Source: an uncultured Poribacteria bacterium (GTDB taxonomy: Bacteria; Poribacteria; WGA-4E; WGA-3G). From it: a stretch of 64,000 nt of DNA. The notes under the pieces are model-generated. The model worked only from the letters and a program-made list of their open reading frames with translations. It was not told the origin of the DNA and did not search any database. Positions 1-64,000 of the stretch are shown piece after piece (position 1 is the first letter of the stretch; the number at the start of each line of letters is the position of its first letter). The translations under genes were made by a program, and so were the position numbers. The stretch covers positions 2,496,001 to 2,560,000 of the forward strand of contig OX638351.1 of the NCBI GenBank assembly GCA_951813565.1, given 5' to 3'.

Positions 1-538
1 AAACACCCAGTCTATAATATCCAAGAAAAACTTCTGAATCTGTTAGACCGGTGTAGGTTTCATTGCGATGATGGATAAACCCATTCTCTTCAATCGCTTC
101 CCATTGTTCTTGAGTATATTCAACACCGTCAATCTTCTCAATAGTTGCTTCTTGAACTTTGGATTCATAAGGGAGGTTTGCTTCCAATATCCATTGAGAA
201 CCGAGTAGATATTTTAACCCAACATCAAAGCGATAAACGTTTAAGACGACATGATGTCTATGCTCTGGGACTTTGTCTATTTTTCGGTTTCCGTTTAGAC
301 TAATGAAAACTCCTTCATCTTCAAGATGTCCACCTTGTGCATCAAACCACCGCATCGTGCTGAAAGAGGCTTGAAATCTTTTGCTATCTGAAGTCAAACT
401 GACTCCACCCATCCCGCCACGTGGGATTGCGGGATTGCTTCAGGCGCCTCAGCTTTCTTGCCCAAACACATTATGTAGAACACCGAAAGGAAAAAGAAAC
501 TGAAGGATTAGTAGTGCGTAAAAAATTTTTGTTTCCAT
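1..538 (-). CDS. Partial (runs off window) exported/outer-membrane protein with two in-frame TGA codons (UxxU); candidate selenoprotein
   Basis: Manual translation from ATG 538: METKIFYALLILQFLFPFGVLHNVFGQES-TGA-G-A-TGA-SNPAIPRGGMGG...EANLPYESK...HHRNETYTGLTDSEVFLGYYRLGV. Frame is open to position 1 apart from TGA at 449-451 and 440-442. Confidence 0.7.
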
Positions 539-615
539 AGAATTTTATATGCGACAGCATAAATATACGCCTACTCCTAACTTATTGTGAGCTGTTTTTA
601 TAGTACAGAGGGTGT

Positions 616-1563
616 CTATAACTTTGTCTGTTCTGTTTTGAGGTTTAGCCACGCCATTTCATCGTGGGAGAGTTGAAGATTCAATGCGCCGAGGGAAGAT
701 TTCATCTCTACTAAATTAGCTGGACCAACAATCGGAAAAATCGGAAAGGGAAGATTAATGCAATATGCAAGCGAGACTTGAATGGCGGAAAAGCCGTATT
801 TTTCACCTAATTGTTTTGCGCGTGCCAGCCTTTCAAAGTTATCTTCGTTGTAATAGACACGCACCATATCTCCGTTATCTCTGTTTTCAGGCGTAAATGC
901 ACCGCTGAAGAACCCACGTGCTTGGGATGACCATGGCATTAACGGAAATTGATTCTCCACATGCCAACGGCGTGCGTCATCATCAACGCAAACACATCCA
1001 CCCCACATCGGTTCCATTGGGACCGCGAGGCTGATGTTGTTACTACATGCAACGAACCCGCTTAACCCGTGTTCTTCGGCGTATGTATTTGCTTCAATAA
1101 TACGCTGGGGTTCCCAGTTAGAAGCTGCGATGGCTCGGATACGCCCTGCATCTATCTCTTCATTCAAATAATCAATTATTGTGCTAACCGGAATCTCTAC
1201 ATCGTCTCTGTGAAGCATATAAAGATCAATATAATCTGTCTGGAGACGTACGAGATTTTCGTCAAGGTCTTGTTTAACGTATTCTGGTGAAACGCGGCGT
1301 GGAACACCGCCTTGTGGGTGTCCTCCTTTATCTATTAAGAATACCTCGTCTCTATTTCCACGTTCCTGCATCCAAAGACCGATTAACTTTTGACTATTCC
1401 CGCCTCCATAGATGTGCGCCGTGTCCAAAGCATTTCCACCTACTTCAAAGAATGTATCAAGCATCTCGGTGCTGTGGTCGAAACTTGCAGGTGAATACAT
1501 CATAGTTCCCAGAATCAGTTGTGAAATTTCTTGGTCAACTCCGGGAATTTTTATACGCTTCAT
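616..1563 (-). CDS. Aldo/keto reductase
   Basis: LILGT, DTAHIYG, LQTDYIDLYMLH, WSSQARG motifs. Confidence 0.9.
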   Translation of the reverse strand: MKRIKIPGVDQEISQLILGTMMYSPASFDHSTEMLDTFFEVGGNALDTAHIYGGGNSQKLIGLWMQERGNRDEVFLIDKGGHPQGGVPRRVSPEYVKQDLDENLVRLQTDYIDLYMLHRDDVEIPVSTIIDYLNEEIDAGRIRAIAASNWEPQRIIEANTYAEEHGLSGFVACSNNISLAVPMEPMWGGCVCVDDDARRWHVENQFPLMPWSSQARGFFSGAFTPENRDNGDMVRVYYNEDNFERLARAKQLGEKYGFSAIQVSLAYCINLPFPIFPIVGPANLVEMKSSLGALNLQLSHDEMAWLNLKTEQTKL

Positions 1564-1702
1564 TGAAATCTATTCCCTCACTTATACTTTTGATTTCTGC
1601 GTAGAATTCGTTCTTTCATACATGTTAAGGAATTCCACATCACAAAATTATACCACATTAGACGGACGATTTCAATGTAAAATTTGTAATATGGATACAC
1701 CG

Positions 1703-2662
1703 TTAGATTCTATTCTGGTAAATGGCTTCAACGAGTTCCATTGTTTTGACCGCATCAGCAAAACATGTTAATGGTTGTTGGTTTTGCTGAATACAATCCA
1801 CAAAATGTAGACTTTCTCCATAAAATCCATAAGTTTTGTGAGTTGCGTCAGAATCGGCAGCTTCCTCAGGTGTAATTTCAGTTATTCCGTCAGGAGTGTG
1901 AAGTATTGCGCTTCCACCAGCATCTGGGTTAATGTAAGCAGAAATTCCGTGTGCGTGCATTTCAAAAGTGTGGATACGTCCGCCGACAGCCCAATTTGTG
2001 CAGAGATATCCGGAGGCACCACTCGTAAACTTGACAAGTGCGTTGAAACTGTTCTCGCGATCGGAATAGAAGGAATTGATGTCGCTTGCAACAGCTTGAA
2101 TCTCGCCACCGCCAAGCCAACGGAGTGCGTCCACAGCATGAATTGCATCACAAGTTAAAACATCTATGACTCCGTCATAATAGAGCGCGTTTGCGGAATT
2201 TTTGTGGAAGGTAGACATGCATTGGATAATCGGCCCGTTTTCTTCAACTATCGCTTTGACTTTTTGCATCAGTGGAATAAATCGCCGGTTGAACCCTACC
2301 ATCGTTTTGCAGTCGTGCTTTTCAGCTGCTAAAGCCATTTCCTTTGTTTGATGAAGTGTTATGCCTGGTGGTTTCTCAATAAATACATGGTGTTTCTGCG
2401 ACAAGCAATGGATAACAAGCGGGAACAAGTGTTGTGGCGGCATCAAAATATAAACAGCATCAGGATTTGTTTCGTCAAGCATTTTCTTATAGTCCGTAAA
2501 GGTCTGTTCTATCTGAAACCTTTCTGCTGTGGCGTGAAGTTTCGCCTCTACCAGATCACACAATCCGACAAGATGGACATCTTCACATTCCGCGAGAGAT
2601 GGGTAGTGAACACCATTTGCCATCCCGCCTGCACCGATTAAAGCGATATTAATTTTTTTCAT
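1703..2662 (-). CDS. Gfo/Idh/MocA family oxidoreductase
   Basis: IALIGAGGMA, HVFIEKP, VGFNRRF; start moved to ATG 2662 after AGAGG. Confidence 0.9.
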   Translation of the reverse strand: MKKINIALIGAGGMANGVHYPSLAECEDVHLVGLCDLVEAKLHATAERFQIEQTFTDYKKMLDETNPDAVYILMPPQHLFPLVIHCLSQKHHVFIEKPPGITLHQTKEMALAAEKHDCKTMVGFNRRFIPLMQKVKAIVEENGPIIQCMSTFHKNSANALYYDGVIDVLTCDAIHAVDALRWLGGGEIQAVASDINSFYSDRENSFNALVKFTSGASGYLCTNWAVGGRIHTFEMHAHGISAYINPDAGGSAILHTPDGITEITPEEAADSDATHKTYGFYGESLHFVDCIQQNQQPLTCFADAVKTMELVEAIYQNRI

Positions 2663-2713
2663 CTTTTCCTCTGTTCTAATCAGGGTCATTGAATTTTCCA
2701 ATAGTTTCTTCCT

Positions 2714-2737
2714 GTAGGAGCGAGCTCCAGCTCGCGA
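2714..2737 (+). repeat. GTAG-type REP-like palindrome
   Basis: GTAGGAGCGAGCTCCAGCTCGCGA; related reverse-orientation copies near 12449-12473 and 35430-35453. Confidence 0.7.
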
Positions 2738-2854
2738 CCATGTCCTCTGTGTTCTAATGGTTTTTCTTGTATATTACAAAAGAAAATGTTAAAATGCAAC
2801 CAACTTCTGAATACAAAATTATCTCAACCCAAACATCAAGCGATACCATATCTT

Positions 2855-4432
2855 ATGAACTTTGACCCTATCAAATTAGAACTTTATAAGAACATACTCA
2901 CCTCAGTTTCAGAGGAAATGGGTGTTACGCTGCAACGTACTGCCTTTTCACCGAACATCAAGGAACGTCTCGATTTTTCATGTGCGGTTTTTGATGCTTC
3001 AGGACAGATGGTAGCACAAGCCGCACATATTCCTGTCCATCTGGGATCAATGCCGCTTTCGGTATTAGCAGCAATTGAGCATACCGAAATGGCACCTGGT
3101 GACATGGTTGTGCTAAATGATCCATATCGCGGGGGAACACACCTGCCAGATATTACTTTGGTAGCACCTGTTTTCGGAGAAAAGTCAACGAATCGTCCGA
3201 ACTTTTTTGTAGCAAACCGTGCACATCATGCAGATGTCGGTGGTATGACTCCAGGCTCCATGCCCCTTGCAACAAGTGTAATTCAGGAAGGTATCCGCAT
3301 TCCACCAGTGAAACTTGTCCGAGCTGGAGAACTGGACAGCGATCTGTGGGAACTAATTCTCGCGAATGTCCGAACGCCAACGGAACGACGTGGCGACATG
3401 GAGGCACAACTTGCCGCAAATCGCATCGGTGAACGTCGATTACAAGAGATTGCAACCAAATACGGCATGTCGGGAATTGAGGCGTATATGCAGGAACTCT
3501 GTGCATATTCCAGTCGGATGGTACGGTCGTTCTTACGAGAAATTCCTGATGGCATTTATACATTTTCAGATTTCCTTGATAATGATGCTATTACTGACGA
3601 ACCGATTGAAATCCGTGTTGCCATAGAAATTAAAGACGGGACCGCAATCGTAGATTTTACAGGCACATCGGGACAGGTACGAGGTTCAGTTAATGCTATT
3701 TACGCCATCACAGTCTCAGCTGTTTTTTACACGTTCCGATGTATTGCAGGTGAAGATGTCTCCTCCAATGCTGGGTGTCTGGAACCAATTCAAATTATTG
3801 CACCTGAAGGTAGTGTAATCAATGCAAAATTCCCTGCGGCGGTCGCCGGTGGAAACGTTGAGACTTCTCAACGAATTGTTGACGTGCTTTTCGGGGCATT
3901 AGCAAAAGCTTGTCCAAACCGAATTCCTGCCGCGAGTTGTGGGTCTATGAGTAATCTCACTGTAGGCGGGTATGATGTTTTACGCGGAAAAGATTTTACT
4001 TACTATGAAACCATCGCTGGTGGTATGGGAGCGCGCCCCAACTGTGACGGAATTGACGCCATTCATACTCACATGACAAATACGATGAATACTCCGATAG
4101 AAGCAATTGAGACAAGTTATCCGATGCAGGTGGAGCAGTATGCGATCCGACGTGCAAATGGCGGGGCAGGTGAATTTCAAGGTGGGGCAGGAATTGTGCG
4201 ATCTCTACGACTTTTGACAGACGCGGAGATTACAATCTTATCGGAACGCCGAGTGTTTCAACCCTATGGCTTGCAAGGTGGTGAAAAAGGGCAATTGGGA
4301 CGTAACGTCCTAATCCGTGATGGTAAGGAACAGCCTGTCGCTGGCAAAGCAACCTTTTCCATTAAAGAAGGCGATATTATTCAGATTGAAACGCCTGGAG
4401 GTGGTGGGTACGGGAAGAAAAATTTGAAATAG
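2855..4432 (+). CDS. Hydantoinase B/oxoprolinase family protein
   Basis: SPNIKERLDFSCA, HIPVHLGSM, NDPYRGGTHLPD, ETPGGGGYG. Confidence 0.92.
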   Translation: MNFDPIKLELYKNILTSVSEEMGVTLQRTAFSPNIKERLDFSCAVFDASGQMVAQAAHIPVHLGSMPLSVLAAIEHTEMAPGDMVVLNDPYRGGTHLPDITLVAPVFGEKSTNRPNFFVANRAHHADVGGMTPGSMPLATSVIQEGIRIPPVKLVRAGELDSDLWELILANVRTPTERRGDMEAQLAANRIGERRLQEIATKYGMSGIEAYMQELCAYSSRMVRSFLREIPDGIYTFSDFLDNDAITDEPIEIRVAIEIKDGTAIVDFTGTSGQVRGSVNAIYAITVSAVFYTFRCIAGEDVSSNAGCLEPIQIIAPEGSVINAKFPAAVAGGNVETSQRIVDVLFGALAKACPNRIPAASCGSMSNLTVGGYDVLRGKDFTYYETIAGGMGARPNCDGIDAIHTHMTNTMNTPIEAIETSYPMQVEQYAIRRANGGAGEFQGGAGIVRSLRLLTDAEITILSERRVFQPYGLQGGEKGQLGRNVLIRDGKEQPVAGKATFSIKEGDIIQIETPGGGGYGKKNLK

Positions 4433-4440
4433 CCGCGTTT

Positions 4441-4605
4441 GTAGTCGTGCAATTCATTGCGAAACTTTCTTGTAGGAGGGGTTTTCAACTCCGCAGCGTG
4501 CCACACGCGCACGCTGTGTTGATTTGGACAAATGCCATACGGTATGAGGCGTTGATTTCGATACAATCACTACATCGGGCTTGCAAAGCCCTCCCACAAG
4601 AGAGA
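4441..4605. repeat. Composite REP cluster with two nested micro-elements
   Basis: GTAGTCGTGCAATTCATTGCG; GTAGGAGGGGTTTTCAACTCCG interrupted by units ending GTTGATTT(GG); inverted TCGGGCTTGCAAAGCCCTCCCAC. Confidence 0.75.
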
Positions 4606-4634
4606 GGTTGTAAATTGATATCTTATAGGTAGGA

Positions 4635-5984
4635 TTAAGATAACCCTTCTAAACTCCCTGTACTATCCCCTAATTGCTGCAAATTAACATCCATTCGATT
4701 AAGCATAGACAACCAAAGATTATTGAGCGGCGTTTCCTTTGGATATTGGATATGTCGTCCACTCTTAATCGTGCCACACCCTTGACCAGCTAATAGAATT
4801 GGAAGATCGTGATGGCTATGGCGGTTGCCATCAGAATTTCCACTACCGTATAAAATCATAGAATGGTCAAGTAGTGTTCCTTCCCCTTCAGGAATGGAGT
4901 CAAGTTTTTCCAGTAGGTATGCAAGCTGCTGTGTATGCAAAATGTCTATTTTCCGAATTTTCTCTATTTTTGCTTTATCTCCACCATGATGCGATAAATT
5001 ATGGTGTCCATCAGTAATATTGATAGTCGGATATGTCTTGTTACTACCTTCATTTGCTAACGTAAAGGTCACAATTCGGGTTACATCTGTTTGGAATGCA
5101 AGAGCAATCAGGTCCAACATCAGGTGAACATGCTCTTGGAAATCTGCCGGAATTTTCTCTGGTGCAGTGTAATCAGGATTTTCGATTGGTGGGAACTTTT
5201 CTGCCGATTCTATTCTCATCTCAATGTCGCGAATAGCAGAGAAGTATTCATCAAGTTTTCGCGCATCGTTTCCGCTGACCTGTCGAATCAGGTCTTTTGA
5301 ATCCTGTCTAACAAAGTCAAGAATACTTTTTCGTTCTTCATCGCGTTGTAGTTTTTCAGTGTTAGGCTCGGTAGAAAATAGGCGTTCAAAAGCGAGTTTC
5401 GGATTAACCTCTTTCGGAAGCGGTTGGGTTGCAGACTTCCATGCCATCGTTGCTGAATAGACGCAGCTATAACCGGAGTCGCAATTGCCGGCTCTGTAAC
5501 CGGGATCAATGCCAAGTTCAAGTGAAGGTAACCGTGTTTGATCGCCGATATGTGATGCTGCGGCTTGGTCGACAGAAATACCTGCGTGAATATCCGTACC
5601 GCTCGTTTTGCGCGGCTGTGCGCCTGTGAGGAACGCCGCCATTGCTCTGGCATGATCGCCTCCGCCATCACCATTGGCGCGTGCTTTATCGGCTGTCAAC
5701 CCACTGAGGACCAACATTTTTTCTTTTACGTTTACAAGCGGTTTTAAGATGTCCGTGAGTTCATAACTTGTCCCTACCTGTTTCGGTGTCCAATTCTCCA
5801 TGATTTTCCCATTGGGAACATAGAGGAATGCCATCCGATTCGGTGTTACTTGTTCTGTTACACCTTTCGTGGCTGCGGTTGCCCAACTTGTGAGTGGACC
5901 CATCGATTCTAACCACGGTAGTGCTATGCTGACACCTAACCCGCGTAAAAATGTTCTACGTGAAAGTTGTTTTGATTTTTTCAT
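4635..5984 (-). CDS. DUF1552 domain protein
   Basis: LSRRTFLRGLGVSIALPWLESM, SVDQ, LPSLELG, LAFQTDVTR, HHNLSHH, GTLLDHS. Confidence 0.92.
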   Translation of the reverse strand: MKKSKQLSRRTFLRGLGVSIALPWLESMGPLTSWATAATKGVTEQVTPNRMAFLYVPNGKIMENWTPKQVGTSYELTDILKPLVNVKEKMLVLSGLTADKARANGDGGGDHARAMAAFLTGAQPRKTSGTDIHAGISVDQAAASHIGDQTRLPSLELGIDPGYRAGNCDSGYSCVYSATMAWKSATQPLPKEVNPKLAFERLFSTEPNTEKLQRDEERKSILDFVRQDSKDLIRQVSGNDARKLDEYFSAIRDIEMRIESAEKFPPIENPDYTAPEKIPADFQEHVHLMLDLIALAFQTDVTRIVTFTLANEGSNKTYPTINITDGHHNLSHHGGDKAKIEKIRKIDILHTQQLAYLLEKLDSIPEGEGTLLDHSMILYGSGNSDGNRHSHHDLPILLAGQGCGTIKSGRHIQYPKETPLNNLWLSMLNRMDVNLQQLGDSTGSLEGLS

Positions 5985-6156
5985 AACTGTATCTTTTACT
6001 CCTTTGTCCTGTTTCATTTGCGAAACAGATCACAATTATAATCTGTGAATTTGTACGGAGTTGATGTTATATTATAATTCAATTTGTGATAATTTGCAAC
6101 TATAGTAAAATCTGAAAAAATATGGATATTGCCGATAAGTGCTCCGATTTAAGTTA

Positions 6157-6265
6157 TACCATTTCCAAAAATAACTTCTCTTAAAGAAATAAACCGTCCG
6201 TAGTCGCGCAATTTATTGCGCCTCTTACATTTTTTCAAAAGAGAAAATAATTCATAGAATTGGTA
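6157..6265. mobile_element. MITE-like element carrying a REP
   Basis: Imperfect TIR TACCATTTC/GAATTGGTA, TTA on both flanks, internal GTAGTCGCGCAATTTATTGCGC. Confidence 0.55.
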
Positions 6266-6331
6266 TTATATGACTAATTGCTGGCAGTAAATACTTAAAA
6301 TTTTTAATGCTACATAACGAAATCTAATAAA

Positions 6332-7381
6332 TTAAAAAAGTGGTGCTCCTTGTGCTTCAACATAAACCGAGTAGAGAGATTGACTCGCTGTCATAAAGAG
6401 TCTATTCCTTTTAACGCCACCGAAGCAGATATTGGAACAGATCTCTGGCAGATGAATCTTTCCGATAAGCGTTCCATCAGGTGCGAAGATATGCACCCCA
6501 TCGTAGCCTTCACCGACCCAACCTGCACCTGCCCACACATTTCCATCAGTATCACACCGCAGCCCATCAGCGTTGCCAGGTGCTGTCTCATAAAACACCT
6601 GTTTTTTACTTAACCGTTCACCGTCCACGACATCAAAGACAACGATGTTTTTTGGTGTGCCTGTATCGGCAACATAGAGTTTATCGTAGTTTGGTGAGAA
6701 GCATATCCCATTCGGTTTTTCCGGTTCACTCGTTACAACTGTGGCTTTTCCTGTATCTGGATTGAGGCGATAAACGGAAGTCGGTAGTTCAAATTCAGCT
6801 TTATGGCCTTCGTAATTGAACATGATCCCGTATCCAGGATCGGTAAACCAGATATGTCCATCGGGATGGACTACGACATCATTTGGTGCATTGAACCGTT
6901 TTCCCTCAAAGTTGTCAATCAGTACAGTAATCGTTCCATCATATTCGGTTCGTGTGACGCGCCGTGTACCGTGTTCGCAACTGATGAGTCTGCCTTGTCT
7001 GTCCCGCGTATGACCGTTGGTATAGTTAGACGGTTTGCGGTAGACGCTTACTTTACCAGTGGCTTCTTGCCATTTCAGAATTCGGTTGTTTGGAATATCG
7101 CTCCAGAGAAGAAATCCGCCATCGCCGAACCAAACAGGACCTTCGGACCACCGCGCACCTGTCCACAACCGTTCCACAACAGCGTTTCCGATTTTATATT
7201 TTGCAAAACGCGGATCAAGGACTTCTACTGCTGGGTCCGGGTAACGTTTTACGACTTTGCCGTCTGCAAATGTATCTGCCCAAGATGCCAGTGGACCCAT
7301 CGCACCGATACAAGGCAGCGCGACACTCACACCAAGTCCGCGTAAAAATGATCGACGTGACAATTGTTTTGAAGTCTTCAT
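6332..7381 (-). CDS. SMP-30/gluconolactonase family protein with twin-arginine leader
   Basis: WSEGPVW, SDIPNNRI, NAPNDVVV, WFTDP, PNGICFSP, DGLRCDTDGNVW. Confidence 0.92.
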   Translation of the reverse strand: MKTSKQLSRRSFLRGLGVSVALPCIGAMGPLASWADTFADGKVVKRYPDPAVEVLDPRFAKYKIGNAVVERLWTGARWSEGPVWFGDGGFLLWSDIPNNRILKWQEATGKVSVYRKPSNYTNGHTRDRQGRLISCEHGTRRVTRTEYDGTITVLIDNFEGKRFNAPNDVVVHPDGHIWFTDPGYGIMFNYEGHKAEFELPTSVYRLNPDTGKATVVTSEPEKPNGICFSPNYDKLYVADTGTPKNIVVFDVVDGERLSKKQVFYETAPGNADGLRCDTDGNVWAGAGWVGEGYDGVHIFAPDGTLIGKIHLPEICSNICFGGVKRNRLFMTASQSLYSVYVEAQGAPLF

Positions 7382-7402
7382 AAGCATATCCATCGTTAAT
7401 GT

Positions 7403-7502
7403 CTATGGTGATTAAAAAAATAGACACTTCCCACCCTCGGTAGGTGAGGTTTTCTAACCTCGCCCGCGCAGAGCGTCCAGAAAATTCTACAATCTACCAT
7501 AG
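7403..7502. mobile_element. MITE-like element carrying a REP
   Basis: Ends CTATGGTGATT / AATCTACCATAG; internal GTAGGTGAGGTTTTCTAACCTCGCC. Confidence 0.5.
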
Positions 7503-7531
7503 TTTACCAAACATCCAGTGTTTTTGTCAAA

Positions 7532-8596
7532 TTAATACCTCAGCAAATGGCCAAATTTACCGGAGACCGAATTGTTCTGCGTTAGATCTGACGAAATATA
7601 ACGTTGACCATACATAAGCATAATCCGATTATGAATGAAGTCATATTTCGCAGAGGAGCAGGAACGAAGTTTATCCGGATATACGAGATAATATCCGATA
7701 CTTTCCGCTAAATCCTCGTTCGGATTCTTTTCATAAGCATAATCCGTTACAAATTCTTCTCTATTTTTAGTAGTTGACCAACCCGATTCACTTTTTGAGT
7801 CTTTTTGCCATCCGCCAAGTTCTGCCCAATCTCGTTTAAGCTGGTCAGAAAATAGACACGTCCATAAAAAATGTGATTTCTCGTGCGCAATTAAGCGGCG
7901 AGTATCATCTGGAAAATCACGAGTAAAAAGGGTTTGTGAAAGTTCAATATAACCTTCACTTGTCCATGCTATACCAGGTGCTCTTATCTTATCATCAATT
8001 CTACGTACCACATATCTTAATTCAGGAATTTTATGTAGTGCTTTCGGGAATTCCTCAAGTATTGATATGAAGATCATCAGGTCTTCATTTTCAAAATCTG
8101 AATAATGTTCTGCTGTTTCCTGTGTGACGCGTTGCGTTAGTTGGGCATAAGACGGTATATCTACACTAATGCCATACCGCTCTTTTAGTATCAGTTTCAT
8201 TGCCTCAGTATTTGTTCCATTTTCCGTTATGAATTGAACAGCAGCGAAAAATAAACGTTTCTCCGGCAACAACATCTGTTGAGAGCCTTCAACTGGAAAA
8301 ACATCACTACTGATAGTAACGGATTTCAAACTGTTTTGAAATTCTATGGTAATATCTTCTTCTAAATCGCTGCTTATCTTCCATATAGAGGGGTGGAAAT
8401 TTCGGTCTGTAGAGAAGGATTCAAAAATATTTAAAAGCGAACCCGCTTGTTTTGTCGTCCACGTAACGTCTAAATACACAGAATATTTTTGTTTGAGTTT
8501 TAAAATCGGATCATCACTAAATGTCTCTAAATGAACTGTATAACAACCTAATAGAAAAACTGAGATGGTAAAGAGAAAAACATTAATAATTCGCAT
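7532..8596 (-). CDS. Putative lipoprotein zinc metallopeptidase
   Basis: Lipobox-like LLGC; HEKSH (HExxH) and YAYEKNPNEDLAES. Confidence 0.65.
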   Translation of the reverse strand: MRIINVFLFTISVFLLGCYTVHLETFSDDPILKLKQKYSVYLDVTWTTKQAGSLLNIFESFSTDRNFHPSIWKISSDLEEDITIEFQNSLKSVTISSDVFPVEGSQQMLLPEKRLFFAAVQFITENGTNTEAMKLILKERYGISVDIPSYAQLTQRVTQETAEHYSDFENEDLMIFISILEEFPKALHKIPELRYVVRRIDDKIRAPGIAWTSEGYIELSQTLFTRDFPDDTRRLIAHEKSHFLWTCLFSDQLKRDWAELGGWQKDSKSESGWSTTKNREEFVTDYAYEKNPNEDLAESIGYYLVYPDKLRSCSSAKYDFIHNRIMLMYGQRYISSDLTQNNSVSGKFGHLLRY

Positions 8597-8598
8597 TA

Positions 8599-11034
8599 TC
8601 AATTAGCCTTTGTACCACGTCGTAACAGAAACGGATCGCTTTTAACAATTTCAGTAATCAAAACGGAACTTCTGTAATCGTTAGCCTCAAGCTCAGTGAC
8701 AATTCGGTCAACGGTTGGTTTGTCATAATATTCTAACCCTCTACCTAAAGCAAAGATAAGCATCTTTTCTGTTAAGCATCTGGCAAACTGCGTTTTTCTA
8801 TTTTTAAGAATCTGTTTTAAGTCTGTTATACCCTCAAACGAAGTCCCATCTGGTAATTGTCCGGCTGAATCAATATCTTGCTCTCCATCTTTCGTTCGGA
8901 ACTTGCCGATGGCGTTGTAGTTTTCCATTGCAAATCCGATAGGATCCATTTTGGCGTGACAGTTGGCACAAGCCGGATCATCGCGGTGTTGTTCAAGTCG
9001 TTCTCGCAATGTGGTTCCAGTAATAGCATCATGGTCTTCTTCCAATTCAGGGACATCTGGCGGTGGTGGTGGCGGCGGTGAGCCAAGTATCTGTTCTAAA
9101 ACCCAACGTCCTCTTTTCACAGGTGAGGTGCGGGTTGGATTGGAGGTTACCGTCAAGACGCTGGCTTGCGTCAGGATACCACCGCGTGCGGGATTTTTCA
9201 ATGGAACCCGCCGAAACGCGTCACCTTTAATTGGTTCTCCTTGTGCATCTCTCCAAATCTCATAATGTCCCCCTAAACGTTGATTGACAAACGTATAGTC
9301 TGCATCAAGCAGATTGAGGATACTCCGATCTTCACGAAAGATTGACTCCAAGAACAGTTCCGTTTCTTTCAACATCGCTGCGCGTAGTTTAGGATTGAAA
9401 GTTGGAAAACGTTTAGGATCAGGTGTGACGGTTTCCAATTGTTGGATTTGTAACCATTGTACACCGAAGTTGGTAGCCAATTCCCTTGCTTTTGGATCTG
9501 CCAGCATCCGCTTAACCTGTGCCTCAAGGTTTGCGGTCAGTAAATTTTTCTCCGCCAGTTCAAGGAGTTCATCATCAGGGATACTGCTCCATAAAAAGTA
9601 GGAAAGCCGCGAAGCGAGTTGAAACTCATCAATCGGACGTGGATCTTCGCTTTGTGGGCGGTCATCTAACTCCAATCGAAATAAGAACTTGGGTGAACAG
9701 AGGATGACTTTAATCGCCTGCTGAATACCTGCTTCCCATTTAGCACCGCCTGCTTGAACAGATTCCACAAACTGAACAAGCTGCTGCACTTCATTTTCAG
9801 TCGGGAGACGGCGATATGCCTTGCGAAGCAGTCGTGTTAGGACTTCACGAGTCTGCTCTGCTTGAGGAATGTCCGGTGTGCAGGCTAATATCTTGAGATG
9901 TGATTTAGGTCTGGTCTCCAACGGTCCTACCGACGTGATGGAACGAATTTGAAGTCTTGCTTGTAGTTCGCCATCTTCAGGTTTTACCATTGCAATTCCT
10001 GCAAATTCGATGTTCGCAATTCGGTTAACAAGGAACCTAATTGTTTGAAGTTTCTTTGGATCACGTGCAGTAATGTCAAATATCTTGAGGATCTTGATTC
10101 TGTTTCTTGTCGTAGGGTCATAACCGACTAACCGTGTAAGTTCATCTGGTGGGGATACATCTTTCAGATCATTGCCTTGAATGAATAGCGCGACCTGAAC
10201 AGGGGTTTCACTTTCTGTTTCAGCATAAAGCGTAGCACGGAAATATGTCTCTACATCGGATAAGAGTTTGAGTGGGACAGCATAAGTTTTAAATGGTCCT
10301 GATTTCCACGGTTCAGCTGCATTTGGATCAAGCAGACGGAAACGTCCATCAGGAACATCTTTGTGTCGCGGAATAAGATACTTTGTGTTTATATAGTTTG
10401 TGGACGGCTTCGGTGGATTTAATATAATAACACGTGTGGCAATTGCTTCTGCTGCTTGGAGATACCGCTCCATCAGCAGTGGTGACATCGTCAGTACATC
10501 ACCGATGTTATCAAATCCGTGTCCGACATCGTCTGCGGGAAAATTTTCAGTCGGATCAAAATCCGCCCACAACAAATCTCGAACGCTGTTTCTGTATTCA
10601 ATCCTGTTGAGTCTGCGAACAGTTATGCGCCCTGGATCCGGTTTTGCCGTGCGACTTGCGTCCTCAAAAATGGCATCAACGTGCTGAATAAAAGATTCCA
10701 CTTCCTCCATGAGAGGTTGCTCTTTCTCTGCTGGCGGCATTTGGCTTGTATCTAACATTTCTAAGACTCTTTCCCAAACATCGTGATTCTTGATCAACGA
10801 TAAGTTGTCTTTAAATGAGTCAAGCGCGAGACCCGCACTGGGTTCATCACCCGCATGGCAGCCGAAGCAGTACTGTTTTAAAAATGGTATACCTTCTTTT
10901 CCAAAGTCGGGAGTAATTTTTTCACCAGTACTGGGTGTCAGTGAAACAATCAACAGTAGCAAGATGAGAAAAAAGGGTAACGCTATGTATTTGAAACAGA
11001 TTACTGATTTCTTACGGAAAATGGTGTTTTTCAT
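8599..11034 (-). CDS. DUF1592/DUF1588/DUF1585 multi-domain protein with cytochrome c motifs
   Basis: CFGCH, RRLNRIEY, LASRLSYFLWSSIPD, TSPVKRG, CANCH. Confidence 0.92.
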   Translation of the reverse strand: MKNTIFRKKSVICFKYIALPFFLILLLLIVSLTPSTGEKITPDFGKEGIPFLKQYCFGCHAGDEPSAGLALDSFKDNLSLIKNHDVWERVLEMLDTSQMPPAEKEQPLMEEVESFIQHVDAIFEDASRTAKPDPGRITVRRLNRIEYRNSVRDLLWADFDPTENFPADDVGHGFDNIGDVLTMSPLLMERYLQAAEAIATRVIILNPPKPSTNYINTKYLIPRHKDVPDGRFRLLDPNAAEPWKSGPFKTYAVPLKLLSDVETYFRATLYAETESETPVQVALFIQGNDLKDVSPPDELTRLVGYDPTTRNRIKILKIFDITARDPKKLQTIRFLVNRIANIEFAGIAMVKPEDGELQARLQIRSITSVGPLETRPKSHLKILACTPDIPQAEQTREVLTRLLRKAYRRLPTENEVQQLVQFVESVQAGGAKWEAGIQQAIKVILCSPKFLFRLELDDRPQSEDPRPIDEFQLASRLSYFLWSSIPDDELLELAEKNLLTANLEAQVKRMLADPKARELATNFGVQWLQIQQLETVTPDPKRFPTFNPKLRAAMLKETELFLESIFREDRSILNLLDADYTFVNQRLGGHYEIWRDAQGEPIKGDAFRRVPLKNPARGGILTQASVLTVTSNPTRTSPVKRGRWVLEQILGSPPPPPPPDVPELEEDHDAITGTTLRERLEQHRDDPACANCHAKMDPIGFAMENYNAIGKFRTKDGEQDIDSAGQLPDGTSFEGITDLKQILKNRKTQFARCLTEKMLIFALGRGLEYYDKPTVDRIVTELEANDYRSSVLITEIVKSDPFLLRRGTKAN

Positions 11035-11105
11035 TTTTTTGAATCGTAGATGATATTGGATTATTTGTTTTGTCTTATGTGTTTAGATAATAGCTTATGT
11101 GTTTA

Positions 11106-11278
11106 CAATCTATCTCATAAATCGTGGGAGGATTCCTGAACCCGGTCTTTTTTTAAAGAGATGTTTACTTAAGCAAGAACGCGTTGGTAGTCGCGCAATT
11201 TATTGCGCCTCTTACATTAGTTTTTATGGTTTGAATTAGCGTAGTGAACTAACGAATTCCGATTTATGAGATGCACTC
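11106..11278. mobile_element. MITE inserted at TA
   Basis: Perfect 13-bp IR ATCTCATAAATCG (11112-11124)/CGATTTATGAGAT (11260-11272); TA on both flanks; internal REPs. Confidence 0.75.
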
Positions 11279-11290
11279 TAGATAATAGAC

Positions 11291-11342
11291 TGTAATGCCA
11301 TCGGAAATTTAGACAGTGGTATAAATTTCCAATGCCATTACA
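11291..11342. terminator. Long hairpin downstream of the 11383 gene (possible terminator)
   Basis: 21-bp IR with 2 mismatches TGTAATGCCATCGGAAATTTA/TAAATTTCCAATGCCATTACA; no U-tract in the expected direction. Confidence 0.35.
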
Positions 11343-11382
11343 ACCAAAAAAGCAGTTACCTTCTTATATTTCAATAATACTT

Positions 11383-12171
11383 TCAATTTTTAATCCTCCT
11401 TATCCCTCTAAGGGGCGTTTCACGAAATATTTTGTCATATTCAGCCCGAAGCCTATCCCTTTCAGGGCGTAATTCATCCAATGAAACACGAAGCATTTGC
11501 CGATACCCTTTCTCATTCTTAAACCTTGATACCTGATCCTCTAAGGATCCTGAATAAGAATGTTTCTCAACTTCGTTCATATATGTCTCAAGCTTTTCAC
11601 GACCGTTCGGATCGTTTTTAAAAACCTGATCCATTGCTTGCTCATACACATTAGAGGGTAATTTTCTAAGACTTCCGACTAAAATCGCCATTCCTGAATG
11701 ACTCGAGTTCATTAAAGCCTCTTCCATCTCGTTGCATGTATGAAGTACATCATTATATTCTTTTTTTGCCCCCTTTACACGTTTTCTCCAGAACTGCACA
11801 GCTTCAGGATAGGTCATACCTTTATAGATACCATCTTTAAACCGAAAAACTTCGCCATTAGCATCAGTGCCAACGGCAGCCGTTTCCGTTGTTTCAGTCA
11901 TGTTGTCACTCTCATTTATATTAACTGGATTGTTCGGTTCCACAGTTGTTTCCGTACCCTGTTCTAAATCCGAGATTCCAGCGTGTGTTCCATTATCAGC
12001 ATGAGAATGTTCATGGTCACGTTTTCCTTCCTCTTGTAATCTTTTCTCAGTTGCTTTTGCTTCCTCACGCATCTGCTTAAGTTCCATCTGGGCGGGAATA
12101 ATAAGCATAGAGAAACCTATAAGCAGAACAACTGCGAGAACACTAAATCCCAAGATCATTTTAGACCACAT
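11383..12171 (-). CDS. Hypothetical membrane-anchored helical protein
   Basis: N-terminal hydrophobic helix, His-rich/acidic linker, SD GGAG. Confidence 0.7.
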   Translation of the reverse strand: MWSKMILGFSVLAVVLLIGFSMLIIPAQMELKQMREEAKATEKRLQEEGKRDHEHSHADNGTHAGISDLEQGTETTVEPNNPVNINESDNMTETTETAAVGTDANGEVFRFKDGIYKGMTYPEAVQFWRKRVKGAKKEYNDVLHTCNEMEEALMNSSHSGMAILVGSLRKLPSNVYEQAMDQVFKNDPNGREKLETYMNEVEKHSYSGSLEDQVSRFKNEKGYRQMLRVSLDELRPERDRLRAEYDKIFRETPLRGIRRIKN

Positions 12172-12348
12172 AATATTCTCCTTTATAGAGTTATAGTTCT
12201 ATCTACATGCGATCGGCGCGCAGAGGGTAGCAGATATGCAATAGTTAAAAACAATTTTAGTGAGATTAAGAAACCCTGTCTTATCATATCTATTATTAAT
12301 TTGATGCAGTGCAGCACAGTTGGTTTTCACGATTCTTGCCCCATTATT

Positions 12349-12506
12349 TATAGTGGATTTTACAATAAACTGGACATCTGAGCTGTGAATCAACGCCAAT
12401 GCGCGTTTGGCGAGAGGGAACTCCGATTCCCGACTAACAATGGTTTCGTCGCGATTCGGAGATCGCTCCTACAGAATATATGAACTTATTTACATAATTT
12501 CCTATA
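12349..12506. repeat. MITE-like/REP composite
   Basis: TATAG...CTATA ends, inverted REP pair, truncated AATCAACG unit at 12388. Confidence 0.45.
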
Positions 12507-12642
12507 ACTAACATTCTGGAAACTTTTCGGGTCATTCTTTAGTTTTTCATATTTGCCATCTGTTAACCTTCAAATGTAATATTATAATACCATGAATGTC
12601 AAAGAAATGGTAGTTTTGTAATTCTCGCTCTTTTCCCATAAT

Positions 12643-13584
12643 TCAGCTGTCCTTTACAATCAAAAGTTCATGTGACTGCTTGACATGTCCTATTCCATTT
12701 TCAATCCGATTCTTACCGATACGGGTTTCGCCTTGTCCTAATGTGTACTGCCATTGCACCTCAAGAATCCTGAAGTCAGCGTACCACTGCCGAATAGTTT
12801 GGCAATCATTGTAAGAAAGGACGAAGCCTCCTTTGTGATTGTGAAGTAGGTCGCGCAGTAATTCGTGGTTAAAGCCTTTATGGTGGACAGGAAAATTCCG
12901 TTGCGGATAGATACCACGGAACATTTCTCCCTGATCAAGATAATAGGGAGGGTCGCAATACAGAAAGTCATCTGAATGGACTGGAAGAGTCTCCTCAAAT
13001 CTACCGGCATGAACGGCCAAGTTAGGACATCTGAAATTACGTACAGTCTGCAACGTCCGAATGTATCTCTCAGGAGATTCATAAATCTTTGACATCCAAC
13101 CGAGAAAACCGGGCCCATAAGATAGATTGTGATTAAACCAGTAATGCGCTGCCAATTCCAAAGGATCAGAAATGAATGTTTCGCTATTCCAGTGTGCTTT
13201 GAGGCGAGTCTTAACCTCTGCATATTGTGCTTTTGTAGGTTGCCACTGTTCAAGCTGTTCAGTAAGCGCACTGCCTAACGAAAGTTGGACCTGCCAATAG
13301 TTTACGAGAATATCAAAGATGTCATAAGCCCGAACCTGCATACCAAGTTCTTTGGCACATGCAATTTCAACTGCCCCGCCTCCCATGAACGGTGATACGA
13401 GTTTTTCTAACCCATCAGGAAGTTGCTCTACTATATGTCCAACTCCGAGACTTTTCCCGCCAGCATATCGTAGTGGGAGACCTCTATAACGTGCATATTT
13501 GTACTTACCTTGACTTCTGAGAGCATCTAAAAATAAAACTTTTAAGGATGCCCCAAAAAGATCAGAATCGGTTTGAACGATCAT
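12643..13584 (-). CDS. DNA adenine methyltransferase (Dam/D12 class)
   Basis: RYAGGKS, SPFMGGG, YCDPPY, LSYND; start uncertain because the longer ORF begins inside a REP. Confidence 0.88.
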   Translation of the reverse strand: MIVQTDSDLFGASLKVLFLDALRSQGKYKYARYRGLPLRYAGGKSLGVGHIVEQLPDGLEKLVSPFMGGGAVEIACAKELGMQVRAYDIFDILVNYWQVQLSLGSALTEQLEQWQPTKAQYAEVKTRLKAHWNSETFISDPLELAAHYWFNHNLSYGPGFLGWMSKIYESPERYIRTLQTVRNFRCPNLAVHAGRFEETLPVHSDDFLYCDPPYYLDQGEMFRGIYPQRNFPVHHKGFNHELLRDLLHNHKGGFVLSYNDCQTIRQWYADFRILEVQWQYTLGQGETRIGKNRIENGIGHVKQSHELLIVKDS

Positions 13585-13659
13585 AATATCTGAGTTGAAA
13601 TTATGAGAGAAGGTAAATTTGATACATTTGGTTCGGAGGGTTTCGAATTTACTATGTGA

Positions 13660-13691
13660 ATGTAAGAGGCGCAATGAATCGCGCGACTACA
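13660..13691 (-). repeat. REP (GTAGTCGCGC type)
   Basis: Reverse complement of the copies at ~6200, ~11188 and 45385. Confidence 0.75.
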
Positions 13692-13745
13692 AACGGCGTA
13701 ACTCCAAATATTGACCATTATTTCTTTGCTTCACTATAAAATAAC

Positions 13746-14086
13746 TTGAGTTGAGAATAAGCCGGATTCTGTATATGATGATCATTCATCTGGGATCAAT
13801 GTTGCCATTAACCTCAAGCGGTTACCCGGGACGAGGCGGGCACACCTCTAAATGTCCACATTTTACCTTGCTCCAGATGGGGTTTACCAGCTCCATAAGT
13901 CACCTCATGGACTGGTGCGCTTTTACCGCACCGTTTCACCTGTACAACGTTTTTACGCGTTGTAGTCTACTTTCTGTTGCACTTTCCATAGCGTTGCCGC
14001 TCCTGGGGGTTACCCAGCACCCTTGCCCTGCGGAGTCCGGACTTTCCTCATCCCGAATACGGGACGCGACCATCTACTCAACTCAA
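13746..14086 (-). ncRNA. rnpB: RNase P RNA
   Basis: Minus strand has GAGGAAAGTCCGGACTCC near 5' end and ACAGAATCCGGCTTA near 3' end; terminal P1 GAGTTGAG/CTCAACTC. Confidence 0.97.
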
Positions 14087-14172
14087 GCGCATCTTAAGGA
14101 TACCATATTTATGTAGGGTCGGCAATATGAATTTACAGGCATTTCAGAAGAATGCAATTTTCATGAACCCTT

Positions 14173-14376
14173 CTTGTGGAAGGGCTTTGTAAGCCCGATT
14201 GATTTGAGCTAATCCGCGCAAGACCGAGATTCAGAAAACAGCGGACGGCATACGGAGTATGCCTGCTACCATGTGTTGAGTTTCGCAAGCTCTACCCAAC
14301 CTACAAGTTTAGTCAAACACACATTAAAAATAATAGGACTTACGTGAACCCTTGTTTGGGTAGTGTAAGTCCTATT
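14173..14376. repeat. Cluster of REP-like palindromes and an AGGACTTAC inverted repeat
   Basis: GTGGAAGGGCTTTGTAAGCCCG; ACGGCATACGGAGTATGCC; AATAGGACTTAC...GTAAGTCCTATT (14332-14376). Confidence 0.6.
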
Positions 14377-14394
14377 GGTATCAAAATGAAAGGT

Positions 14395-17300
14395 TTATGA
14401 ACAGCCGCTTGTTGCGCCACAGTTGGTGCATCGGTAGCAAATACCGCTTCGTATCATAATTGTACCACACTCGTGACAGGGAGGTGCGTCTCCGTATCGG
14501 AGTGTAATCAGTTTCTCGCGATCTGCCCATGGATTTGCGTCCCCGTTATTTCCGTGTGCATGTAGATCGGTTTCTTCGGGTAATGCCAATTGGTCATCTA
14601 ACTCAAGAACATCCATGGTATCTTCTTGCACTTCTTTCGGGAGGAACTCTTTTCCAAGCCAGCGGAAAACATAGTCAACAATTGATTTTGCCATCGGAAT
14701 ATCTGGGTCTTGGGTGAAACCCGATGGGTCAAACCGGACATGGCTGAACTTATTGACGAGTGACTCTAACGGCACACCGTACTGCAAAGCAACAGAGATG
14801 AGGATGGCAATAGAGTCCATGAGTCCTGAGATGGTAGACCCTTGTTTACTCATGGTAAGGAAAACTTCACCCGGGGTGCCATCTTCAAAAAAACCGACAT
14901 GCATGTATCCTTCATGACCACCAACGCTGAATTTATGTGTTCTCGAGTCTCGGGTATCTGCGAGCCGTCTCCTAATAGGACGTTCGCTGGCTTCACCCTG
15001 TGCGTCCTGCTGGCTACTGGTTGAGAGCGGTTGACTACCTTTACTCCCATCACGATAAATAGCAAGACATTTCACACCGAGACGCCACGCTTCAACATAA
15101 AGTTCTTTAATATCGTCGACAGTTGCTTCACGCGGGACGTTGACTGTCTTGGAGATAGCACCTGAAATAAAAGGCTGCACAGCTGCCATTAATTTCAGCG
15201 GTCCCATGTGATGAATAAAACGAGTGCCGTGCTTACCAGATTGAACAGCACAATCGAAAACAGGATAATGTTTAGAAGACAGATGTGGCGCGCCTTCAAC
15301 AGTCCCTGTACCACAAATGATTTCCTCTGCGGTTGCTATTTCACTCGGATTGAATCCCATGTAGGTGAGCAGGTCAAAATCTGGAGACGCAGCTTTATCA
15401 ACATTTATCCCTAATCTTTCAAGGCATTCTTCTCCCAGAAAACCGGGTGCGAAAGCGAGATTCAGATCAAAAGCACTCGGCAACATTTCTTCAACACGCT
15501 CAATATCTTCCTCTCTGAATCCTTTATATTTGAGGGATTCAGGATTGATATATGGCGTGCCCTCAAGTGTTCCTGTTCCGACGATGTGCGTGACAATCGC
15601 TTCTATGTGTTGCGGTATGTAGCCAAGTTTTTCCAAAGCGTCGCGAACACTTTGGTTCACAATCTTGATATAACCACCACCCGCCAACTTTTTAAATTTG
15701 ACAAGGGCAAATTCAGGTTCAATTCCAGTTGTATCACAGTCCATTAGAAGCGCGATGGTTCCGGTTGGAGCGATAACACTGATTTGCGAATTTCGGTATC
15801 CCCAATCTTCGCCTTTCTGCAGGCAGATATCCCAATCTTCGCGCGCTGCCTCCAAGAGATCAGATGGGCAAGTCGTCGCATCAATTTTATATGCAGCATC
15901 TCGATGCATGCTGATAACGCCTAACATTGAATCCTGATTCTTAGCATAACCAGAAAAAGTTCCGATACTTTTAGCGATTTCAGCACTCGTTTGGTAACCT
16001 TGTCCACTTAGAATAGCCGTAATAGCACCTGCATAACTACAGGCTTCTGCACTATCATAAGGGATACCTAATCGCATCAGGAGTGCGCCTAAGTTAGCGA
16101 ATCCGAGTCCAAGTGGACGATATTCATGAGATCGTCTGGCTATTTTGGCAGTCGGGTACGAAGACAGACTGACAATGATTTCCATCGCGGTGATAAACAC
16201 ACGAACAGTTGCTCTGAACCCATCAATGTCAAAAGTGTCGTCATCATTGAGATACTTGACAAGATTTATGCTCGCGAGGTTACACGCAGAGTCATCTAAG
16301 AACAGATATTCGCTGCAAGGATTACTTGCGTAAATGCGATCAGATTGTTTACAGGTATGCCATTTTTGAATCGTATCATCAAATTGCACCCCGGGATCAG
16401 CACAAGCCCATGCTGCCTCTGCGATCTTTTCCATCAGTGTTTTCGCTTCATACTCCTCGGCAACTTCACCACTGGTGCGATAAGTTGTTTGCCAAGGTTT
16501 TCCTTGTAGGTAGGCATCCATGAAAATATCTGGAATCCGCACCGAATTATTACTGTTCTGTCCACTGACAGTGCCATAAGCTTCACCATTAAAGTCTGCA
16601 GGGTACCCAGCAGCAATGAGTGCCTTCGCCTTCTCTTCCTCTTTCATCTTCCAGTCAATATAGTCAACGATTTCGGGATGGTCCATATCTAAAATGACCA
16701 TCTTTGCGGCGCGGCGTGTTGTGCCACCAGACTTAATACTGCCTGCCCATCTGTCGAATCCTTCAAGAAATGAAAGCACACCAGAACTTTCACCGCCACT
16801 GGAGAGGTGTTCACCTTTTGCGCGGACCTTACTGAAATTAGAACCGGTTCCGCTTCCGTATTTAAAGAGTCTTACCTCAGCCTTTTGCAGATCAAGCATG
16901 GAATCTAAAGAGTCATCAACACTTTGGATAAAACATGCTGAGTTTTGTGGGTGTTGATAAGCGTTTTGAGTGATATTAACTTTTTGTGCTTCCCTATCCC
17001 AATGGTAATTGCCACCGGCGCCCTTAATCCCGTATTCGTGCCATAAACCGCAGTTAAACCAGACGGGAGAATTGAAAGCACCTCGCTGCGTGACAAGGAT
17101 ATGTGTTAACTCCATTTCAAAAGTTTCCGCGTCATCGGAGGTCGCAAAATAACCTCCAATTTCTTCACCTGCACGGCGAAGTGTACGTGCAACGCGGGTA
17201 ACCAATTGGCGAACGCTGTCCTCTGATTCTACATCAGGAACACCAGCTTTTCGGAAATATTTTGAGGCAGCAATATCCGTTGCGAGTTGGGTCCAGAAAG

Positions 17301-17502
17301 CAGGAACTTCAACTTGGTCCTGTTTAAAAATGACATTACCTTTCTCGCTGTAGATAGCGGCATCGCGGCGTTCCCATTCGATCTCATCAAATGGGTGTAC
17401 CGCCGATTTCGTAAAATGCCGACCAAAGGTAAGTCCGGTTCCATCCCCTTCCACTGGATGGTTCGCTGCTTCATCAATTTCTTTGATATTATCAGCAGCC
17501 AT
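14395..17502 (-). CDS. nrdJ: Vitamin B12-dependent (class II) ribonucleotide reductase
   Basis: FNSPVWFN, SACFI, SNPCSEY, IAPTGTI, GAISKTVN, C-terminal TSCPD-like domain and Zn ribbon. Confidence 0.95.
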   Translation of the reverse strand: MAADNIKEIDEAANHPVEGDGTGLTFGRHFTKSAVHPFDEIEWERRDAAIYSEKGNVIFKQDQVEVPAFWTQLATDIAASKYFRKAGVPDVESEDSVRQLVTRVARTLRRAGEEIGGYFATSDDAETFEMELTHILVTQRGAFNSPVWFNCGLWHEYGIKGAGGNYHWDREAQKVNITQNAYQHPQNSACFIQSVDDSLDSMLDLQKAEVRLFKYGSGTGSNFSKVRAKGEHLSSGGESSGVLSFLEGFDRWAGSIKSGGTTRRAAKMVILDMDHPEIVDYIDWKMKEEEKAKALIAAGYPADFNGEAYGTVSGQNSNNSVRIPDIFMDAYLQGKPWQTTYRTSGEVAEEYEAKTLMEKIAEAAWACADPGVQFDDTIQKWHTCKQSDRIYASNPCSEYLFLDDSACNLASINLVKYLNDDDTFDIDGFRATVRVFITAMEIIVSLSSYPTAKIARRSHEYRPLGLGFANLGALLMRLGIPYDSAEACSYAGAITAILSGQGYQTSAEIAKSIGTFSGYAKNQDSMLGVISMHRDAAYKIDATTCPSDLLEAAREDWDICLQKGEDWGYRNSQISVIAPTGTIALLMDCDTTGIEPEFALVKFKKLAGGGYIKIVNQSVRDALEKLGYIPQHIEAIVTHIVGTGTLEGTPYINPESLKYKGFREEDIERVEEMLPSAFDLNLAFAPGFLGEECLERLGINVDKAASPDFDLLTYMGFNPSEIATAEEIICGTGTVEGAPHLSSKHYPVFDCAVQSGKHGTRFIHHMGPLKLMAAVQPFISGAISKTVNVPREATVDDIKELYVEAWRLGVKCLAIYRDGSKGSQPLSTSSQQDAQGEASERPIRRRLADTRDSRTHKFSVGGHEGYMHVGFFEDGTPGEVFLTMSKQGSTISGLMDSIAILISVALQYGVPLESLVNKFSHVRFDPSGFTQDPDIPMAKSIVDYVFRWLGKEFLPKEVQEDTMDVLELDDQLALPEETDLHAHGNNGDANPWADREKLITLRYGDAPPCHECGTIMIRSGICYRCTNCGATSGCS

Positions 17503-17892
17503 ATTTTCACCCCCTAATTTACAGTTAAGAATTAAATCTTAACTGTTTCACAATTTTAATAGTTTGTAGTTTACCAAAGAATTTAAAATTTCGCAAGAAA
17601 AATAATATTATCAAACCTTAATTTCCTCAAAAAATTTGCTGAGGCGTCCATTTAAAACTTAACCTCTAACCAGAAGAAATTTACAAACAGTGCTATACCG
17701 AACGCTCACAATACTATATAAAATTATACACGGAAATGTGGTCAGCACCGTTCCTATTTCTTAACTTCAGTATGTAACGTTGGGTACAGAATATTTGGAA
17801 CAACATTGGGGCATGGAAAATTTATATTTTGCTGTGAATGCCTGCTATTTCTATGCAGACAGAACTATAGATTTTCAATACTCGTAACAAAA

Positions 17893-17921
17893 TTGACTTG
17901 AGGAGTTTGGTGTGGTATAAT
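17893..17921 (+). promoter_or_regulatory. Sigma70 promoter of argS
   Basis: TTGACT-17 nt-TATAAT with extended -10 TG. Confidence 0.75.
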
Positions 17922-17975
17922 TTCGGTTACTAAAATATGCTGATAAAATAATACACAAATGGAAATTTCGTGGAT

Positions 17976-19685
17976 ATGGATGAAATCAAATCAGAAATAT
18001 ACGATATATTAAAAGGCGCGATCCGTGCTGCAATTGAGTCGGGGGAACTTCCAATATCGGACGTTCCCGGAATCCCTTTTTCGCCTACTAAAACCCCCGA
18101 ACACGGTGATATAGCGACTCCAGTTGCTTTGGGATTGGCAAAAAGTGCAAAAATGGCACCACGGACAATAGCCGAGATAATTCGCAAGCATGTAGATAAA
18201 AATAAATACCCGCGTATCCGCAAACTTGAAATTGCTGGACCGGGGTTTATTAATGTCTATCTCTCCGATGAGTGGTTAGACGACACACTCAGGACAATTG
18301 TGGAAGCGGGTGATGCTTACGGAAATAGCGAAATAGGTATTGGCAAGCGGATTCAAATTGAGTTTGTCAGTGCAAATCCGACAGGTCCGCTTAACATTGT
18401 GAGTGGGCGCGCTGCAGCCGTTGGCGATACGCTTGTCAACTTGTTAAACGCGGTGGGTTATGAGGCTATCCGTGAGTATTACGTCAACGATGCGGGTGGG
18501 CAAGTTGAACGACTTGGAGAATCAATTGATGTGCGCTATCGGCAAGCGTCAGGTGAAAATGACTTAGAAATTCCAGAAGGTGGATATCAAGGAAAATATT
18601 TGCGAGAGTTTGCACAAACTATCGCCGATGAGGAAGGTGATGTCTATCTAAAACTTAGCCAAGAAGAGCGGGTTAAACTTTTACGAGATAAAGGAATAAG
18701 GCATCTACTTGGACAACAAAAAGCCTCTTTGGAACGTTTTGGTGTTAACTTTGATGTGTGGACAAGCGAAAAAGCGATCCGAGACAGTGGAAAGCCAGAC
18801 GAAATTATTGAAATGTTTCGTGAGAAAAATTATCTCTACGATGCAGACGGTGCGACATGGTTTCGGATGACGGACTTTGGAGACGATAAGGATTGTGTCG
18901 TAATCCGCACCAATGGTGAATACACATATTTTGTTCCAGATGCAGCATACCATCGTGATAAATTTGACCGTGGCTTTGACAAAGTGATTGACCTGCTTGG
19001 CCCAGATCATCAGGGGCATGTGTTTCGACTCAAGAATTTTGTGAAAGCACTCGGTTTGGCAGATGATTGGTTGGAAATTGATATTATTCAACAGGTAAAT
19101 CTGGTTGATTCAGATGGCACTCGGCGGGATATGTCAAAGCGTCAGGGGCAGTTCTTTACACTTGATTTACTCATTGACGAACTTGCGGATGCTGTAGGTG
19201 AAGGATTTGCTGTGGATGTAGCACGATACTTTTTCCTGATGCGCGCAAACAATACACACTTGGATTTCAATCTTGAATTAGCGGTTACGCAAGCGAATGA
19301 GAACCCTGTCTTTTACATACAATATGCACACGCGCGGTGCTGTAGTATTTTCCAACAAGGAAAAGAGCAGCGAATTGAGTTGAAACCGATCACAGAAGTT
19401 TCTCTTGCACTACTCACAGAAGCGCATGAACACGAACTGATCCGAAAGTTGGCAGAATTTCCAGCAATTGTCCTGTCCAGCGCAGAGGAACGAGAGGCAC
19501 ACCGCATTCCACATTATCTACACGAATTAGCAGGCATATTCCATCCGTATTACAATCAGCATCGGGTGCTTGATACGTCAAATATGGAACGGACTTATGC
19601 AAGACTCATCCTCATTCAAAGTGTGCAAACAGTGTTGGCAAATGGGTTGAGATTGTTAGGAATTTCAGCACCAGAATCAATGTAA
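17976..19685 (+). CDS. argS: Arginine--tRNA ligase
   Basis: AGPGFIN, EFVSANPTGPL, REYYVND, MSKR, YIQYAHAR, LLGISAPESM. Confidence 0.96.
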   Translation: MDEIKSEIYDILKGAIRAAIESGELPISDVPGIPFSPTKTPEHGDIATPVALGLAKSAKMAPRTIAEIIRKHVDKNKYPRIRKLEIAGPGFINVYLSDEWLDDTLRTIVEAGDAYGNSEIGIGKRIQIEFVSANPTGPLNIVSGRAAAVGDTLVNLLNAVGYEAIREYYVNDAGGQVERLGESIDVRYRQASGENDLEIPEGGYQGKYLREFAQTIADEEGDVYLKLSQEERVKLLRDKGIRHLLGQQKASLERFGVNFDVWTSEKAIRDSGKPDEIIEMFREKNYLYDADGATWFRMTDFGDDKDCVVIRTNGEYTYFVPDAAYHRDKFDRGFDKVIDLLGPDHQGHVFRLKNFVKALGLADDWLEIDIIQQVNLVDSDGTRRDMSKRQGQFFTLDLLIDELADAVGEGFAVDVARYFFLMRANNTHLDFNLELAVTQANENPVFYIQYAHARCCSIFQQGKEQRIELKPITEVSLALLTEAHEHELIRKLAEFPAIVLSSAEEREAHRIPHYLHELAGIFHPYYNQHRVLDTSNMERTYARLILIQSVQTVLANGLRLLGISAPESM

Positions 19686-19708
19686 AACTTTAACGGAGAT
19701 TTCCATAA

Positions 19709-21052
19709 ATGGAAGTAAATTATAGAGAAATTGACAAGGCACATGTTTGGCATCCACTGTTCCAACACCAACGTCTTGAGGAAACAGATTTGCTGGTTTT
19801 TAAATCGGCACATGGCACAACCCTGGTAGATGTAGACGGAAATGAATATTTAGATGCGTATTCAGCACTATGGAATGTCAATGTCGGTTACGGAAGACAA
19901 GAAATTGCGGATGCAGTCTATGCACAAATACAAGAATTATGTTATTATCCACATTCTCAGATTAATGTTCCAGCAACTGAATTAGCAGCGCAGTTGGCAG
20001 CATGTCTTCCCGGCGATCTGAATCACGTCTTTTTTTGCAATAGTGGCTCTGAAGCAAATGAAACCGCAATTAAAATTGCGCGACAGTACGGCAGACAGAC
20101 CTATCCGGGAGAGAATCGCTACAAGATAATTACCCGATATCGCGGCTATCACGGATTTACTTATGGCGCAATGTCAGCCACAGGACAAGCACGAAGACGG
20201 AAAGCGTTTGAACCGTTGGTACCAGGATTCCATCATGCGCATCCACCCTATTGCTATAGATGTCCACTCGGTTTAGAGTATCCATCGTGTAATGTTGCAT
20301 GTGTAAATGAAATTGAACGAATAATTCAGTCAGAGGGACCCGAAACTGTGATTGCGGTGATTGCGGAGCCAATCATCGGTGGCGGTGGGATAATTGTGCC
20401 GCCCGACGAGTATTTCCCAAAATTGCGAAAAATCTGTGATGATTACGGTTTATTACTTATTCTTGATGAAGTTATTACCGGTTTCGGACGAACAGGGAAG
20501 ATGTTTGCATGCGAGCATTGGGACGTACAGCCAGACCTCATCACGCTTGCGAAGGGATTGACGAGCGGATATATTCCACTCGGTGCATGTGTTGCATCAA
20601 CTCCTGTATTCAAGACATTTCTTGGGGATTCTGATGAAAATCGGGAATTTTCTCAAGTTTGTACCTATGGCGGACATCCTGTTGCTTGTGCAGCAGGTGT
20701 GGCAAATCTGAACATTTTGCAATCAGAACGTCTCTGGGAAAACGCTGAAAAGGTAGGTAGTTATCTGCTTGAAAAACTAAAGACTTTGGAATCACTACCT
20801 ATTGTTGGCGATGTACGGGGCAAAGGTCTCATGCTTGCTGTAGAGTTCATCAAAGCCGATGGCACACACCTTGAAACCGCGAAAACGAACCAAATTGTGG
20901 GACAATTGAGAGAAAAAGGTGTTATTGTTGGGAAGATCGGGCACGCTGTTGACGAGCCAGAGAATATCATTTACATTGCGCCCCCTCTTATCCTCACTGA
21001 ATCGGAGGCAGATAAAATTTACAATACTTTACGTCAGGTACTTGTCCAATAG
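19709..21052 (+). CDS. Class III PLP aminotransferase
   Basis: NSGSEANE, GYHG, LILDEVITGFGRTG, AKGLTSGY. Confidence 0.92.
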   Translation: MEVNYREIDKAHVWHPLFQHQRLEETDLLVFKSAHGTTLVDVDGNEYLDAYSALWNVNVGYGRQEIADAVYAQIQELCYYPHSQINVPATELAAQLAACLPGDLNHVFFCNSGSEANETAIKIARQYGRQTYPGENRYKIITRYRGYHGFTYGAMSATGQARRRKAFEPLVPGFHHAHPPYCYRCPLGLEYPSCNVACVNEIERIIQSEGPETVIAVIAEPIIGGGGIIVPPDEYFPKLRKICDDYGLLLILDEVITGFGRTGKMFACEHWDVQPDLITLAKGLTSGYIPLGACVASTPVFKTFLGDSDENREFSQVCTYGGHPVACAAGVANLNILQSERLWENAEKVGSYLLEKLKTLESLPIVGDVRGKGLMLAVEFIKADGTHLETAKTNQIVGQLREKGVIVGKIGHAVDEPENIIYIAPPLILTESEADKIYNTLRQVLVQ

Positions 21053-21892
21053 AAGTTTTAACTGATGTCGTTTAGCAATCGGAATCTTATCCGGTTGTGT
21101 AGCAATGGAAAATTGGAGGGCATTGGCACAAAAGCAATTACGTTGTTCATCTTGGATTTTTGACACTAAATTCCGGACAGCTTTCTTGGAGATTTCCACA
21201 TTTGAAAGTAGATTGTTCAGAATCATCTCAGTGGTAACGTGGTCGTGTTCGGGATGCCAGCAATCGTAGTCGGTAGAACATGCCAAGACAGCGTAACAGA
21301 TTTCTGCTTCGCGTGCAAGTTTTGCTTCCGGTGCTGCAGTCATACCGATAATGTCAAAACCGAGATTTCGGTATACATTGGATTCAGCTTGTGTAGAAAA
21401 CGCGGGTCCCTCCATACAGATGTAGGTGCCGCCATTGTGAACGGTCGCACCGACTTCTGTTGCTGCTGTGTATAATAGTGTACTTAGATGTGAGCAGAAC
21501 GGGTGTGCAAGGCTAATGTGGGCGGCAATACCGTCACCAAAAAAAGTAGATTCTCGGTTTTTTGTGTGATCGTAAAGTTGATCCGGTACGACGAAGTGGC
21601 GTGGTTCAATTTCTTGCTTGAGACTACCTACCGCGCTAACGGAGATAAGCCATTCTACACCCAACGATTTTAGGGCATAAATGTTGGCACGGACATTAAT
21701 ATCAGAAGGAAGAAGTGGGTGTCCTACACCATGACGTGGTAGAAAAACTACCGGTTGTCCATCGAGATTACCAAGAATTAGGTCATCACTCGGTTTGCCA
21801 AAAGGAGTGTCAATTTCGATTGTTTCAATGTCGGTCAAACCTTCCATTTGATAGAATCCACTACCACCGATTATGCCGATTTTGACATGCAT
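21029..21892 (-). CDS. mtnP: S-methyl-5'-thioadenosine phosphorylase
   Basis: GIIGGSG, FLPRHG, EGPAFST, GMT, TDYDCW. Confidence 0.95.
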   Translation of the reverse strand: MHVKIGIIGGSGFYQMEGLTDIETIEIDTPFGKPSDDLILGNLDGQPVVFLPRHGVGHPLLPSDINVRANIYALKSLGVEWLISVSAVGSLKQEIEPRHFVVPDQLYDHTKNRESTFFGDGIAAHISLAHPFCSHLSTLLYTAATEVGATVHNGGTYICMEGPAFSTQAESNVYRNLGFDIIGMTAAPEAKLAREAEICYAVLACSTDYDCWHPEHDHVTTEMILNNLLSNVEISKKAVRNLVSKIQDEQRNCFCANALQFSIATQPDKIPIAKRHQLKLLLDKYLT

Positions 21893-21942
21893 TTATTTTA
21901 TTCTCCAAAGGAAAAGCAAAAGAATTGTGCTTTTGATTAGTT

Positions 21943-22764
21943 ATGCCATTGCTACAATGTGGAAATTGGGTACTTGAGGGAAAATCAAGTTCAGCTGTTG
22001 CGACTTACATCAGGATAAAAGAACTTGACCTAATTTTTGATTTGGGCAGGTGCCCAATGAATTTCATCGGGACGAACCATGTTTTTATTTCACATTTCCA
22101 TCTTGACCACTATTTTGGGTTGCCGATCTATATAAGTCAACGTTGGCTTTCAGGAATGCCGCCGGGAAATATTTATGTTCCTTCAAGCGGGTTCAAGCAA
22201 TTGAAGAACATCCTTGACAGGATTTCTACACTGGATGCAGGGCGAAACTGGGGTTATCAAATAACACCAGTAGAAGCAGGTAATTCTATTCCGTTTCGGC
22301 AGAATTTAGTCGCACACATTCTAACGGGTAACCACAGCGTCCCAGCTGTCTCCTATCTGATTTGTGAAGTTCGAAAAAAACTGAAGCCCGAATACCGCGA
22401 TTTATCAGGAAGAGAAATCGTGGCACTCAAGCGTTCAGGTGTTGAAATTACAAATGAGGTGCAGTTACCTTTGGTCGCTTATTTGGGTGATACGCGCGGC
22501 ATTTCCCTTGACGCGCATCCGTTGCTCACACAATGTAAACTTCTGATTTGTGAATGCACCTTTATTACATCTGAACATCGTGAACGGGCTAAGAAAACGA
22601 AGCATTTGCATCTGGATATGTTACCTTCCTTGTTAGAACATTTTGAGAGTGAATATATTGTTCTAAATCACTTCTCACGCCGCTATACACCTGAGTTAAT
22701 CCGGCAAGAAGTTTTCAAACAGTTACCTGCTTCTGAACATGCCCGTGTTCACTTATTTCTATGA
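21943..22764 (+). CDS. RNase Z-like metallo-beta-lactamase fold protein
   Basis: SHFHLDH, GDT, ECTF, HFSRRY. Confidence 0.8.
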   Translation: MPLLQCGNWVLEGKSSSAVATYIRIKELDLIFDLGRCPMNFIGTNHVFISHFHLDHYFGLPIYISQRWLSGMPPGNIYVPSSGFKQLKNILDRISTLDAGRNWGYQITPVEAGNSIPFRQNLVAHILTGNHSVPAVSYLICEVRKKLKPEYRDLSGREIVALKRSGVEITNEVQLPLVAYLGDTRGISLDAHPLLTQCKLLICECTFITSEHRERAKKTKHLHLDMLPSLLEHFESEYIVLNHFSRRYTPELIRQEVFKQLPASEHARVHLFL

Positions 22765-22898
22765 CAATGCATTCATCGTATTCGGATTAATAATAGACTT
22801 TAGCTTAATGCTATTGTTAAAATTATAGGATGGTCACGTTGAAATAGTGATTGCTACCACTACGGTCCGCCCATCATAAGTTTAAAACATCAGAATCT

Positions 22899-24302
22899 TT
22901 AGTTTCCCGCTCCAGGTTGTGAGTTTGGATCTTGGTCAGAGGTGCCGTTTTCCTGTTCCTCATAGAACTTATAACCGTCTTGATCTTGGTCAAGTTCATA
23001 TTGGCGTACGATCTGTTCAGCCTCTCGAAGATAAGGCCTGTCACCTTTTGTGAGGCTTATATATGTTTTGAACCCTTTGTAAGCGGAACCAAATTCACGA
23101 ATAGCGCGATAGCAGACGGCTTGTTGATATACAGATTCATTTAGCCAAGTGGATTGTGGTGCATTTTCAAGCAGATCATCATAAGCTTGGATCGCACGTT
23201 CGTACTGACCACTTTGCTGGTAAAGTAAACCGACTCGGTATAGCGCATCTGAAATGGCGAACTTTTTGTGTGAAAGATCACGAATTAACACTTTATACGT
23301 TTCAATAGCGTTCGGATAGTTGCGGAGTGTTTGCCAATTCCGAGCGATTTGTTGATAATTCTGGACAACCAGGTCAGTTTTTCCCATCAGCCATTTTTCG
23401 GATGGAAGTATGTACCTCCCAAGTTTCTCAAACTCCACTGCTTTTGCGCTCTTGTTTCGCTGAATTTCATCTTGATCTTGTTTGATTTCAATTAAGAGTA
23501 TTTCTGTCTTGTTCAACAATACCCTAACCTGCTCAGCTTCGTAAGAGTCGGGAAATTTATCCGCGACTGTTACAAATGCACCCCAACCGCCAGCATTGGT
23601 GTAATCATACAATTTGTAAAAATAGATGTTGCCAACCTGAAATTGAGCTTGCGCGGCTTTGTCATGGTTATCAAATTCCTTAACCATTCTTTCAAAAGTT
23701 ACGATGGCTTCGGGAAAGTTTTCTAACGCTTCGTAAGCCTGAGCAACCTTATAGAGCGATTTTGCTGCAATATCATAGGTTTCATCACTCTTTTCAGTGT
23801 CATAAAGGGCTTTATAGTTTTGATAATTCGCGAGTTCCTGCGCAATTAATTCACGGTTTTTTCGAATACTCGCAATACCGCTTTTTGCTTCACTTGCATA
23901 GTATCCCGTTGGATCAAGTTCCACAATTGCTTGATAATGTTCATTTGCTTTATCCCACTCATAATGCTTCTTATAGATTTTTGCGATTTGATAGTGAGAC
24001 CGCTGAGCATATTTTCCTTTAACATCTCGGTCAATGACTTCCAGATAAAGAGACATCGCTCTATCATAAGCTTTTTGCTGTCTGGCACGTGCTTTTTGTT
24101 TCTCTTCAGGGTCATCGGAGCGGGTAGAAACAGCTTCGGCCTCGTCAAATGCGTTATCAGCATTTTGGATTTTCGCACTCAATGGTACGATGTTAACGCC
24201 GCCTATGCAACCGATATGTGTTATCACAAATATGCCAAGTATGAGAATAATAAGGTAGCTTATACCTAATTTCAGAACGGAACCGGGTGTGAAACGGATC
24301 AT
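22899..24302 (-). CDS. Exported TPR-repeat protein
   Basis: Hydrophobic N-terminus, repeated TPR helices, C-terminal DQDQDG. Confidence 0.85.
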   Translation of the reverse strand: MIRFTPGSVLKLGISYLIILILGIFVITHIGCIGGVNIVPLSAKIQNADNAFDEAEAVSTRSDDPEEKQKARARQQKAYDRAMSLYLEVIDRDVKGKYAQRSHYQIAKIYKKHYEWDKANEHYQAIVELDPTGYYASEAKSGIASIRKNRELIAQELANYQNYKALYDTEKSDETYDIAAKSLYKVAQAYEALENFPEAIVTFERMVKEFDNHDKAAQAQFQVGNIYFYKLYDYTNAGGWGAFVTVADKFPDSYEAEQVRVLLNKTEILLIEIKQDQDEIQRNKSAKAVEFEKLGRYILPSEKWLMGKTDLVVQNYQQIARNWQTLRNYPNAIETYKVLIRDLSHKKFAISDALYRVGLLYQQSGQYERAIQAYDDLLENAPQSTWLNESVYQQAVCYRAIREFGSAYKGFKTYISLTKGDRPYLREAEQIVRQYELDQDQDGYKFYEEQENGTSDQDPNSQPGAGN

Positions 24303-24480
24303 CGTTGTTAATCCTCCTAAGGAATGAAATATGGAAACCTGCCAGCAAATTGATGAAGTTTACTGGTTTTGATTTATGTTTCAGTATAACAAAAACACAA
24401 AAATTGTCAAGAAAAAACTTCTGTGTTAATAATTTTTTGGAAAGTGAGATAATCTATTGTTTACTGTTCAACAAAACTTG

Positions 24481-24509
24481 TTGACAAATCAAAGTAAAAT
24501 TTATACAAT
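24481..24509 (+). promoter_or_regulatory. Sigma70 promoter
   Basis: TTGACA-17 nt-TACAAT. Confidence 0.7.
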
Positions 24510-24578
24510 AATTCAATAGCAAACTCATAGTAAATTGAATTTCCTTTTGTGAATCTTGATTATAATAGGGAGGCGAAT

Positions 24579-25481
24579 ATGGCAAACGCAGACTATAAAA
24601 TCGGTGTAGTGGGTGTTGGTAGGATGGGGGCAAACATCGCCCGACACCTTAATGATGAAGGGTTCAAAGTCGTTGCTGTTTACGATACTGATAGTGAACG
24701 TGCCAATGAATTAGCATCGGAACTTAGTACAACGGCTGCTGACAAATTGGCACAGGTCACTGAACTTGCAGATTACATCATTACGGTTGTCACAGATAAC
24801 GATGCGATGCGGCAGATTTATTCTGATGATGCGGACGATAGTTTGCTCAAAGGGGCATCAGGCAAAGTTTTTATCAACTGTGCTACAATTAGTCCACAAG
24901 TTCATGTAGATGTTGAGAGTTTCGCGGAAAAGCACGGTGCTGAAAGTCTTGAGGGATGTATGGCGAGCAGCATTACACAGGCGCGCGAAGGCACGCTCTA
25001 TTTAATGTGTGGTGGCAAAAAGGCAACTTTCGATAAGGCACATGCGATTCTGGATTCAATGAGTGTTTCCCTACGTTATATCGGTGAAGCAGGCAAGGCT
25101 GCGCAAGTAAAAGCACTGGTCAACATGGTAATGAACATCAACACTGCGGGTCTCGCGGAAGGGCTTGGATTAGGTGCTGCACTTGGTCTGGATTTGGAAA
25201 TGTTGCAGGAAGTTTTCGCACAAACTGGGGCAAACTCTCGCGTTTTGGAAACTGACGGAGAAGATATGCAGTTACGCGATCATGAATGCTATTTTTCCGC
25301 TGCGCACGCATCTAAGGATTCTGGCATTGCGCTTGATCTTGCCGATGCTGCAGGCATTGCGCTTCCACTGGCACAAGCCACGAAAGATCAGTATGATCGG
25401 ATGATTGAATTGGGATTAGGTGATTTAGATAAGTCGGGTGTTGCTGAATTGACATTCCCTGGACGCGGAAAGAGCGAATAA
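24579..25481 (+). CDS. 3-hydroxyisobutyrate dehydrogenase family oxidoreductase
   Basis: GVVGVGRMG, KALVN; SD GGGAGG. Confidence 0.88.
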   Translation: MANADYKIGVVGVGRMGANIARHLNDEGFKVVAVYDTDSERANELASELSTTAADKLAQVTELADYIITVVTDNDAMRQIYSDDADDSLLKGASGKVFINCATISPQVHVDVESFAEKHGAESLEGCMASSITQAREGTLYLMCGGKKATFDKAHAILDSMSVSLRYIGEAGKAAQVKALVNMVMNINTAGLAEGLGLGAALGLDLEMLQEVFAQTGANSRVLETDGEDMQLRDHECYFSAAHASKDSGIALDLADAAGIALPLAQATKDQYDRMIELGLGDLDKSGVAELTFPGRGKSE

Positions 25482-25541
25482 TAGCCCAAGCATAATGAGG
25501 TTCTGACGCGATGCTACGATAATTTCATCGGAAACTGACTA

Positions 25542-26285
25542 ATGCAGACAACCAAGAAAGAAGCGATGCTGAGAGGGGTAATTCTTGCGGGAGGTTTAGG
25601 CACCCGTTTATACCCGCTTACCAAGGTTACCAGCAAACATCTCCTACCTGTTGGCAATGAACCAATGATTTTTCACAGCGTTCGGCAACTTACGGCAGTT
25701 GGAATAACCGATATTCTTATTGTTACAAATCCCAGTTACGTAGGGAATTTTGTTAACGTATTGGGAAGTGGAAAAGATTTCGGTTGTGACTTCACCTATC
25801 GTGTGCAGGAGGAAGCAAAAGGTATCGCACATGCCCTCGCCTTAGCTGAAGGATTTGCTGCCAACGGTAGGATAGCTGTCTTACTTGGAGACAACATCTT
25901 TGAATCTTCAATTGAACAGGTTGTTTCTGATTTTCATGCGCAACAAGCCGGTGCTCGCGTTTTGCTGAAAAAGGTTGAAGACCCTGAACGTTATGGCGTG
26001 GCAACCTTAAATGGAAACCGAATTGTAAAAATTGAGGAGAAACCGAAGCATCCCAAAAGTGATTATGCAATAGTGGGTGTTTATTTTTACGATTCATCAG
26101 TTTTCGATATTATCCGCACCATTGAACCTTCATCTCGGGGTGAGTACGAGATAACAGATGTTAATAATGTCTATATTAATCGCGCACAACTCGAACATAG
26201 CTTCTTAAAAGGAAAATGGGTTGATGCGGGAACTTTTGATTCTCTTGCTGAAGCTCACCAAATTCTTTTAAATCGGAAGGAGTAA
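25542..26285 (+). CDS. Sugar-phosphate nucleotidyltransferase (RmlA/SpsI-like)
   Basis: GVILAGGLGTRLYPLTK, EEKP, RGEYEITD, WVDAGT. Confidence 0.92.
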   Translation: MQTTKKEAMLRGVILAGGLGTRLYPLTKVTSKHLLPVGNEPMIFHSVRQLTAVGITDILIVTNPSYVGNFVNVLGSGKDFGCDFTYRVQEEAKGIAHALALAEGFAANGRIAVLLGDNIFESSIEQVVSDFHAQQAGARVLLKKVEDPERYGVATLNGNRIVKIEEKPKHPKSDYAIVGVYFYDSSVFDIIRTIEPSSRGEYEITDVNNVYINRAQLEHSFLKGKWVDAGTFDSLAEAHQILLNRKE

Positions 26286-26287
26286 CA

Positions 26288-27511
26288 TTGGTCGCTACAC
26301 AGAAACCATATCTATCAATTGTTGTTCCTGTATACAACGAGGAGGAGAATGTCAAGCCACTGTATGAGAAAATTCGGACGGTATGTGAGTCAATTGGTGA
26401 AACGTATGAAGTTCTATTTGTAGATGATGGGAGCCGAGATAAAACTTTTGAAGTGCTTTCAGAATTGCGTGAAGGTGAACCACATTTAGCCGTAATCCGG
26501 TTCCAAAAGAACGCTGGTCAGACAGCTGCGATGGCAGCTGGTTTTGAATTTGCACAAGGCGAACGTATTATCAGCATGGACGGTGATCTACAAAATGATC
26601 CTGCCGATATTCCACATCTACTCAAGAAACTTGATGAAGATTATGACTTAGTATGCGGATGGCGGAGAGAACGACAGGATAAATTCTGGACACGCCGAGT
26701 TCCTTCTGTCGTTGCCAATTGGATAATTAGTCAGGTAACGGGTGTTGGAATTCATGACAACGGTTGTTCACTCAAAGCATACCGGGCTGAGGTTATCAAA
26801 CAGGTGCCACTTTATGGTGAGATGCACCGGTTCATTCCGGCGATGTCTACGGTTGTAGGCGCGCGCATTGCTGAAATTGTCGTTAAGCATCACCCTCGTC
26901 GTTTCGGAACAAGTAAATACGGTCTCGGTAGAATCTGGCGCGTTATGCTGGATATTTTAGCGTTTAAATTGATTCTCTCAGTTTTCGCGCGGCAGTCTAA
27001 TCAGAATGGTCACCCATCTACTCAACATTCCTACGGCAACCAAATGAACCCCAAATTTAATGTCTTTCGAGTCGCTGCGTTTCTAAGCCTTCCCTTCTTC
27101 ATTATAGGATTTCCTTTGATTAATGTCGCCATTATTGCAGCTCTCAGTTTTATCGGATTAGGGGTATCTCTAATAGGAATCAGTTTGATAACAGGATGGT
27201 CACTCGGCAAAGCACAACGTGAAGCTGCAGATTTAAGCCCACTGGCTTCTTTTTTTATTTATCGTTGTGCAAGACGTCCCATTCGGTGTTTCGGTCCCTC
27301 TGGTGCAACGATATTCGTATTGGGAGGTATTCTAATGATAGGATTACCAAACGTTGGCCCTATTCTGATGAGTATAGGAATTTTGACATTCTGCTGCGGT
27401 CTGTTCGGTGAAATTATAGCCTATGGAAACGCTAAACGGGTTAAAGATTACACAGTTGAAATATTTTTAAATGCAAAATACAATTACAAAGTTTTTGAAA
27501 ACATTTCCTGA
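26288..27511 (+). CDS. GT2 polyprenol-phosphate glycosyltransferase (ArnC-like)
   Basis: VVPVYNEE, VDDGS, MDGDLQNDP, MHRFIP, C-terminal TM helices. Confidence 0.88.
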   Translation: MVATQKPYLSIVVPVYNEEENVKPLYEKIRTVCESIGETYEVLFVDDGSRDKTFEVLSELREGEPHLAVIRFQKNAGQTAAMAAGFEFAQGERIISMDGDLQNDPADIPHLLKKLDEDYDLVCGWRRERQDKFWTRRVPSVVANWIISQVTGVGIHDNGCSLKAYRAEVIKQVPLYGEMHRFIPAMSTVVGARIAEIVVKHHPRRFGTSKYGLGRIWRVMLDILAFKLILSVFARQSNQNGHPSTQHSYGNQMNPKFNVFRVAAFLSLPFFIIGFPLINVAIIAALSFIGLGVSLIGISLITGWSLGKAQREAADLSPLASFFIYRCARRPIRCFGPSGATIFVLGGILMIGLPNVGPILMSIGILTFCCGLFGEIIAYGNAKRVKDYTVEIFLNAKYNYKVFENIS

Positions 27512-28631
27512 TGAATGGCAAACCGAATTTCCGGTTACCAAATCCTATATCTATATGAACCATGCTGGTGTTGCACCATTATCGCGCCGGGTAAGGAATG
27601 CGATGATAGGCTTTGTAGAAGATGCTACCGTCAACGGTGCAGTAAATGTAGAATCTTGGGTGGAAACCGCTGAGGCGTGTCGAGCCGTTGCAGCACAACT
27701 GATCAACGCCAATACAACTGAAGTTGCGTTTATGAAGAACACAACTCAGGGAATACTCATCGCTGCGAACGGTATTGATTGGCGCGAAGGTGATAACGTC
27801 GTTACAACGGCGGTTGAATTTCCTGCAAATGTCTATCCGTGGTGGAGTTTGAAGGAACGCTACGGCGTTGAAACGCGCATGGTCTCTGAGCGAAATGGGA
27901 GCATTTATCTTGATGATATTGTTGATGCAATTGATGAGCGCACACGAGTTGTAACAATAAGCCATGTGGAATTCGCCTCTGGCTTCCGAAACAACATTAA
28001 GGCGATTGGTGAGATATGTCAAGAACGCGATATCTGGTTTGTCGTGGATGCAATTCAAAGTCTCGGTGCAATTGAGGTAGATGTGAAATCGTCACATATT
28101 GATATTCTCGCAGCAGATGGGCACAAGTGGTTGCTGGCACCGGAGGGAGCAGCAATTTTCTACTGTACTAATGACAAACTGGAACGGTTGATAAACACTA
28201 ATGTTGGTTGGGCAAGTGTCGTGAATCCACGCGATTTTCTCAATTATGATCTCACACAGAAACCGGATGCTACCCGTTTTGAGGAGGGGTCCTATAATAG
28301 CATAGGTCTATATGGACTGAAGGCAGCAATTGAGTTGTTACTTGAAGTTGGGATTTCAAACATTGAGACCTATATTTTAGAACTTACAGCAGGCTTAATT
28401 AAAGGATTGAAAGCCAAAGGGTATCACGTTATCACACCTGAAAAAGATTCAGATCGGTCAGGAATCGTGGTTTTTGAAAGCACGCGACACACACCTGCAG
28501 AACTCTATGCGCTACTCCATAAAAAAAATATAATTACAGCTGAACGCGGTAGCGGCGTTAGAGTCTCACCACATTTTTATAACACAGAATCGGAAATAGC
28601 ACGGTTGCTTGAAACCTTACCCGACTTATAA
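27471..28631 (+). CDS. Class V PLP-dependent enzyme
   Basis: YMNHAG, VDAIQSLG, DGHKWLLAP, RVSPHFYN. Confidence 0.9.
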   Translation: MQNTITKFLKTFPDEWQTEFPVTKSYIYMNHAGVAPLSRRVRNAMIGFVEDATVNGAVNVESWVETAEACRAVAAQLINANTTEVAFMKNTTQGILIAANGIDWREGDNVVTTAVEFPANVYPWWSLKERYGVETRMVSERNGSIYLDDIVDAIDERTRVVTISHVEFASGFRNNIKAIGEICQERDIWFVVDAIQSLGAIEVDVKSSHIDILAADGHKWLLAPEGAAIFYCTNDKLERLINTNVGWASVVNPRDFLNYDLTQKPDATRFEEGSYNSIGLYGLKAAIELLLEVGISNIETYILELTAGLIKGLKAKGYHVITPEKDSDRSGIVVFESTRHTPAELYALLHKKNIITAERGSGVRVSPHFYNTESEIARLLETLPDL

Positions 28632-28670
28632 GGACTATTTCTATTTCACAGCATTCAATTTGATCTTCAA

Positions 28671-30125
28671 TTGAGGATAAAAAATTTGACTCTTCAAACA
28701 AAAAATAAATTTCACATTCATAGTGCGAAATGTAGGCTATCGGTTATTATAGGTTTTTTGATAATTTTTGCAGGTTGTACGTTACCGGGTGGTAAACAGC
28801 AGACAAACCGCATTCGCTTTACTATTCAAAATACGCTATCAATTCCTCGAAAAAACGTTCCAATTGTGATGACTTTGGCGCAGCTCCGAAAGGTCAGCCC
28901 CGATTTCTCTCTCCAGGCTTATTCTGTTGTTACCGGAAAAGCCCCGCGGGAGGCGATGATTCCCGCGCAAGCGGATGACTTAAACTATGACGGCGAACGT
29001 GACCAATTAGTTTTTCTCTTAGATCTTGAACCGGAGGAGACAAAAGAGATCGCAATTCTTTATGACCCAAATGTAAAGGCAACATTTACACTTGATGTAA
29101 AAAAACAGACGCGCGCAGGCATTTTTCCTGAACTGAATGTTATGGCGGCGGTAGAATCCGATTTAATCGCATATCTGCTGAAGCATAACGGTGCTGTCGT
29201 TGCTTATGGCAAAAAACGGGAAGAACTTTTTAGCGTTAATAACATGTTTCAGGGTGAATTAGTAGAGCGTGGGTCGCTATCACCGGAATTTAGGTTTCAT
29301 TTTGAAAGTCACAAAATCGCACTGACTCAAAAACCAAACGCCTTACATATAGAGGTAGAGAAGCCTGAACATCGATGGGTAATACATGATTTTGAGAATC
29401 AAGAGGATTACTTTGTCCGAAAATCTCAAGAGCAACTCACTCTCTATAAATCAATCGGTTTATCACTAAATGCCCTTTTAGACGCAGAAAACACAACCAT
29501 GGTTGCGTTAACACCTCAGGAAGGACTAATTGGGTGCGGTGGATTTGCACTATGGCATAAAGGGAAAAGGGAATTAATTCCGCTGCCAAATGAAGGGGAT
29601 TACATTCGGATTCTCGCTAATGGTGGCACACGTTCGGTTGTTCAACGAATTCTTCCGAGATGGAACATCAACGGTGAAACATATCAGCTCACATCAACTA
29701 CATTTATTTATGGTGGAAACCCGTGGATTGAACATCATATCCATGTTGACAGAGAATTGCCTTCGGATTATGCTATCATCGTAGGTATTCCGAAACTTGG
29801 GGAAACATCTGACGTTGACGAAGACCAAGGTTTATTATGGAGCTGGGGAACAGACCCAGGTGGAACATATTCGCTCGGCGTGGCACTAATTTATCCTACC
29901 ACACAGGCTGGAGAATTGATTGATACTGACCCATCCCTTATATCTATTGTCCTAAACCCGAATGCTGAAGGACGGATCAGTTATCGTGCGTTTGCTATCT
30001 GGGAAGGTGGAATTAATGGAATACAATCCAAAACGGAATTTGAGCAGCTGCTCCAATTCATGACAACGGAGATGAAGAATCTACCAAGTATCGAATTTTT
30101 ACTGTCAGAGGAAGGCAAAAAGTAG
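28671..30125 (+). CDS. Lipoprotein, DUF4861-like
   Basis: Lipobox FAGC; QADDLNYDGERDQLVF; start uncertain. Confidence 0.6.
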   Translation: MRIKNLTLQTKNKFHIHSAKCRLSVIIGFLIIFAGCTLPGGKQQTNRIRFTIQNTLSIPRKNVPIVMTLAQLRKVSPDFSLQAYSVVTGKAPREAMIPAQADDLNYDGERDQLVFLLDLEPEETKEIAILYDPNVKATFTLDVKKQTRAGIFPELNVMAAVESDLIAYLLKHNGAVVAYGKKREELFSVNNMFQGELVERGSLSPEFRFHFESHKIALTQKPNALHIEVEKPEHRWVIHDFENQEDYFVRKSQEQLTLYKSIGLSLNALLDAENTTMVALTPQEGLIGCGGFALWHKGKRELIPLPNEGDYIRILANGGTRSVVQRILPRWNINGETYQLTSTTFIYGGNPWIEHHIHVDRELPSDYAIIVGIPKLGETSDVDEDQGLLWSWGTDPGGTYSLGVALIYPTTQAGELIDTDPSLISIVLNPNAEGRISYRAFAIWEGGINGIQSKTEFEQLLQFMTTEMKNLPSIEFLLSEEGKK

Positions 30126-30144
30126 CAATTTCTCTTACCTGAAG

Positions 30145-30756
30145 ATGGAGAATTTTATGCTGAACAAGGAAGAATGTCTACAACTTATTGCAGCGCAGCG
30201 AACAGACGAAATCGTTGTTACCACAATGGGAATGGCTGTGCCCTGGGCCAAAATATCAACACATCCGTTAGACTATGCGTCTGTTGGAAGTGCAATGGGG
30301 CACGCTGCGGATCTCGCTCTCGGAATTGCACTTGCAAAACCTGAGAAAAAGGTTGTTGTGCTTAACGGGGATGGGAGCATGCTAATGTGTTTAGGAACAC
30401 TCGCAACGATTACAAGTTTGCAAAAACCACCTACGAACTATCTCCTTTTTGTTTGTGATAACGGCACGTACGAGGTAACTGGTAATCAACCTATTCCACG
30501 AAACGCAGACTTTAGCTGGACAACAATTGCGCGCGGGACAGGTTTTGAGCAGGTTTATGAATTTGATGACATAAATATACTTGAAACCGATCTGCCAAAA
30601 ATCTGGAATCAAGCCGGCCCCATTTTTGTGAATCTAAAAATTGCACAAGCACATGAACCACCACCTGACCGATGGGGTGGCTTTCCATACCCATATTTGC
30701 AGGAGTCGCTTTCAACGTCAACACATAGGCTGCGAAAAGCACTTGAGGAACAATAG
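30145..30756 (+). CDS. TPP-binding decarboxylase beta subunit (sulfopyruvate/phosphonopyruvate decarboxylase-like)
   Basis: MGHA, NGDGSMLM, DNGTYEVTGNQP. Confidence 0.85.
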   Translation: MENFMLNKEECLQLIAAQRTDEIVVTTMGMAVPWAKISTHPLDYASVGSAMGHAADLALGIALAKPEKKVVVLNGDGSMLMCLGTLATITSLQKPPTNYLLFVCDNGTYEVTGNQPIPRNADFSWTTIARGTGFEQVYEFDDINILETDLPKIWNQAGPIFVNLKIAQAHEPPPDRWGGFPYPYLQESLSTSTHRLRKALEEQ

Positions 30757-30781
30757 AAGCAGCTCTTTAAGGAATTTTATT

Positions 30782-31678
30782 ATGGCACAAAAATTGGAGA
30801 CTCTCCGAATGGGACGCACTGAGATGCGTCCGAATGCTTTAGCACTTGGCGCAGCATGGTTATGCCATAAACCGGATGCCGAAGTCATCGGTGCAATCCG
30901 ACGTGCTATTGAACTTGGTATCAACTATATTGACACCTATCCGGGGCACGCAGAACATCTTTGGGGAGAAGCGCTTTCTGACGGTTTGAGAGAAAAAGTC
31001 TACCTACAAGCCAAGGTCGGTACGCACCCTGAACGCAGAAAAGATTTTTCAGCGGATGGTACAAGGTGGAGTGTCAGCAATAGCCTCAAAGACCTTCGCA
31101 CAGATTACCTTGATGCTGTATTAATCCATGATCCAGAGAACATGGAGAGCGTGTTAGATAAAGGACGCGCGTTGGATACGCTTTTGGAGATGAAAGATAA
31201 GGGTTTAATCCGACATATCGGTGCGGGGGTACGTTCCCACGATTTTCATAGACAACTGATTGAGACAGGACATATAGATATCATTCTCACCTTCTTGGAT
31301 TATACGTTATTATCGCAATCCGTAGCCCAGACGACTTTACCGTTAGCGCGTAAACATGATGTCGGCATTATCCTTGCCAGTCCTTTAGGGATGGGGAGTC
31401 TCACTGGTGCAGAACCAAACGTTGAAGATGAACGGAGACGTAACCCTGATGCTGAACTCAAGGCTTATGCAATGTGGAAATGGTGTCAGGAACGCGATGT
31501 AAATATCCGCCACTTGGCAATGCAGTTCTGTCTTGCTGCGCCGATAGATGGGGTTGTAATGTTCGGTCCAGCGGATAAAGCGCAGGTGGAAGATGGATAT
31601 GAAGCTGCTACCGCTAACATATCGGAAGAAATTTGGGAAGCGTTTGAGGCAGAATTTGGAATCAAACGGGGGATGTAA
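30782..31678 (+). CDS. Aldo/keto reductase
   Basis: GINYIDT, LRTDYLDAVLIHD, SPLGMG. Confidence 0.88.
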   Translation: MAQKLETLRMGRTEMRPNALALGAAWLCHKPDAEVIGAIRRAIELGINYIDTYPGHAEHLWGEALSDGLREKVYLQAKVGTHPERRKDFSADGTRWSVSNSLKDLRTDYLDAVLIHDPENMESVLDKGRALDTLLEMKDKGLIRHIGAGVRSHDFHRQLIETGHIDIILTFLDYTLLSQSVAQTTLPLARKHDVGIILASPLGMGSLTGAEPNVEDERRRNPDAELKAYAMWKWCQERDVNIRHLAMQFCLAAPIDGVVMFGPADKAQVEDGYEAATANISEEIWEAFEAEFGIKRGM

Positions 31679-31685
31679 GCCAGTC

Positions 31686-32097
31686 CTCATAAATGTAAAC
31701 TTAAGAAAACAATGCTGGCTTATCTCTTGTGGGAGGGCTTTCTAAGCCCGATTTTGTGAGACTCAAGTTTTTAAATCCAAATCAACGGTATGAATTCCAT
31801 TTAGGCATTCCCCGTATGGCATTCATCCAAATCAACGCAGCATGCGCGTTTGGCATGCTGCCAAATCAACGCCAAATGCGCTTTTTGGCATTTGGCGGGT
31901 TTTCAACCCGATAAATACATATAAATCGGGCTTATAAAGCCCTCCCACAAGAGGCAATCTGGTAATTGTGTGCTTAAATTGACGCCTATGGGCGGGGTCT
32001 CTGTGCCCCGCCACTGCACAGGACGTGCCATGCAACGGGCAGGCACCAAATCAACGGTCCGAATGCCTTTTGGTATTCCCCGGAGACCCGCCCCTAC
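31686..32097. mobile_element. MITE/REP composite with four CCAAATCAACG micro-elements
   Basis: Imperfect TIR CTCATAAATGTAAACTTAAG / CTTAAATTGACGCCTATGGG; inverted REP pairs; units at 31777, 31827, 31861, 32046. Confidence 0.7.
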
Positions 32098-32139
32098 AAT
32101 AGGAGTTGTGCGGATTTCTACAAAAACTTTACACACCCA

Positions 32140-32540
32140 TATTTCAGATGTTTGGCTATTGGAGCAGCAGAGGTCTTATCAATTTGTGTCCGCAAAGGGA
32201 ATGACAACCGAATTACACAACACGACTTCAATCACGCGGTTGCCAATCTGAATCTTGAAGTTATCGCTATAACATCAGATTTTAAAACATTTTCAACACC
32301 AAATTCACTCATTTGGTCATCACTGACTTGATAGATGAGCATTCAATCAACAGTGTTGATGCGATGGTGTTACGTTCAGCGTTAGATGTCGCAATAGAAC
32401 TGCGTAACGACGCTAATGATAAGTTAGTTCTTGTCGCATCGGACCAACGCCTATTGAAAGCCGCACGCGATGAAGGTTTATTGGTTTTCAATCCAGAGAC
32501 TGATCCCGAACAAGTATTGAGGGCGTGGGTTGAATCGTGA
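32140..32540 (+). pseudogene. VapC/PIN toxin remnant (C-terminal part)
   Basis: INSVDAMVLRSAL...VASDQRLLKAARDEGL.VFNPE; no intact N-terminus or antitoxin. Confidence 0.7.
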
Positions 32541-32599
32541 TTACGCCAAACATATCTTGTTGAGAAACTTGCAAGTTACATCAAAAGTGATATATATTA

Positions 32600-32751
32600 A
32601 CCCAAGTTGCTACTTACAAAGTTTCAAGTAAGCAGACACTGTTTCAATTGGAAAATTCAAGTATTTTCCTCTGATTCTGCCGTTTTCCACTGAAAATCGG
32701 GGTTAGAAACCCGTCCTACAAGAGGATTCGGGAAAAGGTGGCAACTGGGGT
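32600..32751. mobile_element. MITE, ACCCAAGTTGCTAC family, copy 1
   Basis: 14-bp TIR; TATATTA duplicated on both flanks; homologous to 48508-48659. Confidence 0.8.
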
Positions 32752-32755
32752 TATA

Positions 32756-33565
32756 TTAAACTGCAACAGTTTTTGTGCCTGCCGCCAAATCAGATGCAAA
32801 CTGCCTTACATCAGCAAGCAGTCTTGCTTCGTCATCCACATTCTCCTCAGCGACATTGATAATAGCACTCGCGACAATCACACCATCGGCAAGTTGGGCG
32901 ACTTGTATTGCTTGCTCAGGGGTTGATATACCGAAACCGACACAAATCGGTTTGTCAGTGTGCTTGCGTAGTTCTGCAATCATCGGTGCAACCTCATCCG
33001 ACAAAGTTGCCCTTGCGCCAGTTACACCTGTTACCGCAACGCAGTAGATAAATCCTGTGCTGACCGATGCAATCAATTGCATTCGTTCCGGTGGACTTGT
33101 CGGCGCAACGAGAAAAATAGTTGCAAGATTATATTGTGGCGCCACTTTAAGAAGCGATTCCGCCTGTTCAGGTGGCAGATCCGGAATGATGACACCATCA
33201 ATACCAGCAGCTTGCGCAGCCTTGCAAAATGACTCCTCGCCCATCCGAAAGATCGGGTTATAGTAACTCATCAAAGCGATGGGGATATCTGTCTTTTGTC
33301 GGAGTGTTTTCACAATCTCAAGAATCTGTTGGAGTGAAATTCGGTGTTTGAGTGCCCGTTCGCTGGCACGTTGGATAGTCGGTCCATCTGCTATCGGGTC
33401 AGAGAAGGGGACGCCAAGTTCAATGAGGTCGGCGCCTGCTTCCTCAAGGGTAAGAAAGAGTTTAGGGGTAAGTTCTGGGTTTGGATCTCCTGCACAGACA
33501 TACGGCATAAATGCGCTTGCACCTTGCTGCCGGAGTTCCTGAAATTTTTTGTCAATTCGATTCAT
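32756..33565 (-). CDS. trpA: Tryptophan synthase alpha chain
   Basis: IELGVPFSDPIADGPTIQ, PDLP, GVTG, VGFGIS. Confidence 0.96.
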   Translation of the reverse strand: MNRIDKKFQELRQQGASAFMPYVCAGDPNPELTPKLFLTLEEAGADLIELGVPFSDPIADGPTIQRASERALKHRISLQQILEIVKTLRQKTDIPIALMSYYNPIFRMGEESFCKAAQAAGIDGVIIPDLPPEQAESLLKVAPQYNLATIFLVAPTSPPERMQLIASVSTGFIYCVAVTGVTGARATLSDEVAPMIAELRKHTDKPICVGFGISTPEQAIQVAQLADGVIVASAIINVAEENVDDEARLLADVRQFASDLAAGTKTVAV

Positions 33566-33914
33566 AAATATAATTGCGTTTCGGCTTTCTGTTAACTTAG
33601 TTTTCTCAATTATACTCTTTATGAATTGAATTGTCAAGAGAGTTGACAAATTAAGATGTGTGAGGTTTTAGCATTAACATCTCTTTTGTAAGAGGGTAAG
33701 CAACCCTGATCTTGTTCAAATTCAATTAACGATAAATCAGTTTGTAATCGCGCAATTCATTGCCAAATTCGAGATTTCAACCAAGACACATTCCACTTAT
33801 TCTGCAAAGCACTTATAGTAAATTTTACAATTAACGAAACTCTGTTGCTCTGCAGGGCTACAGGCAAATGTTCACATATTCTATTTATCGTAGTTCGTTA
33901 TATCCCATTCTCAA

Positions 33915-35249
33915 TCAATAGACTGTCAGGTAGTTGTCGTTCTCCCACTGACTGATGCTAAGGTGGTAGTTGCGCCATTCCTCACGTTTGACCTGAATAT
34001 AATAGTCGGCATACTCATTTCCGAGTGCGTTTTTGATGATTTCGTCTTCCTCAAGCGCATCTGCGGCTTCGCTGAGCGTTGTAGGTAGAGAATCGATACT
34101 TCGCCGCTGTAGTTCATCTTCCGATACTTTGTAAAGGTTATCCACGTTTTGTTCCCCAGGATCAATCTGATTTTCGATGCCATCCATACCAGCAGCAAGC
34201 AGAACAGTCGCTGCAAGATAAGGGTTTGCTGCGCCATCCCCTAAGCGGTTTTCAATCCGTCCTGGAGCAGGTGTCCGAATCATCTGTGTCCGATTATTCC
34301 CACCAAAAGTGACAAAAACGGGTGCCCATGATGCCCCCGAACGCGGTGCCCTCCGAACCAAACGTTTGTAACTGTTCACAAGCGGATTCGTGACCGCTGT
34401 GACCGCTTTCGCATGTTTGAGAATGCCGCCCGTAAACCAGTATGCGAGTTGAGATAAGCTATTTACATCATTTGCATCAAGGAACAGATTGGTCTCATTA
34501 TTCTCATCCCAGAGACTCATGTGGAAATGCGCGCCGTTGCCCGTCAGATTCGTGAACGGTTTCGGCATAAACGTTGCCAACAACCCGCTTTCTTCAGCAA
34601 GCGTTTTTACCATCCACTTGAAGAAGGTGTGTCGGTCTGCTGTGGTAAGCGCATCTGAGTATGTCCAGTTAACCTCAAACTGGCAGGTGCCATCTTCATG
34701 ATCATTCGCGTAGGGTTGCCATTCTAATTCCTGCATGTATTTTATCAAGGTTGTCATCATATCAAGGTTACGATACAACGCTTTTAGGTCATAGCACGGC
34801 TTATCTAACGTATCAAGTTTATCCCATGGGGCGTATTGACCTTCCTCATCCTGCTCCAATAGCATGAATTCTGCTTCAATGCCGACGTTGAAAACGTAAC
34901 CTTTCTGTCTCGTTTTTTCTAATTGCTGCCGTAGAATGGTTCGTGGACAATAGTGCCAAGATTTTCCCTCAACATACATATCCCCCGCAACCCACGCTAA
35001 ATCTTTCCGCCACGGCACGATTGTGAGTGAATTAAAGTCAGGAATGCTTGCCATCTCTGGATCATGAGGATATTGCCCTATTTCACCTGCGGCAAAACCT
35101 CCGAAACCAGCCCCCTCTTTTGCCATACCCTCAAGGTGTGTCGCTGGAATTATTTTCGCTTTTGGCGCGCCACTCATCTCTACAAAAGAGCAGAGAAAAA
35201 ACTCAATACCACGCGCTTCAACTAAAGATTTGACCTGATCTAATGTCAT
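33915..35249 (-). CDS. glnT: Type III glutamate--ammonia ligase / gamma-glutamylmethylamide synthetase-like
   Basis: KPCYD, NDHEDGTCQFEVNW, TFMPKPF, GNGAHFH, NNRT, DGAANPYL. Confidence 0.85.
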   Translation of the reverse strand: MTLDQVKSLVEARGIEFFLCSFVEMSGAPKAKIIPATHLEGMAKEGAGFGGFAAGEIGQYPHDPEMASIPDFNSLTIVPWRKDLAWVAGDMYVEGKSWHYCPRTILRQQLEKTRQKGYVFNVGIEAEFMLLEQDEEGQYAPWDKLDTLDKPCYDLKALYRNLDMMTTLIKYMQELEWQPYANDHEDGTCQFEVNWTYSDALTTADRHTFFKWMVKTLAEESGLLATFMPKPFTNLTGNGAHFHMSLWDENNETNLFLDANDVNSLSQLAYWFTGGILKHAKAVTAVTNPLVNSYKRLVRRAPRSGASWAPVFVTFGGNNRTQMIRTPAPGRIENRLGDGAANPYLAATVLLAAGMDGIENQIDPGEQNVDNLYKVSEDELQRRSIDSLPTTLSEAADALEEDEIIKNALGNEYADYYIQVKREEWRNYHLSISQWENDNYLTVY

Positions 35250-35598
35250 AAAACCGCTCCCCTTGTTTGACCGAAAAAATCCAGATTTAGACTTGTAATG
35301 CAAAGTAGAGTCGCTCACTCCTTCCTACTTCCCTGCTATGTTAGCACAGATGGTTGATTTTGGCAAGATTCAAGAACGAACAACCAGAGGCATCCAATTG
35401 TCAGCTTATTACCCGTTTTAGGTGAAAGGTCGCGACCAGGAGGTCGCTCCTACAGGAAGAAACCTTTGAAAAAAGTTAGAAATTACTGGAGAATTGAATG
35501 GTTCTGAACGAACAACGCATATACAAAAAGTTATCACAAAAGGCAGAAACATGATAGTATTAAAGAAGAATCTTTCTAAATCAAATTGAAGTTATGAA

Positions 35599-37143
35599 AT
35601 GGAAGACAAATTGATGACGTACTTCTCTCGTTTCTATACAATATCATCATTGTTGATTGGTGTCTTAATAGTTGTTTATCTTCTACCGATATGGTTGTTC
35701 GACTATTTTCCAACACAAGATGGCGTAAGTCACGTCTACAACTCACAGATTATTACGAAATATAAGAATCCAACATACCAGTTCCAAGACTATTACGACA
35801 TCAATTGGTTTCCGTTTCCGAACTGGTTATCGCATTTCTCTTTAGCGGTGTTAATGTTCATCTTCAAGCCATTGACAGCAGAAAAGGTATTTCTAAGTTT
35901 ATACGTTATCCTATTCCCATTGGCAATCCGCTATTTTCTAAATGTTGTTCAGCCTGGAAGAGATTCGCTTGTCATACTTAGTTTTACGTTTATCTTTAAC
36001 TATCTACTGTTGATGGGTTTCTACAACTTTGCTGTCAGTGTCCCACTGTTTTTCTTAGCACTGGGTTTCTGGTGGAAACATAGGGATGCGCTGACCATAA
36101 AACGTATTGTTCTGCTGAACCTGCTTATAATCATCATTTATTTTTCACACCTCATCTCTTATGCATTCATTCTGTTCTCTATTGCCCTGCTCTCCGTGGT
36201 TTATTTTCGACAGAATCTGAAGCAGATTCTTATCACAGGGTGCGCTGTTTTGCCCGCTGCTTTACTACTACTGATTTATCTTCCGACATCTGATCTATTG
36301 GCAGGGGAACCGCCTGAAATTGAGTTGGGTCGGATTGGCGGAATGTTAAAGAACATAGTCGGCATGCGTGTGTTGGTGGCATACAGTGAACATCAAGCGT
36401 GGATTGCTTATACAGTTTTTGCTTTTTTGCTTTTTCTCAGTATCTGGACGTTTTGGCAAAATAGAAAAACATCAATCACACCTCAAATAGGACAAGATGC
36501 TTTTCTAATCCTGTTTGCGGTGTTTTTTGGACTCTATTTAATCTTACCAAATTCCATTGGGCCCGGCGGTTGGGTAAATGACCGATTGGCGATTTTAGCC
36601 ATGCTTTTGATATTCGCTTGCTTTAAATTGAGCGATAATCTGCGATGGAGACAAGTGTTTACAGGTGTAGTAACGGTTCTCGTCCTTGTCAATATCGTTT
36701 ATGTTGGTATTCTTTGTAAAAATCTCAATAGAGAATTGGATGCGTTTAATGCTTTTGTAGACAAGGTTGAAAAGAACAGTGTGATTTTGCCGCTCCAATT
36801 TGAACCAAGCGGTGAATCGCTCAGAGTCGGTATTTTTGTCAATGCGGCGAATTACTACTGTCTTGATAACGGATGTATTAATCTCGGCAACTACGAGGTA
36901 CAGTTTGACTATTTTCCGATTCGCTTCAAACCCGATTTTGAGACACCGATAGATGAAAAGGAGTGGGTGCAAACTGTCCATTGGAGAGCCGAAAAAATTG
37001 ACCTCTGCGATTATGCTGACAACGTTGATTATCTTTTGCTGTGGGGAACACCGAATAAAGAAAAAGTTGCTGAGGAAATTGATAGATGCTATACGTTGAT
37101 TTCAAGCGAGGGAAGATTGAAACTTTTTAGAGGAACGCGTTAG
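35599..37143 (+). CDS. Polytopic membrane protein, possibly GT-C glycosyltransferase-like
   Basis: About 12 hydrophobic segments; PTQDGVSH, MGFYNF. Confidence 0.65.
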   Translation: MEDKLMTYFSRFYTISSLLIGVLIVVYLLPIWLFDYFPTQDGVSHVYNSQIITKYKNPTYQFQDYYDINWFPFPNWLSHFSLAVLMFIFKPLTAEKVFLSLYVILFPLAIRYFLNVVQPGRDSLVILSFTFIFNYLLLMGFYNFAVSVPLFFLALGFWWKHRDALTIKRIVLLNLLIIIIYFSHLISYAFILFSIALLSVVYFRQNLKQILITGCAVLPAALLLLIYLPTSDLLAGEPPEIELGRIGGMLKNIVGMRVLVAYSEHQAWIAYTVFAFLLFLSIWTFWQNRKTSITPQIGQDAFLILFAVFFGLYLILPNSIGPGGWVNDRLAILAMLLIFACFKLSDNLRWRQVFTGVVTVLVLVNIVYVGILCKNLNRELDAFNAFVDKVEKNSVILPLQFEPSGESLRVGIFVNAANYYCLDNGCINLGNYEVQFDYFPIRFKPDFETPIDEKEWVQTVHWRAEKIDLCDYADNVDYLLLWGTPNKEKVAEEIDRCYTLISSEGRLKLFRGTR

Positions 37144-37200
37144 TTGTAATGTGCTCACTCTTATCGGTAGTGAAATGGACAACGATTTTTGAGGTTAGGT

Positions 37201-38418
37201 CTAATAATTTCCGCGCAGTGTTAAACTCACGATACTATGATTATAGTTGAGAAAAGCAAGTATCGGGTCCAACTCATTAGTGCTGTTTTGAGTAAACTGA
37301 TAATCGGCATTCAGTGTCAGATAGGAAGTCAATTTCCAATTCACTTGTGCGTTGAATCCCAATTGTGTATCACTTCGGTTTTCTTCCCCTTCTATAATAT
37401 TTCCTAACTCATCCCGAATCTCTCTACCCCGAAACCGAACCCAGACACGGGAAAACCGTAGCCGAATCCAACGCCCTGTGCCAAACGTATAAAAAGTGCT
37501 TAATGCTGCTTCAGTACTGATAAAGTTGAAAAAATCAACGTTGGAACGGTTAAGAAAAAAGTTAACCTCCTCTTGGAAAACAAAGTGATCTGCTGCTGTT
37601 TGCAACAATTTCACAGTCCCGAAATGTCGCCAATCGATACGACGTTCGCCTTCTTCAAGACCTGTAACCCCTAAAATGAGATTATTCAAATTGGTTTGGT
37701 AGCGCCCATGCTCAATTGCATATTCCACCTTACCCAACATCTGTTTAAGCAATCCAATTTGAAGACCTGTAGTTGCTTTATGATTGGTAGAGCCAATCAG
37801 CAAAAAATCCTCTCTAAGTTGTGATTCATCGTCAAATCGGTGAATTCGGAGATTGTATTCTAAAACGCGTCCAAAGCGGATGCCGAGCTGTCGTTCGGTG
37901 TTATTATATACATTTAGTGTTCGCGCCAAACGTTGAAACTGATGAGAGGCAACAAATTCAGGTAAACTTGAAAACGGACGAAAACTTAGTTCAGTTGAGG
38001 AAACATCAGTGAACGCATCAAATTCGTTAAGTTTTCCATCTGCACCGGTATAGTTTTCAAGTTGTGGAGCGTATTGTAGCCTGAGGCGGAGTTTATTATT
38101 TACAATTGGAAGTTCACCTCGCAAGTTTACACCTAACCGATTAATAATACCTTCAAGCTGTGGACTTTCCTGACCAGCAAGGCTGCTGGTATAGGGATCA
38201 ACGCTCAATCCAAGTTCAATGTGATTGTTAAAGGTATTGGAGAGGTGTGCATCAATCGTAAGTTTGGCGGGATCGGCTTCGGGCAGTTCGGGTTCAAGTT
38301 GGAACAGATTTTGCCCGAATTCGTTCTGAAATTGGGCAAAAGCGGGTTGAAATCCTCCTGCTATTAGTAAGACACAGATGAATATACCTGTCCAAAGAAA
38401 GAGCGTTATTTTTTTCAC
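37201..38418 (-). CDS. Outer-membrane beta-barrel protein
   Basis: GTG start, signal peptide ending AFA-Q, alternating strands, C-terminal SLTLRGNY. Confidence 0.7.
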   Translation of the reverse strand: MKKITLFLWTGIFICVLLIAGGFQPAFAQFQNEFGQNLFQLEPELPEADPAKLTIDAHLSNTFNNHIELGLSVDPYTSSLAGQESPQLEGIINRLGVNLRGELPIVNNKLRLRLQYAPQLENYTGADGKLNEFDAFTDVSSTELSFRPFSSLPEFVASHQFQRLARTLNVYNNTERQLGIRFGRVLEYNLRIHRFDDESQLREDFLLIGSTNHKATTGLQIGLLKQMLGKVEYAIEHGRYQTNLNNLILGVTGLEEGERRIDWRHFGTVKLLQTAADHFVFQEEVNFFLNRSNVDFFNFISTEAALSTFYTFGTGRWIRLRFSRVWVRFRGREIRDELGNIIEGEENRSDTQLGFNAQVNWKLTSYLTLNADYQFTQNSTNELDPILAFLNYNHSIVSLTLRGNY

Positions 38419-38512
38419 ACACCAACTCCAATTTCTATTGTGGTTGAAACAGTTTTGTTCTCTTAGCCCCAGGGACGTGATGTTAATAGATTGAAGGTAC
38501 TTATTTCCCTCT

Positions 38513-39283
38513 TTACTCAATCGTGCCGTCTTGTGGACTTGAGGCTGTGGCATAGAGTTTCCGAGGGATACGTCCTGCTAAGTAAGCTGCTCTGCCAGCT
38601 TCGACTGCTTTTTTCATCGCTTCTGCCATCAGCACAGGACGGTGTGCCTTCGCAACTGCCGTATTGAGTAGAACACCATCACACCCCAATTCCATAGCAA
38701 TCGCTGCATCTGATGCTGTTCCGACCCCAGCATCAACAATAAGCGGCACCTGCACCAGATCGCGGATAATTTGAATATTATACGGATTACGGATTCCCAT
38801 TCCTGAACCGATTGGCGCACCTAACGGCATCACGGCAGCACAACCAATATCTTCTAATTTCTTACAAGTGATCGGGTCGTCGTTACAGTACGGTAGCACA
38901 GTAAACCCATCTTTTACAAGTGTTTCCGCAGCACTAAGCAGCTGCCCTACATCAGGAAATAGTGTCTGTTCATCTCCGATTACTTCAAGTTTTATCAATG
39001 ATGTTTTAAGTGCCTCACGTGCCAGCTGCGCTGTCAGAATAGCATCCTGTGCTGTAAAACAACCTGCGGTATTCGGAAGAATCGTTATGTTGCGTTCACG
39101 TAGCAATGCGAACAGATTCTCACCGTTTGTATCCGTAAATTTCACACGACGCATTGATACAGTTGCCATTTCTGCCCCGCTTGCCGCAATAGCCTCCGTC
39201 ATGATATGAAAATTCGGATATCCCGCTGTTCCGATAATTAGTCTTGATTTATACGTCTGATCCGCTATTTTAAATTCTTGCAT
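38513..39283 (-). CDS. thiG: Thiazole synthase
   Basis: [32 protein letters not shown]. Confidence 0.97.
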
Positions 39284-39301
39284 TATTGTTTTTGTCCAAG
39301 T

Positions 39302-39606
39302 CTATTTTTTGTAAAATACCACGCCAACCCGTTCAATCTGCTCAACCATATCTGGATTTCTGATATTCTTAAAAATAGACAGATCAATGGTATAGGGCAG
39401 TAACTGATCATCAAGGTCATTTGCGATCTTGGAAAGGATGGTATGTGTCAACGCATCTCCGCCGCGCAGTGTCAGGTCAATATCAGAACCGTTCTTGTAA
39501 TCTCCTCTGGCGCGAGAACCGTACAGCACCACCTCTTCTACTTGCGAGTATTGATTGAAGACATCGCGTATTTTTGCAGCGTCTGCTCAGATAAACCGTA
39601 TTTCAT
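39302..39606 (-). pseudogene. Minimal nucleotidyltransferase (MNT antitoxin), frameshifted
   Basis: MKYGLSEQTLQK then 1-nt loss in A-run at 39571-39575; downstream YGSRARGD...SDIDL; span 305 nt. Confidence 0.8.
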
Positions 39607-39610
39607 TTTT

Positions 39611-40033
39611 TCAACCCAGTTCCGTTTTTAGCTGCTGCAGCTTCACTAACAATCTTTCAAAAGCGTGGAAATAAGTAGAGCGGATAGTAGTAACAACCTG
39701 GGCTGCAATTTCTTCATCATAGGTATGTGAAGTTAAGTTGCGTTTATCAACCATGTCCATCCAGACTTCGCCGTTTTCAATCAACTCGTTCCGAAAAGCT
39801 TCCCGTGTTGTATCACGAGAACCATATAAATTCAACATGCCTTGAGTTTCAAGAAAGTCCTTGAGAGTTTTCTAAGCAAGTTCATGCGTGTATTCAAAAC
39901 CCTGTATCAACCCTTGTGCTTCCAGGTATGAGAGTTCGCGCTGTTCCGCGAGGTTGACAGCTGCCTTTAATCGTGAAAATGCTCTCTCAAAACTATTTGC
40001 GCGTTGAACCCAGCGAATCTCTTGGTTTTCCCT
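39611..40033 (-). pseudogene. HEPN (nucleotidyltransferase substrate-binding family) toxin, inactivated
   Basis: AGG where ATG is expected (xENQEIRWVQR); TAG at 39872-39874 in ELA*KTLKDFLE; RNLTSH motif intact. Confidence 0.82.
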
Positions 40034-40160
40034 AGTGTTTTACCAACAGTTTGTTCCCGCGTATTTCCAAATTAGTATAACACCTCCAACCCTCTTTATC
40101 AAGAGTTAAACCTGCTGCCTCATCCTTCAATCGCTTGTCTCATAGGATTACCGCCAACCG

Positions 40161-40367
40161 TCAACCACCTTGAACAGCACGGATAATTTCAACCTCACTA
40201 TTCTCGTGAAGTACTGTCCTTTTCCACACCGATTTAGGGATTACCTCTCTGTTCACAGCAACCGCTATACCAGATTGGTCAGGACTCAGTTCTAAGTCAA
40301 TGAGCAAGTCATATATATTCAAATTGAGGCGTACTTCTCTGTATTCGCCATTAACGCGTATTTTCAT
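40161..40367 (-). CDS. thiS: Sulfur carrier protein
   Basis: IAVAVNREVIP, C-terminal AVQGG. Confidence 0.95.
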   Translation of the reverse strand: MKIRVNGEYREVRLNLNIYDLLIDLELSPDQSGIAVAVNREVIPKSVWKRTVLHENSEVEIIRAVQGG

Positions 40368-40406
40368 TTCTTTTCAAGTATGGTTACGGCACACGGTGTG
40401 TGCCTA

Positions 40407-41543
40407 CTACTTTAAAAACCGATCTAACTGAAACGGAATGATTGTTTCCGATGTCTCACCGGTTAAAATCAGTTTCGCTATTTCGTAAGCCGTGATTGGC
40501 GTAAGTAGGATGCCGTTGCGATAATGCCCTGTGGCGTATATGAGATTCTTGACGGGGGTTTTGCCAAGTATAGGCGCATTATCCCTACTGCCGGGGCGTA
40601 ATCCTGCCCATGTTTCCAGAATCGGCAATTCATAAACCCCTGGCACTGCTTCCCATGCACCGCGAAGCAATTCAAACATACCACCAACGGTTAAACGGGT
40701 ATCAAAACCCATCTCCTCACTCGTAGCACCAATGATGAGTCTCCCATCTGATCGCGGCACCAGATATACTGATGTCGGATATCTCGCACGTAAGGTGCGG
40801 ATAACTGTTTTTATTGCAATACCTTCTTCCATCTGTAATGCCATCATCTGTCCTTTTACAGGACGGACAGGTGGTTGGATAGCATCCGGCACCCCCTTAA
40901 TCTGCGCCGACCAACATCCTGCAGCGAGGACAACCACGTCAGTTTCTCGCAAACCGTCTTGCGTCTGCACACCAGATACAACACCGTTTTCTATGACAAT
41001 TTTTTCAATAGCACTATTCTCATGCAATATGCCACCAGATGCTTGATAAGCATATTGGAGCGCCTTAACCATTAACCGGTTGTCAACCTGATAGTCGGTT
41101 ACACAGTGAATCGCAGCGGTAACACGAGGTGAGAGCGCAGGTTCAATCTCGCGTGCCTCTCGTCCGTTCAACCAATGCACATCTAATCCTAAGTGCTGTT
41201 GTGCCTCATAAAGATGGCGAAGTTGATCTGTATCGTCCGCCTCCAACCCGACAATAAGCGTGCCTTCTACCCGATACCCGATAGACATCTCAGCATCCGC
41301 TTCTAATTCTTGAACCCATTGCGGATAAAGTGCTAAACTTTCACTCTCTAACTCCAGCAGTTCCGGTTCTTCAGTATGTGCTTCAGCAAGAGGGGCAAGC
41401 ATGCCAGCGGCAGCCCAAGAAGCAGCGCGACCTGCCCGATCGCGCTCATAAATGGTGACGGAAGCACCCGTTTTGGCAAGCTGCCACCCGATACCGAGTC
41501 CAATCACACCGCCGCCGATAATGATTATGCTTTTATTTTTCAT
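40407..41543 (-). CDS. thiO: Glycine oxidase
   Basis: GGGVIG, ASWAAAGML, PVKGQ, WAGLRP, GHYRNGILL. Confidence 0.93.
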   Translation of the reverse strand: MKNKSIIIIGGGVIGLGIGWQLAKTGASVTIYERDRAGRAASWAAAGMLAPLAEAHTEEPELLELESESLALYPQWVQELEADAEMSIGYRVEGTLIVGLEADDTDQLRHLYEAQQHLGLDVHWLNGREAREIEPALSPRVTAAIHCVTDYQVDNRLMVKALQYAYQASGGILHENSAIEKIVIENGVVSGVQTQDGLRETDVVVLAAGCWSAQIKGVPDAIQPPVRPVKGQMMALQMEEGIAIKTVIRTLRARYPTSVYLVPRSDGRLIIGATSEEMGFDTRLTVGGMFELLRGAWEAVPGVYELPILETWAGLRPGSRDNAPILGKTPVKNLIYATGHYRNGILLTPITAYEIAKLILTGETSETIIPFQLDRFLK

Positions 41544-42549
41544 TCACGTTTGGGGAAGAAGGTTTTTCTTCTAATAAATTGACAAAAAGGTCTTCTGCTT
41601 TGACTGATTTAGAGATTAACCCATTTTCAAGTGCAAATTTCGTGAAGGCTTCCCACTTTTCTTTGGACTGCACTTGTGTTGTTGCAAATAAATCCAATGT
41701 ATCCCGAAAAGCAAGTTTTTCTAATTCTTTGGGCGCCTTAGGGTTTGCCTTAAAAAAGAGTTGTAGGGCTTTGTCAGGATTCTTTTTTGTGAATTGAATT
41801 GCCTCCTGAATCGCCATCATTAGTTTTTTTGCAGTTTCTGGATGTTTTTCCAAATACGTGTCATTAGTAATAATTACTAACTCGTAATAGTCCGGGATAC
41901 CGTGTTTCTCAAGTGCGAAAAAATCGGCTTCTGCACCTTCGAGTTTCAACATATTAATTTCGTAGTTTCGGAAGGGTCCGATCACTGCATCAATCTGGCC
42001 GCTCATGAGAGGTGCCACAATATTCGTCCCAACGCTTATCAATTCATAGTCATCTTTGGTTAATCCAGCGTTCGCAGCGATCGCATTAAACAGAAGTACA
42101 TCCAACGGTGCCACTGTATATCCGATCTTCTTCCCTTTGAAATCCGCTGGTGTTTTTATGCCAGACTTTTTCAGAAAACTGATTGTGTTGAGCGGATGCT
42201 CCACGAGTAGTCCAATTGATTTGACCGGTAATTCTTCTTCGCTTGCGCGAGCAATCGTCACACTCTGTTGATAGCTAACTGCAAACGGATATTTTCCTGC
42301 TGCTACAAGTTTAAGCGGAGCATCCGGATCGGTCCCCCAAAGTAATTCTACTTTCAAGCCATGTTTAGCAAAAATTTTGCTCTCTTGTGCAACATAAAGT
42401 GGAACATGATCTACATTCTGCTCCCAATCAAGGAGCAATGTGACTTCTTGCATTTCAGATTTCTGATGGCTATCTGAGTAGCTGTTAATTTGCCCTATTA
42501 AAATTATACCACAACTAATGAGAAACATTAAACGAATTACAGTTTTCAT
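41533..42549 (-). CDS. thiY: NMT1/THI5-like ABC substrate-binding protein
   Basis: LLLDW..NVDH, VSYQ, RNYE, YYEL; in TPP-controlled operon. Confidence 0.85.
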   Translation of the reverse strand: MKTVIRLMFLISCGIILIGQINSYSDSHQKSEMQEVTLLLDWEQNVDHVPLYVAQESKIFAKHGLKVELLWGTDPDAPLKLVAAGKYPFAVSYQQSVTIARASEEELPVKSIGLLVEHPLNTISFLKKSGIKTPADFKGKKIGYTVAPLDVLLFNAIAANAGLTKDDYELISVGTNIVAPLMSGQIDAVIGPFRNYEINMLKLEGAEADFFALEKHGIPDYYELVIITNDTYLEKHPETAKKLMMAIQEAIQFTKKNPDKALQLFFKANPKAPKELEKLAFRDTLDLFATTQVQSKEKWEAFTKFALENGLISKSVKAEDLFVNLLEEKPSSPNVNEK

Positions 42550-42612
42550 GAGATTTCCTCTCCTTTGTCCGATTTGTTTCCAATACATTTATCGGACATT
42601 TGATATATTCTG

Positions 42613-43359
42613 TTAACGTCGCCACGGCATTGCCAATCGTTCCAGCAACGTCATCAGTGCAAAAAGACCTAAACCCAAAAACGCAAGGCAGAAAATAGCA
42701 GAGAATACGAGGGAAATCTGCAATTTCCCATTCGCATACAACATGAGATAACCAAGTCCAGCACTTGATCCAACCCATTCACCGATCACTGCCCCAATTG
42801 TGGAAATTGATATGCCGATCTTCGCTCCTGAGAAGATAAACGGCAATGCTGTCGGAAGGCGCACTTTCCAAAGTATCTGCCACCGATTTGCACGAAGAAT
42901 ACGAAAAAGGTTAACCGTATCCGGATCGGTGGATTTCAAGCCATCTAATGTATTGAGCACAATTGCAAAAAATACGATTATCGCTGCCATGATGACTTTT
43001 GATGCGATCCCAAAACCGAACCAAAGCACTAAAAGCGGTGCAATTGCAAACACAGGTACCGTTTGTGAACCAATGACGTATGGATAGAATGCTCTCTCAA
43101 GCACTGGGAATTCAAACATCAGCACAGCTAATGGAATGCCAATGCTAATGGCAAGTGTAAATCCGAAAAGCATTTCCTGCAGTGTTACGAGTGAATGCTT
43201 CAGCAATTGCTCATGTTCTGTAAAAAGTGTCACCACAATTTTTGAAGGTGGTGGTAGAATATAGTGCGGCGTGTCTTTAAAAAAAACGATTGCTTCCCAT
43301 ATCCCTAATACCACCAATAAGATAACCATTGGTAACACAAGTCTTTTGAACATCCACAT
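42613..43359 (-). CDS. thiX: ABC permease (NitT/TauT family)
   Basis: ILPPPS, SQTVPVFAIAPL, GAVIGEW, GLGYL. Confidence 0.85.
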   Translation of the reverse strand: MWMFKRLVLPMVILLVVLGIWEAIVFFKDTPHYILPPPSKIVVTLFTEHEQLLKHSLVTLQEMLFGFTLAISIGIPLAVLMFEFPVLERAFYPYVIGSQTVPVFAIAPLLVLWFGFGIASKVIMAAIIVFFAIVLNTLDGLKSTDPDTVNLFRILRANRWQILWKVRLPTALPFIFSGAKIGISISTIGAVIGEWVGSSAGLGYLMLYANGKLQISLVFSAIFCLAFLGLGLFALMTLLERLAMPWRR

Positions 43360-43373
43360 CTGTCATTAGCAGC

Positions 43374-43455
43374 AAAAAAGCCGTCTTCCATTATCGGTAT
43401 AGGGACATGCCAGTGGTTCTATCCACAAGCTTGGCAGCACCAAAAGGAAGCGGCT
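43374..43455 (-). terminator. Terminator of the riboswitch expression platform
   Basis: Minus strand AGCCGCTTCC ... GGAAGACGGCTTTTTT with a long loop. Confidence 0.55.
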
Positions 43456-43490
43456 GAGTACATCATTACAAGACGCGCAATTCGCTTATG

Positions 43491-43570
43491 AATTCCCTAC
43501 GCTGGCATGACCCAGATCAGGTTCAAAGGGTGTTTTCTCAGCTCTTAAATAGATAAGAGCACCCCATAAC
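43491..43570 (-). promoter_or_regulatory. TPP riboswitch
   Basis: GGGGTGC...GCTGAGAAAACACCCTTTGAACCTGATCTGGGTCATGCCAGCGTAGGGAA upstream of thi genes. Confidence 0.96.
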
Positions 43571-43640
43571 ATCATTTTATTATTATACCATATTCTCCAT
43601 CTTTAAAAAAGCAAATTTTGGAAACACAACAATTTTTCGT

Positions 43641-44220
43641 TAATCCACTAACACGTATTTTCATATTTTCAAGTGTGGTTACGGCACACGGTGGGAGAAA
43701 GCGCATAGCTTTTCTAAAGACTCTGCTCCTTTGAAAACCTGTCCAATTGAAATGGGGCGATTGTCTCTGAAGTCTCACCAGTCAGAATCAGTTTAGAGAT
43801 CTCGTAAGCTGTGATGGATGTGAGCAAGATACCGTTGCGATAGTGCCCTGTTGCGTATATTAGATTCTCAATAGGTGTTTTACCGAGTATAGGAGCATTG
43901 TCTCTGCTACCGGGACGCAAACCTGTCCAAGTTTCGATAAGTGGCAGTTCATAAATACCCGGCACAGCTTCACACGCACCGTGGAGGAGTTCATTATTCA
44001 CCTCTTCTAATAGATTGATAAATTAATTTTTGCTTTGACTGTATTGAAAATCATCCTTTTTGATGGGCGAATTTTGCGAAGGCAGCCCATTGTTCTTCGG
44101 ATCAGAATTGAAGGGTGTTTTCTCAACTCTTAAGCAGGTAAGAGCATCCATAATGTTTTCAAGCATTATATCTATTCTCTATCTTTAAAAAGCAAGTTTT
44201 GGAAACACAACAATTTTCAT
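43641..44220 (-). pseudogene. Collapsed duplicate of the thi operon
   Basis: Ordered fragments: upstream region, half TPP aptamer, thiY 3' end, thiO 3' end (43714-43992), thiS start. Confidence 0.85.
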
Positions 44221-44227
44221 TTCCGAC

Positions 44228-45232
44228 TTAGTCCACCGGCATTGCGTGCGTCGGAATTTCAACACCTTGTTCACTCCAAAACTTGTAAGCACCGCTATGA
44301 AGCGGAATTACAAAAGCCTTTGGTGCGTTCTCTATTGTCATAGCTGCTGCCGCTTGATTTGTCTTCAGCATCATTTGATGTCCTTCTGGGGTATAAACAT
44401 GCTTTAAGATAGTATAGATAGTCTCCTTTGGTACCGCTTTATTCGCAATCAGGACGGTTGGCATCACGATAGTCTTTACCGACTCAACTTTCCCTTCATA
44501 AGCACCTTCTGGCAACTTTCCTGAAAAATAGAAAGGATACTTTTCATAGAAACCGTACTTTTTAGCGGGTGTGTCAAGATCAAGCATTCGGATGGATTTT
44601 ATCGCTGTCAACTCAATTATAGCACTGTTCGGCACACTGACAAGCCATAAGAATCCGCGCACCTGTCCATCTTGTAGTGCTTGTGCGCCAGCGGAACCAC
44701 CCCTATGAAACGGGGTTAATTTGTCCCAAATACCCGCCGACTCTGCAAGACGTTCCAACGTTTTTGCTGTCCCGGAACCGGACGCTCCGCAGGCAACCTT
44801 TTTCCCAACAATGTCTTCAAACTGATGGATATTGCTATTTTCAAGCGTTGAAAATTGCCCATAAGCATAATATAACAGCGTCACCATTCGGATATTCGTT
44901 TTTGGACCTTCCTCGCTAAATACCTCTTGTCCGTGGTAGCCGAGAGAACTCTCCGATGCGAAAACGACACCGAGAGCATTCTGTTCCTCATTGACGCGGC
45001 GCGCATTTTCAACTGAGCCCGCGGAAGCAACGACCGATATTCTTAGATCTGTTTCACTGTGTTTGACAATTTGTTCAACACCTCCAGCAAATTGCGAGAA
45101 ACTTCCTCCGATAACACCTCCATAAATTGTAAGCCATTTCTTGTTCAGCTTATCACCACAGCCAAACAAGATGAGTACAATGAAAACAACATAACACCAT
45201 GGATGTAAAAAACGATGCGTTCTTTTTAGCAT
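44228..45232 (-). CDS. TAXI family TRAP solute-binding lipoprotein
   Basis: LFGC, GSVEN, GASGSGT, IPLHSGA. Confidence 0.88.
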   Translation of the reverse strand: MLKRTHRFLHPWCYVVFIVLILFGCGDKLNKKWLTIYGGVIGGSFSQFAGGVEQIVKHSETDLRISVVASAGSVENARRVNEEQNALGVVFASESSLGYHGQEVFSEEGPKTNIRMVTLLYYAYGQFSTLENSNIHQFEDIVGKKVACGASGSGTAKTLERLAESAGIWDKLTPFHRGGSAGAQALQDGQVRGFLWLVSVPNSAIIELTAIKSIRMLDLDTPAKKYGFYEKYPFYFSGKLPEGAYEGKVESVKTIVMPTVLIANKAVPKETIYTILKHVYTPEGHQMMLKTNQAAAAMTIENAPKAFVIPLHSGAYKFWSEQGVEIPTHAMPVD

Positions 45233-45303
45233 AATATTCCTTCTTTATTTTGGACAAAGATAAAAAGATAATATCACAAGTCTTGTGGCATTTCAAGTTA
45301 ATT

Positions 45304-45624
45304 GAGGGGTGTGAATAAATATTTGGCGCATCAACACAGACAAGGACAGACGCCAGGTGCCGCTTGATTTATAGAAATGCGTTTGTAGTCGCGCAATTCA
45401 TTGCCAAATCAACGCAGCATGCGCCAAATCAAGAAATCAACGGTATGAATCATGGCGAATGCCATACGCGCATTCGTCTTTAGGCATTCACCGGGTATGA
45501 ATGCCTTATGGCATTCACCGTGTGGCATGCTGCGCCTCTTTGAACTTGTGGACGGAAACCCACGGCGTGTGCGGACTACCTTTAAGCACATATTTAACAT
45601 CGAAATTATTTATGCACACCCCTC
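45304..45624. mobile_element. MITE with nested REP and micro-elements
   Basis: TIR GAGGGGTGTGAATAAATA/TATTTATGCACACCCCTC; AGTTAATT duplicated at 45296-45303 and 45625-45632. Confidence 0.82.
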
Positions 45625-45796
45625 AGTTAATTGAGCGCTTCTGTAATAAATACAATAAGCATTGATTGTGTCGGTTTGTCACTTCATAAACCGAACCTAA
45701 ATAACCCAGAACAAACACAATTTTTCTTGCTAAATGTTCCAAAAGTTGATAAACTAATGCAAATCATAGGATTCTGAAACAAAGAGGCAAGAAAAA

Positions 45797-47077
45797 GTGA
45801 AACACATCATTTTAATTTTATTTATAATGGGACTGAGCGTATGTTTCGTCTTCGCTGCTGTTTCCATCGGTGATGCAGCCACGACTGAAGCGCAACCTTC
45901 GGCAGGTACAGCGGCAGCTAAACCGCACCCCTCAGCAAAACGAGTTGCAGTATTGTATTTTGAAGACCATAGCCGTTTTGATTCGTCAACCGGATGTGGT
46001 TGTGTGCCAAACTTCATCGGAAGAATCTTCGGCACTAAGAAAAAGTGGGACTTGGAGGCAGGATTCCCCACACTGCTCAACCGTAGACTTGCTGAAACCA
46101 TTGTATACCAACCAGTGTCGCGCGATGAGTTGCTGGATGCAATGGCTAAGATGACACTTTCTCGCCACAATTTGAAAAAGCTTGATAAAGCGCAACGAGC
46201 AGCATTTGCCAAACATCTCAACGCTGACGTGATTGTAATGGGAGATATCAGAGAATTCGGTCAGGCACGAATGAAAGCCAATGCCTCGCGTCAACTGAGA
46301 GAGGGCGGCAGGGAAGCACAAGCTGCGCCTCTTACTGCAAGTTATATGACCGGTGTGCAGGTTATGGGGTATCGACATCGCGCTATCGTAAAACTGAACA
46401 TGAAATTTTACGAAGCATCCGGAAACGAAATTGCAACTGTCCCGATCTCAGCTGTTCGCCACCATAGTCTCGCTGGTACGCAGGTCTCTGGCTTAGAAGC
46501 TAGTATTACTGAATCCGGGACGCATCTACGATTCGGACAAACTTCTCAACAGCAAGGTAAAATGCTACGTCCGATTGTTAAACCCACAGAACTCAATAAA
46601 ATCAAATTCGCCACTGCAGAATATGACAGAACCCTCCTTGGTATGGTAACAAATGATGCGCTTATTAAGGTTGTGCGCGCACTCAGAGACAACTTCGGGC
46701 CAAACTTTATAACACCTTGGGAAACACCAAACGAAAATGACGAAGAAAAAAAGAAAGTAGACAAAGAAGCGTCTAAACATCCTATTAAAATTACGTATCT
46801 TGATAGTGAAAACCCAGATATGATTTACATTAATGCCGGTTCAGCCAGAGGTTTAGCCATAGATCAAAAGTTTGCTGTTTATACACATGGTGAGCCAATT
46901 CGCGATATTGACACCGGCGAAATTCTTGACTACATACCAAAGAAAATAGCAACTGTCGCTGTTTCGGAAATCCGCAATGACAGACTTTCTGTCGTTAAGA
47001 TTGTTGAAAAAACAGGTGACCTGAAAAAAGGTGATTTACTTAAATCGATACCTGCTGAAATAGTTGAGGAACAATAA
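45797..47077 (+). CDS. Exported CsgG-like protein with FlgT-like C-terminal domain
   Basis: RVAVLYFED, ADVIVMGDIREF, IYINAGSARGL, IRDIDTGEIL. Confidence 0.7.
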   Translation: MKHIILILFIMGLSVCFVFAAVSIGDAATTEAQPSAGTAAAKPHPSAKRVAVLYFEDHSRFDSSTGCGCVPNFIGRIFGTKKKWDLEAGFPTLLNRRLAETIVYQPVSRDELLDAMAKMTLSRHNLKKLDKAQRAAFAKHLNADVIVMGDIREFGQARMKANASRQLREGGREAQAAPLTASYMTGVQVMGYRHRAIVKLNMKFYEASGNEIATVPISAVRHHSLAGTQVSGLEASITESGTHLRFGQTSQQQGKMLRPIVKPTELNKIKFATAEYDRTLLGMVTNDALIKVVRALRDNFGPNFITPWETPNENDEEKKKVDKEASKHPIKITYLDSENPDMIYINAGSARGLAIDQKFAVYTHGEPIRDIDTGEILDYIPKKIATVAVSEIRNDRLSVVKIVEKTGDLKKGDLLKSIPAEIVEEQ

Positions 47078-47094
47078 CGTTGGAGGAATTATCA

Positions 47095-48162
47095 ATGAAT
47101 TGCCAAATCAGTCAATACGTGTATAAAAACAGGAGTTCGTTACAAAACAAATTGTTCCTACTGCTGATTATGATATGTTGCACAATGATGTTGTTTAGTT
47201 GTGCAGACTCTTCAAATAAGAAAATTAAAATCGGGTTGTCCATGGATTCATTGCGAGTTGAACGTTGGCAAAAAGATCGGGATATTTTCATCGCGGAAGC
47301 AGAAAAATTGGGGGCTGACGTTATTGTTCAATCTGCCGATGGTGATGAACGCAAACAGAACGAACAAGCAGAAAATATGATTACGCAAGGCGTTAATGTT
47401 CTCGTGGTAATTCCCAAAGATAGTGTAGCCGCATCCCAAATTGTTAAAGCAGCACATGCTGAAGGGATCAAGGTAATCGCTTATGACCGATTAATCCGAG
47501 AAAGTGAACCAGACCTCTATATCTCTTTTGATAACGAGCAAGTAGGGTATTTGCAAGCTGAGTATTTGCTTCGGAAAAAGCCAGAAGGAGATTACTTTTT
47601 ACTCGGTGGTGCGCCAAGCGACAATAATGCCCAACTTCTTCGTAAGGGACAACTTCGTGCGTTGCAAAATTCAATTGATAAGGGCGACATCCGTCTCGTA
47701 GCGGAAGGAAAGCATTGGGCAGTCAACTGGGACCCGAATGATGCTCTTAACAAAACAGAACAGGTCTTAACGCAGACAAACAACCAGATAGATGTCGTTG
47801 TTGCCTCAAATGACGGGACAGCAGGGGGTGTCATTCAAGCACTTGAGGGACAGAATTTAGCAGGTAAGGTTTTTGTCTCAGGACAAGATGCTGAGCTTGC
47901 TGCCTGCCAACGGATTGTCAAAGGCACACAGACAATGACAGTATATAAACCGATTCGCCTAATTGCGAAAGAAGCAGCACAAGCAGCTGTTGCACTCGCT
48001 AAGGGAGAGACTCTGGAAAAAGCGAAACAAAAGGTTAATAACGGCAAAATTGATGTTCCTTCTATTCTACTCACGCCTATCCAAGTAGACAAAGACAACC
48101 TTGATGAGGTGGTAATTAAAGATGGGTTTCATTCACGTGAAAAGGTCTACCAAACAGAATAA
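47095..48162 (+). CDS. xylF: D-xylose ABC transporter substrate-binding protein
   Basis: ERWQKDRD, IAYDRLI, ISFDN, ASNDGTAGG, SGQDA, TVYKP. Confidence 0.88.
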   Translation: MNCQISQYVYKNRSSLQNKLFLLLIMICCTMMLFSCADSSNKKIKIGLSMDSLRVERWQKDRDIFIAEAEKLGADVIVQSADGDERKQNEQAENMITQGVNVLVVIPKDSVAASQIVKAAHAEGIKVIAYDRLIRESEPDLYISFDNEQVGYLQAEYLLRKKPEGDYFLLGGAPSDNNAQLLRKGQLRALQNSIDKGDIRLVAEGKHWAVNWDPNDALNKTEQVLTQTNNQIDVVVASNDGTAGGVIQALEGQNLAGKVFVSGQDAELAACQRIVKGTQTMTVYKPIRLIAKEAAQAAVALAKGETLEKAKQKVNNGKIDVPSILLTPIQVDKDNLDEVVIKDGFHSREKVYQTE

Positions 48163-48277
48163 TGCGGCGAATCGTATGCCAACTTTGCAATTCGGATAGG
48201 TGTTGAAAACATCGGAATTGAGGATAGAATTTATAGGAAACATCTAATTTGATATATTAACAACGGTATTGTTTATA

Positions 48278-48321
48278 GTCGCTGAATACCACACTTGTGT
48301 TTATTGTCGGTATTCAGCGAT
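48278..48321 (+). terminator. Probable terminator after xylF
   Basis: TCGCTGAATACC...GGTATTCAGCGA followed by T-rich tract. Confidence 0.55.
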
Positions 48322-48507
48322 TTCTATTTTAAGGTATTTGAAGATCTTACTGTAATTTACTGCAAGCATGTTTCAATTTTGACACACCCTTTACACTTTT
48401 TTTGTGCCAGATATAAACATAAAGAGATAATTATATTAACTATTTGTCAAATTTAGAAATAAAAATAACTAAACACATAGTTATCGGAATATTTTTTACT
48501 AAACCTA

Positions 48508-48659
48508 ACCTAAGTTGCTACGGACAAGATTTCAAGCTTGCAGACATTGCTTTTTACTGAAAAACAAGGATTTCCAGCTAATTCTTATGCTTTCTTTTCT
48601 AAATCGGGGTTAGAAACCCCTCCTACAAGAGCATTCGCGATATAGGTAGCAACTTGGGT
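48508..48659. mobile_element. MITE, ACCCAAGTTGCTAC family, copy 2
   Basis: TIR ACCTAAGTTGCTAC/GTAGCAACTTGGGT; TAAACCTA duplicated. Confidence 0.82.
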
Positions 48660-49040
48660 TAAACCTAATACCATCCGCAAGCCCTTTCCTCTCATTGAAT
48701 AAACAGTTTAACGAATCCACTTATTCCGAAATGGCATCATTTTTGCGTTACCATCTGTAGTAATTACAATTGATTTGAAACCAGACAAAAGATATATCGT
48801 TTAGTATTGCAACACTTTTGCAACATTATAAGCATCTTGGCTTATATTATTTGACGCAATAGTCAGGTGTCAGCGATAGTGTGTAGTAACGAAATTGTAT
48901 ATAATATAAAAATTAATTAATGAATACGTTTAGTTGACAATTCTATCTACCGAAGAATTGCAAACCTTCGGTATAGACAGAGAAGCTAAAATGCTCATGT
49001 AGAGCACCTCACGTAATTTAGGTTTGCAGGAGGCAAACAG

Positions 49041-49196
49041 ATGTTTAACGCAATCCTTTTCGGTATTTTATGTGCCTTGATGGGAATCGGTGCAGGATAT
49101 TTAATCCTAAACGCTTTTTTTGCGGGAGTCCGGCACATTGCCAAACCTCGAATCGCTAATATCAAAAAAGCAGCACAAAAAATGCTTGACAACTGA
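49041..49196 (+). CDS. 51-aa membrane protein (below ORF-track cutoff)
   Basis: SD AGGAGG; MFNAILFGILCALMGIGAGYLILNAFFAGVRHIAKPRIANIKKAAQKMLDN. Confidence 0.7.
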   Translation: MFNAILFGILCALMGIGAGYLILNAFFAGVRHIAKPRIANIKKAAQKMLDN

Positions 49197-49214
49197 CGCA
49201 GTTCCTATTATCAT
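49186..49214 (+). promoter_or_regulatory. Candidate sigma70 promoter upstream of nfi
   Basis: TTGACA-17 nt-TATCAT. Confidence 0.55.
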
Positions 49215-49387
49215 ATTATTATTATTATATTGAACAACTGCGGTAAAAAACGGTGAGTAGCGCGCTCCGTTCCGTTATAAACTAAACCGGTTTCGGAACG
49301 TGTTGCTTCACACCGGCAAAAATATCAATCTTATGAAAAATCGGGTTTGTTAGATTTTGAGAGCATGCAAAATATACAACAGCGAAA

Positions 49388-50068
49388 ATGCAGTATCAAA
49401 ATCTCCATTCTTGGAATGTCACCTCAGAACACGCAAAACATCTTCAAAATAAGTTACGTACTCAGGTAAGCAAGACAGACCAGTTTGGGACAATCAAAAC
49501 GGTCGCCGGTGTTGATATTGGACTCAAAAACAACATTGCTCTTGCATCAGTGGTAGTTCTCAACTTTCCTGATTTGCAAGTAGTAGATGGTGTAGTTGCT
49601 GAAAGTCGTGTCAATTTCCCGTATATACCGGGATACTTATCATTTCGCGAAATACCACCACTTCTGGTGGCTTTTACACGTTTACATACAGAGCCGGACC
49701 TTGTGATAGTAGATGGTCAAGGCATAGCACATCCGAGGCGATTCGGACTCGCATCGCACTTAGGATTGATTTTGGATAAACCAACAATTGGATGTGCCAA
49801 GTCTCGTTTATGCGGACAATATGCTGAACCGGACACGAAAAAAGGAGCCTATACACACCTTTTAGATAAAGATGAGATCATTGGGATTGCACTCCGAACG
49901 CGTACAAATGTTAGTGTTGTTTATGTATCAATCGGACACCGTATTTCACTTGATTCGGCACGGATGCTAACATTGGCATGTTGTAAGGGGTATCGTTTAC
50001 CAGAGACCACCCGATATGCTCATAAAGCCGCATCCGGTAAAATACCTGATGGTGTAACATTTGTTTAG
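49388..50068 (+). CDS. nfi: Endonuclease V
   Basis: AGVD, FPYIPGYLSFRE, VDGQGIAHPRRFGLASH, GCAKS, RLPETTR. Confidence 0.96.
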   Translation: MQYQNLHSWNVTSEHAKHLQNKLRTQVSKTDQFGTIKTVAGVDIGLKNNIALASVVVLNFPDLQVVDGVVAESRVNFPYIPGYLSFREIPPLLVAFTRLHTEPDLVIVDGQGIAHPRRFGLASHLGLILDKPTIGCAKSRLCGQYAEPDTKKGAYTHLLDKDEIIGIALRTRTNVSVVYVSIGHRISLDSARMLTLACCKGYRLPETTRYAHKAASGKIPDGVTFV

Positions 50069-50188
50069 GAGGATAAATAAAATATCTAAACAAATGCGTC
50101 GAGTATACTAAAATACAAAAAATAAAAACATAACATACAGAACGCTTGTCCAAGCACTTTAACACTTAAACCCAAATCCCGTAAAATC

Positions 50189-50989
50189 ATGGACGATAGC
50201 AACCCGCTACATTGGTCGTTTGACTACAATCATGGTTCGCAAAACCCTGAATTCGCGCAGGAATTAATTAAATTGCTACATGGGTATGACTCCGAATCCG
50301 TAACTCATCATACAGGGGCGGAAAAACGTTATACTAAACATGTTTATCAGATATTACCGAATTTCTGGCGTGGCTATAAGAGAAGAGATAATCAGGGTAA
50401 AGCATTAAATATCGGAATGGTTATCATTGAACGCCAGAAAGACAACAATGATATTTGGAACTATAATGTCCGATACCAAAATACTACGAGCGGTGAAGAT
50501 TTACAGTTTGAATTCCATTGTCAAGATGAATGCTACCGCCCCCTCCGTGATAGTTGGCACGTTGCTGCTCAAAATAGTTGTAGTGACAGATATTCCAGAT
50601 TGAAGTGGGATGGACATCTCATTCCAGATGCGGAGGTTCGGCTTCGTATTAACGGCACTGAAATTACTGCGGGAACAGTGGACAATTCCCTCCCGCTGAC
50701 GTGTAATTGGGCACTTTTTGATGTTATTCCAGCACTTGCTGAAAAGATGAAAGATTCAGGCGATAATGTAGATATTGCCCTACTTGAAGACCTTGAACAA
50801 TTCAGACCAAAATGCAAACTCGGTTTTCTTGATTCAGTCCAATCCCCGATTCAGCTTGATGGGTATTACCTTTACGGTACAGGTGTTTTGCCATCGTATT
50901 GGTGGGTTGGTGTAAATGGGGACATCGTTATTGTTTCAAGTGTTTTTGAGACGTTGGTGCTTAAAAAGAAAGTGGGAGACACCTCATGA
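50189..50989 (+). CDS. Hypothetical protein
   Basis: 266-aa ORF coupled by ATGA overlap to the sulfatase. Confidence 0.7.
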   Translation: MDDSNPLHWSFDYNHGSQNPEFAQELIKLLHGYDSESVTHHTGAEKRYTKHVYQILPNFWRGYKRRDNQGKALNIGMVIIERQKDNNDIWNYNVRYQNTTSGEDLQFEFHCQDECYRPLRDSWHVAAQNSCSDRYSRLKWDGHLIPDAEVRLRINGTEITAGTVDNSLPLTCNWALFDVIPALAEKMKDSGDNVDIALLEDLEQFRPKCKLGFLDSVQSPIQLDGYYLYGTGVLPSYWWVGVNGDIVIVSSVFETLVLKKKVGDTS

Positions 50990-52416
50990 GCAAACGCCCC
51001 AATATCCTCTTCATTAACACTGACCAACACTCCTGGAACGCCATATCGGCTTACGGAAATCCGTATCTCCACACGCCTAATATTGACTTGCTTCATCAAA
51101 ATGGAACCTCTTTCAAAAAATCTTACTGCACTGATCCTGTGTGCGCTGCTGCCCGATCCAGTTGGGCAACGGGGTTATACACATCTGAAACAGGTGTGCC
51201 TTTCAATGGTGGACAACTTCACACAGAAATTCCTGATATTGGGTTGGTTCTTAAGACTGGAAGCTATAAGGTATTCCATTGCGGAAAGTGGCATGTTCCC
51301 GGTAGAAATGTACGGGAAAGTTTTGAGGCACTTTATTACGGAGGGCACAATATAGGTGCAGGTGGTGCTGCATATTATGATTCAGCATCTACGCATGCGG
51401 TAGCAGATTTTTTAACGAATTACGATGGTAATGAGCCGTTTTATCTGCAAATCGGTTACGTTGATCCGCATGATGTGTGCGAATATCTACACAATCATGA
51501 GGAAAAACATATTCCAAATCCTGTGGAGCAGGGCATTCTGACAGAAGATGAATTGCCGCCGCTCCCAGAAAACTTTGACTATGATGAACGTGAAACCGTA
51601 TTACATCGCGTCTGTAGGAGGGTTGACGATGCGCTAATCCATGCACGTATCCTAAAAGCGGTTCGGAATTGGGACGCACTTCACTGGCGTTATTTGCGGT
51701 GGAATTACTACAGATTTATTGAAAAAGTTGATGCTGAGATTGGACGGGTACTTTCTCTGCTAAAGCAAACATCTTTCTGCGAAAACACGTTGATTATCTT
51801 TAGTGCCGACCACGGTGAAGCGTGTGGTAGCCATCAGATGTTCCAAAAGTTTTCGCTTTATGAGGAGAGTGTGCGAGTTCCGTTCATCATTTCGTGCTTA
51901 GGAGATGAGATTTTTGTAGAAAAAGACCGATTTGACGACACGCATTTCGTCTGTGGTGTAGACCTATTCCCTACCATCTGTGATTACGCGGGTGTTGATC
52001 AACCTGAAGATGTCCAAGGTATGAGTCTTCGTCCACTTGCAGAGGGCAAAGATGTATCTTGGCGGGAATATGCTTACATAGAAAGTAATTATTGGGGACG
52101 CGCGATTATCACTAAAGAATATAAATACGTTACAGAATATAAACCAAAAACGGTGGAGGATTTTGTGCCACCCGGACCAGATACTGAGCAGCTTGGACTT
52201 GCGCAATTGTTCGATAGACACAACGATCCGTGGGAGACGGAAAACCTCGTTGATGCTCCAGAATATCAAGAAGTTGTTAAGACGTGTCGAGAAAGACTCC
52301 TCGCGCAAGAAAGTCAACTTAATAGACAACAGATTGTTCACCAAAGCCCGCAAAAAATTATATCAACTTGGGGCAAACGTTTGCAGGAATATTGGGAACA
52401 TGGTAAAATAAAATAA
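50986..52416 (+). CDS. Sulfatase
   Basis: [35 protein letters not shown]. Confidence 0.92.
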
Positions 52417-52436
52417 TAAATCAGGACTCAAAAAAG

Positions 52437-53612
52437 ATGGCTATATATTCAAAACGCTTAAACCGGCTACCGCCATACATGTTCGGCAAACTCAAACAGT
52501 TGACGCATGAACGGCGGCAACAAGGAATAGATATTATTGATTTGGGGATGGGAAATCCAAATCAACCGACCCCACAACCCATTATTGATAAACTAACAGA
52601 AGCGGCGCAAGAACTCCGAAACCACCGTTATTCCGCATCTCGTGGTATCTACAATTTGCGGAGAGAAGTTAGTTGGCACTATGAACGCCGATTCGGTGTA
52701 GACATTGATCCGAATGAGGAAGCTATTGCTGTCATTGGAACTAAAGAAGGGCTTGGACATCTCGCTTTAGCCCTGCTTGACGACGGTGATTTAGCGATGG
52801 TGCCCAACCCAACATTCCCTATTCACATGTATAGCGTTGTTCTTGCAGGTGGAAGCGTCGTTAGCATTCCGCTCTCTGAGGAAAACGATTTCGTTCCTTC
52901 TCTTGCAGAAATTACACGTGATATATGGCCGAGACCGAAGGTGTTGATATTGAGTTTCCCACACAATCCGACCGGTGCAGTGGTAGGGTTAGATTTCTTT
53001 GAAGAAGTAGTCCAGTTTGCTAAACAACAAGATATACTGGTAATTCACGATCTGGCTTATGCGGATATCGTTTTTGACGGATATAAAGCACCAAGTTTCT
53101 TGCAGGCAAAAGGCGCGAAAGATGTTGGCGTTGAATTTATATCCCTCTCCAAATCGTATAACATGGCTGGATGGCGATGTGGGTTTGCTGCCGGAAACCG
53201 TGATATTATTGAGGCACTTGCCCGAATTAAAGGATATTACGATTACGGAATTTTTCCACCTATTCAGATTGCTGCAATTATGGCACTGCGGACACCTGAA
53301 GATGTGGTTATGGAAAATGCAGACGTTTATTGGAAACGCCGCGATGTGCTTGTTGACGGGTTAAACCGAATCGGTTGGAAAGTGTCAAAACCACAAGCCT
53401 CAATGTTTGTCTGGGCACCGATCCCGGAAGCATGGAAACATCTCAATTCTTTGGACTTTTCAATGAAACTTCTGAATGAAGCAGAGGTTTGTGTATCTCC
53501 GGGTGCTGGGTTTGGACACAACGGTGAAGGTTATATCCGCATCGCTCTTGTGGAAAATGAGGATCGGATTCGTCAGGCGGTGCGCCAAATTCGGAAGGCG
53601 TTGTTCAACTGA
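52437..53612 (+). CDS. Class I/II aminotransferase (AlaC/DapL-like)
   Basis: [35 protein letters not shown]. Confidence 0.92.
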
Positions 53613-53875
53613 AAAGTCATATAAACATTATGATAATCCGTTAGCATGAAAAATCAATTTGACTTTTTTCTGGAATTTCGTATACTTAGACTTATATGTT
53701 TATTGGTAAATAAAAAGGACTCACTGTTGGAAAGATTTACGTTTCGTTCCGCGATAAATCAATCAGTTAAAATCTTTTTGTCGAATAACTGTGAGTTCTC
53801 CACCCGGCTAAATAGGCTTTAGAAACGTTTTTGCCTATTTGCTCATTTATATTCATTTATAGGAGAAGTTTGCTA

Positions 53876-54334
53876 ATGAAAGGTAAAATTCTTGATTTTT
53901 CTATCCAGTCTAACTCTGGTGCGATATCAGGTGAAGACGGCGAGCGATACAATTTTGATGGTGCCGATTGGAGCGGAGATTCGCCTCCTACTCGTGGCAT
54001 GTCTGTTGATTTTTCCATTGAAGACAATCAAGCCAAGGAAATATACCTTGCTGTTGGGGGTGCTACCGCTTCAGGAAAGAACAAAACAGCCGCTGGGCTC
54101 CTTGCTATTTTTCTTGGACACTGGGGGATTCATAAATTCTATCTTGGTTATACGGTTCCTGGAATTATTTTTCTGCTCATTAATACCGTCGGCTGGGTTA
54201 TAACGATTTGGTTCCTTGGGATTCCGAATATCATTCTCGGCATAATTGTCGTTATTGAGGGAATCATATACTTGACGAAGTCCGATGAAGAGTTTGAACA
54301 AACTTACGTCATTGGGAAGAAACAAATGTTCTGA
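53876..54334 (+). CDS. TM2 domain protein with N-terminal OB/cold-shock-like domain
   Basis: MKGKILDF...GEDGERYNF; AGLLAIFLGHWGIHKFYLG; IEGIIYL. Confidence 0.85.
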   Translation: MKGKILDFSIQSNSGAISGEDGERYNFDGADWSGDSPPTRGMSVDFSIEDNQAKEIYLAVGGATASGKNKTAAGLLAIFLGHWGIHKFYLGYTVPGIIFLLINTVGWVITIWFLGIPNIILGIIVVIEGIIYLTKSDEEFEQTYVIGKKQMF

Positions 54335-54486
54335 TATATACAACAACTGTCAGAAAGCACTCTAATGAAATAACTGTTTTTCGGTGCTAATTGTGAATGT
54401 TACCGCTTGATTCACTTCAAAGGCAAGTGATCGTTATTGATAGGCACGGTTTGTTACCGTGCCTATCGTTGAAATATCCTGCTTCT

Positions 54487-55389
54487 CTATTCCAATCCCC
54501 ACTGCTTTTTTGCTTCCTCAAATGAAATCTTCTGACCGCCTGTGTGTGATATAGGATTTTTACCGACCCACCGCTCATCAATCGGATGTTCCGCGGGCTG
54601 GAACCGAATGTCACAACTGATACGCCACCGATCTGAGAGATTTTTGGTAGACGTATGCATGGTGTGCATGGTAAAGACGATCACATCGCCCATCTCAAAA
54701 TCTGCTGTCTGCCATTCCCCGCCGTACTTTTCACTGATCTCCATGGGGTCGCGTCCGAAATGCCCTGGGGTGCCATCTTTATCCACATCAGTTTTGCCGT
54801 AAGTGTCGCGAATCCGCGCAAAACTATCCAAATTGTGCGAACCGACAAGCACAGTGAGTGTTCCCATCGTTGCAGGTACGTCACCGAACGGAATCCAGCA
54901 CGTGTGCAACTGCTTTGAGCCTCTGCCCATATAGACGAAATCAAAATGTGGTCCAGACCAACCATCAGGACGAACAAATCGGAGCCACTTGTAATCAAAC
55001 GTGCGGGTATCGCCACCAAAAAAGTTTCTGAAAAAGGTAAAGAGTTCATCACCTTCCAAAACGGACTGCACATCAGGATGATGTGTAACCGCAGGCGCAC
55101 CCATAGTACGCCCCGGGCTGCCTTCACCTGCGATTGCCTCCATTATGTCGGTTCCCTCTTTGAAAACGTTGTCCTTCCCGTTTCCTTCAGCGTATTCAAG
55201 GATTGCGCGTCGTGCTGCGATCACCTTGTCCTTGTCAATTAAGCCACGAGCGAGTAGATACCCGTCTTCTGCTATCTGTTGATGCAAACCTTCTGCCGAA
55301 TCCAGCACGGCATTGCAGTCACGCAGCACGCCGAGGTGTGCTCCTGGAAATGTAACTTCGTGATCTCCCACAAAAACGGTTTCAGCCAT
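54487..55389 (-). CDS. Phytanoyl-CoA dioxygenase family protein
   Basis: DGYL, PHFDFVYMGRG, WIPFGD, GDV, SCDIRFQ; SD GGAGG. Confidence 0.88.
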   Translation of the reverse strand: MAETVFVGDHEVTFPGAHLGVLRDCNAVLDSAEGLHQQIAEDGYLLARGLIDKDKVIAARRAILEYAEGNGKDNVFKEGTDIMEAIAGEGSPGRTMGAPAVTHHPDVQSVLEGDELFTFFRNFFGGDTRTFDYKWLRFVRPDGWSGPHFDFVYMGRGSKQLHTCWIPFGDVPATMGTLTVLVGSHNLDSFARIRDTYGKTDVDKDGTPGHFGRDPMEISEKYGGEWQTADFEMGDVIVFTMHTMHTSTKNLSDRWRISCDIRFQPAEHPIDERWVGKNPISHTGGQKISFEEAKKQWGLE

Positions 55390-55444
55390 TATTTTCCTCC
55401 GACATTTATTGTCTCTTGTGTAATACGTTGAATTAGCACTCCCT

Positions 55445-55840
55445 GTCAAACCCCCTGCCTTTAGGTAGGGGATGTAGACAGCTCAGCAGTTTATGTGTCA
55501 AAAAAACCTTGACACTTTCACCAAAATTTGATATATTGTCTTTAGCAGTCGGCATCGGTTCTGATTGATGTGGTGGTAGACCGCTCGGCAGTGAAACAAT
55601 CAGGTAAAAGCCTTGCGATTCAATACTGCTAAAGTTCTTTGTAACATCTATTGCACGTTTAGGGTAGACGCATTGAAAAATGCTCACCCGCTTGAAAAAT
55701 CACGTGTCAAAAATAATAAGTTGCCTTCGGGCAAGTGGCTGGCTTAGCAGCCACTGTGGAGCAGATGTAAGACGCTTCTTCGGAAACGCTAACTGCTACG
55801 AAGCACAAGCCCCTGCCTTTAGGTAGTGGGTCACTATGAC
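55445..55840 (+). mobile_element. Non-autonomous IS200/IS605-type element with internal promoter and structured RNA
   Basis: Direct-orientation end hairpins CCCCTGCCTTTAGGTAG(G/T)GGG at 55452 and 55810; no transposase ORF. Confidence 0.8.
55509..55537 (+). promoter_or_regulatory. Sigma70 promoter inside the mini-element
   Basis: TTGACA-17 nt-TATATT with extended -10 TG. Confidence 0.72.
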
Positions 55841-55991
55841 TGTGCTACTTCCGAATCTTGGATGATATTTATTTTCCATTAGTATTCTAACAAAAGTTGG
55901 CAATTAGTGCAAGAGGATAACCGGAAAATGACATTGACATGATAGCGAACGTATCATAGAATACTGTATAAATACTTTAGGGATATTTGCT

Positions 55992-56864
55992 ATGGAACAT
56001 TATTTAAAAATCCAAAAACCTGAGCTTGGATACACTTACGAGTTTGAAATTGATCAGCTTTCCCAAATGTCTGAATGTTTAGAGGCACATGGGTTTGCAA
56101 TTGTTAAAGACGTGCTGCTTGTTGAGTTAGTTGATAGTTTGAAACAAGCCATTTTTGATGGCACAGACCCAAACAGAGAATTAGAGCAGGGACAAAGTCG
56201 TACCCGACATGCTTGGATTGAATCTGGCAAAGGGGCGTGGCAGCTGCTGGAATATGAACCGTTCATGGAAGTCCATCGGCACCTGATTGGCGCAGATGAA
56301 CTGACCGTACATCGCTCTGCTGCAATCATTCGGATGCCCGGATCGCATCCTGTTGCGTGGCATACCGATTGGTGCGGGTTTTCTATGGATACACCCAAAA
56401 ATTCTGGTGATGTGCTGAACCGAGGAATGTGGCCCTCGGGCAAATGGTTTTACATCACCGGTTCGCGTCCAGAACACGGCGGTTTATGTGTGATTGCAGA
56501 TTCCCATGTGGAAAACTGGGAAGGTCCAGAAGGTTTCAACCTCACAGCAGATAAACGTTCATTTTACAAAATAGGTGGAGAAGAGAAGGCATACACAGGT
56601 TTTGATGTTCCGGGAGTCGTACCACTCTTTACGAACCCCGGTGATATGATTGTGTTTGCGCATCGTACATATCACGCCGCATTCCCGAACCAGATTGATG
56701 AGATAAGGCTATCGTGCGCTATCGGTTTTCGGAGTCAAGATCACCACATTGATATTCCGTGGGAAATACCGGATGTAGGCAAGCAATTTTTAGCGGATTT
56801 ACCGCCGCATCTGCACAAATATACACACGGATACACCAGTATTGATTCGGCTTGGCGGGGATAG
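55992..56864 (+). CDS. Phytanoyl-CoA dioxygenase family protein
   Basis: HGFAIV, WHTD, PGDMIVF, H...R. Confidence 0.85.
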   Translation: MEHYLKIQKPELGYTYEFEIDQLSQMSECLEAHGFAIVKDVLLVELVDSLKQAIFDGTDPNRELEQGQSRTRHAWIESGKGAWQLLEYEPFMEVHRHLIGADELTVHRSAAIIRMPGSHPVAWHTDWCGFSMDTPKNSGDVLNRGMWPSGKWFYITGSRPEHGGLCVIADSHVENWEGPEGFNLTADKRSFYKIGGEEKAYTGFDVPGVVPLFTNPGDMIVFAHRTYHAAFPNQIDEIRLSCAIGFRSQDHHIDIPWEIPDVGKQFLADLPPHLHKYTHGYTSIDSAWRG

Positions 56865-56868
56865 AATC

Positions 56869-57417
56869 TTATTGTATTGGATATGCAGAGAGTTGACGTT
56901 GCACTTCAGGCGGTGCGCCATTCTTGAGCCAAGTGATAGGTTGTTCTTTCGTTGTTCGTTCAGGGTTTACCCAGATAATGTCTCGAATTTCACTAACACG
57001 TTGAGAGACTTGTGCGAAAAGCGTCCGAATAGTTTCATCAAGCGAAATCACAATCTGATCAGTCGCCAGTGCAGCTCCCAAAAGGTGAAAATCTTTTAGC
57101 ATCGCGTTGATGTCTTTTTGTTGGCTTGCTGTCGCTTCAATTTTCTCGTGCAAAGTCCGGTTCTGGGAAAACTCGACATAATGGAATCTCTTTGTGGCAA
57201 TCATGTTTGCTAACCATGCGGCTGCAAAATTCGATTGATGTTCATCCCATTCCTCAGACAACTCCAACGTCATCACAACGTGGTGTGGAGTATTGTCTCG
57301 AAAGGTTTCAAGAAATTCGGTGCAATTAATTGATACAGACGCAGTAGCACCCTCACCACCGGCAGCACGCGCAACAGAGGCATTTACCACGATTCTTTTC
57401 ATACCCCTTGGACGCAT
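56869..57417 (-). CDS. PIN-like domain protein
   Basis: IVVNASVA, KDFHLLGAALATD, ISLDE; start 57417 or 57402. Confidence 0.6.
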   Translation of the reverse strand: MRPRGMKRIVVNASVARAAGGEGATASVSINCTEFLETFRDNTPHHVVMTLELSEEWDEHQSNFAAAWLANMIATKRFHYVEFSQNRTLHEKIEATASQQKDINAMLKDFHLLGAALATDQIVISLDETIRTLFAQVSQRVSEIRDIIWVNPERTTKEQPITWLKNGAPPEVQRQLSAYPIQ

Positions 57418-57418
57418 A

Positions 57419-58738
57419 TTATGTCCCTTCAATGAAACGCGATCGTGATGCCTTTATATAACGGCTCTGTACGTTGAGACTAACATCATTAAAATCTACG
57501 GGCCACTCACCGTAAGTCCCCGCTTCATCTAAATCAACGCTGTCAACCTCGGTAATACCTTCTTTGTTCCGTGAGAACCAGTGTAACTTGACCAAATCCG
57601 GCGAGAGTTTCCCTTCTGCTACGAGCGTTTGAATCCCTAAAAGTAGTAGCGAGCTGTGTGTTTCAGCGACGACGCGCACACCACGTTTCGCTGCATCTGC
57701 TAAGACTTGTGCCAATGCCACTTGTGCATTAGGGTGGAGGTGTAACTCTGGCTGTTCAAGGTATACCAACTGCCCTGGCTCCGCAGCAATAAGTGCAACT
57801 AAAACAGGTAGGACTTGAGATACACCGTAGCCAACATCAGCTATATTAACCATGTCTGTTTCGTCAGTGCTGGTGTGAGGGAGGCGCCCAACTTTGACTT
57901 CAATACCAATGTCTCCGATTCTTTCAGTAGCAACTTTACCAGTCAATTCAAGTGTATGTAGGGCATTTGTAACCGTTTTCAGACGTTCATCTGCCGTTTC
58001 TTGCCATTTGTGAATGACACTTGCCGCGTAGTCTTCAAACGTGCCGGGATACCGAGAACCTATGCTTGTCAGTCCGTAGATGTGTTCAGGAGTGTCGCGT
58101 AATCCTGGAAGATGGATAGTTTTGAGAATATCAGACTCAGGATCACTGATGAGTTTAACAGTAGTATCAAGATTTAAGTGCTTAGAATCACCTTGAGATG
58201 CTAAACGTAAAAAACAGCGTGAACGTTTTACCCTATTTACACCCGCAATTTTAAGAGACCCATATTGATTGACCAATGCCTTGATTTCTTCAGGAGGCAT
58301 ATCAGGAAATAATATAAGATGCTCAGGAAACACTGATGGATCAACTCCTGATTTTCCTTTACTCGTCATTTTAACAATTTCGATCCCCTCCGTCCCTCTT
58401 CTGAAAGTTACTTCAACGATGTGAGAAAAGTTTGATATACTCGTGCCAATCCCAATCTTAAAGCGGTCTGTACTTTTCTTGTCGATCAACGTGGACAAAA
58501 ATTGTGCTGCTTCGGTAAATTGGACATTCGGTCCACCAATTAACAACGGCCCTGGATCATAGGGTGCCTCCAGAGTCTGCTTCAGCAGCAGCAGCGGCTG
58601 CATAATGCTGGATTTCCCTGAACTGTTCGCACCAGCAAGGATCGTTAATGGACGGATGTCAATTTCACACTCCTCCGCTATTGACTTAAAACCCTTTACA
58701 GCTATCTTGGTAATGCCTGAGATATTTTCTTCTGGCAT
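57419..58738 (-). CDS. ABC-type (AAA_15/AAA_21, DUF3696-like) ATPase
   Basis: GFKS, GANSSGKS, DVGYGVSQVLP, YLEQPELHLHP, ETHS. Confidence 0.88.
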   Translation of the reverse strand: MPEENISGITKIAVKGFKSIAEECEIDIRPLTILAGANSSGKSSIMQPLLLLKQTLEAPYDPGPLLIGGPNVQFTEAAQFLSTLIDKKSTDRFKIGIGTSISNFSHIVEVTFRRGTEGIEIVKMTSKGKSGVDPSVFPEHLILFPDMPPEEIKALVNQYGSLKIAGVNRVKRSRCFLRLASQGDSKHLNLDTTVKLISDPESDILKTIHLPGLRDTPEHIYGLTSIGSRYPGTFEDYAASVIHKWQETADERLKTVTNALHTLELTGKVATERIGDIGIEVKVGRLPHTSTDETDMVNIADVGYGVSQVLPVLVALIAAEPGQLVYLEQPELHLHPNAQVALAQVLADAAKRGVRVVAETHSSLLLLGIQTLVAEGKLSPDLVKLHWFSRNKEGITEVDSVDLDEAGTYGEWPVDFNDVSLNVQSRYIKASRSRFIEGT

Positions 58739-58751
58739 GTGTGTTCTACTC

Positions 58752-59741
58752 CTAAGAAATACCGTTGTTTAATTGAGGTGGATGCAACACACCATAAGGC
58801 AACCTTTCACCCTTCAACCCAGCAAGTAAATTCTCCATTGCCATCGTTGCCATTTTCATACGGGTTTGAATTGTGGCACTACCGAGATGCGGTGCTATGA
58901 GTAAGTTATCTAAATCAAGGAGTGGATGGTCGGTGTTAATCGGTTCGGGTTCAGTTACGTCCAGCGCAGCACCCGCAATCTGTCCTTCCGTGAGTGCTTT
59001 ATACAATGCATCGTGATCAACAACAGGACCTCGGGCGATATTGACGAGGATAGCAGTAGGTTTCATCAATTCAAACTCAGCTTTTCCAATCATGTGAGCA
59101 GTCTCTTCTGTCAAAGGAACATGGAGCGTAACAAAATCGGAAACTTTGAGCAGATGTTCCAGTTCAACGTATTCAATTCCGAGTTCCGCTTCCCAATCGG
59201 GTCTACGTTCACGTTTGTAATATAGCACGTTCATGTCAAATGCCACAGCGCGTTTGGCAACAGCATACCCGATACGCCCCATACCTACAATCCCTATTGT
59301 CGCGTGATGTACATCATATCCCCAAAGAATGTTCGGGTCGTAGTAGTGCCACTGCTTGTCAACCTGAACGTGGTTATAGGCTGGTACAACATTTCTTGCA
59401 GCAGCAAGCAAGAGTGCCCATGTCATATCAGCAGTGGTATCGCTGAGCACACCGGGAGTATGTCCAAGCGCAATGCCACGTTCTCTGGCTGCATCTTCAT
59501 CAACATGATCATAGCCAACACCGACAACAGAGACAACCTTGAGATTGGGCGCAGTGTCAAACATCACATCAGTGACCGGTTCATGTCCGTAAGTCATCAA
59601 TCCGTCAAGCGGAGGAATCTTTTCAGCGATAGGCGGTAGAATAGCACTTGTGTGCCACATGTCAACGTCACATTCCGCTTGTATTTGGACGAGAACAGGT
59701 TCGGGAATAGGGCGAGTGATAAAGATTTTTGGGGGTGCCAT
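58752..59741 (-). CDS. D-isomer 2-hydroxyacid dehydrogenase (glyoxylate reductase-like)
   Basis: VGYDHVD, GIVGMGRIG, NIARG, LDVTEPEP, PHLGSAT. Confidence 0.92.
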   Translation of the reverse strand: MAPPKIFITRPIPEPVLVQIQAECDVDMWHTSAILPPIAEKIPPLDGLMTYGHEPVTDVMFDTAPNLKVVSVVGVGYDHVDEDAARERGIALGHTPGVLSDTTADMTWALLLAAARNVVPAYNHVQVDKQWHYYDPNILWGYDVHHATIGIVGMGRIGYAVAKRAVAFDMNVLYYKRERRPDWEAELGIEYVELEHLLKVSDFVTLHVPLTEETAHMIGKAEFELMKPTAILVNIARGPVVDHDALYKALTEGQIAGAALDVTEPEPINTDHPLLDLDNLLIAPHLGSATIQTRMKMATMAMENLLAGLKGERLPYGVLHPPQLNNGIS

Positions 59742-59780
59742 GGAATTCCTCGTAGGTTAGGATTTTTGGATTAAAATTAC

Positions 59781-59850
59781 AACTGCAAGGCACAAGGGCC
59801 TCACGCTACATTTATTGGGAAATTGCGAGGCATAGAGACCTCACACTACG
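59781..59850 (-). repeat. Two tandem REP-like palindromes, 40-bp period
   Basis: TGCAAGGCACAAGGGCCTCACGCTAC and TGCGAGGCATAGAGACCTCACACTAC. Confidence 0.65.
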
Positions 59851-59868
59851 ATATGGAAAACTGTATGG

Positions 59869-61215
59869 TTAATTTCTCCGATAAAAGATGCGGATCGGTG
59901 TGCCGTGAAATCCAAAGGTGCTACGAATATTGTTAATCAAATAAGCAGTATAAGGAGGACGGACTCTGTGTGTATTTCTACCAAAAATCAGAAAAGTCGG
60001 TGGTTGCGTCTCAACCTGCGTCATATATTTCAACGCTGGGCGTGTGCCTTTTACACGCGGCGGCGGATGTGCTGTTCGTAACTCTAACAAGAGTTCGTTG
60101 AGCGCTGGCGTTGGTATGCGGGTGCAATACTCGCGATGAACGTCAAGCGCAACATCAAGGATTTTTGAAACGCGTTGTCCTGTTAAAGCGGAAACAAAAA
60201 TTTTGGGAACATAGTCTAATTGTGGAACCTGAAATGAGATTTGCGACATAAATTCACCGTGGGTTGCGTTGTCCTTCTCAACGAGGTCCCACTTATTTAA
60301 AACCAGCACAGATGCTTTCCCGTTACGTGCAATAAAACTCGCGATTGTTTTGTCTTGCTGCGCCACATCCTGTGTAACATCTAATACCAACGCAGCGATG
60401 TCACTTTGACGGATACTGTGAATTGCACGCTGGACTGTCTCAGATTCCAATTCATCTTTAATTGAAGATTTTCGCCGCATTCCTGCAGTATCAACAAGTT
60501 CAAAAGGAATATTTTGATATACGAATCGGATATTGATAGCATCGCGAGTAGTACCGGGGCGGTTATCCACAATCATACGTTCTTCACCGAGAAGAGAATT
60601 GAGGATCGAGGATTTTCCGACGTTCGGACGGCCAACAATTGAGATTTTGATGGGTTCGGAAGCAGGTTCTGATGTGTCATCAACTTCAGGGAGAGTTTCC
60701 ACAACTTGGTCAAGAAGTTGACGGACACCTATATTTTGTACGCATGAAGTCAAAACTGGCTCTTCCAATCCGAGTGCATAAAATTCCGCCGTGTCCATTT
60801 CAAGACTGACACTATCTGCCTTATTCGCAACAAGGAGAATAGGTTTTCCAGAAGCACGTAGTTTATCTGCGACAATAATGTCGTGAGACATAATACCAGT
60901 CCGAACATCAACGACAAACAGAACGAGTGTTGCCTCAGATAAGGCATGGTCTACTTGCATCTGGACGTTATCAATAAGTGGATCCTCGGGATCAACGTCC
61001 AGTCCGCCTGTATCAACAATCGTAAAAGGTGTTTTACCCCACTTTACATCTGCATAGTTACGATCGCGCGTTACACCGGGTCTATCATTAACGACAGCAA
61101 TCCGCTTCGGATGTTCAGAACTTTGACGAGCATCTGCGGTAATGCGATTGAAGAGAGATGATTTGCCCACATTAGGCCTACCGACAATAGCGACAATAGG
61201 AAGTTGGTTTTGCAT
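59869..61215 (-). CDS. der: Ribosome biogenesis GTPase Der
   Basis: Two GRPNVGKS domains, [24 protein letters not shown]. Confidence 0.97.
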
Positions 61216-63620
61216 TAGGATGGCTCCTGTGCGGGTTGCGCGTCCGCATCATTTGCAGCAGATTTTGAAACGGCAATGATAGATTTTATCACAACTATAA
61301 TTGGGATTGCCAGTAGGACGCCCCAAAAACCGAGAATAGAAGCACCGACTATAACGGAGAACATAATGAGCAAAGGATCGACATCAACAGCATTACTCAT
61401 CACTTTCGGAGAAATAAGGGAATTGTCAATTGTCTGAATACCGAGGATTGCACCTAATACAAACACACAACGGATGAGAAACCCAGTACTACTAAAATCG
61501 CTTGCGGCGAGTCCCATCAACATTGCAATGTAAGCGAATCCACCGCCAATGAAAGGACCAAAAGTAGGTATTGCGTTGCAGAGTCCTGCTAATATGCCTA
61601 CAAGAAGCGCGAAGGGCACGCCAATAATACGATAGACGATACAAGAGATAATAGAAATAATTACAATCACAGTAAATTGCCCTTTGAGAAACTGATGCAT
61701 ATTTCTATCAATTTCCCGCAGGTATGCCATTGCAGTTTCACGATGTCTTTCAGGAACTAAACCGATGAAACCACGATAATACTTGTCAAATCCTTGGCTT
61801 GCGTAGACAAAAACGATGAATGCAAGGAACACTGTCGCGAGGAGACCACCAAACTGAAAAGCGATGGAACCGGCCAATCCTGACAACCATTTAACAAAAG
61901 CCCCACCACTTGCAGTCCAACCCGGTATTTTTTTTGTAAGATATTCCTGAAATTGCCTGACAATTTCCTCATCTCTATATGCTAAAATCCCGTTTTCTTT
62001 AAAAATTAAACTTCTCCAAGTCTTAGTTTCGTTAGAACCAAAATAGATTACACTCTCATTGCCAGTATATAATCCAGAAGGTGCGGAAGCCAACAAGGAT
62101 ATTGATTGTGGCAAACGGACAGCATCCGGCATCTCCTCCCATTTTTTATGCTTGTACCAACAGTATATTCCATCCACAGTCCCTGCACAAAGTTCTTCCG
62201 ATTCATTATCGGTTGCTACAAGCACATTAATTTGTGGCACATCTTTGTCAAAACGAAGTTCTTCCCACTTTTCAGAAGGATTCACCCGCTTGTGCACAAC
62301 TGTTTTAATTTCATCAGGATCCTCTGTCTTTTTAGAATTTGTGTCTTGTGTAGTAGAATTTTGTTGTTCAAGACTTTCTTGATCTACAGCATTCTGGTAA
62401 TCATCGGTGCTTATATCTTCTTCTTGTTCCGGTTGAGAAGTAGTCTGAACAGTCTTTGCAATACTTGCAACATACATAGGTATGTCTTTACGCTTGAAAT
62501 ACTTCGGGACGTCATCACTAGCGCCTTCATATTTCTCAATTGAAGTGATATGAACAATAGAGCTGCCCACAATCTTGTAACTCTTTTCCTCACCCCATGT
62601 TTCCCCAGAATCATCACTAAAAAATAGACCTTTATTTGTTCCTACATAAATTATATTTGAATTCCAAGAAGGTGTGTTGATAGCTTGAACTGGACGTGTA
62701 TCGAATATGTTTGCATCAATTTTTGTCCATTCCAATTCTTCGGGTAATGCAATTACTGATTCATTTTTCTTTCCTATTACTACATGCCAAAATTTTTGTA
62801 GAAATCCTATGCGCGAGGTAGATTCAGTTGAATTATCCTTCTTACCAGTCACCACCTGTACAATTTCTTTACTACATCTATAAACTCCATCATCCGTGCC
62901 AGCATAGATATAGTCTTTATTCACGGAGATTGCCCGGATTTTCTTTCCAATTATTTTACCGTTTGTTATTCCTTTTCTGTCATTTATTTTCTCTTTTTTC
63001 GTTTCCGGATCCTTCACAATTTTGTAAAAGTAGATTCCGTGATCAGTCGCAAGAAAAAGTGTTTGTTCTTCACCTACTTTATCATATACTAATTCAACGA
63101 AATCTTCTCCTACGATTAATGGTAATAAAGATTCATGATAAAATTTCTGTAAACCCTTCGCCATTTGGCTCACTTGATTGCCAACACCTATGCCTGTGAA
63201 AATTAACACACCACTACAAACAAGAACGATTAAGACAGTCGCAATCGCACGTTGGTAATACTCCTCAAATGGAAGTGCACGCCAGAGAAACCGAAAGAGA
63301 TAGGCAAATCCGAAACCGAGGATGAAAGGCATCAAAACTCCCAACATCCTAACAAAGAGCCAGAGACCAATCATAATGATTTCGAGCTGGACGACAAATT
63401 TAATGTCAACCCACCGATAAATACGGATGAGAAGCGCAATAAGCGCGATGGGAACAAGCGGATGCAATAACAGTATCCGATTTCCATTTGTATCGGGACT
63501 CGTGCCGTGGTAGAAGGCAAATGCTATCCATAAGGCAGCAAGTGCGACACTAATGATTGCAAGAGCCGTCTCGCCAGAAATGCCTGATTGTCGTGGAGTT
63601 ATGTCGTTTTGGGAGTTCAT
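61215..63620 (-). CDS. AI-2E family transporter with large beta-propeller insertion
   Basis: PFILGFGFAYL; FLKGQF, NAIPTFGP, IDNSLISPKVM, GVLLAIP; central SDDSGETW and GTxxG(I/V/L) repeats. Confidence 0.8.
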   Translation of the reverse strand: MNSQNDITPRQSGISGETALAIISVALAALWIAFAFYHGTSPDTNGNRILLLHPLVPIALIALLIRIYRWVDIKFVVQLEIIMIGLWLFVRMLGVLMPFILGFGFAYLFRFLWRALPFEEYYQRAIATVLIVLVCSGVLIFTGIGVGNQVSQMAKGLQKFYHESLLPLIVGEDFVELVYDKVGEEQTLFLATDHGIYFYKIVKDPETKKEKINDRKGITNGKIIGKKIRAISVNKDYIYAGTDDGVYRCSKEIVQVVTGKKDNSTESTSRIGFLQKFWHVVIGKKNESVIALPEELEWTKIDANIFDTRPVQAINTPSWNSNIIYVGTNKGLFFSDDSGETWGEEKSYKIVGSSIVHITSIEKYEGASDDVPKYFKRKDIPMYVASIAKTVQTTSQPEQEEDISTDDYQNAVDQESLEQQNSTTQDTNSKKTEDPDEIKTVVHKRVNPSEKWEELRFDKDVPQINVLVATDNESEELCAGTVDGIYCWYKHKKWEEMPDAVRLPQSISLLASAPSGLYTGNESVIYFGSNETKTWRSLIFKENGILAYRDEEIVRQFQEYLTKKIPGWTASGGAFVKWLSGLAGSIAFQFGGLLATVFLAFIVFVYASQGFDKYYRGFIGLVPERHRETAMAYLREIDRNMHQFLKGQFTVIVIISIISCIVYRIIGVPFALLVGILAGLCNAIPTFGPFIGGGFAYIAMLMGLAASDFSSTGFLIRCVFVLGAILGIQTIDNSLISPKVMSNAVDVDPLLIMFSVIVGASILGFWGVLLAIPIIVVIKSIIAVSKSAANDADAQPAQEPS

Positions 63621-63643
63621 TTTAGTGTAGGAGTGTTTTTAGT

Positions 63644-63701
63644 TCTTCCTTGTAGGTGCGTTTTTGAATAGGTCGTTCCTAAAGCGCACCTACAAGGAAG
63701 A
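63644..63701. repeat. Inverted GTAG REP pair (REPIN-like hairpin)
   Basis: TCTTCCTTGTAGGTGCGTTT / AAAGCGCACCTACAAGGAAGA. Confidence 0.7.
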
Positions 63702-63828
63702 TTCAACGTTTTCAATTGTTACGTTGAAAAGTGTTTTTCAGGATAAACTAACGTAAGTTCAACTAAAGTCTTAGCGAATCTATGCTAATAGAACGCTTAT
63801 AACATTTGTCGGGTTTCACTGCGTTCAA

Positions 63829-64000
63829 CCCTTATGTGTCAATTTAGCGATGATTTTCTTGTGGGAGGGCTTTGAAAGCCCGATTTTTGAGACTCAAACC
63901 GTTATATCGGGTTGAAAACCCACAGCATGCCATACGCGCATGCTGCGTTGATTTGGCCAAATGCCAAAAAACGCATTTGGCGTTGATTCACTCCACAAGA
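63829..64000. mobile_element. MITE/REP composite (partial) with two micro-elements
   Basis: End CCCTTATGTGTCAATTTAG resembles the 31686-31992 termini; same REP pair; units at 63923-63956 and 63957-63988. Confidence 0.7.

Follow-up and report, generated by a model that had tools for sequence, protein, structure and literature searches.

The closest structural relatives of the protein described here are the COG4313 channel Pput2725 (4RL8; PF13557, Phenol_MetA_deg) and FapF (5O65), with which it is predicted to share a 12-stranded barrel and an N-terminus inserted into the lumen. The lumen of 4RL8 is plugged by its N-terminal segment, and its proposed substrates are hydrophobic solutes (PMC4493636). 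The present protein, the UxxU barrel, is only 10-13% identical to Pput2725 and FapF and differs from them by a longer arm carrying a UxxU or CxxC motif and by six conserved His; its relatives, in contrast to the COG4313 channels with their proposed hydrophobic solutes, neighbor metal genes. The copper barrel PcoB/CopB (7PGE) is also an outer-membrane barrel tied to metal handling, but it is a more distant fold match (Z 12.5, rmsd 4.2), and the family alignment of the UxxU barrel holds no conserved Met.

Selenoprotein L, a soluble thioredoxin-fold protein, harbors a UxxU motif that forms a diselenide. Several predicted bacterial UxxU families have also been catalogued (PMC13188914, PMC13582414), namely the metal-binding (seleno)protein NF041115, a Prx-like family (PF00578), an FmdB family (TIGR02605) and Group 4 [NiFeSe] hydrogenases, and the view taken in the preliminary description of our locus, that UxxU proteins are rare, has to be softened to that extent. 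These families resemble the UxxU barrel in having two predicted Sec in CxxC spacing as well as Cys homologues, but they differ from it by their listed domains and none of their models matches the window protein; NF041115 matches just the HMA domains of one fusion and of neighbors of the family. Predicted Sec-bearing outer-membrane proteins are few: the FCYXU-type TonB-dependent receptor (NF049945) and the GSU2204 MtrB/PioB-like barrel (NF041027) have Sec in an outer-membrane barrel, as the UxxU barrel does, with one Sec each (PMC13188914, Table 1), and both models are absent from the NCBIfam matches of all 138 aligned members of our family. We did not recognize the UxxU barrel among the 119 families of Table 1 of that 2026 review (PMC13188914), and literature searches, drawing further on passages of PMC9312934, PMC12013277, PMC13326102 and PMC13745706, returned no description of it; BSepDB Table S2 and Haft and Tolstoy 2025 may bear on its novelty. 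It apparently represents a selenoprotein family absent from the published lists compared, with a SECIS layout that also appears non-canonical.

The gene lies at the left end of the window, the 64,000-nt stretch of DNA analyzed here (GCA_951813565.1, an uncultured Poribacteria bacterium; contig OX638351.1, positions 2,496,001-2,560,000). On the minus strand, one frame starts at ATG 538-536 with a hydrophobic leader, the predicted signal peptide (residues 1-26, positions 538-461, with cleavage probably after VFG), continues through QES, a first TGA (451-449; predicted Sec30), GGC GCC, a second TGA (442-440; predicted Sec33) and SNPA, and has no further stop up to the window edge, as the preliminary description had reported; two codons separate the TGAs, which is the spacing of CxxC. 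The window contains the 5′ half of the gene (positions 538-1, residues 1-179), and the same frame runs for 569 nt more past the left edge, ending at TAG C1:2495432, to give a product of 368 residues with no further in-frame TGA and no Cys. Over the six frames of the genome, in-frame TGA-N6-TGA spacings occur 5985 times, 35 of them followed by at least 140 open codons; just two of these 35 also have an upstream ATG and a hydrophobic stretch, the window gene and its paralogue (L038, C1:4586046-4587080), which is 55% identical and has the motif UGAU as well.

The TGAs are not an assembly error: a contig from another study's run (X10) covers and keeps both, with none of its 21 listed differences falling on them. 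In contigs from four RNA runs, of which three are on record as such, coverage falls mainly on the 3′ end of the gene and on its neighbors; a single 71-nt piece spans the TGAs and, as these libraries may hold DNA, it speaks neither for nor against expression. A scan for promoters and terminators around the gene gave results near chance level.

We then considered the distribution of the family and of its motif. A homologue is present in 86 of the 101 genomes of the relatives search (source genome included), and a profile search found the family in 123 of 151 genomes sampled across the phylum, often in two copies, with no member in five small distant families. The closest named homologues, among the matches listed, belong to Candidatus Poribacteria. 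At 71 loci of related genomes (the 30 best of the relatives search plus copies from 40 regions chosen for diversity), we observed TGA/TGA in 61 and TGC or TGT/TGA in 10, the second-site TGA being present in all 71. The best 80 of 531 metagenome loci include 79 that show the motif (the 80th is cut by the contig start), with 54 UxxU, 6 CxxU and 19 CxxC forms; these loci are redundant and the counts thus overstate independence. Checked as the preliminary description had suggested, both sites carry only a Cys or a Sec codon in all DNA-derived loci, and Cys at the second site is confined to the CxxC clade among the metagenome loci. A FastTree of 70 sequences, midpoint-rooted and not fixing the ancestral state, groups the CxxC forms in a single clade and places CxxU on six separate branches among the UxxU forms. 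Two database proteins (P0182 and P0194) have Trp at motif sites, which we read as a gene-caller translation of TGA because they are near-matches to the TGA-bearing loci L218 and L053. One copy alone (L077, on G055 C5) has a third in-frame TGA, at a conserved Trp codon, probably a mutation or an assembly error.

The leader ahead of the motif is conserved as well. In 158 of 169 distinct homologues, the motif comes after an in-frame ATG and a hydrophobic core; for the two other frames, the counts are 8 and 0 of 169. Among 150 distant representatives, CxxC-x-NP stands right behind the signal peptide in 12, and most of the others are truncated gene calls. The 120 database homologues listed are all 327 aa or shorter and devoid of the motif, in line with the earlier expectation that annotation would truncate the gene; the gene adds a common predicted outer-membrane selenoprotein family that is truncated in each of its 120 closest listed database entries.

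The machinery needed for Sec insertion, which the preliminary description had proposed to look for, is complete in this genome: selA (607 bits), selB (344 bits) and selD (372 bits) all score above their cut-offs, selD carries an in-frame TGA of its own, and tRNA-Sec (selC, 78 bits) adjoins selB. In the relatives search, selB is present in 99 of the 101 genomes, the source genome included, and the two without it are 80-81% complete. A genome-wide change of the genetic code was rejected: the code is table 11 because TGA terminates 239 of 1288 long frames and the sole tRNA-Trp has the anticodon CCA. None of the four outcomes that the preliminary description named as refuting its reading was observed. 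From these comparisons, it is very likely that SelB and tRNA-Sec decode both UGAs as Sec, and the gene almost certainly encodes an exported outer-membrane protein with two predicted selenocysteines.

Structure modeling, with an alignment of 138 sequences, yielded twelve long strands at high confidence (pLDDT 91.5, pTM 0.88), except for the first 20 residues (pLDDT 51-56), so that the position of the UxxU is not fixed by the model. The best match in a fold search was the COG4313 channel 4RL8 (Z 24.5, rmsd 2.6, 252 residues aligned, 10% identity), followed by FapF (Z 23.6) and then by autotransporter barrels. The model of a CxxC homologue gave the same fold result (Z 25.1) and could be aligned with pre-cleavage autotransporters from its first residue onward, which hints weakly that the N-terminal arm may thread the pore. 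The window protein has no match in Pfam or NCBIfam, and a sequence search of the PDB with it returned nothing significant; PF13557 is matched at E ≤ 0.01 by 13 of the 138 aligned members, and above its curated cut-off by 3 of 27 relatives scanned. The fold search and these weak PF13557 matches agree with the MetA-pathway-type barrel guessed at in the preliminary description. The family is a distant COG4313/PF13557 relative that would work like it, and not a formal member. We have great confidence in the modeled arrangement in which the mature protein would start with QES-U-G-A-U-SNP and fold as a 12-stranded COG4313/FapF-type barrel with the N-terminal arm filling the lumen.

Six His are near-invariant in the family alignment (A1), at positions 71, 95, 156, 157, 213 and 215. 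The codons of His71 (115/116 sequences), His93 (97/128) and His95 (129/129), in strands 1-2, lie at 328-254 of the window, and those of His156 and His157 (137/137 each), which belong to an HHR motif, at 73-68, all on the minus strand; His213 (138/138) and His215 (137/138) are encoded outside the window. Judging from the strand order, the six conserved His would be on the outer face. Besides the motif positions, the barrel domain of the window protein contains no Cys.

The genomic context differs among members of the family. The window gene is flanked by an aldo-keto reductase gene (616-1563, minus strand), 77 nt upstream on the same strand and a conserved Poribacteria neighbor with no evident functional link, and by an unknown membrane protein, with no metal context. 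In Poribacteria, these two and a cupin are the usual neighbors, as is an ABC transporter operon of family 5, which follows the gene in 50 of 197 loci; some paralogues there have a neighbor gene for cation efflux or for an exported His-rich protein. In 42 of the 79 metagenome loci (37 of the 66 having at least 500 nt upstream), a gene for an exported HMA-thioredoxin protein, partial in some, adjoins upstream on the same strand. It accompanies UxxU, CxxU and CxxC barrels alike, was found at none of 118 Poribacteria loci, and has only weak, partial matches in the source genome. These neighbors keep the CxxC of thioredoxin (CGPC in 29 of 39 motifs), and their close named homologues include an Acidobacteria and a Planctomycetes protein. 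A predicted complex of a CxxC homologue with its HMA-thioredoxin neighbor scored 0.00, which argues neither for nor against binding. Nearby at loci of relatives, one representative being scanned per cluster, we observed MerTP genes (6, above cut-off), CusA/CzcA-like genes (6), CsoR-like repressor genes (5) and multicopper oxidase genes (5), and the 27 relatives scanned include fusions to HMA (P0131), to thioredoxin (7/27) and to thioredoxin plus cupredoxin (P0212). The 670-aa fusions apparent in three genomes were rejected; they consist of a genuine TGA stop with a distinct exported, His-rich protein behind it.

The reading we favor, at slightly better than even confidence, is that the UxxU barrel is a gated channel through which a soft metal ion, for example Cu(I), Hg(II) or Ag(I), is taken up or exchanged. 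Handling of a soft metal is suggested by the six near-invariant His, by the HMA and thioredoxin fusions and by the upstream HMA-thioredoxin gene of the metagenome loci; since this neighbor is absent from the 118 Poribacteria loci, the role is proposed for the family as a whole. The UxxU pair on the arm and the six His on outward-facing parts would form a metal-binding path, and the role of the periplasmic HMA-thioredoxin partner would be, in many lineages, to accept the metal or to hold the Se/S pair in its reduced state. The location of the UxxU in the pore, the substrate and the direction of transport are all inferred. Against a soft-metal role stand the window gene's own locus, which has no metal genes, the link of characterized COG4313 channels to hydrophobic solutes (PMC4493636) and the far weaker fold match of the copper barrel PcoB. 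The "metal or redox channel" of the preliminary description thus keeps its status of inference, with the neighbors and fusions of relatives in its favor and the neighborhood of the window gene against it.

The thioredoxin fusions and the CxxC kept in the thioredoxin of the neighbor could also be explained by a redox barrel, a rather unlikely but not negligible alternative in which the UxxU alternates between a diselenide and selenols and, together with a thioredoxin partner, moves reducing equivalents or thiol/selenol compounds over the outer membrane, or in which reduction opens the plug. According to a review (PMC13188914), most selenoproteins probably have a redox function, and the lack of other Cys in the barrel domain of the window protein would be consistent with this. 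However, such a role leaves the six near-invariant His unexplained, as well as the HMA domain and the mer/cus neighbors.

It is unlikely that the protein is simply one more COG4313-type channel, with a hydrophobic or organometallic solute and with a diselenide or disulfide that does no more than latch the N-terminal plug. That Pput2725 and FapF are the closest folds, and that the family-5 ABC transporter operon often follows the gene, would fit such a channel, but the identity to 4RL8 is just 10%, and a structural bond needs no Sec, yet the second Sec is kept at every one of the 71 Poribacteria loci.

Two further alternatives concern the reading of the UGAs rather than the function of the channel. 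Read-through with Cys at one or both UGAs (tRNA-ReC type), or a low read-through acting mainly as a selenium-dependent switch, appears very improbable: tRNA-ReC has been reported to be enriched in genomes with UxxU hydrogenases (PMC13582414) and the first site turns to Cys repeatedly in the midpoint-rooted tree, but the present genome has one tRNA-Sec above the Rfam cut-off and one tRNA-Cys, the other RF01852 matches falling below the cut-off and coinciding with ordinary tRNAs. It is hardly credible that the gene is a pseudogene, that the TGAs are sequencing errors or that a shorter protein starts at ATG 412-410, a codon that lies in the 3′ arm of hairpin 1 (see below) and opens the longest ordinary ORF. 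The short, motif-less database entries would fit these readings, but four families and many metagenome lineages have kept the TGAs together with the signal peptide, no more than 7 of 114 distinct Poribacteria sequences have Met at the position of ATG 412, against homologues starting there, and a barrel without signal peptide could not be exported.

We next turn to the signal that would direct Sec insertion. The two downstream stems pointed out in the preliminary description are both present on the minus strand. Hairpin 1, either a spacer or a canonical SECIS, spans 435-411, i.e. +5 to +29 after the second UGA, and can pair in a second register, 427-411 (+13 to +29), with a loop G at 420 (+20). 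Hairpin 2, the best candidate for SelB binding, spans 407-389 (+33 to +51) and has the loop AGUUU with a conserved G at 399. Folded alone, the hairpins of the window do not exceed dinucleotide shuffles in stability (z −0.1 to −1.6), and their significance comes from conservation over homologues, not from the window fold alone. Over distinct homologues, and without selection of windows, the 60 nt past the second site form more stable folds than synonymous-codon controls in the Sec forms (mean z −1.8 for 146 UxxU and −2.6 for 12 CxxU sequences), but not in 14 CxxC sequences (−0.2), which form one clade and are hence non-independent. Hairpin 2, with the loop pattern N-G-(G/U)-N-N, was recovered under a strict rule in 143 of 158 Sec forms, whereas among CxxC forms the rule recovers 3 of 14 and among control windows 220 of 1652; of the 15 Sec forms missed, 13 retain it, most closed by a U-A or U-G pair. 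Its loop G is present in 150 of 156 sequences even though the codon varies between Ser, Gly and Arg (note that the rule preferred G on ties). Over 77 distinct windows, 6 of its 7 pairs vary on both sides and the covariation score is 0.439 versus 0.240 in shuffles, none of 500 shuffles reaching it; the windows were picked by a pairing rule, which favors this result, and the ~15 rows that are out of register weigh against it.

The apical loop of hairpin 2 lies 39 and 48 nt from the two UGAs and thus exceeds the 16-37 nt between UGA and apical loop of the canonical bSECIS (PMC13188914), while the loop itself fits the published consensus pattern. An alternative is that the second register of hairpin 1 is itself a canonical SECIS. 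Its loop is 19 and 28 nt from the UGAs, within the 16-37 nt range, and its G at +20 is kept in only 125 of 158 sequences. In five other candidate selenoprotein genes of the same genome, we place the loop G at +18 to +25. In the paralogue at C1:4586046-4587080, hairpin 1 has no loop G at +20, and hairpin 2 is closed by a U-A pair. Across homologues, the G of hairpin 2 ranges from +35 to +53; the start of hairpin 1 is steady at ~+5 to +9 and its pairs rise from ~6 to 13 as the spacing of hairpin 2 rises. The two registers of hairpin 1, 8 nt apart, have on average 6.1 and 5.9 of 7 pairs (82 sequences), and, as 7 CxxU sequences show both as well, the second register is not UxxU-specific.

From these patterns, we propose that hairpin 2 is the SelB-binding element and that hairpin 1 may act by shortening the distance. 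A single SelB-binding hairpin, past both UGAs, would then serve the two of them, the two-register spacer hairpin moving it into range of each UGA in turn: with 25 or 17 nt looped out, ~24-25 nt would be left either way, near the +18 to +25 of the five other genes. This layout may explain why SECIS-based searches miss such genes, and with it one can test, directly and on a small scale, how a bacterial ribosome could insert two Sec three codons apart.

Taken as a whole, the picture of UxxU barrels as widespread, uncatalogued, selenium-gated outer-membrane metal channels with an unusual tandem-hairpin decoding signal is a tentative one. If the metal role is true, selenium chemistry would gate metal at the cell surface of sponge-associated and other uncultured bacteria, and in some lineages the HMA domain of the partner may also carry two Sec, making a four-Sec operon.

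Such partners were seen at four loci (L163:5324, L169:2512, L184:5309 and L236:5264), where the HMA-thioredoxin gene has two in-frame TGAs in its metal motif, with U-x-x-x-U spacing, followed at canonical distance by a hairpin with a GGA loop; these operons would total four Sec. Other contexts were observed around members of the family. The CxxU paralogue of genus g5 (L039:2137-3174, L240-L242) is followed by genes for a His-rich exported protein with a weak YtkA match, an RnfG-like protein and a diheme-motif protein. In several Poribacteria clades, the gene is preceded by small Cys-rich, probably exported ORFs (L039:4428-4865, L055:4087-4464, L045:2400-2915), which have no match in Pfam or NCBIfam. 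In one clade (L216:4390-5319, L181:4468-4947), it comes after a BlaI/CopY-type repressor gene and a BlaR1-like M56 peptidase gene. At L001:4002-5033, ~6.5 Kbp downstream of the gene, two ORFs look, by our reading, like a split IS630-type transposase. Elsewhere in the window, positions 4635-11034 hold genes that we take to resemble planctomycete-type DUF1552 and cytochrome-c/PSD proteins, along with a presumably gluconolactonase-like gene whose leader is in common with that of the DUF1552-like gene.

Follow-up and report, generated by a model that had tools for sequence, protein, structure and literature searches.

How repeats of only 20-40 nt spread is a long-standing open question. To our knowledge, no enzyme is known for the small dispersed repeats (SDRs) of cyanobacteria, nor for the REPs of the CGTC class. 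SDR5, among the SDRs of Elhai et al. from 2008, is said to insert precisely within the palindrome HIP1. The non-autonomous derivatives of IS200/IS605 elements are called PATEs, members of the IS110 family also target REPs, and an integron attC site is defined by an R'' box paired with a GTT-bearing R' box, together with an integron integrase. The family of units analyzed here, found in an uncultured host, makes this question accessible to gene profiling and oligonucleotide assays: its junctions number in the hundreds, its stems covary, its copy number ranges from 0 to 449 over dozens of genomes, and filled/empty pairs are available.

The window, that is, the whole stretch of 64,000 nt that was analyzed, corresponds to C1:2496001-2560000 of a Ca. 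Poribacteria genome of 5.43 Mb (G000). An earlier note had described in it about ten hairpin units that share a fixed head and lie inside REPs. These units are there, and far above chance: the window has 10 matches to the head CCAAATCAACG with no more than one mismatch against 1.87 expected, a number that none of 100 shuffles reached. Six of the matches are exact (31777, 31827, 31861, 32046 and 45404 on the plus strand; 63946-63956 on the minus strand) and another two are one-mismatch units on the minus strand (4517-4527 and 4550-4560). The other two lie at 52557, where no unit hairpin is known, and at 57529, where inspection found none behind the head. When the search was extended to the whole genome, as the note had proposed, CCAAATCAACG was found in 519 exact copies, grouped in 302 clusters, against 2.7 copies expected from base composition, and the reversed string in 4. 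A broader head pattern yields 975 heads in 596 clusters. Only 76 of 655 strand-clusters overlap mechanically called ORFs, many of which are spurious, so the units are mainly extragenic; units also stand inside frames resembling transposase or other real genes (candidate genes at G000:C1:3913160 and 4511629).

Beyond this genome, a pattern for one of the two unit types defined below, type A, matched at least 112 stretches in species genomes; among the 80 listed, 79 belong to Ca. Poribacteria and one to an unclassified bacterium. Viral contigs searched with the same pattern gave no match, and Rfam gave none at the units. In a phylum sample of 121 genomes, a looser pattern is present in 74 of the 81 genomes that belong to the same family. 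Outside this family it was found in 3 of 39 genomes, once in each, and these three matches are not unit-like. The counts vary from 3 to 449 units per genome across the genus and from 0 to 449 across the family, and the unit is nearly restricted to this one family of bacteria, which live in sponges. Our results indicate that the unit is real, very small mobile DNA that has spread by hundreds into other repeats.

A unit measures 33-37 nt and is composed of the tag AATCAA, a hairpin with CG at both feet, and a variable leader of 0-3 bases. Type A has a 10-bp stem and a loop of 7-8 bases, and type B has an internal loop and a top loop of 4-5 bases. The exact tag is present in 197 of 212 hairpins that were collected without requiring it. 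In a set of 672 simple units, which includes a few chance hairpins, the bases at positions -3 to -1 of the tag are CCA in 363, GTG in 105, AGA in 41, GCG in 30, GGG in 26 and ATA in 20, other leaders being fewer. Of the head described earlier, AATCAA(CG) is the part that the units share; CCAAATCAACG as such is not fixed, CCA being merely the commonest leader. The stem arms are paired, as had been reported, and covary, with a length of 10 bp rather than 7, the CG of the head pairing with the CG behind the unit. Among CCA-headed units without a further head directly behind them, CG comes next in 134 of 152 of type A and in 111 of 117 of type B. The covariance analysis was made on an alignment of 40 units taken from many genomes, 33 of them distinct. 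Both sides have changed in 6 of the 10 stem pairs, and 93% of the cells are paired, a level reached by 0 of 500 shuffles. The pattern used to select these sequences constrains part of the stem, and the sequences share ancestry; the covariation therefore shows that pairing is maintained and not what causes it.

Which of the two strands is the working one is not told apart by their folding energies, which are equal within noise. In type-A stems, mismatches on the tag strand are A-C in 45 cases and G-T in 19 (p=0.0016), in single- and multi-context arms alike. This hints, if modestly, that the strand which folds or is single-stranded is the opposite one, in which case the tag would lie 3' of the hairpin; in type-B stems the corresponding numbers are 7 and 8. 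The orientation of the units is unbiased with respect to gene strand (166 against 189, p=0.24) and to the halves defined by GC skew (285/272 against 49/49, the skew itself being weak). Hairpins with the tag on both strands were also observed (G000:C1:502438, 1460149-1460187 and 4309389-4309427), and probably arose when inverted units recombined and the intervening host DNA was lost.

The array at 31777 begins with a type-B unit (31777..31812, plus strand; CCA leader, AATCAA tag, internal-loop hairpin, closing CG at 31813-31814), followed on the same strand by a 14-base orphan right half of a type-A unit (31813..31826), a tandem type-A unit of 34 nt (31827..31860) and a type-A unit of 35 nt that, with its closing CG at 31896-31897, extends over 31861..31897 and has a perfect 10-bp stem (DNA fold of -11.9 kcal/mol). 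The host REP flank on the left (31725..31776, plus strand) is of a different site type from the one on the right (31898..31950, plus strand), which is typical of G-leader arrays. The earlier note held that removing the units restores intact palindromes. At 31777 this is not the case: after in-silico excision the orphan half-unit stays, and the reconstructed empty site for 31777-31895 has 0 occurrences in the genome, whereas empty copies of the two parental junctions number 38 and 30. Because of the leftover half-unit and of a junction that is absent while its parents occur, the locus looks chimeric or recombinant. The orphan arrangement is found at 4 places in the genome, and we infer that the loop of a type-A unit formerly took a type-B unit and that the left half was lost via recombination between two heads. 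The doublet 31827-31895 has 32 near-copies in the genome.

A type-B unit of 35 nt plus closing CG is located in the loop of a GTAG-type REP at 32046..32082 (plus strand). Its reconstructed empty site likewise has 0 occurrences; in this family, 62 of 63 empty copies have A at the insertion base. At 45404 the expectation of an intact palindrome holds, the reconstructed empty site occurring 128 times in the genome. This locus is a nested stack (45404..45534, plus strand; tags at 45407, 45427 and 45435) in which an outer type-A unit occupies the stem of a REP and type-B units are nested in the loop of that unit and in a tag; the stack has been copied as a block, with 5 near-copies of the whole and 16 of the inner 97 nt. 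On the minus strand, a type-A unit with a two-sided stem change and CA after the tag (4492..4527) stands in tandem with a degenerate type-A unit (4528..4559), and a type-A unit that closes in TG instead of CG (63921..63956) stands next to a G-leader type-A unit, the first of a tandem pair (63957..63990). An internally deleted G-leader unit occupies the GTAG-tag position of a REP at 12385..12412 (plus strand). The heads listed in the note are thus at their places, except that two of the units (12388 and 63957-63990) have a G-leader and that the head at 45424 ends in AAG. The window also contains a 14-base motif with 86 genome copies (31973..31986, minus strand), which is not part of the unit and is probably the terminal repeat of a separate MITE-like element; a variant of it has 31 copies, and units also insert exactly at the motif edge. 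RNase P RNA and a TPP riboswitch are found at 13743-14085 and 43477-43576 (minus strand).

Throughout the genome, 316 units are solitary; they represent 153 contexts and about 58 host-site types, the latter number being derived from a loose clustering in which some types were merged. With regard to the 519 CCA heads, 299 come after host or other DNA, 158 in tandem after another unit, and 62 are nested in the loop of a unit. The inspected sites are nearly all GTAG-type REPs, in either strand, and the units lie in their stems, their loops and the GTAG tag itself; among the loci listed, these host REPs are the flanking repeats of the RAYT genes of the genus. The unit enters REPs, the loops and tags of other units, and its own flank, which bears out the idea of a very small, non-autonomous element that takes REPs and its own copies as targets and leaves no target duplication. 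One site type may hold several stem types, which would reflect either repeated insertion or exchange between units.

The junctions define one precise end, at the closing CG of the hairpin, and one variable end, with 0-3 leader bases and 0-2 target bases lost on entry. The right junction is CG, then mostly G. The proposal of a clean insertion before a CG of the target applies to part of the sites. For CCA-leader units, an exact clean empty copy exists elsewhere for 21 of 87 distinct contexts and another 7 have only a copy with A for G; no copy with the CG removed was found (0 of 87), and the remainder are unmatched. For G-leader units, a clean empty paralogue was found for 0 of 87 contexts; 12 match only after an A-to-G change, 14 only with a two-base leader between G and G, and 61 are unmatched. 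In REP families that have A at the empty site (for example, 103 of 109, 98 of 103 and 21 of 21 copies), the filled copies still end in CG (49 of 53 and 25 of 25). In addition, the two-base leader is coupled to the base that precedes it: in the distinct contexts of all DNA examined, CA follows C in 106 of 125 cases, TG follows G in 59 of 71, and GA follows A in 12 of 19.

To compare filled and empty sites between genomes, we used 80-390 kb per genome from six relatives; the counts are directed, and some loci are counted twice. Of 284 directed cluster comparisons, 86 were anchored on both sides. Most differences between relatives are loss or gain of the host repeat plus the unit, with 52 comparisons lacking both together; 16 have the unit in common, 15 are otherwise rearranged, and 3 differ by one unit. 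One of these 3 is a tandem copy-number change, and two are orthologous filled/empty pairs, filled in G014 and empty in G017 with a net difference of 36 bases. Both pairs stand at the same position of one REP family and are one site type. The empty sites of G017 have no CG; one target A is replaced, the leader is GA, and there is no duplication. The closing CG is therefore part of the element, which does not require one in the target. With respect to polarity, the matches of other genomes stop before the host repeat, and the filled allele of this site type is also present in other relatives, so that conversion or loss may account for the pairs. From these comparisons, later spread takes place mostly as cargo of the host repeats, and arrays vary in copy number by local recombination.

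Within the species, no polymorphism was seen at the two places compared. In another assembly (L368), the array at 31777 is unchanged. Thirteen of 18 listed sequencing runs contain the stretch, and none is RNA; contigs of 4 runs were compared with L233, another 18.5-kb region of G000 chosen for its 9 unit clusters, and bridged one unit in a unique context, which is filled in 4 of 4, the contigs having broken at repeats. The joints listed for L233 are short and probably come from paralogous repeats. For the sites of the window, orthologues were sought in 19 loci of relatives (about 72-82% identical), where the intergenic DNA after the upstream gene is unrelated.

We propose, as the most likely of the readings considered though short of probable, that a trans-acting HUH (Y1, RAYT-like) tyrosine nuclease moves the unit as a non-autonomous, single-strand tag-plus-hairpin micro-element. 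The unit works like a REP with a different tag (AATCAA-CG), and it has the anatomy of an HUH substrate: the tag lies unpaired on the 5' side of a hairpin, and terminal inverted repeats and target duplication are both lacking. The nuclease would bind the folded unit in trans, would cut and join precisely at the CG foot, and would attach the other end, with less precision, to REP DNA that is single-stranded or extruded; it may have been lost from some lineages. In one group-3 REP system, as outlined in the relevant section of PMC8266576, the last two tag bases choose the complementary cut dinucleotide; with this rule, AACG would give a cut between C and G, the precise end of the element. Excision and integration at alternative sites and trimming of the 3'-OH, proposed as sources of BIME variation in the corresponding part of PMC3333891, would fit the variable leaders and the lost bases. 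Against an HUH enzyme, the replacement of target bases and the CG-free targets are unlike a clean HUH exchange, no cognate gene was found, the strand hint and the unbiased orientation do not favor it, and the two orthologous pairs, being one site type, could be gene conversion or loss. A related and rather doubtful version is that the unit represents a third REP-like tag class and a minimal hyperparasite, in which the 33-nt unit would still move on its own as a single-stranded dumbbell whose CG end is joined to nicks in other repeats by an undescribed HUH-type or other strand-transfer enzyme.

The search for the moving enzyme yielded 10 Y1 matches in G000, five IS200/605 tnpA genes and five genes flanked by REP-like repeats, two of the latter with internal stops; 2 of 4 proteins scanned passed the cut-off of NF047646 (REP-associated transposase). 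RAYT genes are located, among other places, at C1:242089 and C1:5070893. Among the loci listed (57 examined), no Y1 gene has the unit as its own repeat: the RAYTs carry their own GTAG-type REP each, and any unit there is an insert. Of the 43 ORFs with units on both sides, none is a Y1 gene of G000, and a search of this genome with a profile built from 41 Y1 proteins brought up no further Y1 locus. Across the genus, Y1 genes are present in 36 of 40 genomes, including the nine richest in units among those counted. Four genomes (G001, G010, G023 and G024) gave no Y1 match, a RAYT alignment having also been tried; the first three, which are 92-97% complete, have 72, 97 and 131 units, respectively. 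The RAYT/HUH mobilization that the earlier note suggested may occur, RAYT genes being present in the genome, but among the loci listed none has the unit as its own repeat, and four unit-bearing genomes gave no Y1 match. Several RAYT subfamilies exist in the genus, each with its own REP type and including longer ones of about 213 aa (L199-L252 and L006-L010 among the loci listed). In G009:C1 (for example, L251) a Y1 gene occurs in about nine copies, with a two-frame split in each, and this genome has only 7 units.

The unit does not appear to be an internal part of a larger IS end: the IS200/605 ends read by eye at 5 tnpA and 8 of 26 tnpB loci all differ from it, and a self-BLAST that covered about 4.35 Mb of queries placed no unit at the ends of a large multi-copy gene family. 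IS110 has 0 matches in G000; an IS91-type search also gave 0, its control being equally silent and the result thus uninformative. The three resolvase matches of G000 were read as IS607-like and have left ends unrelated to the unit. Ku was found in 0 of 40 genus genomes. Cas1 is present in 29 of 40 and missing from the unit-rich G006, G017, G048 and G016, and 18 of 40 have a reverse transcriptase (PF00078) match, which four of the five unit-richest genomes counted lack. Several enzyme classes are thus excluded as the cognate mover, and no cognate enzyme was found; IS110, reverse transcriptase, Ku and Cas1 track the unit counts worse than Y1 genes do. This survey also brought out IS607-like elements with overlapping resolvase/tnpB-like frames (G000:C1:2156592, 3270073 and 1649059), a reverse transcriptase gene with a long insertion that adjoins cas1 near a CRISPR-like array (G000:C1:3988991-3991842), with split matches resembling it in several relatives, and a stand-alone reverse transcriptase-like gene of 511 aa (G000:C1:811749-813284), which we guess is probably of a defense-associated class. 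The sole PF00589 match of G000 is a 207-aa tyrosine recombinase reduced to its catalytic domain (4771354-4771977 of C1, minus strand; kin at L273, L275, L276 and other loci), and no full-length XerC/XerD match was found in this genome.

The same observations can be read without a dedicated enzyme. Polymerase template switching or gene conversion might copy units into REP DNA that is nicked or stalled, with a match of one or a few bases serving as primer and host RAYTs only nicking and carrying the filled repeats; we consider this possible though doubtful. It would account for the coupling of the leader to the preceding base, for target bases that are replaced instead of preserved, for the 52 of 86 anchored comparisons that lose host and unit together and the array that changed in copy number, and for the chimeric locus, half-units and block-copied stacks of the window, and it agrees with the fact that no cognate enzyme was found. 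However, it leaves unexplained the near-invariant six-base tag and a precise CG end at about 58 site types without homology to the unit, and the TG-after-G coupling is partly the host's own GTAG tag. That an RNA serves as template we regard as unlikely. The opposite strand would be a small RNA (hairpin, UUGAUU and 0-3 variable bases) reverse-transcribed onto a nick with one-base priming, as suggested by the one-base-coupled variable leader, by the wobble-type mismatches of type A that favor the opposite strand, and by the RNA-mediated conversion reportedly proposed for cyanobacterial SDRs. Nevertheless, G049, G006, G017 and G048, with 449, 339, 291 and 282 units, have no PF00078 match, the unit counts do not differ significantly with or without a reverse transcriptase (p=0.58), and there is neither a gene-strand bias nor an Rfam match.

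An old entry, in which the unit came into each REP family once or a few times, has no present self-mobility and owes its copies to host-repeat amplification and exchange between units, seems slightly less likely still. The bridged site that is filled in 4 of 4 runs, the unchanged array of L368, the 16 of 86 comparisons with a shared unit, and REP-insert polymorphisms numbering only 2, of one site type that is filled elsewhere too, all point in that direction; dozens of single-context insertions with near-perfect stems, site types that differ between genomes and counts from 3 to 449 within the genus point away from it. We give the least credit, as an improbable mover, to a tyrosine recombinase acting on a folded single strand in the manner of an integron integrase, for which the conserved catalytic-domain-only enzyme of about 205 aa would be the candidate. 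It is the only PF00589 match of G000, it occurs in about 28 of 40 genus genomes by our reading of match ranges, units are somewhat more numerous where it is present (median of 124 versus 72, p=0.08), and the AATCAA tag presumably resembles the R'' box of attC. Yet the gene is missing from G023, G005, G050 and G010, which have 131, 109, 99 and 97 units, no unit lies beside it, the unit is shorter than a two-subunit site, and the junctions are not conservative. If some protein does join one end of a 33-nt hairpin precisely and causes no target duplication, this would set the lower size limit of mobile DNA, and the protein could serve as a small insertion tool.

Compared with the GTAG REPs, BIMEs and REPINs with their RAYT (TnpA-REP), as these are presented in the pertinent parts of PMC8266576 and PMC3333891 (see also PMC3116915), the unit is likewise a 20-40-nt extragenic hairpin with an unpaired tag at one foot (33-37 nt, 975 heads), and it shares with them hundreds of copies, tandem arrays, no coding capacity and lineage-wide persistence. 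Unlike them, it carries AATCAA-CG and no GTAG at its 5' foot (197 of 212 hairpins), no unit-flanked cognate RAYT was found among the loci listed, and it inserts into REPs and into itself with one end exactly at the hairpin foot. The CGTC REPs, including Neisseria dRS3 and Rickettsia RPE-4/6, are also tagged, without a dedicated transposase and with CCA beside the hairpin, according to the relevant portion of PMC3733652. The unit differs from what is described there in lacking the CGTC tag, in having a 10-bp stem closed by CG instead of one of 8-9 bp that starts with AT, in the position of CCA (5' of the tag as one of several leaders, versus a 3' tail), and in forming head-to-tail arrays and nested stacks, not head-to-head dimers.

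Like the SDRs of Nostocaceae, as far as the sections of PMC4390886 and PMC5861425 on them go, the unit is a very small mobile repeat of one lineage; unlike them, it belongs to another phylum and targets many REP sites instead of one octamer. Insertion at its recurrent sites is precise, with about 58 site types in all and 0-2 bases lost. The ends of IS200/IS605 and their non-autonomous derivatives share with the unit hairpin tops of the GCC-TTTA-GGC kind and the lack of target duplication, whereas the unit has a single hairpin, and the left and right ends of the IS605 elements of G000 differ from it in sequence and flank. The REP-targeting IS1397 and ISKpn1, the subject of papers cited in PMC3333891, also use REPs as insertion sites, but they are kilobase-sized and encode a transposase. 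A MITE is not indicated, given asymmetric ends and orthologous pairs with a one-base replacement and no duplication; nor is an integron attC, given a right junction of CG, then mostly G, without the pairing of R'' with a GTT-bearing R' box, and the 207-aa enzyme as the only recombinase. The literature searched, which took in few subscription papers and no supplements, contains no description of an AATCAA-CG element. The present analysis contributes the CG-free filled/empty pairs, the coupling between leader and target, and the exclusion of several enzyme classes.
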